A stretch of DNA of 64,000 bases, taken from Kudoa neothunni (taxonomy: Eukaryota > Animalia > Cnidaria). The notes under the pieces were generated by a model, which was given only the letters and a program-made list of their open reading frames with translations, ran no database searches and was not told the DNA's origin. This document shows positions 1 to 64,000 of the stretch, piece after piece (within the stretch, counting starts at the first letter, position 1; the number at the start of each line of letters is the position of its first letter). The translations under genes and the position numbers were made by a program. The stretch covers positions 8,667,904-8,731,903 of the forward strand of contig OZ199838.1 of assembly GCA_964304625.1 (NCBI GenBank), written 5' to 3'.

Positions 1-303
1 TCGGTCATTAATTGAATCTCCTAACACACGTTTGTTATCGGATGTATCATCTAATTCGTACCTACTTACAACGTCATTTTAATTTTATAGTTACTGGGAA
101 TCAATACGATTGCGAATATAAAAAAACATATCAACACCACTGTGCTAAATCATCCTCCATCAGCTTCTCCTAGATTGTCCACTTCACAATCATTACCATC
201 ACTTCAATTAATTTCTTATAGTAAATTCCTACCGGTTGATTCTAGTGTTAGAGATCTCACCTCAAACGATGACCTTAGTCGTAAACGGCGAAATAAACTT
301 TAA
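1..303 (+). CDS. Probable last two exons of an unidentified gene (partial)
   Basis: Open frame 2-43, GT at 44, ttttatAG at 90, then a 70-codon open exon 91-300 (LLGINTIANIKKH...SRKRRNKL) ending TAA 301-303. No recognisable homology. Confidence 0.45.
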
Positions 304-789
304 GTTTTTTACATTCAGTTATCTATTTTCCCATTTCTAATTTGATCAGCTCGCCCAAATAGTAAACTTTAGTCTGAAAACACGTCGTTAACCTTTTCAT
401 ACCTTATTTCTTCCAAGTTAATGTTTCGATACGGAAAATGTAAATAAACTCCAATTTCTCAAATTGATGACGATTTTTAAAATTATGTCCTATAATGCTT
501 CATTCTTAATGCGAGATTTGGTTTACGTAAATTAATTTTTATATCTAATATTAATATCCATTAAATCGTGGAAAAATGCCGCGTGTTAACCTTCCAACTT
601 TGTTGGGATGCGTATAACAAACTCATTTAGAATCAGATATAACTATTTTAAATTTTTGCGACAAAATTAAAATTATTATACAAGTAAACCGTTAAATATT
701 ATGATATATTTATCACATACGAAGAATAGTATCGTCTTACAAACTATGCTAATGCAAGTTGTTCCAAGTTTATGAATAATTTTAATCAT

Positions 790-810
790 TACTACTACTA
801 CTACTACTAT
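790..810. repeat. (TAC)n microsatellite
   Basis: tactactactactactactat. Confidence 0.85.
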
Positions 811-827
811 TATTTTTTATTATAGAT

Positions 828-1149
828 CAGGAGAGGCCAGACTTGCTTAAAATGGGAGTCATGTTTAATGGGCTCAAATTTTTCGGAGCCACAAGGAATA
901 AAAAATATATTTTGGGGTTTTTTATTATCTTTATATTTCGTCGAAAAGTTTTTAATTAATAATGAATTAATGTTAAATTCATTCGTTCTTATTAATGATA
1001 ACTGCATGATCCTATGACTTTCAAAGTGTCCAAATAACTTTATGAGAAAAATTTAATGAAACAATAAGCCAAGTCTAAATCTTTCACGAGCCTCAGTTCA
1101 ACTTCCAAGAGCCATATGCGACTCGCGAGTCCCAGCTTGGCGACCGCTG
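828..1149. mobile_element. hAT (Buster/Charlie-like) MITE
   Basis: Degenerate TIRs CAGGAGAGGCCAGA / CTTGGCGACCGCTG; perfect 8-bp TSD TTATAGAT (820-827 and 1150-1157). Confidence 0.8.
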
Positions 1150-1888
1150 TTATAGATTATTATGCATCTGAGGATACCATTAGAACGGGGATATTTTTCC
1201 TATGTTTAAATATTTTAATTCCAAGTGACACCATCGAAATGGAGAAATAATGTTTATAGAGTTTTTAAAAAATGGTTGTAAACATAAATCAAACAAAAAT
1301 TTTTAATAAATTCGGAAAGAAAATATATTAGCGATAAAGATTTGTATACTCCCAATACTATCTATTTATAAATTACCAGGAGTGAGCTAATCGCTTAATT
1401 CTATTATGTCGGATTAAACCCGAATTTCTTATTAAAATATTTCTTATGCTTTTAAAAAAGTTCCCAATATATAACAGAACCGTCTTGACAGTAATTACTG
1501 CAATTAGATTGTTTCATTGCGAAATTTAAAGAAAATGAGATATTTTTTGCGATTTTTGGAATCGGACGATTAAATTTTCATTGTGGATTACAACTAATTT
1601 TGTAAGCTATCTGTTCACGAGTACTTAAGGTTGTCAGGAAAATTCTGAGAATAACAGTGTTAATTTTTATTCGAGTGATTTAAATAAAAGTTTTTGGAAT
1701 GCTTAGTGTCATTAGGGTTTAAGTGTTGTAACAAAATACAACATTGGTTCAAATTAAAATCTAAATAGCGTTATATATCTGTTTTAAAGGGCGTTGCAAT
1801 TGAAGATGATGCCTCGTTATTTTAGGAAGTGTCTACTTGCCCTTGGAAAATTTTATCCCCTGTATGTTATGTATTTGAGACTATAACT

Positions 1889-2559
1889 CAGTGTTTCCCA
1901 TCGCGGGGCATGGAAATTTTTGAGCTTTTAATGAACGGCTCTGTTACGACGTGGAAAATCCTGAGCATTGATGTGACATAGATAATGGTGAGATAATTGG
2001 GAAATTTAGCGTTCATTAAAATCAATACCTCGATTATTGAGATCGTTTGTTGTTATGTGACTATATATGTCATACAACAATACCAAAAGCAATGTTATAT
2101 TATATCAAACTAAAAATTAACATTTAGTACGGTCTTTACCACCAATAGAATCAGAATGGTTTGGATCTCCATCTTGTCACATTTATTATAATCGTGATCT
2201 TCTCTGTTTTTGATTTCATCAAATATAATATTGATTAATTTTCAATCTTTATTTATTATCGGTTTATAAGCCCCGTGTATACATATACATCGAAGTCTTG
2301 CCTAATGAGCGTTGGATTATCACAAGTTTCACTTAAGGCTGTTTTTGACGGGATGAAGAATTAAAGATGTTAAATTCTAAGGTCCATCTACAAATTGAAT
2401 AAAATCTGATCGGCTACCTTTTAAAAGATAAGTATATATTAATCACTTTCAAATTTTAGTGCGATAGGAAGCTTGATTCAAAATTGGAAGCAGTTTACGT
2501 TCAAAATCAATCCTCTGAAAAAAGGTTGGGAAAGTTGGATAATACGTGGGGAAACACTG
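1889..2559. mobile_element. hAT MITE family A, complete copy 1
   Basis: TIR CAGTGTTTCCC / GGGAAACACTG; 8-bp TSD CTATAACT / CTATCACT; internal sequence shared with copies at 8341 and 40542. Confidence 0.9.
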
Positions 2560-3097
2560 CTATCACTTATCGTTTTCGGCTTATCACTACATTATTAGGG
2601 GTCATATATAATTAAAAAAACATATTATTAAACAAGCTATATCAACAACCCGCAAAAGGAACAGTAGATACAAAAAAATAGACCCCTCATGCGATAGTGA
2701 AATTTAAGAGTGAAGTTTTTAATGACAAATGGTCTTTTGGGATTAATAATGCAATTTTTAATGTCTGTGTAAGATACGGATTATTAAAATTAAGATAATC
2801 CGATCAAACTTTCAGTCACTAATTTATTCATTTGACTTAATTTTTTTGCATGTTATAATTTAAATTCGTTTGATAAAAACCTCAAATACTTTTTGTTTTT
2901 GCGCAAAATAAGTTTTATGTTACCAATTCAACATTTTAACTTAAATAAAAGTTGTTTTTATTAAGAAATTTGTTGTAAACGCACTAAATGGAACCAAGAT
3001 CGATTCAATCAGGAGAAAAGATAAGAAATCAATAATGGAAGAGTTACAATGTGTGACGGTAAAAAATGTTAACACTATATCAAAAGTTCGCTAGAAT

Positions 3098-6000
3098 TTA
3101 TACTACACAATGTTTCATGAGGGCGGTAATGATTCGGATTGAGTTTTTCACTGGTATAGCTCTGTAATTGTTCATCGACTTTACCTCATGTCGAATCAAT
3201 ACATTAGAAAACACGGTGTAAATCATGACAGGATCAGCCCGGTTTTGATCTTTGTGTTGAATTATCTCATCAATGAACGTGAGCACATAAACCAAAACAG
3301 TTTTTCTGACTTGATCAAGTTTTTCCATAAACTTAAAATCAAAAAATTAACATCAGCACTACACTTCTAAATATGATACCTTGGATGGATTGATTTTGCC
3401 CTCACTGAATATTTCTGGTGATACATAACTGACAGGTATTAATGGATCTTTAAGCATGTCTACAAAAAGAAGATAGGCTTCCGCCACCGAATGGATCGAT
3501 AGTTTTTCTATTAAAAACAATTGTTAATTTAATTGTGTTATATCGCGCATATAAAAATTACTAAATTGTGATTGGATAGGAAGTGTAGAATAGTCAAGTG
3601 CCTTCATAATACTCACCAACTCATCAAAAAATCCCACGTGGGTGAAAATACCAGGCTAATTGCAAAAAATAGCATTAATATTGGCTTAAATGATTATCGA
3701 AAACATTTCTTAATAAACAACAAACAATCACGAAAGTTTTGAAAAGTAATAATTGCGTACAGTATTGATTCCGTAGGTGCAGAGACAAGAACTCAAATTT
3801 ATTAGTTCCTTAGGTATGTCTTTAGCACTATACTTCGTGGACAAGCGAGAACATATCTTATAGAGTATGATTATAGCTAGGTTAGTTCAAATAGAACAAA
3901 TACTAAATCGTGCCCAATAGAAGGATAATAACTATAGTCTATATCTCCAGTTTTAAAAGGTCGTTCCAGGCGTGTCAGTTTTTTGAGTGAACTGCCGAAG
4001 CAACTTGGCATATAAGTACCTTCAACGCATATCTAAATGATTAAAAAGTTTACGGAGCTGTTTAACCAACTAGCAGATTGTTACGAAATAATCTCTCCCC
4101 TCTGCCAAATGTAGAATTAGGATAGAGGAAAGTTTGGGGTTGTCTTCATCGATTTCGGCTACATTTCTTTTGGTGAGATTTATTTCGAAAGCGATCACCA
4201 CACTTTGATCTAAAAAATATTTTGCAAATAACGATTGGTCGCAAATGAACGACTCCAAAATACCAATCGGAATGTATCCCGAGGTTTGTGATATATTGAG
4301 CCAGGAGGGGCAACAGAATTCAGGATCGTACGTGTGAATGTTTTGATTTCTGCTTGCAAACTGAAAATGGACATCGCACGATCCATTATTGACCAAGGTT
4401 ATGGATTGGGTTTGGGGTACTTTGTAGTGAATATCAGTGAAAATAAGCTAAAAAATCAATAATTTGATATCACAGGGAGTTGTTTTACATCGTTAGTACT
4501 CAGCCTGACAGATGGTATCATTTTGTTTTCTTGAGCATCAAGAGCAGTTCTAATGCTTTCCACAATAGCGCTGAATTTTTTGTTATCAATCACACAGACC
4601 TACACGATGCAATCAGCCAACTAACAACACTAACTTGATGAACCTTCATATCAAATTTCCCAAACACTGGTTTATGATCGCTACCGGAAAATGTAGATTG
4701 CGAGTCGTAAGCTGCCATCCGAATGTCACATTTTTCGTTATTTTCCAACCATAAGATTCGATCACACCAAGCAGGAGTTCGCCCAGAAGCACTAATTGTT
4801 TATATATTAACACTAAAACTAAGTGAGCCCAATCAAACATACATATCGTATGTGTTGGTCCCTGGGGTGAATTTATAGGTGGGTGGAAAGGTTATTTTAG
4901 CTTCCTTATATCCCATAAAAACTCTATTGTTCATCATTTCGTTGCATAACTATAAAATCTGTGCGTAGCAAATATTGGGCATGCAAAAATTATACTTGGT
5001 CGTTACTCCTTAATGAGTTATAAAATTGACTAGAAATATCAGCCAAGATTTGGTTCATAGTAAGATTGGCAATGCGATAATTTAAATCCCCACACCAAAA
5101 CACAGCACTAATCTCGTACTCGATATAAATCACATATATATTTAAGTGTTACTCATGATCTTGAATCTTGAGAGCGTAAATACTTTTAGTGGATGAAAAT
5201 CTCATTTTTGAGTTAATCAAACTGAAATTCTATAATGATGGACAGGTGATGATACTAAGAGAAATACGAATGCGCCAAAAATACTTGGTTTCGCTTTTCG
5301 ACCTCTTCAAGGTGAGCAGCAAAATGAGAACAAACAAAACATAACGAAGATTGATAGAAATCAAAACTAATACCAACAGCTCCCTTGTTACCCTATCAAA
5401 TCAAATAGAAAAATTTTGAAACAAACATTAGTTCATCCAAAATTTTTACCATCAATCCAAGAATTCCAGTGGCAGCGTATGACGTGGAAACATACTTAAT
5501 AGCATTGCTATGAGTATTTAAAGCCATCACCAACAGAAATATTCCAGCCAAACGTTTATAACCAACCTGAAAATTACACAAACCAATAATCAATATCAAA
5601 CTCTAATTCACCTATAATTCAATACCATATAATAATTTTTTCCCACCACTTTCCGCATCACATAAATCCATTCTTCTTCAAATTTAACTTCATTCAATAC
5701 AACTGAATCTAAACTCATGTCCATTTCTTGAATGCTAATTAATGTTAGAGAAATGGCCAATAAATAAAAAAACCTAAAACTTATTATATCTGGTAAAATA
5801 TCATTATTGAGAAGTTTTTTAATTTCTTCAGTAGGCCAACAACTATTCACATTCCATGTTATACAATGGACTCTTAATTTCATAAATAAACATCATTTCA
5901 CGTGGATTGATGATTGATTGTACTTTATTGGTAAATAATCAGTGAAATCCAACTCATATTCTTTTAATTTATGATCGAGTGGGGTTGTGAGACGGCTGGA

Positions 6001-6182
6001 ATTCCTTCTGTTAGCTACCAGTTCTTCAAACAATTCGGGCATATTTCCAACATTCAGTGTCACACGTCTGAATTCAATATATTTTTATGAACCAATAATA
6101 CAAATTTCACTTTTATAACTAATATATTTTGTTACTTCAGGTCAGGCAAAGAAATATAAGAATTGATGTGATGGGCCGATCT
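3098..6182 (-). CDS. OCRL: OCRL/INPP5B-type inositol polyphosphate 5-phosphatase (5-phosphatase + ASH + RhoGAP-like), multi-exon; 5' end unresolved
   Basis: Spliced exons give TWNVN, GLMGNKGAV, CSHFAAH, HDAVFWCGDLNYRI, PPTYKF, PAWCDRILW and SDHKPV motifs. ASH exon at 4070-4450 (ILILHLAEGRDYFVT). RhoGAP-like exons carry PGIFTHVG (no Arg finger). Stop TAA at 3098-3100. More 5' exons may extend to about 7077. Confidence 0.9.
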
Positions 6183-7216
6183 CTCACGAGTTTATTACAA
6201 CATAAATCCAGAGTTACTCTTGTTTATTATATAATGCGATTATAAAATGTTTGTTTTTAAGCAAAAAGTCATTGTTAGGACATAATGTAATGCATGAGTG
6301 GATTTGATATTGCTTCCACCTTACCTATAGATCAAATTGGAGCACTTGTAGCACCGAAAATTGATCTTTTTTAGCTCACTTCGTACTAATAACATTTTAA
6401 TACTAAATAACTAATATTTGCGCATCCACTATTCCAGTTATTCAATGTATACATATAGATGAAACCATCTAAATTTTTATCTTTTAGATGCATAAAATAA
6501 ATGGATGACTGAACATCTTAAAAAGGTCGGAATTTTTTAAATTTCTAAGCGCGTACTTATGCTCACCCAGAGGACTACTGACCAGCCAAACCAAATTACC
6601 TCCTTAGTATTTTTATTCTCATTAATTTACGCAAATAAATTGACTTTTTGCGACAATGACGAGTAAAACAAATGCTGCAATAATCATCGGCTTAGCAACA
6701 GTAGAGGAAATTAATTAATAAATTGATAAAACTCACAGCTTTATAATCTCACTATAAGCTTAAAGATTGTGCCATAACATAAAGAATAATTTTGAATATA
6801 AACTATCCGAGGAATTAATTTTTAAGGTAAACACGTAGAATTGGTAGTACTCTTTGATTTACGATTCAATTTTAGACGTTAATTTCGATGCTGAATTGTT
6901 TAATATTAATTTCTCAATGTTGGGCCCAGCATAAGATGACACTGCTCGAGCATATTGTAGAAGAGTCAAATAACCCTTCGAGGATCAATGTAGTATCCGC
7001 GCGTCTACCTTCCTATTATTTTGCGGTAAAATTTGGTATATATTGTGTATTTTCGTCAGAAGCTTAACAAGCTTCATCAGATTTATCGATACAGAAAATG
7101 ATTCAAAAAAGTATATGAAATTATGATTAGAATACAGAAAATATAACAAGTTTAACAATAAAATTCATATATAACATTATAAAGGCGGGCGCGTGGAACC
7201 CAAGGTTATCCTTTAT

Positions 7217-8334
7217 CCCTCATACACATGCTAAAAAAATCACGTTCCCACGGCGTGGGTCAATTTGACTCCCAGCCCCTTTGAGAAAACTCGTACATTT
7301 TTTAAACTGCCTTTTATATATAATAAGAGTTCATTTATTATTATAGAAAACCTACAAAAATTTTTAATCAACACAAAATACGGATTTTGCCAATTATGGC
7401 AGTGTATGTGACATGATGGATTCTGAATTCACTGATTATGAGCCCAATTTGAAGAAATTAATCTTGAATTTAGTAGTTGCATAATTGAGAACCTCACATC
7501 GAGTTACTATTACGGCGATAACTAAATTTATCTTTCTAACGAAAAAATCTACGCAGTGACATTCAAGGAAGGAGAAAAATGGTCTGAGCAACCAACACGC
7601 ATTCGAAGACAAACTGACGCAGAGAACATTTTCAAAGATAAAACCTCCCTTAAAAATGATGCACTGAAAAATTGCGATACTTCACTTTCTGTGTTCTTCA
7701 ATTTTCTGGGGAATGAGATGTTAGATTTGATTGTTGAATATATAAATAAATACATAAAGAATGAGTTACAATAGCAAAGTCCAATTACAAACGACGACTG
7801 AATGAAGTATATTGGTTTTTATTCGCTTATAAGAATAATGAAGAGGAAAAATATGGATATGCACAATTACTGATGTTTGCAATCATGAGTTGAGCGAATA
7901 TATATATGCGTATATAATTTTTAAATATGACTCCTAAATAAGTTTGTCTTCGAATGCGAGCTAAATGTTGACAGATATTATGGTACAGTCGTGTAAATGG
8001 CCTTATTGCTAAAATCAACCTCATCATGGAAGTCTGGATAGTCTGATTGTAATAGGGAATTTAAAATATTCTTCCATCATATATAAATTATATATTATTT
8101 AAAATAATAGTTTAAAAATTTTTCTAATTCCAAAAGAAGCGTATTTTCGGTGAATTACAATCTACGTCACGTGTTTGAATAAGAGAGTAATTTTTTAAGT
8201 ATATTTTAATAATATTAATTATTCCATTATAACAGACGCATCTTTTTAAAAATACAATGTCAATTTCTTAAGTACTATTTAGAATAGTTAAAAAATGGAG
8301 GGGGTCAAAATGACCTCCAAAGTGGATATGAGGG
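7217..8334 (+). mobile_element. Non-autonomous piggyBac (internal deletion derivative)
   Basis: Termini CCCTCATACAC / GTGGATATGAGGG, flanked by TTAT and TTAA. Subterminal GGGTCAA..TGAC palindromes at about 7257 and 8301. Residual N-terminal transposase in ORF 7556-7774 (KWSEQP...FFNFLGNEMLDLIVEYINKY). Confidence 0.85.
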
Positions 8335-8340
8335 TTAAGG

Positions 8341-9020
8341 CAGTGTTTCCCAACTTGGAGCACATGCCCCAAAGGCGAAGGGAGAAAAAATTTCGGTGAT
8401 GCATGGAAAGTTTTGAACGTTTAATGGGCCGCGGAAAACCCTGAGTATTGTATTGGTATAGCGCGAATAATTGTAAGATAATTAGGCAATACGGCGTACT
8501 TTGGAATTCGTATCGTGATTTTCGATATCACTTATTTTGAAATGACGATTAATATCATAAAAAATATAAAAGCAATGATCTATTCTATGAGAAAGAAAAA
8601 CATTTAAAGCGGTTTTTACATAAATAGAATCGGAATGATTTTAATCCTAACCTTGTTTTATTTATAATCGTGATCTTCTCCTGTTTTTGATTTAATTTAA
8701 TATAGTACTGATTAATTAAAAATATTTATTTATTTTTGGTTCACTAGCCACGTATATACGAAAATCTTGCCAAATGCAGGTAGGATTACCACAGGTTCCA
8801 CTTAACTCTGTTTTTAGCGGACTGACGAATTAAAGGTGCAAATTTTTATGATTCATCGATAAATTAAATTGGATCTAATATAATACACTTTTATTTTAGT
8901 TATAAATAATGCATATATTAATCGCTTTCAAAGTTTAATGTGATAAGAAATTTGATTCAAATTTATAAGCAATTTAAGATAAAAAATTCATACTTTTGAA
9001 AGGGGTGGGGTACGGGACTT
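8341..9020. mobile_element. hAT MITE family A, copy 2 (3' end interrupted by a piggyBac derivative)
   Basis: Starts CAGTGTTTCCCAA and is colinear with 1889-2559 (gcatggaaa, cctgag, ataatcgtgatcttctc, aaatcttgcc, tgattcaaat). Confidence 0.8.
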
Positions 9021-9912
9021 CTTTTCAAGAAAAAATGGGATAGAAATCTGCCTCATTATTTTTGTAACTAAAACTGTTTAAATATAAAGTTATATAATAT
9101 TTGTTGGTTTTAATAAATTCTACCGATTAGATTTTGAGTAAATAAAAAAACATTATTATTAAGCCATTATCGCGTACGCGCGCCGACTTGTACTTAGCGT
9201 TTTCCGCCGTACGCTCTTGTCTTATCAGCAGTAAAGCTCTCTTTTTTCACTTAAAAATGTACTTTTAATGTAAAAGATTGTTTAAAGGTTTATTTCGCAT
9301 TAATATATGCAATATTTATACAAAAAGTAACAAAAATAACGAGTAAACGATGCTATTCCTTAAAAAATGTCCAACAACCATATCAAAAATGTTGGTTACA
9401 ATAAAACACTGAACAAACGTCACATTTATAGGCAGTTTTTATGCCGTACACTTGTTGATTGAAGAATGTTCGAAACGTATCGACCATCGAGTTAATATTC
9501 CGTTTTATGAAGTGGGCGAAAGCGAAACGATTATACAACGTATTTTTAGTTAGTGTTCGAGCAGATAATGGAGTCTCAGTCTCCCATAATGTTCCATTCT
9601 TATCAATAAGAAAATCGACTGGAAGATTTATATCAAAATCGCATTTATCTGAAGATTCTTCGTTAATAGGCCATAATAAATGTCTGATACGTCAAATCTG
9701 AGCAACTTTCAATGTATTCGCACGAACTCATTTCTCACAAAACGAGAGGAGGGCATGCGCGCATGGGGCTTAATAATAGTGTTTCTTGATTTACTCAAAA
9801 TCTAATCGGTAGAATTGACTAATATTGTTCAAAATTAAATAACTTTTTATTTTAAGTACGTTTAGTCAACAAAAATCTTGGGTAGATTTCTACCCCATTT
9901 TTACATGGAAAG
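9021..9912 (-). mobile_element. Old piggyBac deletion derivative with long (about 160 bp) imperfect inverted ends
   Basis: 9021-9180 is the reverse complement of about 9755-9912 (exact core TTCTACCGATTAGATTTTGAGTAAAT). GGGGTAGAAATCTACCCC-type palindromes at both ends. Minus-strand frame joins a piggyBac-like N-terminal segment (DKNGTLW...RT...DTFRTFF) to a Cys-rich tail (KTAYKCDVCSVFYCNQH). TTAA TSDs have decayed. Confidence 0.7.
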
Positions 9913-10874
9913 TATTGTTGAAACAACTTTTCTTACATTTAACTGATGCACCTTTTCATTCCTTACTAAAGCAATCTCTGGCTCACGCTCAGAGTTATTG
10001 CCCAATGTTTTTACGTAACAAATTTTTTTTTGTAATTCGTAACGTTTACTTAAATATAACGGAAATAAAACATAGAGAGGAAAGGTTCCTTATATTCAGT
10101 AAAATATCACAACATGAATACGGATCTAATTTAGTAAAGCTATTTTGATAGCGCACAAATCAAATTAATAAAAAATTAGATTATCCGTGTATAAATGCAT
10201 AATGTTTTGTTCAACTATGAATTCTGAAGCTGATGTCTCCACCAAATTCTTTTCAACAATTTAAATTAAATGTTGTTTCATGATGTTAATACATTGATGT
10301 ATGTTATGCGGCGTATTTTTATTATTTCATTTTTTAATCAGAATATCTGAATCGAATAATCAGATTATTTTATTTAATTAATCATCACATGCGTTCGTTA
10401 AATTTGTTCACGTTATTTTTCCATAAGAAAAAGAATGGGTCGGTTAAAAATATGATTGGCCATTAATGGCGCTACGGAAAATATATTTTAAGTTTCTAGA
10501 TACGCGAAAAATAGACCAAATTACCGCCCCGACAAAAGAATAAAAGTAATCACCTAAATATAGCACCATGTAATCTCATGCACTTTGTTATGGCATATTT
10601 TGAATATGACCCTGATATTATGAAGAAAAGTAAAACCTAATAAATATTGGATAAAGAAGGAAAATGGGATACGTAAATATCAATCGTTTTCATTCCAAAT
10701 GTCATTAAATTAGCCAAATACGTTGCTGTGATAAAAACTTAATTTTTACTAAAGTATAAAAAGCGTAAAGGTTTAGATCATTTCAGCTTGAATGTAAGAG
10801 AGTATCGACGTGTGGCCTATTAAATGTCTAATTAAGACTAATCTTGCAAATAACAACCGATGAAGTCTCTATTC

Positions 10875-11490
10875 CAGGGCTGCCAGCGGGATTTTAGAAA
10901 AAGCCCAAGGATGGACGGTCAAAAAACTCAGGGTTAAGTAAAAAAACCCAAGGTAGAGAAAAACGCTAGCCTAAAGTACAACAAAAAATATAATCATCTC
11001 CATTAAAGTTTTTAATCATCTTTCGAGCCTTCAAATACGTCCACAGATATTAAATTTAAATTTATCATTGTATTATTGCAATTTATTGGCGCGAGCACTC
11101 ATTCAAACTTAATATCTAGTATAGATCAATATGCTCACAATGAATTAACTAATTCATAGTTCGGGACATATTTTGAAATAACGTTAAATTTTCTAATAAT
11201 GTGTGACAATGTTAACTGAACAATTGTGCGATCGTGTCACGTTAAACAATCCATTGTGCTGTCGTCCGATATCGTAAATGTTTAAATCCTGCACCATATA
11301 ATCTGAGTAGGGTACTTTATTAAAAATGTAACTATTAATGTCGCGCATAATAAAATTTGTGTTATTATTCAATGTTTACAGGTTTTCAATAAAAACCCAA
11401 GATTTTAAAGAAAAATGAAAAAAACAAGAACTCAAGGTGACCACAAAAATCCCAAGATCTTGGGGAAAAACCCATGCAGTGAACGCCCTG
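10875..11490. mobile_element. hAT MITE with AAAACCCAAG subterminal repeats
   Basis: Termini CAGGGC / GCCCTG; TSD CTCTATTC / CTCTATTA; about 7 copies of AAAA(C)CCAAG clustered at both ends. Confidence 0.8.
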
Positions 11491-11515
11491 CTCTATTAAT
11501 GTTTTACACAAACTT

Positions 11516-11921
11516 GGACTAAGCTACAATATGTTAGCCAATTTCGGGCGGTATCGCATAAACAATCGGAAATGTTGTTTCTACAATTCGTCCTGTTAAT
11601 TCATTTCGTTTTTGAAAATTTTTCACGGCTTTATCATAAAAAAGAGTAACTTAATAAATTTTAGCCCAAAAGGAATTATCTCGTGAACTGGAAATAAATC
11701 TTACGTTGAGCATATTCGGATTCACGTGAAATCTCTGTGCTGTTGATAAATACTTCAAAAAATTCTTATTTTTCTATAATTATAAATTTTTTATGATGTA
11801 AAGAAATATGAAAAAATTTTGAAAGAGAATTCACTTAGTAGGACGAATTGTAGGAAACGACTTTGTTCCGACAGTATGTCGATAAAAGACTAAGTCCGTA
11901 TACAGCTACTGTAGTTAGTCC
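11516..11921. mobile_element. Unclassified MITE with about 90-bp imperfect TIRs (GG termini)
   Basis: GGACTAAGCTACA...TTTCTACAATTCGTCCT versus AGGACGAATTGTAGGAAAC...TGTAGTTAGTCC; no clear TSD. Confidence 0.6.
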
Positions 11922-12911
11922 TAAATTGTATTTTAATTAACTTACCTGAGATAATTAGACGTATGAACCTTATTTAATATTTTTAAAAATGAATAAACAC
12001 CACTGATCGTTTAAAATTTCCTCTTTAGAGCTTCTAAAAAATCGATTTTCTCCATGTTATTCACAGTAATCTCCAAATCATACCATATGAAAGGACTAAT
12101 CTTGTTATACATCAACAAATGAATTTCATATTAATGTTTGGTTATATAACCTAATATTATCCCCCTTATTTGAATTAATTTAATTACTAAATGACTTTTC
12201 AATAATTTTAAAGTAAAAAACATTATGGTACGTTTAAAATTAACTTTTTAAAACTTTAACCCTTTTGTTCCCATTGTCCACTTTAGCTTTAGTGGACAAA
12301 AATTATTTCGTTTATATATTTATGCACATTAATTATTAAAGAATAATTTATGAATATGTTAAACATAAGTTATTATTCTATATATTAAATGAGATAACAT
12401 ATTAATAAATGCTTTATGCTCATTTTTATTTGTGATACAACCCTCCCATTGTATAACGCTTAAATAATCTAAAACATTTGGAAAAATAAGTATCAATAAA
12501 TCATAAAATGTTACTGAAAAAAATTTAATATTGTAATAAATGAAGTGAATATTGAATAAATGAAATTTAATTAATTTGTGATTTCAATATACCAAAAAAC
12601 ACACAAATCTCCAAGTGGGTATTATAGTGGACATTGGAGCTTCGAGGACTTCCCATAGCGTATTCCAATGAATCACGGTTTTGTTTTTAGTCAGAAAGAA
12701 AATGGAAAAACCATCACAGAAGTAATTGTATTTCCGGATGCGGATAATTCAGAACCTGATGTGATGGTAGATGAGTTGGACTTTCCTATCATTCAAAATT
12801 AAGTGGGAATGGGAACAGAACGTTCCGAATCCAGCTGAAAATTTAGGAATCAATGAGGCAATTTTTAGACTTGCAAGACACTTCGTATTGTCCATTGAGT
12901 AATCCAAATTT

Positions 12912-15348
12912 TTGTTCACCAATGAGTTGATATCGAATATTGCATATGCATCAAATTTGTACGCTACTCAACAAAATTCAAATTTCAAAACTGATATTAA
13001 GGAAATAAAAAAATATCTGGGGGTTTTGATTATTATGGTGATAGTAAGAATGCCGAGGTATCGATGTTATTGGTCGAAACTTGTGAACTATCCCCTCGTT
13101 TCCGAGACTTTCTCAAGGAATCGTTTTGAGCAAATATACAAATACTTTCACTTCGGGGATAATTCTAAAATTATCACGGATCCTAATTCGCCCAAATACG
13201 ACAAATTCGCTAAGATTAGACCTCTGTTACATTCTGTTAGAGCATGGTTTCTAAAGATTGAGCCCGAAAGAAACCACTCAATTGACGAGCAGATTATCCC
13301 GTTTATAGGCAAATGTAAGGCCAAGCAATACGTCCCCAAAAAACCAACGAAATGGGGGTTTAAAATGTTTGCGAGGTGTGGCGTTAGTAGTTTGGTTTAC
13401 GATTTTCATCTTTATGATGGACGAAAACCTGCCGTCACCAAAAACTGTGGTCTTGTATCTGGCGATTTTGTCATAAAGCTGTGCGTAAGTCTACCGTTGA
13501 GCGAATCATATTTCACTTATTTCGACAACTGGTTTACATCTATCCTGCTCCAAATCTTCGTAAAACGAAGAAATATCTATTCTGTTGGTACGATACATAT
13601 TAACAGAGTTAAGGGTTGTCCATTGAGTAGTGACATAGATTCAAAAAAGAAGGACGTGGCTCGTATGATGCTCCTCATGACTCTGGCCATGGAATATCGA
13701 TAACAAGATGGTTTGATGGGTCAGTTGTTACCCTTCCATCTACTCATTCTTCGATTGAGCCAGTCTCAATGTCAAAAAGATTCAATAGGTCTAAGAAAAA
13801 AATGGTGGAAATTCCTTGTCCAACCTTGGTTAACCCTTACGGGACGGTGCTCCAAAAATTGACGTACGTTCCGATGTGGGGTCAAAAATGACCCCAGCGA
13901 TTTTTCGTAATATAAGTTCGGAATTCCAAGGAAAAATTATTCGGCATTTTTAATATGTTGTAAATATTTAATATAAAAGTTTAAATAATTTTTCCATCAT
14001 TGGGAAAAATGGGTTAAACCGTAGGAATTTGTTGGTTGATATGAACTGACCCACACAACCTACTAACCTCGTTCATCCATTACCGACAAATGACATTGCA
14101 TTCAAATAGTGTGATTTGGGATCAAAAAGTTCAATACAACTAATTTTTGACATATATATTTGAAGAACAAGAAAATCGCTCCGGCGGCAGATATCCGAAG
14201 ATTTTCTGTTAATCTTCTTGTTGTAGGAATTGGATTATATTTGCAACGTGGGTATTTTCGCTCTCATGAGTCATCGAAGAGCAATCAAAATCTTCATCTA
14301 TTGACGAATCCACCATTTTTACATGATCTTCATAATATGAAATATCTGACGACCCTTCAAATTCAACATCACTGTCTACTTCACTGTTTTCGACAGAATC
14401 ATTTAACAAATCTTCGTATAGTTTTCTTGACATAACCGTAAACAAACCGCGTGCGTTTAAACTAAGTTTGTTAATCCTCAACTAATCCACATAATGTCGT
14501 TATTTATCGGTAAACAGTCAAAAATTACTTGTTTTGATAAGCATTTTAACTATTAAACTCTCAAATTGATTTTTCTATTTTTTATCTATAACTATTGTAA
14601 ATTATGGAGCAAAATATTGATGTTTAGGACGAATTTGTGAAACATGCGTTAAAATGAAGTCATAATTTTATAGAAATTTCGCATAAATATTTATTTTTTG
14701 AATATAAATTCAAAGGACACATTATCTTGGAATTGATAAAATCTTGAGAAATGTGAAGATACAATCAGCTAGAAAACATTATAATACGAAAATTAGGGTC
14801 GAAATCGACCCCACACCGTTCCGCAAGGGTTAAGGAATATAACCAAAATATGGGCGGGGTTGACCTATTCGATATGCTCATGTCACTTTATGTTATGAAA
14901 CATAAGTACAGAAAGTATTATTTTAGAATCTTTTTTTGGGCTCTAAACACATGCATGGTTAACGCTCGGCTACGTTACAAACGAAATTGTTCCGTGAGAC
15001 GTACCGATAAGAATGAAGTAATGGATTCGTTGGATATTTCTTGAAAAGTTAGTGAAAGTTTATCTACCTTCAAGCAATGACTACTCAAACGAAACGTGGT
15101 AGACTCTCACTTAATCAAACTTACAGTGGAAAAAATTACGCCAACGTCGATAATAAAAGAACGAGATCTAATCCATTGAGCGATGAAATCTGTCTGGACA
15201 TGGTTAGACATTTTCCTAAAATCATGACAACACATTCAAGATGTAGGGTTTGCCAAAAAAGACCAAATTTAAATGTATGAAATGCCATTCATTTTGTTGT
15301 CTTAAGAAAGAAAGGAATTGTTTCTATAACTTTCGTAATATACTGTAA
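12912..15348 (+). pseudogene. piggyBac DDD transposase pseudogene
   Basis: SIDEQIIPF, KKPTKWGFK, YFDNWFTS, MGGVDLFD and C-terminal RCRVC. Frameshift near 13650, nested insertion at 13834-14829, in-frame stop at 15042. Confidence 0.9.
13834..14829 (-). mobile_element. Non-autonomous piggyBac nested in the piggyBac transposase
   Basis: TTAA|CCCTTACGGGACGGTG ... CACCGTTCCGCAAGGG|TTAA. Acidic N-terminal transposase remnant (ORF 14209-14481, minus strand). Removing the element restores PTLVKEYNQNMGGVD. Confidence 0.95.
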
Positions 15349-15593
15349 AAATATTTTAAAATTTTAATTTTATTATGTGTTCTTTTTTTGCGCGTAACCA
15401 ATGCGCGAATATGCCGAGGTAAATAAATACCCATTGTCCACCTTAGTGGACAGATTAAAATAAGGCTTTAAAATGTTGTTAAATAAATTTGTTTAAAGTA
15501 TAAATTTTAAATTATATATAATTTTATTATTAATTTTACATAAAAAAATTGGGAACGAAAGGGTTAACGAAATAATCTATATGTTTGCATAAA

Positions 15594-15919
15594 CCCTCAA
15601 ATCATACCACGTGAGAGTGTTTTTTTGTCATTTTGCAGAATGCAAACCTTTTATAATTTTTTTTACGTATTTTTCTGTATTAAAATAAAATTGTATCTTT
15701 CCATATGTGTGCTCAAATGGAGCGATGTCTCTCTATAAATAATGAAAAAGGCGTACTTACACACGCGGATTACCGGTTTGCTTTATATAGTAGATATTCA
15801 TACTATAAAACGGTTACAAGATTAGACTGAATTTGAACCATTTATCTTCAATTTATTGGATAAGAAACTGACTTCCAACATCACGTGGGGTAGATTTCTG
15901 CCCCACTTTGCTTGGAGGG
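15594..15919. mobile_element. Short piggyBac-type MITE
   Basis: Right end GGGGTAGATTTCTGCCCC-ACTTTGCTTGGAGGG|TTAA; left end TAAA|CCCTCAAATCATA (10/13 match). Confidence 0.6.
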
Positions 15920-17210
15920 TTAATTTGCATATTATCCAAAATATTTTTATAACTCGGCATGATACTGAAAAATAACTTTCCATCAAAAATTTAAAATTGT
16001 GTTTTGAAAAGCAATGAGACAATCAAAACGTACTTGATCAATTCTGAGAATTCCAAAAAAAGTAACGAAGATGCTTATCGTTCCAGCTATTCGGAAAAGG
16101 TTATGTTACTACTCCATTTTAGCTTACTTAAGTTGTTAATTAGTTAATTCGAGGAGTATTTTTGTTTTTATGATTCACGCTAACCTCTCCCAGACTTCAA
16201 TGTTCCAAATCTCATTAAACTGGATATGAGTTTCTCAATTGAACTCGGCACATTTTTAGATCTGACCAAAATTCATACTTAAACGTTAAAATCCTTTTCA
16301 AACTACCATAATATTAATTTTCAACTAAGTCTAGTTGTAAAATTTATGTATATATTTGATTTATCATAATATTTTATAATGAAACTACTTTACATGCCGG
16401 ATATCGTTTTCTTCGAAAATTATGTTTAAAATTTACAAATTACTTTTTTTCATTCAATTTTCGTATAAATTAAATATTATCATCCATCTAACACCTAGAT
16501 TAAAAATTAGTGTTGTTAATAAAAAATATTATTAACAAATTTCTTACCTATTAAAACAATGAATTAAAAAACATTAAATTTAGTATTTTTACAAGTCATG
16601 CTCCAGGATAATTTCCCTGTGAAAACTCAACCTTAGAACCAAATAAGCTTGGTTAGTTTACACCACATGTGATTAATAAAATGAGAGAATTCTGTTTCTA
16701 ATCCCATTTTCTGGGGTGACAAAGAAATCCATTCAATTGATTATATTCTTTTATGTTTTCGCTTTGCATTTATTTTTGAATTTTGTTAAAATGATCTTTT
16801 GTTCCTACATTTTATGTTATATAGTCTCTAAGAATAAAATTTAAATAAGAATACTTAATGCGGATCTATCATAGATATTAAGTAAAACTTTTCTAGGTAC
16901 TAGAAATGAATTTAATCATTAAGTGTAAGTATATATGTTTTCCGCTGGAGTATGTCTTTTAAAATAAAAATAATAAAAAAAACATTTATTTATAGAGATT
17001 TTAAGGTTTCAGTACGAATTTTAGTCAGAACCAAAAAAGTGCCGGGTTCAATTGAGAAACCCTATAACTGACCTACTTGGACATGCTCATGATTAACAAT
17101 AGAAACAGATAATTAGAATCTAATTTACCTGTTTATTTTATGGAATTATGTCCAAACATGTGTTGAGATAATTAAATAAAAATCTGTGACGTTTTAGATT
17201 GTTTTTATGC

Positions 17211-17270
17211 GGGGTCAAAGATGACCCCATCGGCTTCCACGTTATGGTCGCGCGTGCTACTCAAGGAGGG
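17211..17270. mobile_element. Orphan piggyBac end
   Basis: GGGGTCAAAGATGACCCC palindrome followed about 40 bp later by GAGGG|GTAA, the same layout as the 13834 terminus. Confidence 0.45.
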
Positions 17271-17766
17271 GTAATCTGCGTAACTATGCTTACGACTTAT
17301 AATTATATTTAAATGGAAAATTAATGACTCAGATATTAATTTAAGTGAATAATATTTTATCAAATTTTCACTTATATATTGTAATCAAAAGATTTATTTT
17401 TTTCTACTTGATTTTTAGCCAAACTACAAATTTTATACCTTAATTATTTTAACTACTCGTAAATTTTTGAAATTTTTTAAAAGTTTAATAATGCTTAATA
17501 TGATAAACATTTTATTTTGTTTAAAGTGTTTTTTTATTGCGAAATATTAAATAATTAATCCATTATCTCATTTAAGTGAAAAATACAACTAAAGATACTG
17601 ATTAACTTTCATTTATTTTTTTAATACAAATCCCACGCAACAAATCTTATTTAAATATAACCTATTGTGGTCCACGTAAAAAAAGCAATATATCTAAAAT
17701 ACATCATATGATGGTAGAATAAGATTATACAGTTTTCAACTCCGTACAGAAATGTATTTTAATATA

Positions 17767-19415
17767 GACAGTGGCTATTCTCATGGAAACGAATAACTCC
17801 TCCGTTATAGGCGATATTTCAAATCTGACTTCATATTTGAATTGAGCTATTTTTAATCTAATTTTTTATGTAAGAATTGTTTCAAATTTAAAGAATAAAA
17901 ATTCAACACCTTGTCTGCCCTATTTACACTATTCACTAATAATACACTCATAGTTTTGAGTCTAATATTATGTAATATAAATATTTAAATTGAAATGAAA
18001 AGTATAAACATTTACTAATAAGTAGAAACTGCTCTGTTCGTGCATTCTTGTGTCACCCACCATGTCCGAATATGCGCGTTAATCCTATTTGGTTGTGGGG
18101 CGTTCTATTTCGTGAGACTATTTCTAAATTTTAAAGAATTTTGAAGTAACTGAAATCTGTAGTACAAGTTTATATATTACATTAAATTGTAGAAGAGAAA
18201 TTTAAGCTTTTGTAAGATATAAAATACCAATTGCATGGAACAAGTCTGAAAATTGGTGTCATTATTGCTTCTTATGAATCACTTTTAAATTGATTTTCTC
18301 AAACTTATACCTTTTATTAAAAAATATTATTGTACTGTTAAAATTTCAAATGTGGTTATTTTGGAGAAATTTTTTGGGCGGACAGCTAAACAACCATGGC
18401 TAGTGGATAAGTTGATCAATTCTTCATTGCAGTGAAAATTGATTTTTCTGAACTATTAAAATTACAAATCTCTCAGTATCAGGAAACAAATGTTTACAAT
18501 CTTAAAATGAAATTTTTCAGAACCATTCAAAATGCTCAAGGTTGAATTAACCGTTATTTTAACTCCAACATTGTTTATTAAATACTTACAACATTTCCTC
18601 GTTGGTTCGCTTTACAAAAGCCAAACAAACGTACCCCAAAAATCACCATTCAAAAATTTTCATTTTATACATTTACCCATTGAGACGATACTAGAAGAAT
18701 TAATGCAGAAAATTTAGAATCACCCTGCTTGTTAAACATCGTTAAATGAGTTTAAATTAACAAGTATAGGTTTACTCTTAAATTTAAACTCATAGGTTCC
18801 TGTATTTATAGGTTCTGTATTCACGAATAGGCACTATGAAAATCTTTCTCATACTTCTGCTTAAATTAAATACATTTGTAGGGACAAAAAAACGAACATT
18901 ACCCGAAATTATGGTACAATCTTATAGATACATATGAAAAGTGGCGTACATCGACGTAAAATAAGTCGAATCCAATTAATATCCGTTAATTAACTATAAT
19001 TTTGTTAAATTTATATTAAAAAATGTTTAGATAGAAACGTACATATTTCGTAAATGATTAGAGATGACTTATTCTACGTTGAACTGCGTGCGTTGAGACG
19101 TATTAAACTAAAGGTTTGTAACCACCATTAGATATGTTTACATTTCATTTCAATTATAATGTTTATATTATATAATATTAGACTCAAAAACGTGAGTGTG
19201 CTACTAGTGAACAGTGTAAATAGGGCAGACAAAGTGTTGAATTTTTATTCTTTAAATTTGAAACAATTTTTACATAAAAAATTAGATTAAAAATAGTTCA
19301 ATTCAAATATGAAGTCAGATTTGAAGTATCGTCTATAACGGAAGAGTTATTCGTTTCCATGAGAATAGCCAGTCCCGAGAGAGGATTAAATTGATCCTTG
19401 AGAATAGCCACTGCC
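17767..19415. mobile_element. Non-autonomous Mutator-like element with about 245-bp TIRs
   Basis: 17767-18010 is the reverse complement of about 19133-19415 (G(A/G)CAGTGGCTATTCTCA...). 9-bp TSD TTTAATATA / TTTAAAATA. No recognisable transposase inside. Confidence 0.85.
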
Positions 19416-19789
19416 TTTAAAATATATGATTAATCCGCATCAAAAATAGTTTAAAATCTAAATAACCAATTAAATACTTCCAGAAAAGGCTGGGTTTGTG
19501 TGCTACTTATAAATTACCTCGAAAACATTTCTACCTATCATTTCATGGATAAAGTTGTAAACATTGAAAAACAAAATAATAAAAAATTCCTGCACTAACT
19601 AACACCTATGAATTCGATATTCTCTAAGTTTCAACAATTCTGAGACAATCAGAACCAAAAATTGCGCAAATTGATAAATACTAGTTTACATACCAACAAT
19701 CAATCAATCGTCAGATTAATAAAAAGCATTAAAAATTGATTTTTTCCCACAATGAAAACAAATTAAAGATGCAGTCAATTGAGAAATTT

Positions 19790-21671
19790 CTATTCCACAA
19801 AGTTCCACAATTCCACAGCATAAATTGTGAAATACTCCGCAGCGGAAAGGCGTTCGTTTCGAAATACGTTACTTGGTTGACTTCTTCCATGATACAAATT
19901 TTCATCAATCCAGATAGCTGACATTCCACTAAAATAACCATTCACAATTGACTTTTTCCACATATATAATGATACTTTTCGCTTCCAACATCAATATATT
20001 TGGGGTCCCCAAAAATAAAATTCGAACAATTAGAGGAGGAGTTCCAATGGTATACATCGATTCTTTTATTTTTGGAGAATGTGAACACAAAGCATTCGCC
20101 AGTTCCATAGTAACTTCTTGATAGGCGTGGAGGTTCTGAAAGGTAGGTCCCAAAAACCTATATACAACCGATAAAATACACCTCATATCATGGATAAATT
20201 TCTTGAACAAACCTTATTTGTAGAATCTTTCACAAAAAATAAGTATGGTGTATCTAAATTGGTCTCCTCTTCATAGGTGTTAACATGACGGTAGAGATTT
20301 TTTAAACTAGTTCCATGCACGTTCGAACTGTACACCAGTTTTAGCGTGAAGTTCGAATAACGCGTGGGAATATGATTTAACAACTAGAAAACAATAATGA
20401 ATGCTTATTTAACAGAGAGCAATCAGAATCAAGTATCAAATAAATACATGATCGATTTGTGTTTTGTTAATTATTTTAGTTTGTTTCAAAAACTCCTCCA
20501 TATTTCCTATTCTAAAAATACAAGTTGACGTGAAATCAAATAAAAAGCTTAACAATATCTGTAGCTTACACGAATAGTTGATTGCTGACGTTATCAGCGG
20601 ATAGAACAGCTGTGTTTACAGAGCGAGCTTCAACTGACTAAATGTACAAGATAGAACAAATAAAATAGCACCACTATATTGATTACATTATGAAAAAATA
20701 CGCTTGGATTTTTGTATAAAGCATTAAAAATATAAAATATTTTTTTCACACTTAACGCAAAACAGATGTTAGTTATGTAAACAAAAACAACCGAATATAG
20801 CATACTCTTTCTTGAAGAACATCATGTTCAAATAGAACATATAACGGTGGTTGGTCAAATGGGATTCATCACTTACCAACTTCATTGAGTCGACAATATC
20901 TTGGGCTGAAGTGGTCGGTAATACAATCAAAACTCTACAAAATACCACAAAACTGGTATCATAAGGATTATCTATAATTTGAAGAAAATAATGAGCTCTT
21001 TTATCTCAGTGCAACACATACCTAATAGATCAGGAGAATTCTATAAAATAAACGTAAATTAGGCATAGAAATTTAAAAGATATACAACTGATGAATTTCC
21101 GCTATTATTTTTCACCACATAACTACTGGGGAATAACCTTGGATCACTATCCAGTGGTTATATCAAATTTTGATACGACAATGGAGCAGAAATAAAAATA
21201 CAGAACATCAGAATGTTTTGGATTGAAAAAAGAATTAGAGTTGTTGAAAACAAAAAACTCTTTGATACATTCCAACGGTATGTGTAAAGCATAACTCTTA
21301 GATGATGGTTCTTTATCAATATCAGCTGATGGACCCACCAATGAGGAACTCGGCGAGAACTCCAATGTATCATATGGACTTGGTTCACATGAACCGTCGC
21401 TGAATGCGTCTTTTGTGACATTTTTGGTGGCATCTGATGGAACATTATCCGATTCCATTGATTCATTCTCCCTTTCCAAATTCCATGTGTGATATGTGTA
21501 GATAGTAGCTTTTCCTCGAATCAGATGCTATACACGTTACAATTAATCACATCAAACAATGCCAACAATTACATTTGGCGCTGAAATGTACGCTGGGGCA
21601 TTTGATAATGGTTGATCATAACCGACCAAGTTAGTTACTGCATAAAAGGCCTTTTCAAGTAAATTAAACAT
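19790..21671 (-). CDS. OXR1: TLDc-domain protein, OXR1/NCOA7 family, multi-exon
   Basis: LVYSSNVHGTSLKNLYR, FFVKDS, YYGTGECFVFTF and IWIDENLYHGRS...VELWNFVE*. Stop at 19790-19792; likely ATG at 21669-21671 (MFNLLEKAFYAV). Confidence 0.85.
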
Positions 21672-22083
21672 AATTTATCCATATAATTGCAGAAATGATT
21701 GGTTGAGCTGATAGATCTACTTATTATAAGGACCCCACTAATGTTAATCTATAAGCGCCTTAGGAACGAATGCGACCAACCAATGATATTTTGGGCCCAC
21801 GGTTGTGCGCACGCTTCGTAGTAATCATATCAGCTTAATCGTGAAATTAAACTTGTTGTATTTGTTTACATTTTGATGAGCATTGTTTTCAACCAAAAGA
21901 TTTGTAATTATTTCTAAAATGAGTTAATCAGTTATTATTGACGATTTTAAATGAATCTTAATTTATTTGTTGAAATCATAAATCAATAATTAAATGCTTT
22001 ATCACATGACTTTTACTATTTTTATTATAAAAGAAACACGATAAATGTTTTATGAATATTCTTTTGTGGTGGTCTAACGCTAT

Positions 22084-23120
22084 CAGGGGTTTCCAAACAC
22101 TTATGAGATGCGAGAAGTTGCTATCTTAGCATGAGGCCTCCAGCAAACTATAAGAATAAGAACAATTTTGAATTTTGTTGTATTTATTAATCTGAAATAT
22201 TATCTCTTCTTTTAATCTGTAATGTAGCTAATGAGCCTTTTACATAATTACTGGTACTGATAATTATTTTAAATCCATAAATTATAAAATTGTTTGTTTG
22301 TTTTGTCGGAAGAATTTAAAAAAATGAATCGAATTATCAAAACGTTTATTTATGTAAGGATTAACCTCCAGAACCATGAAGGTTACAAAATTATTTTGAA
22401 AATACTTTAACCAAAAAATTACGTAAAAATGAAAAGTTTTGTAATTAAATGCTGTATAAAAATCAATTCTAGTGATGAAAAGAATGTACATTTAATTCAA
22501 AATAGTTTCGATTATTTTTAAAATCAATATTTTCCAAATATACAACAAGCCTTTCTAGCGTTTGCGAACAGTATAAAATGAGGTTTATCAATTAAACCAG
22601 TGTTTCCCAATCATTTTAGTTTAAAGACCCCCTGAATAACCAATATAAATACGAACCCCTAGTTATATTAATCATGTATACAATGCAACCTCTGACTTCG
22701 ACCATAATACGTTCTAGAAATGTGTTCGAATTCCGAATAATTTTTTCTCATGTTAAATAATAAATATTAGTTTAATTCGTTCCCGCAACAAATAAAGGAT
22801 TATTTTTATTCTTATTTATGCAAAAACATGCATACCCTGTATTTACAAAATATAACAAATAAATATTAAATATAATAATAAAAATTAAATATAGGATAAA
22901 TTTTTGTTGGTTGCCATACGATAGATTATAAAGGGTTCTCTTTCGATGGCGTTCACACAATTTTATTGAGCTACTCTTCATCCGGAATTTATCTTCTCCT
23001 CTGTTTTTGTTACAACTGGATTTGTTCTGAATACACCTTCTATATGTGTTCGAACTCAAAAGTGTTTCTGACACAACATTTTTGGCCGAACTCCCATTTG
23101 TACGGGTTCCGAGGTTGGAT
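22084..23120. mobile_element. Degraded hAT MITE remnants (two 5' ends, at 22084 and 22598)
   Basis: CAGGGGTTTCCAAAC at 22084; CAGTGTTTCCCAA at 22598 preceded by AATTAAAC (nnnTAnnn); decayed 3' end near 23090-23120. Confidence 0.5.
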
Positions 23121-23188
23121 TGTATTTATATTTGTAATATTATTGTTTCAGAATTATGCTGTTAGAGTTAGTTTATATTATAGACAGC

Positions 23189-24308
23189 GGATCACATTTG
23201 ATATCCACCCAATTAATCCCATAACATTATCGAGATTAGCGGTGAAGTTAATCGTTTGTTTATCGCCCGTAATACTAATACGGCACCATGAGGATTAAGT
23301 CGCAATTTACAAACAACAACACAACAATGATTGCACCAAGAAAGACATTCGATAAAATTTTCAGTGAAGAGAAAAATTCCATTAATTGTCTTATTGAACG
23401 TGGCATTCTTAAAGAGTCTATTAGTTGCATTAAATGTAGTGGAATCAGATTTTCGATCCACTGAAAAAATTGGCGATGTTGTGCAAAGTCTTTCAGGAAA
23501 GAAGTCTCCATTTTTGACTATGCGATTTTCATAAATATGAAACAAAGTTAACGATTTCATGGAGTTGGCTTATTATTGGTTAGTGGGTGTAAAAACCCTT
23601 AACTTGATCACTATAACTGGACACTCTTCTCGAACTATTCGCACTACCTTAGACAAATGATGGCCGACAGTTTAGGATTCGAGGACATCATAATTGGAGG
23701 AGAAAACACAATCGTAGAAATTGATGAGTCAAAGTCTGGTAAAATAAAACATAACAAAGGCCATTGTGTTAATGGTGCATGGGTTCTTGGAGGTGAGGAA
23801 AGGACACCCTAAAGAAGAATGTTTCTAGTGGAGGTCCCTGATAGAACTGCCGAAACTCTAATAAAAAAAATAAAAACCTATGTTAAACCAGGCTCAATTA
23901 CATCACTGACTGTTTCAAAAGCTACGCCACACTTCATAATTTCTACACTCATCTCACTGTTAACCACAGTATAGAATATGTAGATAATGTTTAGGGGGCT
24001 CACACCAATACTATTGAGGGCACTTGGGGTGCCGTAAAATATTGAATATCTCCCAGAAATAGAACATTATCGGTTAATGAGGATGGAACTGTTCGTACGG
24101 ATGGCATTAATGAATTTCTCGGTGAATTTCAATGGAAAAGAAAAAATCAACATGGCTTATGGAGAGGTTTTATGCAATCCCTAAAAATCTATCTACAATC
24201 AAACAACTTTTATTAGCCTTTTTGTTGCGTTTTGTACAAAATTTATTTTTATAATAAATATAAGCATTATTTTATTGAGAATTAGGGGGATTAGACCAAA
24301 TTTCAGCC
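23189..24308 (+). mobile_element. Merlin (IS1016/ISXO2-like) DNA transposon with transposase pseudogene (about 23288-24216)
   Basis: CIKC zinc motif, GGENTIVEIDESK, GAWVLGG, VEVPDRTAETL, HLTVNHS, AHTNTIEGTWG and FLGEFQWKRK, with stops and frameshifts. Boundaries come from weak GG..CC inverted ends; no TSD seen. Confidence 0.85.
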
Positions 24309-24479
24309 AAAATAAACCCTCATCTAGGTATATTTGTTGTTTTATTCAAAAATCAAACGAAAGACTGTAATTCAATTGTTTGAAATTAAAGGAATAGAGC
24401 AGACTCCAAAACAAAGTTTGATTAATTAAATTATCGATAATCGACTTTTTGAGCATTGCTTATAGGCAAATTATTTTTA

Positions 24480-24809
24480 ATTCCATCTGAAAATATAGCC
24501 TATCTTTACTTTAACTAACTCCGATTAACGCTTTTACGGAAAGAGAATTGTGATTTTCCGTATATGTCGAAAAAATCAGAAGAAATAGAATTCTGTACTC
24601 TACATTAGATGATCTTGTTTCGAATGAGGAAATTTTTCAACTCGTCGACGAAATGATGTCATAACTTTGAAGTTTCTGAGTTAAATATAAATTAACGTAA
24701 TATTTATACATATAATTAAATACTAGTTTTGTTTTTAAATTAATTCTGATTTTTCCGATTTTGTCCGGCAAAAATTTTGCCAAATGTCCGATTTGGGTTG
24801 GCAACGCTA
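24480..24809 (+). mobile_element. 3' remnant of a hAT transposon
   Basis: Degraded dimerisation-domain signature P.NAFTERE..FS...K.RRNRI..TLDDL, followed by the right terminus GGTTGGCAACGCTA. Confidence 0.55.
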
Positions 24810-24846
24810 GTGTGAACCACGCCCGCGATTATTCATTACACTTTAA

Positions 24847-27167
24847 CCCTTTCAGTCGCATTGTTCACTGTTGTGAACAAACGATCATTTCGAGAAATAC
24901 ACGTTACCATTAACTAGTTGGAGATTAAAACTAGAATTTAATAAATAATTTTATTTACGCTTTGTTTTTTTATTTATATTTTATCATATTTAAAAAATGA
25001 TGACTTCAGATTGGAAGATACTTTTTCCTAAATGTGGATTAAAAAATCCTAACTTTATTCTTCAAATAAAAGCTTCTTGTGTTTTATAAATAAATCTTAA
25101 CAAAATATATAATATAGATATTTATTTTTAGTTTGTGTTTTTAAGTATTCATGTTAACTATTTAATTATTGCAAAAAATAGCGCTTAAATAATACGTGTT
25201 CACTACAGTGAACAACGGGCGTTTAAGACAAAAAGTTTGGGTTAGAATAGATGACGATTTAATCTTCAACGAATCAAACGGACGTAAAACTGGATTCGAA
25301 ATTATTGTTCTTCCAGACCTCGAAGTTTATTCCGATGATGAAATTAGAGACCTAACTTTTACACAGTTGGATGATTTATGTACTAACTTATTGGACGATC
25401 ATGAACTTATAGATGATGAAAATAACTTTAAACGAGTTAAAAAAGGACCTTGGATAAAGTTAACATAAGATGTCAACGTGAGCAATGACTTTAAGGAAGA
25501 TGATACTCGGATTGAACCGATTGATTGATTAGTTCAAATTTTTCTTCAGCAATGAATTACTTGAAATGGTATCCCACGAATCGAATATTCATGCAACTTA
25601 ACTTGGTTCAATCTTTCTTACAGATGTTGAAGAAATTCAAAAATTGATTGAAGTTTTGATTTTAATGGGAATTATTAGGATGCCTCGTTATCGCTGCCAC
25701 TGGAGAAAATCATTGTATTATCTATCCACCTATTTTTAACACATTTTCCAGAAATCTTTTTCAGCCAATATCAAAGTTTTTGCATTTTTGTAACAACGAT
25801 AAAATAATAAAGGATCATGAATCACCTCATTTTGATCGTTTCGCAATAATCAAGCTCTTTTTAGAACATCTTAAGACTGCTTGCTTAAGCCTTACGCCAG
25901 AAGTTAATAATTTTATAGATAAGCAAATGATTCCTCTTAAAGGAAAATGTAAAGTAACGCAATATCTTTCCAAGAAACCATCCAGATGGGGTTTAAAAGT
26001 TTTTGTAAGGTGTGGGGTCAGTGGAATTGTAATGATTTTCACCTATATGATGAGAAGAGTCCTACTGTCGACCAAGTCTGTTCTAGTTTCAGGAGATTTT
26101 GTAGTCAAACTTACTAAAACATTTTTTGTATACTTTGAGAACTACTTTACGTCAATTCCATTGCAAGTGTTTTTAAAAAATCATAATATCTATTCTGTTT
26201 GAACTATCAGGAGAAATAGAATTAAGAACTGCCTATTAACTCCTGTAAATGTTTTTTCAAAAAGTAGATGTGGTTTATATGAAAGAGCACAAGATCTTCA
26301 AAACGACATAATATTATCCCAATGATGTAACGGATCCGTGGTCGCTTTATCCTCAAGCTATTCATCCTTGGATCCCAGTTGCAACGCAGAGAGATTTTGT
26401 AGAAGCCAAGGACAAATGACCAATGTTGAATTCCCTAGTGTCGTTTCCGAGTAAAATAAAAATATGGAAGGGTTGATCTTTCGGACATGCTGATGGCTCT
26501 TTATAGGCTAGAACACAAATCCAAAAAATTTTATATGAAAATGTTCTTTTGGGGTTTAAATACAGCTGTTATCAATACCCAGACGCTCTATACTAGGAAC
26601 TCACTGATACGAAAGCGCGAAAGAAAGAGATTAAAGATTCTCTCTCATTCACCCAAACCAGAAGTGAATCTTTAATCTATCACAAAAAACAGATAGGGGT
26701 ACCGAAGCGAGGTCGACCAAGTCCTGACATATCTCAATTGGAGCCCTCGTCTTACGCAAAACGAAAAAAAATTAACGGGTTGTCAGATTTTATTAGATTT
26801 GACAATGTGGGACATTACCCTGATATGGTGGACTCCAAAAGCAGATGTCGCCTCTGTAAAAGAAGTACACAGTTTGTGTGTCTTAAATGCAATACAATCT
26901 GTTGTATTGTAAATGAAGAGATTGTTTTTACGATTTTCCCGAAAAAAAACTAAACAAGATTATTATAGTTTAATTTTTATCACTTAAGAAAATTTTCAAT
27001 ATTTTTTGTCGTGAAGTCCCGTTGTGCACTGTAGCAAACAACATAATGTTTGAAAAAATGTTTGTTGGGTAATTCCTATGCATAAGAATTTTATATTTGT
27101 GTTCACTGATATTTTTATTATTTGCAAAAAAATTTTAGCCTGAAAAAAAAATTTGGGCTTGAATGGG
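24847..27167 (+). mobile_element. Full-length piggyBac transposon with degraded transposase (about 25230-26950)
   Basis: TTAA|CCCTTTCAGTCGCA ... TGGGCTTGAATGGG|TTAA; TTGTTCAC..GTGAACAA palindromes; IDKQMIP, KKPSRWGLK, YFENYFTS and RCRLC..CLKC..CC, with many stops and frameshifts. Related to but distinct from the 12260 element. Confidence 0.9.
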
Positions 27168-28488
27168 TTAAAATATGAAATATTTCAACTAACGATTTCG
27201 CACATTTTCAATATTTCTCGTCATAGCGTTTAATTCATCGAATATTCGCTTTATAATACACATTTGCATATCAAAATTGATGTTAATACAAAAATATTAA
27301 ATTATAGTCGATCATTTATGGCTTAACATTTTGTTTACACAGGAATCTTTTTGCAGTTTTCCACATTTAAAGAATATTATTTTGAGGTGTTAAATTGAAA
27401 AATGTTATATATTATAAACTTTATAAAATATGTAAAATTTATTGATGTTAACTTTAATTCCAAGTAATTAAATTAAAAAATAACTAATTATTTAGATACT
27501 TGTGTTTAATTGAAACTGATATACGTGTAAGAATATCCATAAATTAATTCAAGTTTACTACGACTTTGTCGCTGAGTTTACTTGATTACTCTAGCTTTCA
27601 CTGCAGTTTTAGAAATTTATTTTCGCACATGAGAATATGAGGTGTCTCAGCTCAGCTTAATTTGTTATTCATTTTTTTTCATTATAGTAATATTCTCCCG
27701 TCACTAACTTTTTGAATATTTTTAAGAAAAGTAATGATTTTGATAATATAATAATTGGAAATATTAAAATAAGTTTATATTAGATATATTAAGAAAATTT
27801 ATAAATACACTGATTTTATTAATTTTTGTTACTAATTATAATTAAATAAACTTGTTAAATATTAAATATCAATGATTTAATTTTTGTACTAAATTACAAA
27901 TATACTATTGGATAATAATATAATATTAAACGATATCGCCATAGGCTCAAAAATGAAATAATTTTTTTTCCGTAAGTTTATAGATATTCGAATGTTTAAA
28001 ATTTTTGTTGTTGTTTTTGATAAACAAAGCAAAGAAATTAATAGAAACAACAACGTAAAAAAGAATTTACCAGAGTAAAAGGGGTAGAATAAATCCCACA
28101 TATCTAACACAACCGGTGAAGCAAAAAATACACAAGAAAAATTCTCATTAAAAGTAAAAAATATTATTACTTCAGTCGAGCGAGAATGCAAACATGTAAC
28201 TAAACAAACAAGGCTAATATTTTGATTATAATCACATTTAAATAATGTAATCGCAAATTTTGAAAATCAATAGGGTAAATATGATTAAAGTATTTATTGA
28301 TTTTAATTAAACCAATAGAATGTTAAAGTAAAGAGAGATTGCTTTGTGAGACGTCAGAAAACGACTTTAACGCACAAACCTGCAAAGAAAACAGAGGTAT
28401 GAGATCGATCGAAATAAATTCCAAAAAATACAATATCAATTTCTACAGTTAACTACTAAATACATTTCAAAATAGCGCTGAATAAGCG

Positions 28489-31400
28489 TCAATAACTGGA
28501 ATTTTGCATTTTGAGATACTCCAAAGCTTTTTCTTGCACGTTATTGAATCTACTATGCTGCGGCGGAAGCGATTTTTCGAAATCAGCATACTTTTTAAAA
28601 ACTGATTTCATTCGTTTAGGATTCAATCCAAGTGAAAGTAATCGTTCAAAAAGATCACGAACATATTCAGTATTAGTTTGTTTAATGTGTTGATCAATCA
28701 ACACAAACCATATGTCTATTCGATTGGGGTAGTTTTTGAGAATACCATCAAATATGGAACATGCCCTTTGATTATCACCATATTTAAATTCAAGAAGGCC
28801 GCTCTTAACTAGACAATCAATATGCTTCTTTTTATCCAGCACTCGAAGTGCTCTTGGCAACAATTTTCTCGCATCATCCAATCGTGAGTTCTGATAAAGA
28901 AATTGTAAATAGATAAGCCAAGATTTTTTGCTGTGTGCAAATTTTTTTATTAGAAGATTATGAATTTCTTCAGCTTTCAGCGGCTTTCCACTCGAATAAT
29001 AGATTGTGGTGAGACGTTGTAAGAGTTGCTTCTTATCACACAACTGGCTTGCTTGTCTATACGCTTGATCCATCGACTGTTCGTCACCAAATTCATTCTC
29101 AAGATTTAACAAACATATCCACATATTAAACCGATCGTTTTCATTTCTGTAGTTGATCACATTGAGAGTTCGTTTAATAATGTGACGAGCTTGTTCCAAA
29201 TCACCTGTTGTGTCCATAACAAATGCAACATAGCGAATCCACCATTGGGAATCATTTGGATTCGAGAGACATTCACGCTCATAGTCTTGGACGGTTTGAA
29301 GTTGACCTTCAACGATAGCCTGCTCTCGATTTCGAATAAATTTCTCTTCAGACAATGGATTATTAAAATTGGTCTCCTCCAAAGGCACAGACTTATTTCT
29401 GATAGGTTTCTTAGATGAGGCATCACCTACTTTATGAGGGACTGATTCATCATCTGAAGATGCATTCAAAAATGCAATGTCTCTCATAGCATCCTTATCA
29501 ATGAGGTTATTGCACAAATTGGATGCAGTCACCACCTTCATTGGTTTGGAGGAAGTCCTCACTGACGTTATTTTGTCCGTTAATACTTTATCCAATTCTT
29601 CAAAACACACCTCGATATGGTGCCTATCAAGAACTCGAACAACTTTTAGATTTAGCAAATCGCCGAGTTTGATCCGTTTCAACTTGGTTTGTGGTAATAT
29701 TTCGATTATTTGCTTGGTAATAACACCAATCACATTCAATGAAATACACACAGTGATATACATGGGTGAAACAAAAACAACATAGCCCTTCAAGCATTGA
29801 TCAGCTGCTAATTCAAATGTGTTCTCATAATCGGGATCGTTTATCGTAGTTGATGATGACCGAGCATTGCTGTTAGCCTTGATGACAGACTCTCTAAGAG
29901 AACACAACAAAACATTTTTAAAACGGCTTTGTGTGACAACAAACACATTCAACTTTTGAGATGGTTTGAACACACTTAACGGATGAAGAGCGTAACTATC
30001 GGATATTTGAGTTAAAGGTACCAGTGCACTTGATCCACTTTCCTCATCGAGTTTATGACAATCAACGAGTTGATTAGTGATATTCAAATGCAATCCAAGT
30101 TGGGAATCAACCTTTGTAATTGTTGCCTCAACACACTTTCCAATCAATGAAGAATGGGGCTCAGTAGTTTGATGATTACAGGGATCAATGAGTGGGTCCG
30201 TTAGGAACGTGGAAGAGGAATCTTTCATCCTCATTTGGTAATCAACAATAGATACACTGATACTGTTCTTAGTCGTTGACAAAATCTTAACCTTGACCAA
30301 CGCAGGCAATTGAATGTTCTTGATTGACTGGGCCGAGAACCATTTAAAAAATTCTGGACCTTGTACTTTGGCAGTTACTTTGAAGGATAACATTATCAGT
30401 GCATAATGATCTGTAATATGTTTAATGTAGCCTCGATGTGTGGATCCCACAGGCCCCAAGTCATCCATTGATCTCATTATTTTAATTTTTTTAAGATCGT
30501 CGTCTCCATCGCAGTTTGTGTGCAAATTCTTTTCCTTGTTAAAATGGGATAACAAAGACTTTTTAGATGACACAACAACACTTTTTGGAGATTCACCATC
30601 CACAACGACACATTCTACCGTTGATTTTAAGGGATAAATCTCTTGAGGATTTTCTGTGAAATCATCATCCACCTCAGTTATCGGTAAGAGAGCATGCACA
30701 CCATGGGCTAATTTCACAAGCTGTCCATAGTTGGGCAAATATTTAATCACTCTACCGAAAAAGCATGATCCAAGTTGTAATGGTTTCGGGGAGACAAAAT
30801 CCAATCCAACATTAAATATAGCCCTCTTATCACCGCTGGTTGTTCTGTTGTTAACTGCAGTTTGAAAAACAACACAGTGGATAGCAACACCTGGTTTCAA
30901 TGAATTAACATCAAAATCTCGTCTGTAATTGAGTAGTTCGATATGGTCCATTATAGCTGTCACATCGGGGTTAACGCTTAAAACTACACAGTTCTTTTGC
31001 ACCTCTTTTACGTAGGCAACAATCTTTTGATCAGGGAGGAGGATTGAATGAGCTGACTTGTGATCGCTGCTTTTGTGAATAAGGGACATTTCCAGTAGTC
31101 GATCAGAATGTTTCTTGAAACTCTTCTTGTTCAAGGAGCCGAATGTTTCCACCTGTCCGATAATAGCACCGTTCAATGAACTACCAACTAACACATCATC
31201 TAAAGGGTTGGAAAATGATGGTGGATCGGAAGAGAGCTCGGATACATGAACTCTGCCCAGTTGGTTTGTAGCTTTCACATGAACATAAACGAAACAACCA
31301 TTTACATTGTGTACTCTAATATTACAATGTTAATTCGATTAGAATGAAATGATTAAAATAATGATAAAACAAATAAAGCAGTTGTCTTACTTGCAAGGCT

Positions 31401-34400
31401 CGAAATCGCCACGAGTTAAGAGATTGGTTTCGAAATTATCAGGAATAAAAATACACACATTGTTGGTTAAAATTTTGGAAATATTTCCAACAACCGACTG
31501 CCCAACAACGTATATATCTGAAAGTTTACACAAATCTCCAAAGCCTTTAATTCCAACCCCGTAAAACACAGTATGTATAGGTTGTTCTTCAGTATCGATA
31601 CAAGTAATATGATGATCGTTAATTGAAACAACTGTAAGTTTAGTGGTTTGATTCAATTTATAATTGCAAGTGACATTTTCCAAATCCATTTCGTTGGAAT
31701 TCGATTGGATTTTTGTTGATTTTTTATTTTTTTTGCCGACGCTAGTCGGTAAAGCAACAGCATAGACAATATTTCGAACAATATCGCTGGCAACAATCAA
31801 TCCTTTCAGTTGTTGTGAAGGTTTAAATGTGGAATACAACCCTAAATGAAAAATAATAATAATCATTATGAAGAAAAACCACAGTCATTCACGTCAACAT
31901 AATTAATGTAACTACGGGCTCATAAATGCATAAATGACTATTAATGACCTACAGCATGCTCACAATACGCTTCCAATTCAAAAAATCTCATGTTCTGTAG
32001 GAGGCTAGATAATTAATTGTAATGATGAACTTTATATTGATTTAGTGTAGTGCTTTTACGCCATGTTTGTTTTCCATTTACAATATTAGCAGTGGAAAAA
32101 TCAAAAGTATATACTAAGGACAAAATAAACACAAAAATTTAATTCAATAAAATTATCGTCTATTTTTGTTTTAACCTTATAAATGAAGAAAGGCAGTAAA
32201 TAAATATAAGTATTTATAAAAATGTTTAGTTAAAAATTAACATAAAAAGATGATGATTAAAATAGGAAAAAAAGTCAAAATTGATTTAATTCATTCGATA
32301 ATGATTTTTGGCGTTATGTGAGCATGTGCTTATGAAATATCGTTGATTTTCAAGTCATATAATGACAAATATTAAAAGTGGTATAAATTCATCCACTTAT
32401 AATTAAGATAATATGTCATTCAACATTACAAACATTTAACTATAATATTTGTGAATTAACTTTTTATAAACGGAAAAGATATCAACTACATTTAAATTTT
32501 TATACCATAATTCTTTTAGTTATCATCCAAAAATTGGATCACTACAAATTAATTTGTTGGCTACAGTTGTAGCAACAAAATATTTAGAATAATAATAACA
32601 ACAATAAATTGAGATTAATGTGTTAACTTTACTTAAATAATTATTATAATTATAAAATTCTCCATTTAAATGTCTAATTAGATTATTTTAAGAGATAAAT
32701 AATTACACACATTTTTCGGTTGTTTATACTGCACTGTTCATTTTTATCGACAAATGTGGAGTGGAGGGGTCTGGTGTTTATTAATTATGTACTTTCTATA
32801 TATGCTATAGATGGAATAAAAATATATTTTTGTGAATTTTAATAAAATTCTCCGAGAAAATGTAAATTTATAATTTTTAGAACAAAATATATCTAAAGGG
32901 GTGCGCGTAGAACCCATAGTTACCTTTAAGGATCAGGCGTGTTACTAATTCAGTTAAATTACCAGCAAATGCCTCCAAATGTACAATCTTGCATTTGGAC
33001 GAATAAGACATCAATTTACAGATAACTTTCTCTGGAGATTTTATCTTTTTAACCTGAAAATGGACAAAATAAACGCAGCACTCAAAAATAGATGTTACCA
33101 CAAGATCGACGTATTCGCCTACATTAGGAATCACTTTTTCTGACGAATATTCTATCAGTGCTTTTTCAACCGAATTCATCTGCTTGAGGTAATTTTCCAG
33201 ATAGCCCACACCATGAAACTCACGATCACAGTATGTTCTAGTGGAAGAGGATGCAACTTTGTAAGGTGACATAAGTGAAAATCTTTTCGATTTTATAAAT
33301 AATTCGTGAACCTAATCAGAAATGAAACATTCATATCCTATCGATACAAAATAGATACTGTAACTAGGATAGTCTGCCCGATGATAAATAAACTTTCGGA
33401 TGAACTGATGTACTCATTGGAAATATTCTAAACCAATGCGATGATTAATGGTTGACGCAGAAAATCAATCAGATTAATTACGGATATTGGTAAAAGACCA
33501 ACAAGAGAAAATCCGATCATAACATTCACACCATTAGGCATGCAACTGACAACGATTCCGGGCAAGGTTTGGCCAACCTATTACAAATACATCTCGAAAA
33601 ATAAATATTTACACACAGAAAAATTACAATAAGATCTTCAAATTTCATCGGCAGTTTCTTTGAAATCGAGGTTTTCAGAAAACAACTTTTAAGAGTGATC
33701 ATCTACTCGAAAATGATGGAAAATTTTATTTTAGTAAATAACAAGAGAGGTTTTCGCATAGATAAACGACATTTTACTTGTCTAAATTTTACGGTTCGTA
33801 ATCTGAATCGATCGAACGTTTTAATAACAGACAATTACACGTTGTTAGGTAAAGTTAGGATTAAATAAAACAAGCATTAAAATAACTTTTATGATAAAAG
33901 CGCAACGACGTTATGAAACGAACCATAGTGGGTAAGCAAACAAAATTAAATTTATTCGTAAATTTAGGATTAACAGTTTGATAAAGATATATTTCGATAC
34001 GTTAGAAATTGTTTAGAATGAATTAAAACTACAAACTTCTATTATATTGTAACAACTCTTCGATTTATAAAGCTTCGGTACAATTATTAATTTGATTTAA
34101 AAAATATATTTGTCTGCAAAATGAGTATTCAATTGAGATTGATTCAATTTTTGTCATACATTGTTTAGTTTACGAATTGGATGAACATCGCCGGTGAATT
34201 CTAAGTAAGGGTGCTGCTTAAATATCTGATAAATTTTGAATTATAATTTATAAATAATATTTATGAATTAAAAAAACGTTTAATACACTGTCAAAACTGA
34301 TATAAAAAGATTTAAAGAAAAAAAAAGGATAGGCAAAAATAAAATGACTTATAAAGTTGTTATATAGAGAATAAAAATATTGTTTGATCACATAATTTTG

Positions 34401-37400
34401 ACGCTTAAAACATCAATTTAAATTTTTTAAGTAGGCTATTTTTATTTAGAAATCATTAAAGAAAATGAAATGGCTAGTGGCACGGGTCGTAATATCCAGG
34501 TAGGTCTAGTTTTAGCTGTATTTAATTATTTTTAGACCATCGCTATCGCTCCTAGAAACTAAAAATATTTAAATATAACATATTCTAAAAAACTAGATAT
34601 ATAAACAGTTTGTAAGTAGGAGTTGCTGAGATTAAAAATTTCAATGCGCAAGCGAGGTTGCTGTTTTGTATTAAAAACTTCACTGTCAATAGTCAGTGCC
34701 TACAAAATATCCTGTAATTTAGGAGTCTGAAAAATGACAACTTTCAAGTCAGTTAAACCCATAAATGTTGAAAAAATATAATATATATTGAAAATAAGAT
34801 TTAACTTAGAATTCTCTTGTAAGCAATTACACACGACCAAACGAGAAAAATTTAAAAGTTTGCGCGAAGCCAGACATAAACATTCAAAAATTTGCCACTA
34901 AATAGACACATCTCAAATATCATACGTAAAAAAATTCAATTCAAATCAACTCTAGCATGAAAATGGAAATAAATGAAGTAAAACAATACGTATATCAAAT
35001 GTAGATTGTGATCATTCATAGCGTACCAACAAATCTCCATATACGCACGTGCGCATACATTTAATCCACATGTCTTGCTTTTATTAGCCACCCATAAAAT
35101 TACTTTTTTACAATTAGCTATTTTTAATTACTCCTGACCGACTGCTACACCATATAAGGCTAAAAACAATTAACTATAATGAAATCACACACAAGGGATT
35201 GACCCAGGATTAAAAGGAGGTAAATCATTCCGGCCAGTAGCACAAACATAAATACAGCAGGTAATCGATTTCCCGTAATCCCCTTGGGACCAGAGAAAAG
35301 TTACTGAAAATGCATCACTGACAGATTTTACGTCCTTTTTTTGGTTCGCAAGCAGACAATGAAAAATATTTCGTATTGAAGTAATATAATAAAGTTCACC
35401 ATTATTAATTTTTAGAAATATTTTTAACACAGCTTGAAAATAATCTGGTGGCTATGTATTTAAATCGTTATCATATGCAATAATGAGGGTTTTAAACGAA
35501 ATACTTCTGTAGTTGGACTTTTAAAAATAAATTATTCGTTTATTGAGAGATAGTAGTTAACTTTCTGAATTTTTGTAATGATACGAGAATGATGTTATAT
35601 AATTTCTTCTCATGATTAAAAGTTGGGCTACAGAAATATACGTATAAATCGTTGACAATACTTTTGGAATTATTTTAAAAAATTAGGTATATTTTAAATG
35701 TTTCATCATCCTCGCTATCTCGTTTTTCTCGAATTGAATGAGTAAATTTTTATTGTTGTTAAAAAATCGTTAATTCTTGTGATGACAAATCAAAGGATGA
35801 TCTGAACAACTCCTAGAAATAGACGTATAAAATTAGCTCATAAATCATTTTCGATCCCTTTTCAGATGTGAATTGGATTCCAGACGTAAATCAAAGCTTA
35901 CTTTAGAAAATTTGTACATAATACAATAAATAAACGTGGTTCAATTGATTAAATAGTATAGTTTTATATAAATTGTAAAAAAAGCCAATAGTAGATCTTG
36001 CAGCAGCAACAGCAATCAATTGGTTCTACTAATTATGGTAACAGTTTTGATCGTATAAATGGTCACCCAAGAAAATTGACCATTTTTAATTATGGAGCGA
36101 CCTATAACCATAAAGTCTCTTAACGTAATAAATTCTTGCGAATTGAACTCTTTTATTAATTTTATTAGATATTTAATCATCTATAATAAATTGGTTTTCT
36201 TGACTCTGGTGCCTTTAATCAATTATAAACTGTAGCATCAAAATTATTGTTTGATCATTTTTTCAGGATATTTCTTTTGAATGAATCCAAGTTTATTTTA
36301 AATGAGGAAATCAATTAGACATTATTGTTTCAATAGTTTTTGAAGCTGAAATAGGTAGGAGATCAAAATCGCGAAATGTAAAAAATGGGATAATAATAAA
36401 CTTTTCTTGTTGGCTAAATTATTTAAAATGTTATCGTGGATGTAATTAATTAAAAAAGAGGATTTTGAAAATTGAGGTTGTAGCCGAAAAATTACGTAAA
36501 ATCGATAATCCCTATTTTTTATAAAAAACTTCTTTATACATTATTTTGTTGTAATTGTTAATTTCAATTACATAAAATAAACTGTCTGAAGTTAAAAAAA
36601 TAGTTTTCGCTTTGATAATTATGCATAAGAGAAGAAAAAGTAAAAGTACGTAAAATCGATTACCTACTGTATAATTTTTGAGCTTTAGCGCAAGCAGTTT
36701 CCTATTTAAAATCCAAACAAATCTTCCATATAGATTATTTAAAACGTTTATTTATTATAATTAGTTACATTAAATTTTTAATAATCAGAAATCTTATAGA
36801 AATTAGAAATAATTAAATATGGTTAAAACATAAGATATTAAATTTGTAAGTACAAAAAATAAAATTCTTTAGGACAAACTAAACTATGCTTTAAGATTAT
36901 ATGCTATTTGGTTCACTAACTAATTGAAAAATGCAACTTAGAATGGTGTTCGATTTATCAAGTAAACGAAAATACATCACACATGCTTGTAAGCGCAAAT
37001 TAATTTAAAAATTTGTCTGCGAAGATAACCCCTCTGTTAGTACTTTAGACAATAATTTACCAGCGTGGCGTTATTATTTCTTCCGAGGATAAGAGCTTTG
37101 TCAAGACCGTCCTTTTTACCACCACGTTTAACAATATGATACCAAATAGAAGATATATCCGAGAAATCAGACAATTGTCCAACTGGAATTGAGTGGTGTT
37201 TTTTCTGAGTAATTTTTTTAAAATGCTCATTGTGTGCAAAACGTATTTTGATATGATCATTATCAGGATCTTCATAGGACAATACATTCATTACCTAAAT
37301 GCAAAATAGTAAGGCTGCAATGATTATAGATTTACAAGCTCAGAAGAATCGACTGTGGTGATTGGAGCTGAAATATTTGAAACTAAATTATCACTATCGT

Positions 37401-40165
37401 GTGATTGAACATCACCACTATCAATATTTTCTAGTAACAATAGGCTGGAGTTATCCTATATATTGTAGGCGGATTATAAATACACATAAAATGGCGCCAA
37501 AAAACATGTCAACCAATAATTACTTTCAATGTTAGATGAAGTGTTTTTTCGGAAGGAACACATTTATATACAAATGCTTTGACTATTTTTCCTTGTTTAT
37601 ACACAGACATGAAACTTTTTCCGGACAATGAACCGCTAAATCGAACTAGCTATACAATTGGTTACAAAAATCAAATACTCAGTGTGGTTTTTGTGAAGAA
37701 TTCCGGTTACTCGGTTATAGAATTTAACAATGCAATAGTTTTCCTTGGTCAATAGAACGAAACCAACAAATGACATCCCCGGTTTAGCCATTCCATAACT
37801 ACTGAGAATAGGAGTTTTATCGTCGGTCATATCTTTAGATGACGTGAGTAGCATTTTGGTTTGTTGTGGATCGCATTCCAACACCTTACCAAGTTAGAGT
37901 AGGATTATGTGACAGAAAATTTACTCGGCATTTAATAGATTTATGTTCCATTAACATTTTTTTGGAATCAATATGTTTTGCCGTTAAATATGTGGGTAGG
38001 ATTCCTCTTAGTAAACCTCCAAATTCCAGAGTGACAGAGGAATCAGAAATGTTCAAAATTTCACCCTATATTTTATTAACTTTATTAGCTATCAATGCTG
38101 CACAAATCAATCCCTACTTTAATGATAGATCCAATCTCAACTTTATCATACGTAACGAAGGGCATATTAATTACGGACCTTGAATTCAGTGAATGTTAAT
38201 TTATCACACAAAAAACAGATAATAATTTACATTAAATCGCTCAGAATAAACACATTGTCAATCGGGTTATATCCAATTATTTTAACTCTAAGGAAAGACA
38301 CGTCACATCAAAGTCATGGGCACACGAAGATTAATAAATTGATACCTGTGTACTGAGTCGGCTGCATAATTCTCACTAATGCTTCCCTCCAACATTGGCA
38401 TTTTCATCCAAGATTTCTAAAACGAAACGTTCAAACAAGTTGACTTACAGTAAGGAAAACAAAAGAATTACTGTCAAAATGCCATAGCACTCTTCGAAAT
38501 CTTCCAATTTCATAACTACACCATAGCGCGGGAAAACATTTACGATACTTCCATCAGTTATTTGATTGATATGATCAAATCTTTCAGCGAAACTTGAATC
38601 AGCACCATCATTAATGCCGTCAACAACTCCATTGTTGAAAATTCGAGACCCAGATTTCAAATGTGGGCTCACACTAAGTCCAATACGCTTAGAAAGTGGA
38701 TCAACAAAAAGAACAGTAGCGTCAACCTTGATTAAATTAGAAATAAATTAATTAACACAATTCGAATACTGTTGAACTTATTTGACAGGACTGAAAACTC
38801 TTTAAGTGAAAGTTAGCAATAGTTGCATCGAATGTACCGAAAATTTTGGCAACGTTACCCAAAGGTTGACTCTAATAAAGATTGTTGTTGTTATTATGGA
38901 CATTAGAAATTAGGAAATGCCGAATGACCCATACAAATTCAATTACATGTATCATGTATAATTCTGATTATAGAGAATTATTTTTTGCTTTTAAAAGTTA
39001 AGAGATAAAATCGGAATAATTATATACAACAAATTCTTAAAGTTAAACAGCACCTGTACTCTACAGTTGGGTGATATGACTAATGAAAAATGGAATAAAA
39101 CGTTTGGACGAAATGACGCTTAGGGATTAAATTTGTAAAGGCCAGTAACAATAAAATAAAAAAATATGAAAAACTATTTCAACATATAAATGTTACATAC
39201 TTCCACAATCAAACATTTGACGCTATTTCCAGGCATTATACTGCCAAAGGGCATATCATCAAAACACTAAACATCATTAAACGCGCGTCAAACAACACAA
39301 GGCTAACATTAATGTCCTCAAATGTATCATTCACTAAATACAATCTTCCAGTGGAAGCTTCAGCAACGACAACATAAAAACTCATTCTGCCCAACTTTAG
39401 CTCTTTTTTGCCTGACATATTGATTCAATGTAGGGCTGGAAATCAAATCACCCAACCCAAAAATTACTTTTGAAAAAACCTTTCAATGTATGCGATCCAA
39501 AAGATATTTCATAACCACGATCTTCTTTGGCAGATACGTAACCCCACATAATCGTGCCTTTTCTTATATCACTTCCTTGCAAATTTGTGTATATATCCAT
39601 TGGTTTTATGGACAATCGTAAACGATTGGATTTATTTTCACCACTTGTACAACTAACCACCGTACAGCACAAAAATTGACCAATACTAAAGAATTCACGT
39701 AGGTTGATCAGTTTGGTTTTATTCTATTTGCTCACATTGAAAATTAGTTAATTAATTGAAGTAATTTACTGAGTTGGTCGAAGAATTGATCTCTTTTTCA
39801 AGTTTTTTCGATATAATTTCGTTCATATCACACGCATAAACATAACCATAAAGATTGTCTGGTAACAACACCACAAGGTGGTCACAGTAGATTTCTTTTA
39901 TAGAGCCTAAAAGCACCATTTCTGGGACAACATTCTACAGGAATAATGTGTAATTTGCGGTTCTAAATTAACTTTTACTTTCATATTCAGAGGAACAATC
40001 GATATATGCTCTGCATGTGTTACATTGTCCGTTGAATGTTGCTGTGCATTGCTCTCCTATAAAATAATTTGATAAACAATAAATTAAGGATTTAAAATTG
40101 TAAAAGCGGATCACTTCTTGCTTTCTTTTACGATTTGTACGTTTTGATCGAATAAAACCAGCCAT
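28489..40165 (-). CDS. RRP5: RRP5 (PDCD11) rRNA biogenesis protein, S1 repeats + C-terminal HAT/TPR; multi-exon
   Basis: 929-aa terminal ORF with DYERECLSNPNDSQWWIRYVAF, RFNMWICLLNLENEFG and YPNRIDIW. Upstream S1-repeat exons (GYVSAKEDRGYEISFG; DGSIVNVFPRYGVVMKL). Probable ATG at 40163-40165. Large introns at about 31842-32922 and 33706-37060. Confidence 0.93.
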
Positions 40166-40809
40166 AAAGTGTAACAACCTGGGCTTTTAATATTAATATA
40201 TGTGCGCACGGCGATTCGGAAGACGCGTGCGTTTGTGGCACCTCTTGTTTGCACGCGTAGTTTAATTCCGATTCCATTATCTGCATATATATATGTTCAG
40301 TGATATATTAATCGTGCATTTTATGAATCAAGTGCCGCTTTAAAATATTTGTTTGTAACCGAGTTATTTTTCTTAAATTTAAGTTAAGTTACTGCAGGTT
40401 TTAGACGTATTTTATACATAATTTTACTTTATAATTGGGAACTATTTATGAAAACATAAAAAATGAGTCTAAACGTCGAATTTTTTGTTAAATTTCAAAA
40501 TTATGTCTCGGGAGTTTGATTTAAAAAAATACACCATAGATCAGGATCTCATACTCGGGGATACGCCCCACTGGTGGGACGGGCGCGCAAAATTTTAGGT
40601 AGGACACAGGGCATGGAAATTTTTGAAAGTTGAATTAACGCCTCTGGTGGGATGCGGAGAATCCTGAGCATTGATATAGCATGGACAAGGGCTCGCAAAT
40701 TGAACAATGTGGCGTACTATTAAATCAATAGCTCGATTTTTTATCTCTTTTATTTTTAGGTGACTATCAATATTATAAAACAACACCAAAAGCAATGACT
40801 AATTTTTAC

Positions 40810-43370
40810 GATAGTGTCTCCTGCCACAACATTGGTGCATGTGCAGAGGATTAAAGGATTATTTTTATTTCTTTCATTTTGCGCGTTGTGCTGCGAACAA
40901 TAAAACAAAAATCATTAATACCAACAAAATATATTTTTTCAAATACGTTAAGTACATCAGTTTGTAATTGTAGTTAATAAAATGTGAATTGTTGATATTA
41001 CCATCTTGGACGATTTTATACCATTATTTTTGTAAAAGTAAAAGTTTGGAGGAGTTAATAAGTTTCTAAATTTGACTAGAAACATCTATTTAACAAATAT
41101 CCTTTAATAATTCACGTGAGTTCTTAACTGATTAAGTGCATTGGTATGGCGGATAACACACATAGATTCTTTCACGGTCGATTTTATTCATATTCTGAAA
41201 TGAAACAATGTCTCGATGACTTTATAAAAGTATTAAATTAGAGAAATGTTGTATTTAAAAAAAATTAGAGTTCTGGATTTACATACAGAGTGGACAAGAG
41301 TGTCAAACTAAAGAACGATATCACACAGGATGAAAACAAAAAGTTAATTTACAGATATATCAAATACATTTGTCCCCATGAAGATAAAAACTCTAAAAAC
41401 AAATATTTAAAAGATTTCCAATCATCATTGATGAAAGGTTGTCCTGCATTCATTGTCATATCTTTTCGGGATGAGTCACTTAGTGTACTTAAATATGACA
41501 TCACCCATAATCATCCTAAATATGATGTAACTTATTACAAACACAGTCAAAATGTGTCTCATGAATTAAAAAGAACTTTGTCACAATGCTTCATTTGGGG
41601 TGCAGACAATAAACGAGTGAAAGAAACTCTCGAATCCGATCTCAATATTCCGTTTAGTTTAAAAAAAATACGAAATTTAAATCATCGCACGAAGAAGGAA
41701 TCCCAGGATTCGTTTGGTATAGATAATCTTACTAAAACATATAGTGGTGAATTATTACTTGATATCTATCAAAATAAAAATACGCACGAATTAAACGTTT
41801 TATGTTTCAGTACTCAAAATATGAAAAAATTGTATGTTGGTTATGGTGAAGTTTTACATATTGATGTCGCCTACAAAGTTAATAAAACAAGATACCCATT
41901 ATACCATTTCACTATTGTTGATTCATACGAACGTACACGTCCTGTTTTTTTCGCATTTGTAAAAGACGAATCCCAAGATTCCATTGATACAGTTATGTCT
42001 TCGTTTTGTAGATTAATGAATGAAGTGTCCATCACAGAAGTGGTTTTTGTTGATAAGGATTCCACAGAAATGAACTCGATAGAGGAATTCCTACCTAATG
42101 CTAGAATATTATTGTGTTCCTATCACGTTGAAAATTCTATGATTAAAAAAATTAAATCACTTGGATATAATCAACTTACAATGAACAAAATAAAGCTTCT
42201 TTCAAAAAAGATCATTTATTGCAAAACTTGGGGTGAATTTCTTTGTTACGTACATGAAATCAAGGGAATAAGTGATCCTTATTTCTCGTATCTCGTTAAT
42301 GTTGGTTGAAAAATCCGGAGATGTGGGCACAATGTTTGAGGAAAAACGCATTAACTTTCGGTTCCAACACAAATAAATAATAGAGTTGAACAGGCTCACG
42401 GTAAACTAAAAAATTTCTTATCAAAATCTTCGTTACCGGTCCAAATTGATGAAATTCTGCGGTATGTACGCATATTAGAAAGCGAATTTACCATCAAACA
42501 ACAACAACTATCCATGAAAACTTTAAGAATATCAGATGATCCAATTTTTAATTAACTTTTAAGTTGTTACCCACCATATGGTGTGGAAAAAATTATGGAT
42601 AATTATAAATCCGAGGAGTTTATCACAATGTGGGAACTTAAATCCAATTATTTTGTCCATCTGTTGTCTAACTCTGCTATGATTATTAAAACTAACGGAA
42701 CATTGATTTGTGACTGCCCCTTTTTCCATCAACACAAACTACCGTATGCCCATCTGTTAAATTTGATCAAAATACATGTCATAAAAATCGATTCACTTAT
42801 TATTCCACGATGGGCCCTTACAATTTTACCTCTCCAAACTTCGTTGAACTCCTTTTCAAAACAAGACACTGATGTAGTAAAGATAACTTCATCTGATTCA
42901 ATTATGAATGATGAAGAACTGAATGAATCGACTCCCGCTTATGAGGAATCTGAGAAAACAGAAAAAAATAACTTTAAAAATAACAAAAAACTGGCGGACA
43001 AACTGTTACATACACTAAATGCACTTGGAGGTAAAGAGTATTCCAGTTTATTCAAAGACATTACCTCATTATTGCAAAAATATGAAAGAAACAGAACTTA
43101 TTTTTGTGAAAATACCGCTGAAAACGTTGGAGGATCGTCCTATTTTATCGTTAATGAAGTTAAATCCAAAGGTAGACCCAAGGAAAAAACAAATTATGTG
43201 AAATATAGAAAATAATTTCATTAATGATTAATTGCATATCAAAAAATATATTTTGTTGGTATTAATGATTTTTGTTTTATTGTTCGCAGCACAACGCGCA
43301 AAATGAAAGAAATAAAAATAATCCTTTAATCCCCCGCGCACGCACCAATGTTGTGGCAGGAGACACTATC
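40810..43370 (+). mobile_element. Mutator (MULE) transposon, full-length
   Basis: About 130-bp TIRs (GATAGTGTCTCCTGCCACAACATTGGTGC...) with 4 mismatches; perfect 9-bp TSD AATTTTTAC. Confidence 0.97.
41290..43215 (+). pseudogene. MULE transposase (FAR1/ZSWIM3-like, SWIM finger), disrupted
   Basis: KGCPAF...HNHP, IDVAYKVNK..YPLY, VFVDKD, LLCSYHV, NNRVEQAH and SWIM-like CDCPFF..KLPYAH. Frameshifts and stops near 42300-42560. Confidence 0.9.
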
Positions 43371-43481
43371 AATTTTTACAAATAAATAATATTTAACATG
43401 GTCTTTTCCGGAATAGAATCAATATGGTTTTAATTCCAATATTGTCCCATTATCCCTCCCTGTACTGCACAGAAAAAAACT

Positions 43482-46400
43482 GGCAATGGGGAGTGTGTAG
43501 CACCTAAAAATCACTATCATGCGCATGTTCCTTCTTCACAATTTTTTCATGATTGTTTATAAGAAAATAAAATAATACCGAGAGCAAAGATTCAGCTCAA
43601 AATAACAACTTGTAAATTTTAACAATCCTTCATCCAAACATTGTCGGATGCACGTGCTATCTCTATCATGTGACAATAAACATTGAATACTCTCTTATTT
43701 TCAAATAAACCCTTACGTTCATGATTTATTATTTACAAAAATAATTTAATTTCTTTATTTGAACAACATACAAACAAAATTAATAAAATAATGAACTAGC
43801 TTAACACGTGTCAAGGAAATGGGTTCATTGTATTTTCTAGGATATGACGCTTTTTTTCATTGATTAATGATCCAATAAAATTATTTAAAGCATTGCCGGA
43901 CAAAGGGTACTTCGTTCTCATCTTCATAGGAGCTTTAATTGTTATAATTTTAAATGTTTTTCATTAACAAAGCGAAAATCAAATGTCAGAAGACCTATGC
44001 CAAAAATGACATCGTACGAGCGGAACGATTACGATTATATGTTTTACTGTTTTTGTAAAAAGTAATGACGTTTTCTCTAAAACCCACCTTAACGGGATTC
44101 AGATGCAAAACCAAGGTATCTCCGAAAAATGGGACGTTCTTTTTTATTTCAAGTTGCCATGATCCATCTCATAACCTGACGGTCCAAAGAATTTGTAAAA
44201 TTATTTATTACTGGCCCATGGATAATTCTATTTTATCCGCCTCCGAAATGATTAATTCAGACAAGAAAACGGTGGCTATGTGGTTTACGAAGCTTGGAGA
44301 TATTTGCATCCTCAACTTTAATCAACGAGTCAAATTTGGTGGAGAAGGCTTCGTAGTTGAAATAGACGAAACTCTTCTCCGTGGAAAACGAAAAAATAAT
44401 CGTGACCGTTATATTAAAAAGAGATGTTTGGAAGACGTCTCTAAACAAAGAATTTGTTGATCTAAGTGATTGTCTCTATTATTTCATGCATCGTATTTCT
44501 TTATTATGGCTTGTTATACTTTTAATCTTATTGCAATCGATGATATGAGCGGAAACCAATATGAGCCATCAGAGAGCGTAGTATCGGATAATTCCTCAAG
44601 TAATATGATTATCTTGTTCAATTTATTTAAGTATATAAATTCAGCTTGAAAAGAAAGATATGGTAACTGTATTGATGGACCGTGGATATTTGGCTTGGCA
44701 CTATGTCATGTCGACGACAATAACAAAAGGTGGCTCAAAGAGGTTCGATAATTCTACGTTGAAAAAAGAAAATCTGAAACTCTGACCGAAATTATCAAGA
44801 ATGAAGTCATTTCTGAGTCGACCAGTTTTAGTGATGAGCGGTCTACCTACAATAATTTATCATCACTTGGTTATAATCATATCAAAATTAATCATTCTAT
44901 AGAATATGTTCGCAGTGGGCTTCACACCAATACCATCGACGCCTGCTGGGGAAGACTGGAAACAAAATTCGTAGGAATACAAAGAGGAGTTTCTTTGGAA
45001 ATTTTAGAAGAATATTATATGAGAAATGGTTCAGATCAATTTATGGGAAAAAATTTGAACTTTTAAATAACGTTTTTAGGATGATTAAATATACTACGAA
45101 TTAATAAATACATCTCTATCTATAAATATGCAAAAATTATTAAATTAATGGCATTGTAACTCTTTTTAATACCTAGAGAATATATGTGGTATATTATAAT
45201 ATACAGTCGAGATTGGATATTGCGTAATTTAAGATTTTCGATATGAAGATATTTACATTGTGACTTAATTTTAGAGTTATATCATTACTTTATTTATTAA
45301 ATTAATTATATAGAATAAAAATAAAAAAATATTTTTTCTACATGCCTCTGATTTAGTATTGCGTAAAACCTTTTTATTGCTTAACGTAAATTACCAACGT
45401 GACTCGATATTGCGTGATTTCATCTTCAATATGCCCAGGGAGCAGCCTTAAATTTCCGAGAAAATTAGAATAATACAATATTACAATTCAATAAAATCAA
45501 TAAAGGGCACAGAGAAAATGACGGTTGGAAAGTTTAAACTTAATGGTATGATTATTTTTAATCGATAACAATTTATTTGTTAAAGAGCATTCAACGCTTG
45601 ACAGAATTCTTTCTCATGAAACCAAGCTGAAAAATTCAGATGTTGCAGGAAATAGGAAGAGGCATTCAAATGGAAGATTTATCAATATAGACGAAAAGTT
45701 TATGAATGGTTTATCAAAAAACGCACCAATGGTCACATTATTTCTGGTGACGTAATACTTGAAATAGCCACCATAATTGCCAGAAAGAATGACGTTCAAA
45801 ATTTTAAAGCAAGCAGGGGTTGGCTAGCGGGGTTTAAAAAAAGGTTTGGAATCATTTTCAAGCATTTTCATGGTGAAGCTGCGAGCGCTAACGTCGCGTC
45901 TATTGATTCGTGGATCTATGAAAATAAAAATTTGATAAGCATATACAGCCCAAAAATATAATTAATATTGACGAAACTGGTTTGTTTTATGAGAAATTAC
46001 AGAACAGTAGTTATTTCTTAAAAGAAGAAAATGACATTAAAGGTAAAAAGCTATCGAAAAAAAGAATAACGATTTTGGTATCGTGCTCTTTAAGCGGAGA
46101 AAAGTTGCCCTTAGTCGTAATTGGGAAATACCAAAACCCCAGGTGCTTCAAGGGGGTAAAAAATTTACCTTATGAGTATTATGCCCAACAAAATTGTTGG
46201 ATGACATCTGCTATTTTTTCCAGATACTGAAAAAAATTAAATTTTAAAATGGAGTCAGAACAACGAAAAATACTACAAGTGTTTTATAGCCACTCGATCT
46301 CGGAGTGATTAATTGTCTTAAAAGTAGATATAAAAAAATATTGTGTAGCCATATAGCATTATGTGATGATTCGTTAAATAATAAATTTACATTACTTAAT

Positions 46401-48002
46401 GCAATCTTGACACTCCAAGAAGCATGGAACAGTATTCCACCTGAAATTATTGTCAACTATTTTAAAAAGTCGGGAATATTTAGCGAAAGTAAAAGCTAAT
46501 GCGAACTGCAAAAATTAATCCATTATCATAGGAGATACAGAGACGGAAACAAATGATAAAATTTTCGAAGATGAAGAGAGTATAAATATACAACAAAATT
46601 TTAATATTTTTATAGTCGAGGAGGAAACATGGGAGAGCAACTTTGATGATGATAACTTACCTACTTGTGAAGATGATAACGGCGATGTCTTAATATCAAC
46701 AGTGAATCCAATTCAGAATGAAATCGAATCTGATGAGGAAGAACCAAAAGTTCCAATAATAGATATAAAGCATGTCGCAAGTACATTAAGGAAGGTGTTT
46801 ATTCAGGAAGATCCATCTGGACTCATCGATCTTCATCCGATAATGGATCGAATTTTAAAAATATCATCTCAAAGATGGTACTAAACTAAAATTACTTCAT
46901 TTTTTCATAAAAATTAATAATTTTGTCTGGTTGAGTTAAATTAAATTCCTTATATTTATTTTATTTCATTAGCAATGATTTAAAGTAGGATAAACGCACG
47001 AAACAAATTTAAATCGAATATTTTTACAAGTGCGCAATATCGAATCTCGACTGTATATAGATTTAAAATACAATCCTAATATGATTATAAAAATAATAAT
47101 ATAATAAAATATATACAATCCATACTAGGTTAAATATTAAATGCGTTTTAATCAAAATAAAATAAATCTAATAGAATCATTTTGTGAATTAAGAATAACA
47201 ATAAATAATTTTTTACCTCTAAACATAATATCTCAATGAAGATTCCTTTATTATATAATTCTTTTACTATTTCCAAAAGATTTATTGACTAGAAAAATCT
47301 AATGTCATATTAAAATTTTCTATAAGATAATTTTTTAGCAATGAAATTAATATGTAGATTGAACAATAAAACTTTTAAATTATGGAATTATTGTCACCGT
47401 TTTTATAATTTTAATTGAGAATTGTGCGATGTTTACAACATAGATATATAATATTGCTCATAAATTTTAATAATATAGTAATAAATGAACAAATATATTA
47501 TTCTAAACAGGTTGCGTATAAATTGTGGCAATTACTGTGATAATCGTTAATAACATTTATAATAAAATTTGATTCTAGCTCCCATTTTTATTTATCAACG
47601 ACGAACTGTTATATAAATACTTTTCAATAAGATATTTGTACACATTAATAGTTAATAGAAAATATGATGTTTTTGTGAATATGCGAAAAGCCTTTTTTTA
47701 AGTTAGTCAATTGAAGTTATTATATTTAAATATAAAAAAATCTAAATAATGATAACATATAACAGTCAGTTAATAAGTGGAGAGAAAAAGAAAATATTCA
47801 ATGTTTATTGCCACACGATGGATATTGCACGTGCATCCGACAGTGTTCGGGTTAAGAAATGTTAGAATTTAGAAGTTGTTATTTAGAGCTGAATCTTTGC
47901 TGTCGGTATTATTTTATTTTATTATAAACAATCGTGAAAAAATTAGGAGGAAGGAACATGCGCAAGATAGTGATTTCAGGTGCAACACACTCCCCCATTA
48001 CC
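43482..48002 (+). mobile_element. Merlin transposon with about 220-bp TIRs; transposase pseudogene about 43830-45100
   Basis: GG(C/T)AATGGGG.AGTGTGT.GCACCT inverted ends (43482-43700 / 47780-48002). GGEGFVVEIDETLLRGKRK, GPWIFGL, INHSIEYV..GLHTNTIDACWG. 8-bp TSD decayed. Confidence 0.9.
45204..47053 (+). mobile_element. pogo/Tigger (Tc1-mariner superfamily) transposon nested in Merlin; TIGD-like transposase pseudogene
   Basis: TA|CAGTCGAGATTGGATATTGCG ... CGCAATATCGAATCTCGACTG|TA. FKASRGWLAGFKKR, NIDETGLFY, LPLVVIGKYQNPRCFK, WMTSAIF and PLDLGVI motifs. Confidence 0.95.
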
Positions 48003-48309
48003 TTAAAAGTTGTATGTATTATTTTATAGGTATTATCAATATACTAAAATTAATGTATAAACATTATGCTTGGTGAGACTATTGGATGGGTGTAATTACG
48101 AATAAGAACGATTATTTTATCGTAAAATTTTTTAATGGAATAAAATAATAAATTTAAAGGTTAATTTAATTTAATATAATATATTAACTAGAGAATATTT
48201 TGATCACCTAATTAAATCCTATACCTATCGTTTGTGTACAAAAAACGGATCATTATTTGGTTCGAAGTATCCCGATATTTTTACCTAGGGATCACAGAAA
48301 TAAATCAAC

Positions 48310-51300
48310 ATGTACGACAAGATGACAATTCCCAGCGATATGGTAGTTGTATTTTGATTTTAATTTAATCGAGAAAATTCTTTAGAGCAGTGTGATGTCA
48401 TATGTGCTCAAAACAATGGTTCATAGGTTTGATCCCACTATTTGTAAATTATAATATTTAATATTAAAAATAGAGACCCAGGGTATAAGCAAATGGAAAG
48501 AGAACGCTTAGAAAAACAAAAACTGCAATATGAACAACTACTTCATTCTGTTCTTAACAGTGATGTGATTACATTGAGGACTTGGTTGTTAATTCGAAAT
48601 TAGAAAATGAGGACACCATTAAAAAGTGCATCTATCTATATAGTGATATATCTAATAAGATAAGAAGTAATGTGTATTGCATTATTCGTGTTATAATTGA
48701 TTGAAAAATAATAATGATCGTATTAGCTACCAAGGCAAATATTAAGTCATTAAAAGAACGGCTGGTGACATGTAAAAATGTGATGAGCTTAGATTACGAA
48801 AACCTAGCCTATCTCTTCCACAATAGTGCTATGTACAATGAGACAATGACACTTTTGGATAAAATGTGTTTTTTCGAAATTATCAAATTAATATTTAACC
48901 ATCTATGATTAGAGAAAAAATTTATGAACGTATCTTCAATGATCGATCAGTACATTATTCAAAAAGAGTACGTTGAAGGAGCGAGACTGTTGAAAACAAC
49001 GTGTAATTTGTTGTTTTTTAATTGGATAACAGTAAGGTACATATCTATGATAGTTGAAAATTATGATAATTTATTACATCATGTGAATGCACTATCTATA
49101 ATAAGAATAGATTTAGATGCCAAATTCCAAGTAATAAAAACAAATCTGCCACGTTCCATAAATTCTTTGTTTAGAAGTACTACGAGTTTTTGATCCAGGA
49201 AACGTTTCAAGTGTTATTCGAAATGACGCTGTCAGCTGATTTGGGTATTTTCAGCTATTGGTATTCCTGGGGTCACTTAGCGGCCTTCCTAAAATTAAAA
49301 ATTGCACATGCGCGATAGATATTTTGGAGCGCCAAAACTTTTTATTTTTAGTTTATTAGTCAGCGAAATACGTTCTGCTTTAACTTTCAATTGAAATAAG
49401 ATTTAATTAATTGAAATTAGAATTTATACTACTTTTTCAGTAAAATTTTTATCTTTTATATATTGGCTTATCAAAGTTCTTATGTTATGTTTATTGACTT
49501 TTACTAGTAAAGTCACTAATCCAGCGTTTTGGTTAAAATCAATGATCTCTGATTCATTGCTACGCTCTAAGTAACAAAAAATAGTTAATTAAAGCAGATT
49601 GCGAAAACTAAATTGTACCTACTGGCCATAAAATGACGTTTTCAGGTTAAGTTAATGCTTCTCAAATTGGGGGTACCCGCATCTATATGGGTTCGATCTA
49701 ATGATTTAGGGATGCGAGATTGGATAAGATTTGGAAATAACTTTTAAGGGTTTTTTTGAGTAAATGATCAATTTTCCACCATGCTAATAGTAAAAACTTT
49801 ATGAATACATCGGTAGATTTATTAGTTTTGACTCATTCTTTTAAATGATGCAGGAATATCATACGAGACGTGTTTAATTCAAAAAATTAATGAATGAGAC
49901 TTCTAAATTACTTTATTAACTTAGAAATGAGTCTGACAATCAATACAAACGAAAGTAAAAAAAATCATTTTATATCGACAAATTTATCTTTACTTAATTC
50001 TTGGAGCTAGTATTATATTGTGTACCACGTTAATTACCCTTGAAATTTTGAGTGAGCTAAGTCGTATCTCGTAGGGGTCGGTGACCGATATGACCGGAAG
50101 AGCCAATTATTGAAGGCGGAAAGAATTTTTTCACTTACGGAGCCGCGCATTGAATATAGGCCTGAAAGTAAAAATATTTACTTTTGAAACCATGAGAACA
50201 TACATTTCAGAAAAATCCGGGAGAAATTATCGAATTAGCCCCTCTATGCGCTTGTCTATACCAAATTAACCTATTATTTTGATTATTAATATACTCAATA
50301 AAGGAGGAAATAATAAAATTAAAAAAATGCACCTGAATTTGTGATTACTTCAATTAATATTGTAACTTCGTTTTCAATAATTTCCATTATGATGAATTAG
50401 AAATTCTAGCATTAACTTCTATATAAAAAATTCGTTTTCATGAATATTATCGTCAATTTAATTATTTCAAAATATTTTATATGAGGTGTCTCTGTATTAA
50501 AACTAAAGAACGTTAATAATTCAGGAGAGTTCTTTTAATGAGAATGTATGTATAAAGACTTTTATGTAAACAAGTTTACAAAGAAAAATTTGTAAACTGG
50601 AAAAACAATCAACACTTCCTTAAGTCGATTTAAAATTTAGAAAAGTTTATTTTTAAGGAGTTTTAGTTTAATACCAACCTTTTTATTAAGGAGAAATTTT
50701 GATTAGTGATAAAAAATAATTGTTTGATTTAAAAACAGATAAAATTAAGATTATTCAGAGTTATTGTGTCTTGTTAATAATTGCAAATTAAGAAAGTTGG
50801 TTCAAGTTAGTGATGTTGGAGTACCATACATTCTTTCAAAACTCATATATTTTCATTAAAAATTGATTTATGTCTGATGATAATTAAAAATTTTAACGTA
50901 GTAATGAGTTCAGCGACTAGGAGTTACGTAATTTCTTCGCGTTTTAGCCTTAGATATTGTAGTTTACATCCGGCACATAAGGTGGGGGAGACGCACTTAT
51001 AATTTTAAAGAGCCACTTGCGGACCACCAGCCGCAGGTTGCCGACCCCTGAAATAGTCAGTGCCTAAAATAAGCCCCGAAAAATTCTTAAAAATTGGACT
51101 TTTAAAATCGGCGAAAATAGGTTTTAATCGAAAATTGAAAAACCTAAGTATAATACCCCCCCCCCCCTAATTTTTTTAGAGGATTAATTATTATTCCACT
51201 AAACTATTGATATTAAGAAAATTTACTAGGTCTGTCCTTATTTCTATATAATGGTCTGTGATGACGGCTAATTACAATTGATTGTTGCTAAATGTTTTTA

Positions 51301-54300
51301 CCCCAGAGTGTTGAAGACATATGTAGTTGATTATATATATTTTTTGAAATTAGATAAGTCGGTAAAATCCAATCAAATGAACCTATCAGTAATAGAGAAT
51401 TTATTATGTGATCTCACAACAAGTCTAATTATGATAAACAAATTGCCGGATGTTATCCTACTATTTCAAAACAATATCTATCGAGCTCTAGAGAAGATTA
51501 TTGTTGATGTGATTGATGAGTATTCAACAAAGTAGTCTAATCTGTGGTTTTCATTGATCAACATACTCATTCATGGTTTTCGTTGTAGACAACACGATCG
51601 GCTTTTAAGTTCATATAAAAATGTGTGTTTTTATCCTAATTCAAATTATATATATATATATATATATATTATATGTGAAAGTAGGAATCGAGCAGCATAC
51701 GAATATTCTCCACATTGTTGGGAACAATATTGGAAAAATTTAAAACTGTTTCTGATCATGTCAAATGTTTTTTCACTGTCATATCCACACGAGATTTGAC
51801 CTCGTTACAAAAAGAATTATATGTCGATGAAAGTGAACATTCTGAAAGTAATTTATTGTTCGATCATCATCATTAGAATATAATAGTGGTAGGTGTAAAA
51901 AACCAGCAGGCTCAACATAATACACTTTTATATGATTTAAACGAGAACATGAAGACGGTTTGGCTTCAAATTCATTATGCGGTAAGATCTGTAGTAATTG
52001 TGTCTGTGTAGTAAATTGTGATTGTTTGAAGTTGGAAGCATTTCTAAGTTGTTACTTACCTGTTTCAACCCAAGCCATTCGTGCTAATATCATCTCTAAA
52101 GGTATGTAGCTAAATTTTTCTAACAAAAAATAATACAGTCATTATATAGACCATATTGGAGATGACTTTATCGCTCAAATATTCTCATCTAGATATAACC
52201 AAACTCCCAAATTTCAATCAACTTTATTTTGTTTTGATAGTAATGCTATTCCAGGTGCTGTCAGTGACATAAATAACAATCCATTTAAATCAATTGTAAA
52301 TAGAATAAATGATTTTTGTTTTAATGTTGATGGATCTACTTTTCAACGATATGTATTAGATACAAAATGATACGGAGTTTTCTCCCAACATGGATTCTTT
52401 AACATATAAAGATGGGAATATCTTTAAAGTTTCTAATTTGTTGCTATACAATGTTTGATCTAAAGGTAAATGTAGAAAGATGATTCCACACACAACCAAC
52501 TAATAAAAATTGATAATTCAGCCAAAGTTTCATGGTTAATTCTCAAACAAAACTATCACTATATTGGATGTAACTTTGAGAATTTAATGTTTTGTGATAA
52601 TTCGATGTGATAGATGTTTACCAAACCTTGGTTACATTTTTAGAGAATGGATCGGCATATCTTGAAGATTACTCGGGGTAGGTTCTGTTTGTGCGAATCA
52701 GTTGTCAACTTCATTTGATCATATAATGCTTATGGCGCCATTTAGATATGTTGGAACACTGAATAACTATATTGTTGACTACACTGATAATATCTATATT
52801 CCCAATGTGAAGGATGAATTCTGTGAAAAATTAAACAAGTTAATGGATGGTTAGCTTTAAATAAATTAGAAAATTATTATTTACCTAATCAATCATAGAT
52901 CCCACTTTGCTGTTCACATTGGGTACAATGAATTATTGGAAAATATCTGTTAGGGATTCTCCAGTTACCATAGTAATTTTGTTAAGTTTGAAAATTTGTC
53001 ATAAGGCTTGAATTAATCTGATCTCATGGATGTAGGGAGTGCTGGCATTATTTGATGAGACTCTGTGTTTTATCCGACAACTGGGTTTAATTCCTCACTA
53101 TTCCAACACATATATTGAGATTGTGGTGGAACGTGTGAAGAAATTTTTTAAATGTGTACAACAGCTTTCTGGAAAAGTTATACAACCCAGAGATCGATGA
53201 TATTCATCAAATGGTTCCTCAACTAATTAACTCTAAAAACGATCCCGCTGAAAACGAGTCCAAACACAAACCAGTAGTAGTTATGAGTTTTGAGTTGGCT
53301 TTAAGTTCCACCTTCCGTGATCATTACCAAGCATTCATGGCTAAATTTAACGAACCAAACAGAAAATCAAACAACTCGGCCAACTTAGCATACTATGAGG
53401 TATTTTATTTTGAAATTTATTATTTTTGAAATAATCAACTAATATGCGCACTTTTTAGAGTTACAACTATATTGTAAAATATCTTTCAGAACGTAAACTG
53501 AAGGAATATAATCTAATCCAGAAAAATATTCACTTAAAAACTCTGGTGACGGCTCTTGAAAGTTTGGTAAGTGAATCAAATATTTTTTCTTGATATTATT
53601 ATTGATGATGGATTTATGTATATATGGATAATTTTTATTTGTGGGTTTTGTTTAAATTGTAAATGTCAAGGACTGGATTCATGAGGTGATGAACGAAATC
53701 TACAAGTATCTGAAGGATATTAAACGCCACAAAAATATCATAAATGGCAGTCAACTTCCATTGAGTGTTGATATTAACGCCAATCTAAGAGATGTATACA
53801 ATAAAATGATTTGTTTTGGGGCTGTGGAGTTGTGAAACATTGATAATCATTTGTATAGCATGTGGCTTCGGTTATCATGGAAAAGTCCCTAGAATTGTTG
53901 AAATCGTCAGTGCAGTTGATTCGCGAAAATTACGATATGCTGAAATTGGCCATTCATCTTGAGGTTCGAATAAGATGTTTGTTTAATTTAGTTCCTTTTT
54001 TCGATCCCGTAATAATGCGAATATGTGCCAAAAGTTTTTACAGATTTATTTAGCAAAACTTTTTCATAACCACTGCCGACACCACAATAGATCCTATAAT
54101 TTTACATGTTGTTACAGATATTCTTGATTTTGTTGATATTTGTCAGAATTATTTGCATATAACCAATTCGAGGTAATATTTACATTAAGTATACAAAATT
54201 TTGATTGATTAAAGTGAAATAAATATATTTTAGATTTGTATTCTCTGGGCTTTCGATATTTCTCAGTAACTGTTTATTGATGCAGTTGCGAGTATCAAAA

Positions 54301-54691
54301 AGATTAATCAAAATGGAATTGATAAAATGTATATTTTTTATGTGATTAAATTATAAGTGACGATTGTTTTAAGGCTTCATAATATTTCTGCGCTGAAAAG
54401 AGATCTTTCTGGATGTGATTTTGTTGCCGGTTCCCTTGATATAGCTATTGTCTACTATGAAATGCTTAACAAAACTCCAGACGTAACTCATCTCATTCAC
54501 ACTTTGGTGTTTTTTGAGAGCTAACTGGCTGGGTTTAGGAAATATTCGAGGACATCAAAGAACATGGTGCTCAATTTACCCTTCAAGAATACACCTGGAT
54601 TATTAAATTGATTTCCTCCATTAATTCTTTTACCGAAGAAACCATAAAATCACTTTCAGAGCAACTTGATGTGCTTTTCAATGGCCCATAG
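48310..54691 (+). CDS. EXOC4: Exocyst complex component 4 (Sec8), multi-exon
   Basis: N-terminal ERERLEKQ..., KANIKSLKERLVTCK, KEYVEGARLL; C-terminal LAIHLEVRIRCLFNL, IKKINQNGIDKM, YYEML, HGAQFTLQEY. ATG at 48310, TAG at 54689-54691; about 2.1-kb intron at 49245-51353. Confidence 0.88.
50072..51050. mobile_element. hAT (Charlie-like) non-autonomous element in an EXOC4 intron
   Basis: TAGGGGTCGGTGACC ... GGTTGCCGACCCCTG with AGAGCCA motifs near both ends; 3' end resembles 1105-1149; TSD not conserved. Confidence 0.7.
51646..51668. repeat. (TA)n microsatellite in an EXOC4 intron
   Basis: tatatatatatatatatatatat. Confidence 0.85.
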
Positions 54692-55608
54692 TTGTTTGAT
54701 GGATGTGGTCTGAGAAATTTTTATAAGCCTTATTAGTTTTGCTTTTGTTTTGCTGTCCGACTGGTATTTGTATTTTTTGTAAACAAACAGCATCGTTCAA
54801 CGGTAATCTCAATAATCAGCATTTGATTGGTAGTTGTCGGAAATAGGATTTTGAAATTGTGTCGGTCTATCATTTAAACATACTAACTGTTAACTAACAA
54901 CATTGAGCTACAAACAAATTACACGTCTAACCTACTTAAGACTAAGTGCAAAGGATTTTAACGAAAGAATGATTGAACTAATTCTGTGGTCAAAAACATA
55001 ACCCCATGCAATGCCGTATCACATCAAGAGATGGCATCGTTGTATGGTTTATCAATGCGACAGCGGACACAATAATGCTTTTCAATATAATATCGGTGTA
55101 TCGATCAAAGTTCTGGTGTAGATAATGTCATAGATTTTGTCCACAAACATAAGATTAACACAGATAACACTGTTCTATAAATGTCAGGTTGTTCGTGTGA
55201 AGTTTATATCAACCCTGGCAAACTACTGTACAATTGATTGACGAAGCAGTTGTACCCTTTGAAAAATGTATGAATCCGACGTGGTAAGTAAACAACGATT
55301 TTTATCGATTGATTATTAAGGTAGGATAGAAAGCAAGTCAACAGCTGCTGTATGGATTAGGGTCGATAAAGTTAAGTCTGGATTATCTTCAATTTTTTAA
55401 GCATTGAGACACTCATTATCTGTATCGGTGTATCTCAATATAACTACACCATATTTTTGAATTGTTCGATTGGTGGTTTTATTTACTTTTGCCTCCCCAA
55501 GATATTTCTCTCTAAAGTACAATCGACGTTGTACACGAGTCCTTAACTATAAAATTACCCATTTTAGATCTGCAATTGACTTGGCTTGGCATTATTGTAT
55601 CATTAGCG

Positions 55609-57120
55609 ATGTATGATCGGAAAATAGCAACAAGTGGTGATAACTATAAATTTCAACCATGGAAACATTATCCTGGAAACAGCCGAATATTTTGTGAAGG
55701 AAGGATTATCACAGCAAAGAATAGTAGCACATTTATTATTGCCTTGTCACTTATTTTGATTGGATTCGCCGCATTTTCTACCTTTGAGTAACAATTACCG
55801 AGTGAGTAGTCGATTTTTAATTAATGCTTACCTCATAGATGGACATATCTCTCAGTAGCCTTATCACCAATAGTACCTGCAATAGATGCTGTTCTGTTTG
55901 TTATGGTGATTACGTTGAAACTGAGATGTGCACTAATGGATCCAGGTTTCATTAAAAGGGACTCCAAAATGAATTATGAATATTTGAAATATTCAGGTAA
56001 CTATTAGGAAATCGTTTGATAAGGATGTTAAACGATTTAATCAATGAATTTAGCATTATTATACTATGGGAAAAGGTCAGTATTCCACGATTCCGAAAAA
56101 GGAGTTCGCTATCTAACATTGCCTATCAAAGGTTATAACTACAAAACCAAATATTGTACCACTTGTAATATATATCGACCACCAAGATCGAAACATTGTG
56201 CTGATTGTGATGCTTGTGTTTGTACGTTTTAGTTTTTCCGCCATTGTTTTAATGACTTTATAGTGAGACTAGATCACCATTGTCCATGGGTATTTATATA
56301 TTTTTGACCGATCACATGGCTTAGCTATATTTTTTAATTATTAAGCTCATGAATTGTATTGGTGAAAGAAATTATAAATATTTCTTTGGCTATGTTTCAA
56401 CTTTAACCGCTTTAATTTTCTACCAATTCTTTTTTTCGGTCTTCCACATCGTTCTATGTAAGTTGAATTTATCTTTCGTTACAATTACATGTGTCCATTA
56501 AGTACATCGAAGTGTTCCCGATTATACTTTGCTTTTCAAAGAAAACATACCCATGTATCTTCCTTTCAATGTATTAATTTTTTCTCACATTTTTAATAGA
56601 TTTCTTAATGTGACTTATCATCTTATTCTTGGAGTCTTGGTACTTTCGCTTGTGTATTATCATTGCGGACTCGCCACCTCAAATATCACTACCAATGAAG
56701 ATGTTGTTAATCCTTTACCCAATTTTTAATTATGAAAGTGTATCTTAATCTTTTAGATAAAAAATACGCTCCTTGATTACGATACAAATCCCTTCTTGAC
56801 GTCAAAACCTAGCAGTTTCTGTTCCAAATTCAAAGAACTTCAAAATCTACTTTGTACACCCGTCCCTCCATCGTAATTGCTGTATTCACGGTTGTTCAAA
56901 TGTACTATTTTGTAGTGTTCTGGATCTTCAGGGAGTTTACGCCCAAAGTGATGTTAAAAGTAATGTTAAATTTTCTATCTAAATTAGGTATGCCTAATCT
57001 ATTCTATTCTTAGTAGGTCTACCTTATCATGCATCAGAAACGGACCGCCTTTTAAGGGCTGAACTCAACGATCCTGTCAGTTCCAACATTCTACGTCATT
57101 ATAAATATACAAATCTGTAG
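55609..57120 (+). CDS. ZDHHC9/14/18: DHHC palmitoyltransferase, ERF2/ZDHHC9/14/18 subfamily, multi-exon
   Basis: WKHYPGNSRIFCEGRII N-terminal motif, MDPG, [46 protein letters not shown] and NITTNED. TAG at 57118-57120. Confidence 0.9.
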
Positions 57121-58575
57121 ATTTACCAAATAAAAATTTATAACTACATATATAATATTTATTGGTTGTATTATACTTGAAATATTTATTTTATTTTTAT
57201 TCTAATAAAATTATTTCTGTACGATTTGGTATTTTTGAAAGATAATTCATTATTTTATCGTTTCGAACTTAACGTTACCATATGAAAAATTATTATTTCT
57301 GCACTGTTTTAATTTATGTACAACTCAGAAAATATGGTTATACAAAATTTATATTATAAAAGGGTTTCATATAATAAACTTTTCTTGTGGGAATACAACA
57401 AATAAATACAGATATAAATTGCAATACAAGTCTTGCTTATTCAATTGATTGAAGTTTATGACCAGAGTTGAATTAATTTCTAACGGTAACATTTTAATAC
57501 ATGTTAATGTGCTAGAAATTACTAATCATTCAAGTAGTTCATTTACTACAAATTGGTAACAATTTTAACCTCTAATGACCGAAAAACGATGTGCATATAA
57601 ACTTGTTTGAATATAAAAGCTCCAAATTTTAATTTTAGTAGAATTTAAATCTTTTTTAGGAATAATAATAAGCTTAATGAACTTGAACGACCAAATATCA
57701 ACACAGCAAGCCTAAATTATAAAACATAATCCTTATATATTCTACTGTCTTGATGTGCCTCCCAGATTCGCAAGTAGTTGAACGTTTATTTAAAAATAAT
57801 TTTTGTAACACACAAATGTACACTATGAAAATTATATTCACTATGAATTGGAAAATTATAGTGAGATGCTAACTAAGACATTTCTGAAAAGAGTTTTATT
57901 AGAAGCGTGAGTTGGCCTAAAATTTATAATAGCTTTCACTCGATTTTGTTTTTTTGTGTCCATTTCCCTTTCAAAGCATTTAAAACTTAAAGAGATTCAT
58001 ATATTCAAGTGTTGATTTTTTGGGCAAATCTAAAGTTATTGATTTTTGCATAAAGATTTTGTGGGCCTAATTTTTTGCTGGAATGGAATATACGTCGCTT
58101 AGCAATTTATTCTAAAAAATGACGTCTTTGCTCTTTCGCATTATTATGTACAGTATATTATTTGACAAATGCATCGATTAAGGAGAAGCCTATCATACTA
58201 GGAATAATATTAAATGCCATTTCCTTGTAAGTCGGCGAGGCCAAACATAAAGCTCACCGAGAATTTAAAAGCAAAGTCGACTAATTATTGATATATTTAT
58301 TTTGAGTTACTAAATAGATCGAATGTTTTATTTTAGAGATCAATTAACAACACATAAAATGAGGATTCACTTGTGAAGTTGTTGTAATTTTCATTGGTAT
58401 TAATCCTGTTTCGAAAATTTTTGAAAAAAAAAGAAAAAATATAATTAACTAAAACATAATATTAGAATTCATAGTCCTAATATATTGCTAAATTATCACT
58501 ATTATGTAATTTGTATCATTTACTAACATTCTGGACTCCCAATGTTTATACAACACAAAATGTTTTCCGTCTATT

Positions 58576-61500
58576 TCAAGATTTTGCAATTCGTACATTG
58601 TACCATCGCAAAAATTTTTCTTGATTTTGCTGATGGATTTGATTAATTTTTGATTCATTAGGGGAATCATATTCTGAGATGTTGATGTCAGTTAGGTTGC
58701 TAAATATAAGGTTTCTTCCACTGCGATCTGTGATCGAACGTTTACTAATATAACCGTCAAATTCCAAATTCTCGTAGGATTCAAAGACATTTTTGTCCAC
58801 ATCCAATTTTTCTTTATCATCAATGATTATAGCTGGATTTTCTTTTTTCACTAAATAAACAGATTTATAATGTAATTCAACAAAATTGGTAAACTTTGTT
58901 TGGATTTGTACAATTTTTTAAACCAAGAGCAAAGTATTTCTGATGCGACTCTCCATTTAATTTCTTGGATCAGCTTATTTCTCTCTAGTTGTTCGGTAGA
59001 GGTTAAGCTGATCTCAGGGTCAATTGAATTTTGAGCAATTATAAAAAGCAACTGATGAAATGATATTATTGGATTTCTAACAGGTGGATCACCATTGCTG
59101 TAAAGTGCATAGTTTTTTCCATATGCAATTACCCTCAATTCTTTTTTCATTGTCTAAAAGGATAAATTAAAAAATTTTAGGTTTTAAATTCCTTACAAAA
59201 TAAGTGAAATAGTTTGCATCCTTAAATTCCAACATTTTAGCTTTGTAATAATCAAGTAGAGTAAATTCTGCAAAAAGGAGAGGCACTTCTCCACTTGCAC
59301 CTGGGTCAAACTTTTTCCACAGCATCTGGAAGAATGATATATCAGATGGGACAATATTTCCTGCTCCCACATTTGAGATAGCGAATAATGAAAAATTTGA
59401 AAGGACCATGGCAATTAGAAGATTTAGAAAAATAAAAGTCACGATAATCTAGAATATTTACATAATTAAACAGTGAAAATATTGAAAAATAATTTACAAG
59501 ATAAGAAATAAAATAGAGGATTGCGGTGACTTTGTTTCCACAATCCGAATGATTAGTATCACTCGCAAGAGTACAATATGGGAATTCGACAGCAGTATCA
59601 AAGAGAAAACCAGCCCAGCCATCACAATTAGCCACTGCGAATAACACAAAGAATGCATTATAACTGTTTTGAAAATTGAAAACATTATCCAGAGATTTTC
59701 CTAGTCTAGTCAAACCGAACAACACCACTCCAGCGAGAGCGTAACATTCGGTGATGAACACCAACACAAACAATAAATAAAAACTCTTGAGTATACTTTT
59801 GAATATAGTCAGAAGAACAGATTTGAGTTTTTCCCATTTGAAGAAAAGCAGCAAAAAGTATCCAATCAAAAGTATCATTATTACATAATTTAAAAATGCT
59901 CTGCTGGAAGATGTCTCTCCAATTTGAAGTCCAATAACAAGTACTACAAAAAGCGATACATCATAAACAGCTTGCAACTTGAAAAATTTAATATATTGAA
60001 CCACTCCTAATCCGAGGAATATTAAGCTGTGTATGATTATGAGTATAGACATGATAACTAATTGAACTAAAGTTTTATAAAATATTATATCCTTTTTCTT
60101 GTCGTCATTTGAGCCAACAATGCAATCAACTATAATAAGGCCAAATATAAGGATGGATTCAAAGATTCTCGTTCCATATAGAGACCCATAGTGATACAAT
60201 AGTTTTCGAAATGGATGATCTGACGGTTGAGGTTCTGTAAGTGGCCCAACAAGAAGAATTCTTTTTTTAAAGTCTTGCCATCGACGTTGTGGGAGAGTGA
60301 GTAAAGCAGTTCCAACATTTTCATTAAATGTTTGTACAATTACACCGATAAACATTGATAAAACCACCATATTACTTATAAAGAGATAAATGTAAAGGTA
60401 AATAGTGGCCAATGTTCCCATTTTAAGTTCAATAATAGAAGCAATCTACAATCGGCTAGTAAATGAATTGTTTCACAAACAGTTGTCACTTACGTCGTCC
60501 CATGCATCAATAGTCAGCAGAAGAAACGATGAAAGGTAGCTATCAGCCAGGTTATCGAAGTTGGCCAATGGTAGTGAGATGGGTGCTCTCGGTATAAGTA
60601 TCTCAGGAAAGTTCTCTCCAAACGATTTGTTGGAATTTTTGAAACCTGAAAATATTTAGTTGATTTAAAACAAAAATTAAAATCTACCGTATAAGGAATC
60701 GAAAGTGGGCTGGACCATAAAAGTCCCAGTACAGTTGTTCAAATCACCCACGGCTGGGTCATTACAAACGACCAACTTATTATTGAACAAATTAAAACTG
60801 TAGTAGGCGAAAATGTTCAGAAAAACCAAAAGAATAAGTGAAACTTTGAATATGTTTCTCCATCCTGAAATAACCTGTTGAACTACAGTCATCATTGAGG
60901 TGGACATTGAAATAACTGCCAAGGGTCGAGTACATCTAAGTGTCCTTATGATAAAACCGAGGGTATCTTGGCCGTAGAAAGATATGAAAGGTCTAAGCAT
61001 GAAATTTTATTGTTTTGGGAGTAGTTGAAAGATTAAAACAATCAAATCTGCAATACCTGCTCGAAGAGACTCCCGAATAATAAATTGCATGTATTATTGC
61101 CACAATAACATGGAACAACTTGATGCTACCTTGGAAATTCCTGGCATATGCGTGAGGTGTAAAAATCAGTCCATTAGAGATGGTTTTAAGGATAAATTCA
61201 ATCCCCAACACACATATGTAACAATATTCTATCAGTGTTGACCACAACCAATCGAAAACCATTCTATATGGATTTTCAAAAAGCATGGCGATAGTGCTTG
61301 TAGTTGTTGAGATAACCATCAACCCATCAAGTATTGTATTAGATGCTAAAAATCGATATATGGTTTCTTTGTTGAATTTTTCCAATCCAGTATCTGACGT
61401 TTCCTTACTCTAAACATGAAAATTTCTCTAATAATCTTTTGGAAATGTGGATTTACTTTGAGATGATAGTTAGCGATCTCTTGGCACCATTTTCTAAATC

Positions 61501-64000
61501 TATTTCGTTCTGTGAAGATAAATAATGAACTATTGATGAGAGGATGATTGGTTTCGATATCATCAAACGTACGACATCTAAAGTTTTTTATCTCTGCTAT
61601 TCTTCTTAAAATGATCTAGGGGAACCATTGTTATGATGTAACAATAAAATAAATACAGTGATGTTGCTATTTAGACTTAGGTCATCATTATTGTTTGAAT
61701 CTGGTAGTTTATTTTTGGTTGCAGCTTGAGATTGATTTTTAAACAACAGCGGTGTGTACAGAGAAGGTATCTCGTAAAAGAGAGTTTTTACTAGCATCTG
61801 ACGGTTAAAAATTTCAATTCTATTTTGATACGATTTGTTGCTAACCTAATTTTTTATTGGTTGATAGTAATAAACATATAATTATATTACAATTATTTTT
61901 TCATCGGTTTTTGAAGACGAAACCAATAATGGACAAAAATAATTTGAAAATTCTAGTATATTCTCAATTTTGAAACCTCTGATGATCATTCTTTCGATGT
62001 TCTTGATAAATCGGCTGGACAGAAATATTCTTATAAAGTGTTGACCAACTTTGATATCCAACGTTCCAACTAACTTCGAAGGAATTCTACACCATTCTGG
62101 GCTACTCGGAAACCATCTAAGTGTAGAATCGAATAATTTTAAGCTTTATTACATTTGATGATATTTAATTGCTAACTTTATTCCCTAATAAATAAATGAA
62201 TTGTGTTGTTTGAACTTATCGATTTAAATTGAGTTTCCGCTTATTGCGGGTAGCAATGCCAAAACTAGACTTAGTTTTTTGCAAAATCAAACATAAAAAT
62301 TAATGATTTTTTTTCATAATCTAATTGAGATAATATTTTCTGTTTTATTTATATTGATTTCGGGCCAAATTTTATAACAAGTTTTATATATAAATCGTAT
62401 CATGTACCTTTAAGCAATTTATCCTCATTTAACATACAAAATTATAGGTCAAAAGTTAGCGTTGATATTGTGTACTAAAAGCAAATATCATGACATCAAA
62501 TGCACTGTTTTCGTTAGATTCTTAAATGATAAATGATTCAGGAATAACAAGGAATAGGCGATATAAATTAATGTTTAATTGAAATTGAGGATTACTACAA
62601 ATGCGTATCAATTTTAGTCTTGTGATGTTTATTCAGATCCCCATTTAAACTGCCATACTATAAATAGCGGTGATTTGTTGTCTCAACTCATTCTCTTACA
62701 TTTTTCAATATAAATAAAGCTAGAAAAACGTTATATACACTTCAATAGTATTAAAAGTAAAAATAATTGCAGTAATATTACAGTTAGTTCCAGAGATTTT
62801 ATTATAGCCTTAGAAACAATGGCATATGGTTTATTTTAAAAACATTATCGTTTTTAGTGTTTATAAATCATTATCCCCAATGACCAATTTTAAATTTAGA
62901 TACAATCATTTAAATTTTTTTCACCTATATTAAAGTTTTATATAATAGTATACGACTTTATAAAAATACATCTGTTATTTATTAGCTGAATTTTGAATAA
63001 AACAAGAAAAAGAAATCTCGTTTATCGGACTACTAGAAAACGATATCAACTTAAAACAAACAACTTAAACCAGATTCAATAAGTATAAATCTTATAGCTA
63101 TTAAATAAACGGTTAAATAATGAATTGCTCTTCACCATATTCTTCGATTCTATATTGTTCTGACATTTGTATTAATGGAGATGAGAAATTATTGCAAATT
63201 TAATTCTATCAACATTCAATTTCTTAGGGACAATATTTTTGGTTTCATTCGCTCTAAAAATTCCACCAATAAAAATATTCTAAATAATCTGCTAGTTATT
63301 TTTTTAATTATAATCAAGATATTATCTAACATAATTAATTTGCGGCATAATTTATTAATTCTACTTTAAACTAAAAAAAGAAATTCTAGTATAATTTTTT
63401 TGACTTTACAGGAGTTTGTGTCTCGTGGAAAAATTAATATTCTTCATAAAAACGTCCAAAATTTATATTTTGCTACATTCTCTTTATAAGAAACTCTAAG
63501 AATTAATTCATGAAATTTGAAACGAATACCTAAAGCCTTTTTAATTCCAACCCGGCTTTTTATAATTAATGTAGTTTTCAATAAAATTAAATGAAAATTA
63601 TATTTGTTCGCACCTGTAAACTCTTACAGTGAAAGGCATCACATCTTTGATAGTTATCTTTGAATCAACGGTCACATTGATGGAATAATCATTTTCACTT
63701 TTATAATGATTGAAGTATTTGTCAAGAGTAGGAAAATCTATCGTGAATATATTTTGATATTTTATCATTTCTTTTTCAGTCAGTTGTAAATTTCCCAGAA
63801 TAACTGCAATAACAACGTTCATCATAATTGTTACAGACAGCATGTGGCATCCTGTGAGAAGGAGAATGATAAAATAACTGAGTACACTGTTTGCTTCATT
63901 GGCCAAACCATATATTTCATCAAATGCAGTATCCTAAATGGATATTATATATTAATATCAATGTAATTATAACCTGAAGGAAAATGTTGAATATTAGTTT
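58576..64000 (-). CDS. NALCN: Sodium leak channel NALCN, partial (from domain II P-loop to C-terminus; 5' part beyond window)
   Basis: VIAVILGNLQL (IIS6), HPLINSSLFIFTERNRFRKWC, LKTISNGLIFTPHA, LRCTRPL, KLVVCNDP, FNENVGTALLTLPQRRWQDFKKR, SDCGN and IQ-like VASEILCSWFKK. Stop at 58576-58578. Confidence 0.93.

What the first reader, a model, noticed from the sequence alone, without database searches (positions are those of the whole stretch)
59615..63976. NALCN with an apparently all-aspartate selectivity filter (x-D-D-D)
Seen in sequence: DII pore FNIFLQ|DTAFD (Asp codon 63931-63933), DIII FLLLTIDAWDD (60506-60508) and DIV FAVANCDGW (59621-59623). Established: human NALCN has FQILTQEGW, LSLKGW and VTGEDW (EEKE filter), and invertebrate NALCNs use EKEE/EEEE. 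The DII Asp aligns ungapped with the filter Glu, 29 residues before the conserved S6 His. Inference: the Na-type Lys is gone and all three visible positions are Asp, a ring more like CatSper (DDDD) or T-type (EEDD) pores. This could be a Ca2+-preferring or otherwise retuned leak channel.
Basis: partly seen in the sequence, partly recalled or inferred. Interest (0 to 1): 0.8.

Follow-up and report, generated by a model that had tools for sequence, protein, structure and literature searches.

The report
Myxozoan NALCN channel with Asn-Asp-Asp-Asp filter
A nerve-less fish parasite (a myxozoan, very probably Kudoa neothunni) keeps an intact sodium-leak-channel (NALCN) gene. Its four ion-selecting residues are Asn-Asp-Asp-Asp, not the Glu/Lys sets reported for animal NALCNs, so it probably passes or senses ions differently; this is untested.

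Summary
GAT (Asp) codons sit at 63931-63933, 60506-60508 and 59621-59623 on the minus strand. HMMER and MAFFT alignments place them in the selectivity-filter columns of NALCN domains II, III and IV.

The gene is an intact 16-exon, 1696-codon NALCN orthologue that runs off the window. Domain I, just outside it, has Asn, so the ring is N-D-D-D and not all-Asp. The neighbouring positions are G/T/A/G, so the domain IV "beacon" Asp is absent. The pore Trp is lost in domains I and II.

A tree places the gene with myxozoan NALCNs inside cnidarian NALCNs. The genome's statistics match the published Kudoa neothunni assembly.

A second myxozoan at 49% identity has the same N-D-D-D ring. Thelohanellus kitauei has D-G-D-D and Myxobolus x-x-D-D, while a jellyfish has EEEE. 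About 35 non-myxozoan NALCN representatives carry only Glu or Lys at the domain III and IV positions.

I found no alternative pore exons. No RNA reads could be laid, so expression is untested. Function is inferred: a Lys-free cation pore with three short carboxylates, probably Na+/Ca2+ non-selective and less blocked by Ca2+.

An adjacent-window note of this scan (s1-708293) saw the domain I and II residues of the same gene.

Verdict: a new variant of a known kind, of moderate interest.

The parts
63974..64000 (-). 3' end of exon 5 (domain II S5 and pore helix, '...KLIFNIFLQ'). The exon starts outside the window, at extended coordinate 64405.
   Evidence: The splice donor is GTTATA.
63934..63973 (-). 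40-nt GT-AG intron immediately before the domain II filter codon.
   Evidence: The relative L004 reads the same peptide with no intron here.
63614..63933 (-). Exon 6: domain II filter Asp (GAT, 63931-63933), 'DTAFDEIY', S6 with its conserved His, and the start of the II-III linker.
61891..62116 (-). Exon 7: II-III linker containing the conserved 'FPSSPEWCRIPSKL' motif. It follows a 1497-nt intron (62117-63613).
   Evidence: It is homologous to L004 and T. kitauei. The exon boundaries are inferred.
61657..61845 (-). Exon 8: II-III linker.
   Evidence: Boundaries are inferred from GT-AG sites and homology to L004.
61457..61615 (-). Exon 9: end of the II-III linker ('NHPLINSSLFIF...').
61057..61409 (-). 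Exon 10: domain III S1-S3.
60688..60992 (-). Exon 11: domain III S4 ('RTLRCTRPL'), S5, and the turret with its two conserved Cys.
   Evidence: Pfam Ion_trans at E 1.3e-8.
60494..60645 (-). Exon 12: domain III pore loop with filter Asp (GAT, 60506-60508), 'LLLTIDAWDD'.
59498..60445 (-). Exon 13 (316 codons): domain III S6, the III-IV linker, and domain IV S1 to the pore loop, with filter Asp (GAT, 59621-59623), 'AVANCDGW'.
59197..59448 (-). Exon 14: domain IV S6 ('LNLLIAMVLSNFSLF') and the start of the C-terminal domain.
58895..59153 (-). Exon 15: C-terminal domain.
58576..58850 (-). Exon 16: C-terminal tail and stop codon (58576-58578).
   Evidence: The junction was chosen among GT-AG candidates and is inferred.

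Best explanation
SHOWN. The finding lies in the 3' three-quarters of an intact 16-exon gene. The gene spans extended window coordinates 66089-58576, which is G000:C1:8726479-8733992 on the minus strand. It encodes a 1696-residue orthologue of the sodium leak channel NALCN in a myxozoan, very probably Kudoa neothunni, a parasitic cnidarian without neurons.
- The four selectivity-filter (high-field-strength) residues are Asn-Asp-Asp-Asp.
- The residues just after them are Gly/Thr/Ala/Gly, so there is no Lys and no domain IV 'beacon' Asp.
- The pore Trp is replaced in domain I (Phe) and domain II (Ala, then Phe).
- Asp in domains III and IV is shared by all four myxozoan sequences of this type.
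- The full N-D-D-D ring is shared by two species that are 49% identical.
- The eight extracellular-loop cysteines and the III-IV linker are conserved. The pore loops are more conserved than the rest of the protein.

INFERRED. This is a working pore under purifying selection whose ring was rebuilt from the cnidarian EEEE state. The route was probably through an Asp-rich, possibly D-D-D-D, stem-myxozoan ring.
- Three short carboxylates and one amide should give a wider, weaker-field site than EEEE. The absence of Lys removes the Na+-type signature.
- In human NALCN, Glu280 and Asp1390 are two of the three side chains most needed for divalent block. Their counterparts here are neutral (Asn and Gly).
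- I therefore expect a cation leak channel that discriminates poorly between Na+ and Ca2+ and is less blocked by extracellular Ca2+ than human NALCN.
- Its cellular role in a nerve-less parasite is unknown.
For: - Identity: PDB best hits are NALCN for every exon tested (E 4e-36 against Nav 4e-15). In the IQ-TREE tree the gene pairs with relative L004 (support 100). It sits in a myxozoan clade (96), inside cnidarian NALCN (96), inside metazoan NALCN (99), apart from fungal Cch1.
- Ring: domain I Asn aligns with Glu280, domain II Asp with Glu554 and domain IV Asp with Glu1389. All four sit in the filter columns of the 80-sequence MAFFT alignment.
- Intactness: 16 exons, all GT-AG, 5091 nt with no internal stop.
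- Conservation: L004 has N-D-D-D, T. kitauei D-G-D-D and M. squamalis x-x-D-D. Pore-loop identity to T. kitauei is 44.6% against 29.3% for the rest. To L004 it is 62% in three loops, or about 63% against 48.5% once domain III, mis-mapped, is hand-aligned. All 8 extracellular Cys are kept.
- No alternative pore exons exist in 56000-69000.
- About 35 non-myxozoan NALCN representatives carry only E or K at the domain III and IV positions.
- Functional analogy: E280A, E554A and D1390A nearly abolish divalent block of human NALCN, which conducts no divalents (PMC7182417). Asp filter residues without a beacon Asp accompany Na+/Ca2+ non-selectivity in EukCatA (PMC10120453).
- Organism: the genome has 40.26 Mb in 4 contigs, the second of 12.04 Mb, about 30% GC and introns of about 45 nt. 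The K. neothunni assembly has 40.2 Mb, N50 12.0 Mb, three chromosomes plus a mitochondrion, 30.41% GC and 49-bp introns (PMC12239612).
Against: - There is no expression evidence. Three RNA runs labelled with this organism laid no reads at all on the locus. That is no test, and PMC12239612 reports that few RNA reads map to this parasite.
- No electrophysiology exists for any NALCN with an acidic, Lys-free ring (PMC3557258; bioRxiv 10.1101/2025.04.04.647097), so selectivity is extrapolated from other channels.
- UNC79, UNC80 and Mid1/FAM155-type partners were not detected, apart from one weak UNC80_C exon hit.
- The lineage evolves very fast, with branch lengths above 1 substitution per site. 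A paralogue and a Cav-like gene in the same genome have also lost acidic filter residues. General relaxation of pore constraints therefore cannot be excluded.
- Several linker exon junctions are inferred without RNA, especially exons 3/4.
Confidence: 0.6

Rival explanations
1. Relaxed constraint. In a neuron-less, fast-evolving parasite the NALCN pore no longer needs to select or conduct ions. The protein persists as a sensor or scaffold, or is slowly decaying, and N-D-D-D is a product of drift with no retuned function.
For: - Very long branches for all myxozoan NALCNs, and only about 33% identity to other NALCNs in the most conserved exon.
- The pore Trp is lost in two domains.
- Paralogue B in the same genome has a ring read as S/G/E/Q.
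- The Cav-like gene has His where domain I Glu should be (scan note s1-708278 reports H-S-Q-E).
- The ring differs between myxozoan lineages: N-D-D-D against D-G-D-D.
- Auxiliary subunits were not found.
- There are no RNA data.
Against: - The reading frame is open across 16 exons and 1696 codons in AT-rich DNA.
- The ring is identical in two species at 49% identity.
- The pore loops are more conserved than the rest of the protein.
- All eight extracellular Cys and the III-IV linker are retained.
- Three of the four positions keep a carboxylate in every A-type myxozoan sequence.
Confidence: 0.25
2. One reading: a CatSper-like or T-type-like, Ca2+-selective all-Asp pore.
For: - Three Asp and no Lys.
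- T. kitauei has Asp in domain I.
- Our domain I AAT and T. kitauei's domain II GGC are each one substitution from an Asp codon and two from a Glu codon. A D-D-D-D ancestor is therefore plausible.
Against: - Domain I is Asn in both Kudoa-lineage species.
- No Asp follows the filter residue in any domain (G/T/A/G). CatSper and the Cav channels carry such an Asp, and it is what correlates with Ca2+ selectivity (PMC10120453).
- Asp filter residues without it correlate with non-selectivity (PMC10120453).
- The tree excludes kinship with Cav3; CatSper is a single-domain channel.
Confidence: 0.1
3. Artefact: wrong exons, a mis-assembly, or alternative Glu/Lys pore exons of the kind known for NALCN exons 15 and 31 would restore a canonical filter in the real mRNA.
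For: There are no RNA data. A 1497-nt intron follows the domain II pore exon, which is where other animals keep a second copy of that exon (PMC3557258).
Against: - tblastn with our own and foreign domain II and III pore peptides finds no second copy anywhere in 56000-69000. The next hits, at E 0.019 or weaker, are S6 segments of other domains.
- The relative has domain II S1 to S6 as one ORF with the same Asp.
- Four DNA runs hold 83-100% of the words of exon 13.
Confidence: 0.03

Closest known systems
Animal NALCN (human EEKE; jellyfish and other early-branching animals EEEE; EKEE/EEEE or EEKE/EEEE splice forms in many invertebrates)
   Same: One polypeptide with four 6-TM repeats. Orthology is supported by the tree and by best hits. 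The III-IV linker motif, the NALCN-type S4 segments ('LRIPRAL', 'RTLRCTRPL'), eight extracellular-loop cysteines and the C-terminal domain are conserved.
   Different: The filter is N-D-D-D, not E-E/K-E/K-E. The following positions are G/T/A/G, whereas the review PMC10120453 reports G/G/G/D for every animal NALCN. The pore Trp is lost in domains I and II. The domain IV S4 Arg is missing. There are two paralogues in one genome.
Fungal Cch1 (the NALCN-related Ca2+ channel that works with Mid1)
   Same: Domain I has Asn at the filter position and Phe in place of the pore Trp. Cch1 representatives read 'SAN-TF' or 'GMN-GF', ours reads 'TQN-GF'. The ring is acidic and has no Lys.
   Different: Cch1 keeps Glu in domains II-IV. 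It forms a separate clade. No Mid1 was detected here. The domain I resemblance is convergent.
Cav3 (T-type) channels, EEDD filter
   Same: Asp at the filter position in domains III and IV.
   Different: Cav3 has Glu in domains I and II and an Asp next to the domain II filter residue (PMC10120453). It is strongly voltage-gated and is not orthologous.
CatSper and diatom EukCatA (single-domain channels with Asp filter residues)
   Same: Asp rather than Glu forms the constriction. EukCatA, which has Asp and no neighbouring beacon Asp, is reported as Na+/Ca2+ non-selective (PMC10120453). That makes it the closest functional analogy.
   Different: Both are tetramers of single-domain subunits with four identical residues. 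CatSper also carries the beacon Asp in all four subunits. There is no kinship with this gene.

Membership tests
NALCN (metazoan sodium leak channel orthologue group) | One polypeptide with four homologous 6-TM Ion_trans repeats | tested here: met
   Pfam Ion_trans matches on the exons. tblastn with full-length NALCNs covers domains I-IV in order. The spliced model has 1696 aa.
NALCN (metazoan sodium leak channel orthologue group) | Closer to NALCN than to Cav, Nav or Cch1, and placed inside the metazoan NALCN clade | tested here: met
   PDB: NALCN at E 4e-36 against Nav at 4e-15. Only NALCN is hit by the domain I exon and by the relative's domain II ORF. Tree support is 99 for metazoan NALCN and 96 for the cnidarian group that contains it.
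NALCN (metazoan sodium leak channel orthologue group) | Conserved III-IV linker and extracellular-loop disulfide cysteines of NALCN | tested here: met
   'FNENVGTALLTLPQRRWQDFKKR' aligns with the NALCN linker. Eight of eight conserved extracellular Cys are present.
NALCN (metazoan sodium leak channel orthologue group) | Filter ring EEEE, EDEE, EKEE or EEKE. This is typical of all described members but does not define orthology. | tested here: not met
   The ring is N-D-D-D. The described classes are given in PMC3557258 and PMC10120453.
NALCN (metazoan sodium leak channel orthologue group) | Position after the filter residue is Gly in domains I-III and Asp in domain IV. This is reported for every animal NALCN (PMC10120453); it is typical, not defining. 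| tested here: not met
   Gly/Thr/Ala/Gly. The counterpart of human Asp1390 is Gly.
NALCN (metazoan sodium leak channel orthologue group) | Works in a complex with UNC79, UNC80 and FAM155/NALF | tested here: inconclusive
   Pfam UNC-79, UNC80_N, UNC80 and Mid1 models gave no hit in the genome. One weak UNC80_C exon hit (21-24.8 bits) lies in a large unassigned gene. Divergence and introns limit the sensitivity of these searches.
Fungal Cch1 | Placement in the fungal Cch1 clade; N-E-E-E type ring | tested here: not met
   The tree separates it from Cch1 with support 97-99. Only domain I resembles Cch1.
Cav3 / CatSper (Asp-containing Ca2+ channels) | Orthology to Cav3, or a single-domain CatSper architecture; Asp next to the filter residue | tested here: not met
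   Searches exclude Cav kinship. The protein has four domains. No Asp follows any filter residue.

The most novel reading that the evidence does not exclude
Stem myxozoans rebuilt the NALCN filter from EEEE to an all-Asp ring. That made NALCN a Ca2+-permeable entry channel, which took over from a Cav channel that lost its own Glu ring in these nerve-less parasites. Later lineages each neutralised one position: domain I Asp to Asn in Kudoa, domain II Asp to Gly in Thelohanellus. Kudoa also duplicated the gene. N-D-D-D would then be a tuned, physiologically important Ca2+/Na+ leak, for example in spore activation or polar-capsule discharge.
Probability: 0.15. Interest if true: 0.75.

Novelty: new variant of a known kind. 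Interest (0 to 1): 0.55.

Why it matters
Reviews state that every animal NALCN filter is EEEE, EDEE, EKEE or EEKE. They also state that the neighbouring positions are always Gly, Gly, Gly, Asp (PMC3557258, PMC10120453). A whole parasite lineage breaks both rules while keeping the gene intact, which gives a natural experiment on what the NALCN filter does.

No Lys-free NALCN has been characterised electrically. A compact N-D-D-D or D-G-D-D ring is easy to graft into human NALCN, to test how side-chain length and charge number set Na+/Ca2+ permeation and Ca2+ block.

It also raises the question of what a 'neuronal' leak channel does in an animal without neurons. In this genome it exists as two paralogues, beside a Cav-like gene that has lost at least the domain I Glu of its ring.

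Tried and rejected
- RNA evidence. The look-up of sequencing runs listed three raw-read RNA runs for the organism label, but read laying laid no read on 6 kb covering all four pore loops. That is no test, not absence.
- Alternative pore exons. tblastn of our own and foreign pore peptides against 13 kb found none.
- More myxozoan orthologues. The search for homologous proteins with exon 13 returned only P0001. With T. kitauei NALCN it returned no further myxozoans.
- Auxiliary subunits. Pfam UNC80_N, UNC-79, Mid1 and UNC80 gave nothing. The single weak UNC80_C hit could not be confirmed by Pfam on neighbouring ORFs, by PDB search or by the protein atlas.
- Cav-like gene. Only domain I could be read. 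tblastn with a coral Cav found little more.
- The locus of scan note s1-718146 (L009) showed no recognisable channel ORF in my quick look, and I dropped it.
- Rejected readings. Cav or Nav identity is excluded by scores and tree. Fungal Cch1 membership is excluded by the tree. A pseudogene is unlikely given the open frame and conserved pore.
- Steps left out. The joined, spliced protein was used only inside local scripts (MAFFT, tblastn, IQ-TREE). It was not sent to any database search, structure prediction or fold search, so there is no 3D model of the ring.
- dN/dS was not attempted, because synonymous sites are saturated at 49% amino-acid identity.
Full report
OBSERVATION. On the minus strand the window reads 'IFLQ' | 40-nt intron | 'DTAFDEIY', then 'LLLTIDAWDD' and 'AVANCDGW'. 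The Asp codons, all GAT, are at 63931-63933, 60506-60508 and 59621-59623, exactly as reported.

GENE MODEL. The gene runs off the window. I fetched the adjoining DNA of the same contig (L002 and L003). From open frames, GT-AG sites and homology I built a 16-exon model of 5091 nt and 1696 codons with no internal stop.
- It spans extended window coordinates 66089-58576, which is G000:C1:8726479-8733992 on the minus strand.
- Introns are 40-64 nt, except for three of 142, 214 and 1497 nt.
- The pore-bearing exons are unambiguous. Several linker junctions, mainly exons 3/4, are inferred.
- The joined protein was used only in local scripts. It was not sent to database searches or to structure prediction, and those steps are left out.

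WHAT IT IS. Exon 13 (316 aa) hits solved NALCN at E 4e-36, against 4e-15 for the best Nav. The domain I exon and the relative's domain II ORF hit only NALCN.
- A scan of 1.8 billion representatives gave one close relative, P0001 (52% identity). Next came Myxobolus squamalis and Thelohanellus kitauei 'sodium leak channel' at 32-35%, then ordinary NALCNs.
- An IQ-TREE tree of the segment from the domain III pore to domain IV S6 pairs the gene with its relative (support 100). The pair sits in a myxozoan clade (96), inside cnidarian NALCNs (96), inside metazoan NALCN (99). Fungal Cch1 is outside.

ORGANISM. The genome has 40.26 Mb in 4 contigs, the second of 12.04 Mb, about 30% GC and introns of about 45 nt. 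These figures match the published Kudoa neothunni assembly: 40.2 Mb, N50 12.0 Mb, three chromosomes plus a mitochondrion, 30.41% GC and median intron 49 bp (PMC12239612). A note of this scan reached the same name (s1-708278). Myxozoans have lost neurons (Gruhl and Okamura, as cited in bioRxiv 10.1101/116715).

THE RING.
- Domain I, outside the window at C1:8732930-8732932 (AAT), reads 'VYEASTQNGF'. HMMER aligns its Asn with Glu280 of NALCN without gaps.
- The domain II Asp aligns with Glu554 (through the relative's uninterrupted ORF). It lies 29 residues before the S6 His, as in human NALCN.
- The domain IV Asp aligns with Glu1389.
- MAFFT with 80 four-domain channels puts N, D, D and D in the four filter columns.
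- The next positions are Gly, Thr, Ala and Gly, so the domain IV Asp (human D1390) is missing.
- The pore Trp is Phe in domain I and absent in domain II.
- An adjacent-window note (s1-708293) had read the domain I and II residues in the same way.

RELATIVES.
- A 9.5-kb contig from another sample (L004, 18% GC, 48.8% identity over 1557 aligned residues) carries the same N-D-D-D ring.
- T. kitauei has Asp-Gly-Asp-Asp. Its domain I lies upstream of the truncated annotated protein. M. squamalis shows Asp in domains III and IV.
- The jellyfish Rhopilema and other cnidarian representatives have EEEE.
- About 35 non-myxozoan NALCN representatives carry only Glu or Lys at the domain III and IV positions.
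- Pore loops are better conserved than the rest of the protein. Against T. kitauei the figures are 44.6% and 29.3%. Against L004 they are about 63% and 48.5%; this uses a hand-aligned domain III, because the script mis-mapped that loop across an intron. The three correctly mapped loops give 43 of 69 identities.
- Our domain I AAT and T. kitauei's domain II GGC are each one substitution from an Asp codon and two from a Glu codon. An Asp-rich, possibly all-Asp, ancestral ring is therefore plausible. This is inference only.

NOT AN ARTEFACT. No second copy of the domain II or domain III pore exon exists in 13 kb around the gene, so alternative Glu/Lys exons of the exon 15/31 type are unlikely. 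Four DNA runs hold 83-100% of the sampled words of exon 13. Three RNA runs laid no reads at all. That is uninformative, and PMC12239612 reports the same scarcity of RNA reads for this parasite.

GENOMIC CONTEXT.
- Pfam Ion_trans finds only four other places in the genome, belonging to three loci. These are an IP3R-like gene, a TRPA-like gene and a Cav-like gene.
- The Cav-like gene's domain I S2-S3 exon hits Cav2 at E 1e-13. Its domain I pore loop reads 'SSSHHW', with His where Cav has Glu.
- A second, more divergent NALCN paralogue lies at about C1:15583400-15588700. Its best PDB hit is NALCN at E 9e-12, and I read its ring as Ser / Gly(Glu) / Glu / Gln. Its orthologue fragment, P0053, comes from the same sample as L004.
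- UNC79, UNC80 and Mid1-type partners were not detected, apart from one weak UNC80_C exon hit. This is inconclusive.

MECHANISM (INFERRED). Human NALCN conducts monovalent cations, conducts no divalents, and is blocked by Ca2+ and Mg2+. E280A, E554A and D1390A nearly abolish that block (PMC7182417). Here the E280 and D1390 counterparts are neutral, and there is no Lys. The three remaining carboxylates sit on shorter side chains. In the classification of PMC10120453, Asp filter residues without a neighbouring Asp accompany Na+/Ca2+ non-selectivity (EukCatA). Small neutral neighbours favour Na+ permeation. I therefore expect a poorly selective Na+/Ca2+ leak with weakened Ca2+ block. The main rival is relaxed constraint, giving a sensor-like or barely conducting protein. 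The open frame, the conserved ring and the conserved pore loops argue against that rival but do not exclude it.

COMPARISON AND NOVELTY. By orthology this is a NALCN. It breaks two regularities stated for all animal NALCNs: the ring classes, and the Gly/Gly/Gly/Asp neighbours (PMC3557258, PMC10120453). Domain I converges on fungal Cch1 (Asn plus Phe). Domains III and IV resemble Cav3. The Asp constriction recalls CatSper and EukCatA, but none of these is kin. Full-text searches found no paper on myxozoan NALCN or its filter. I class it as a new variant of a known kind. It is interesting to channel evolutionists, but that is tempered by the general fast evolution of myxozoan proteins and by the lack of any functional data.

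Noticed in passing
G000:C1:~15583400-15588700, + strand (L014 3888-9240); outside the window: A second, much more divergent NALCN-family paralogue in the same genome. Its best PDB hit is NALCN at E 9e-12. I read its filter positions as Ser / Gly (followed by Glu) / Glu / Gln. Its orthologue fragment, P0053, comes from the same SRA sample as the relative L004. NALCN is usually a single-copy gene.
   Followed up: partly
G000:C1:7886329-7887015, + strand (L008 2815-3515); outside the window: A Cav-like gene. Its domain I S2-S3 exon hits Cav2 at E 1e-13. Its domain I pore loop reads 'SSSHHW', with His where Cav channels have the filter Glu. Scan note s1-708278 reports H-S-Q-E for the whole ring; I checked only domain I.
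   Followed up: partly
L005:8781-9893 (Thelohanellus kitauei JWZT01005339.1): The annotated T. kitauei NALCN protein (KII61376.1, 1230 aa) is truncated. Domain I, with 'VYQGSIQDGW', is encoded upstream of the annotated start at L005:10001. The real ring is therefore D-G-D-D.
   Followed up: yes
L002:7567-9359, minus strand (extended window 71467-73259): Three adjacent ORFs in different frames upstream of the NALCN start give weak Pfam hits: zf-H2C2_5, DUF4371 and the hAT dimerisation domain. This looks like a decayed hAT-type transposon.
   Followed up: partly
G000:C1:10880215-10880409, minus strand (L016, L017, L018): The only UNC80-like signal in the genome is a weak UNC80_C hit (21-24.8 bits). 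It lies inside a long multi-exon gene of alpha-solenoid character that neither Pfam, PDB nor the protein atlas could assign. A Na+/Ca2+ exchanger gene lies next to it (L017:1587-3110, E 2e-43).
   Followed up: partly
window 62117-63613: The intron after the domain II pore exon is 1497 nt, against 40-64 nt for most others in the gene. It holds no recognisable second pore exon, and its content was not examined further.
   Followed up: partly
G000:C2:5005445-5006136 (L006) and G000:C2:8261315-8261788 (L007): Besides NALCN and the Cav-like gene, the only Ion_trans matches in the 40-Mb genome are two. One is an IP3-receptor-like gene with pore motif 'GGGIGD'. The other is an ankyrin-repeat TRPA-like channel. 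The channel repertoire is very small.
   Followed up: no
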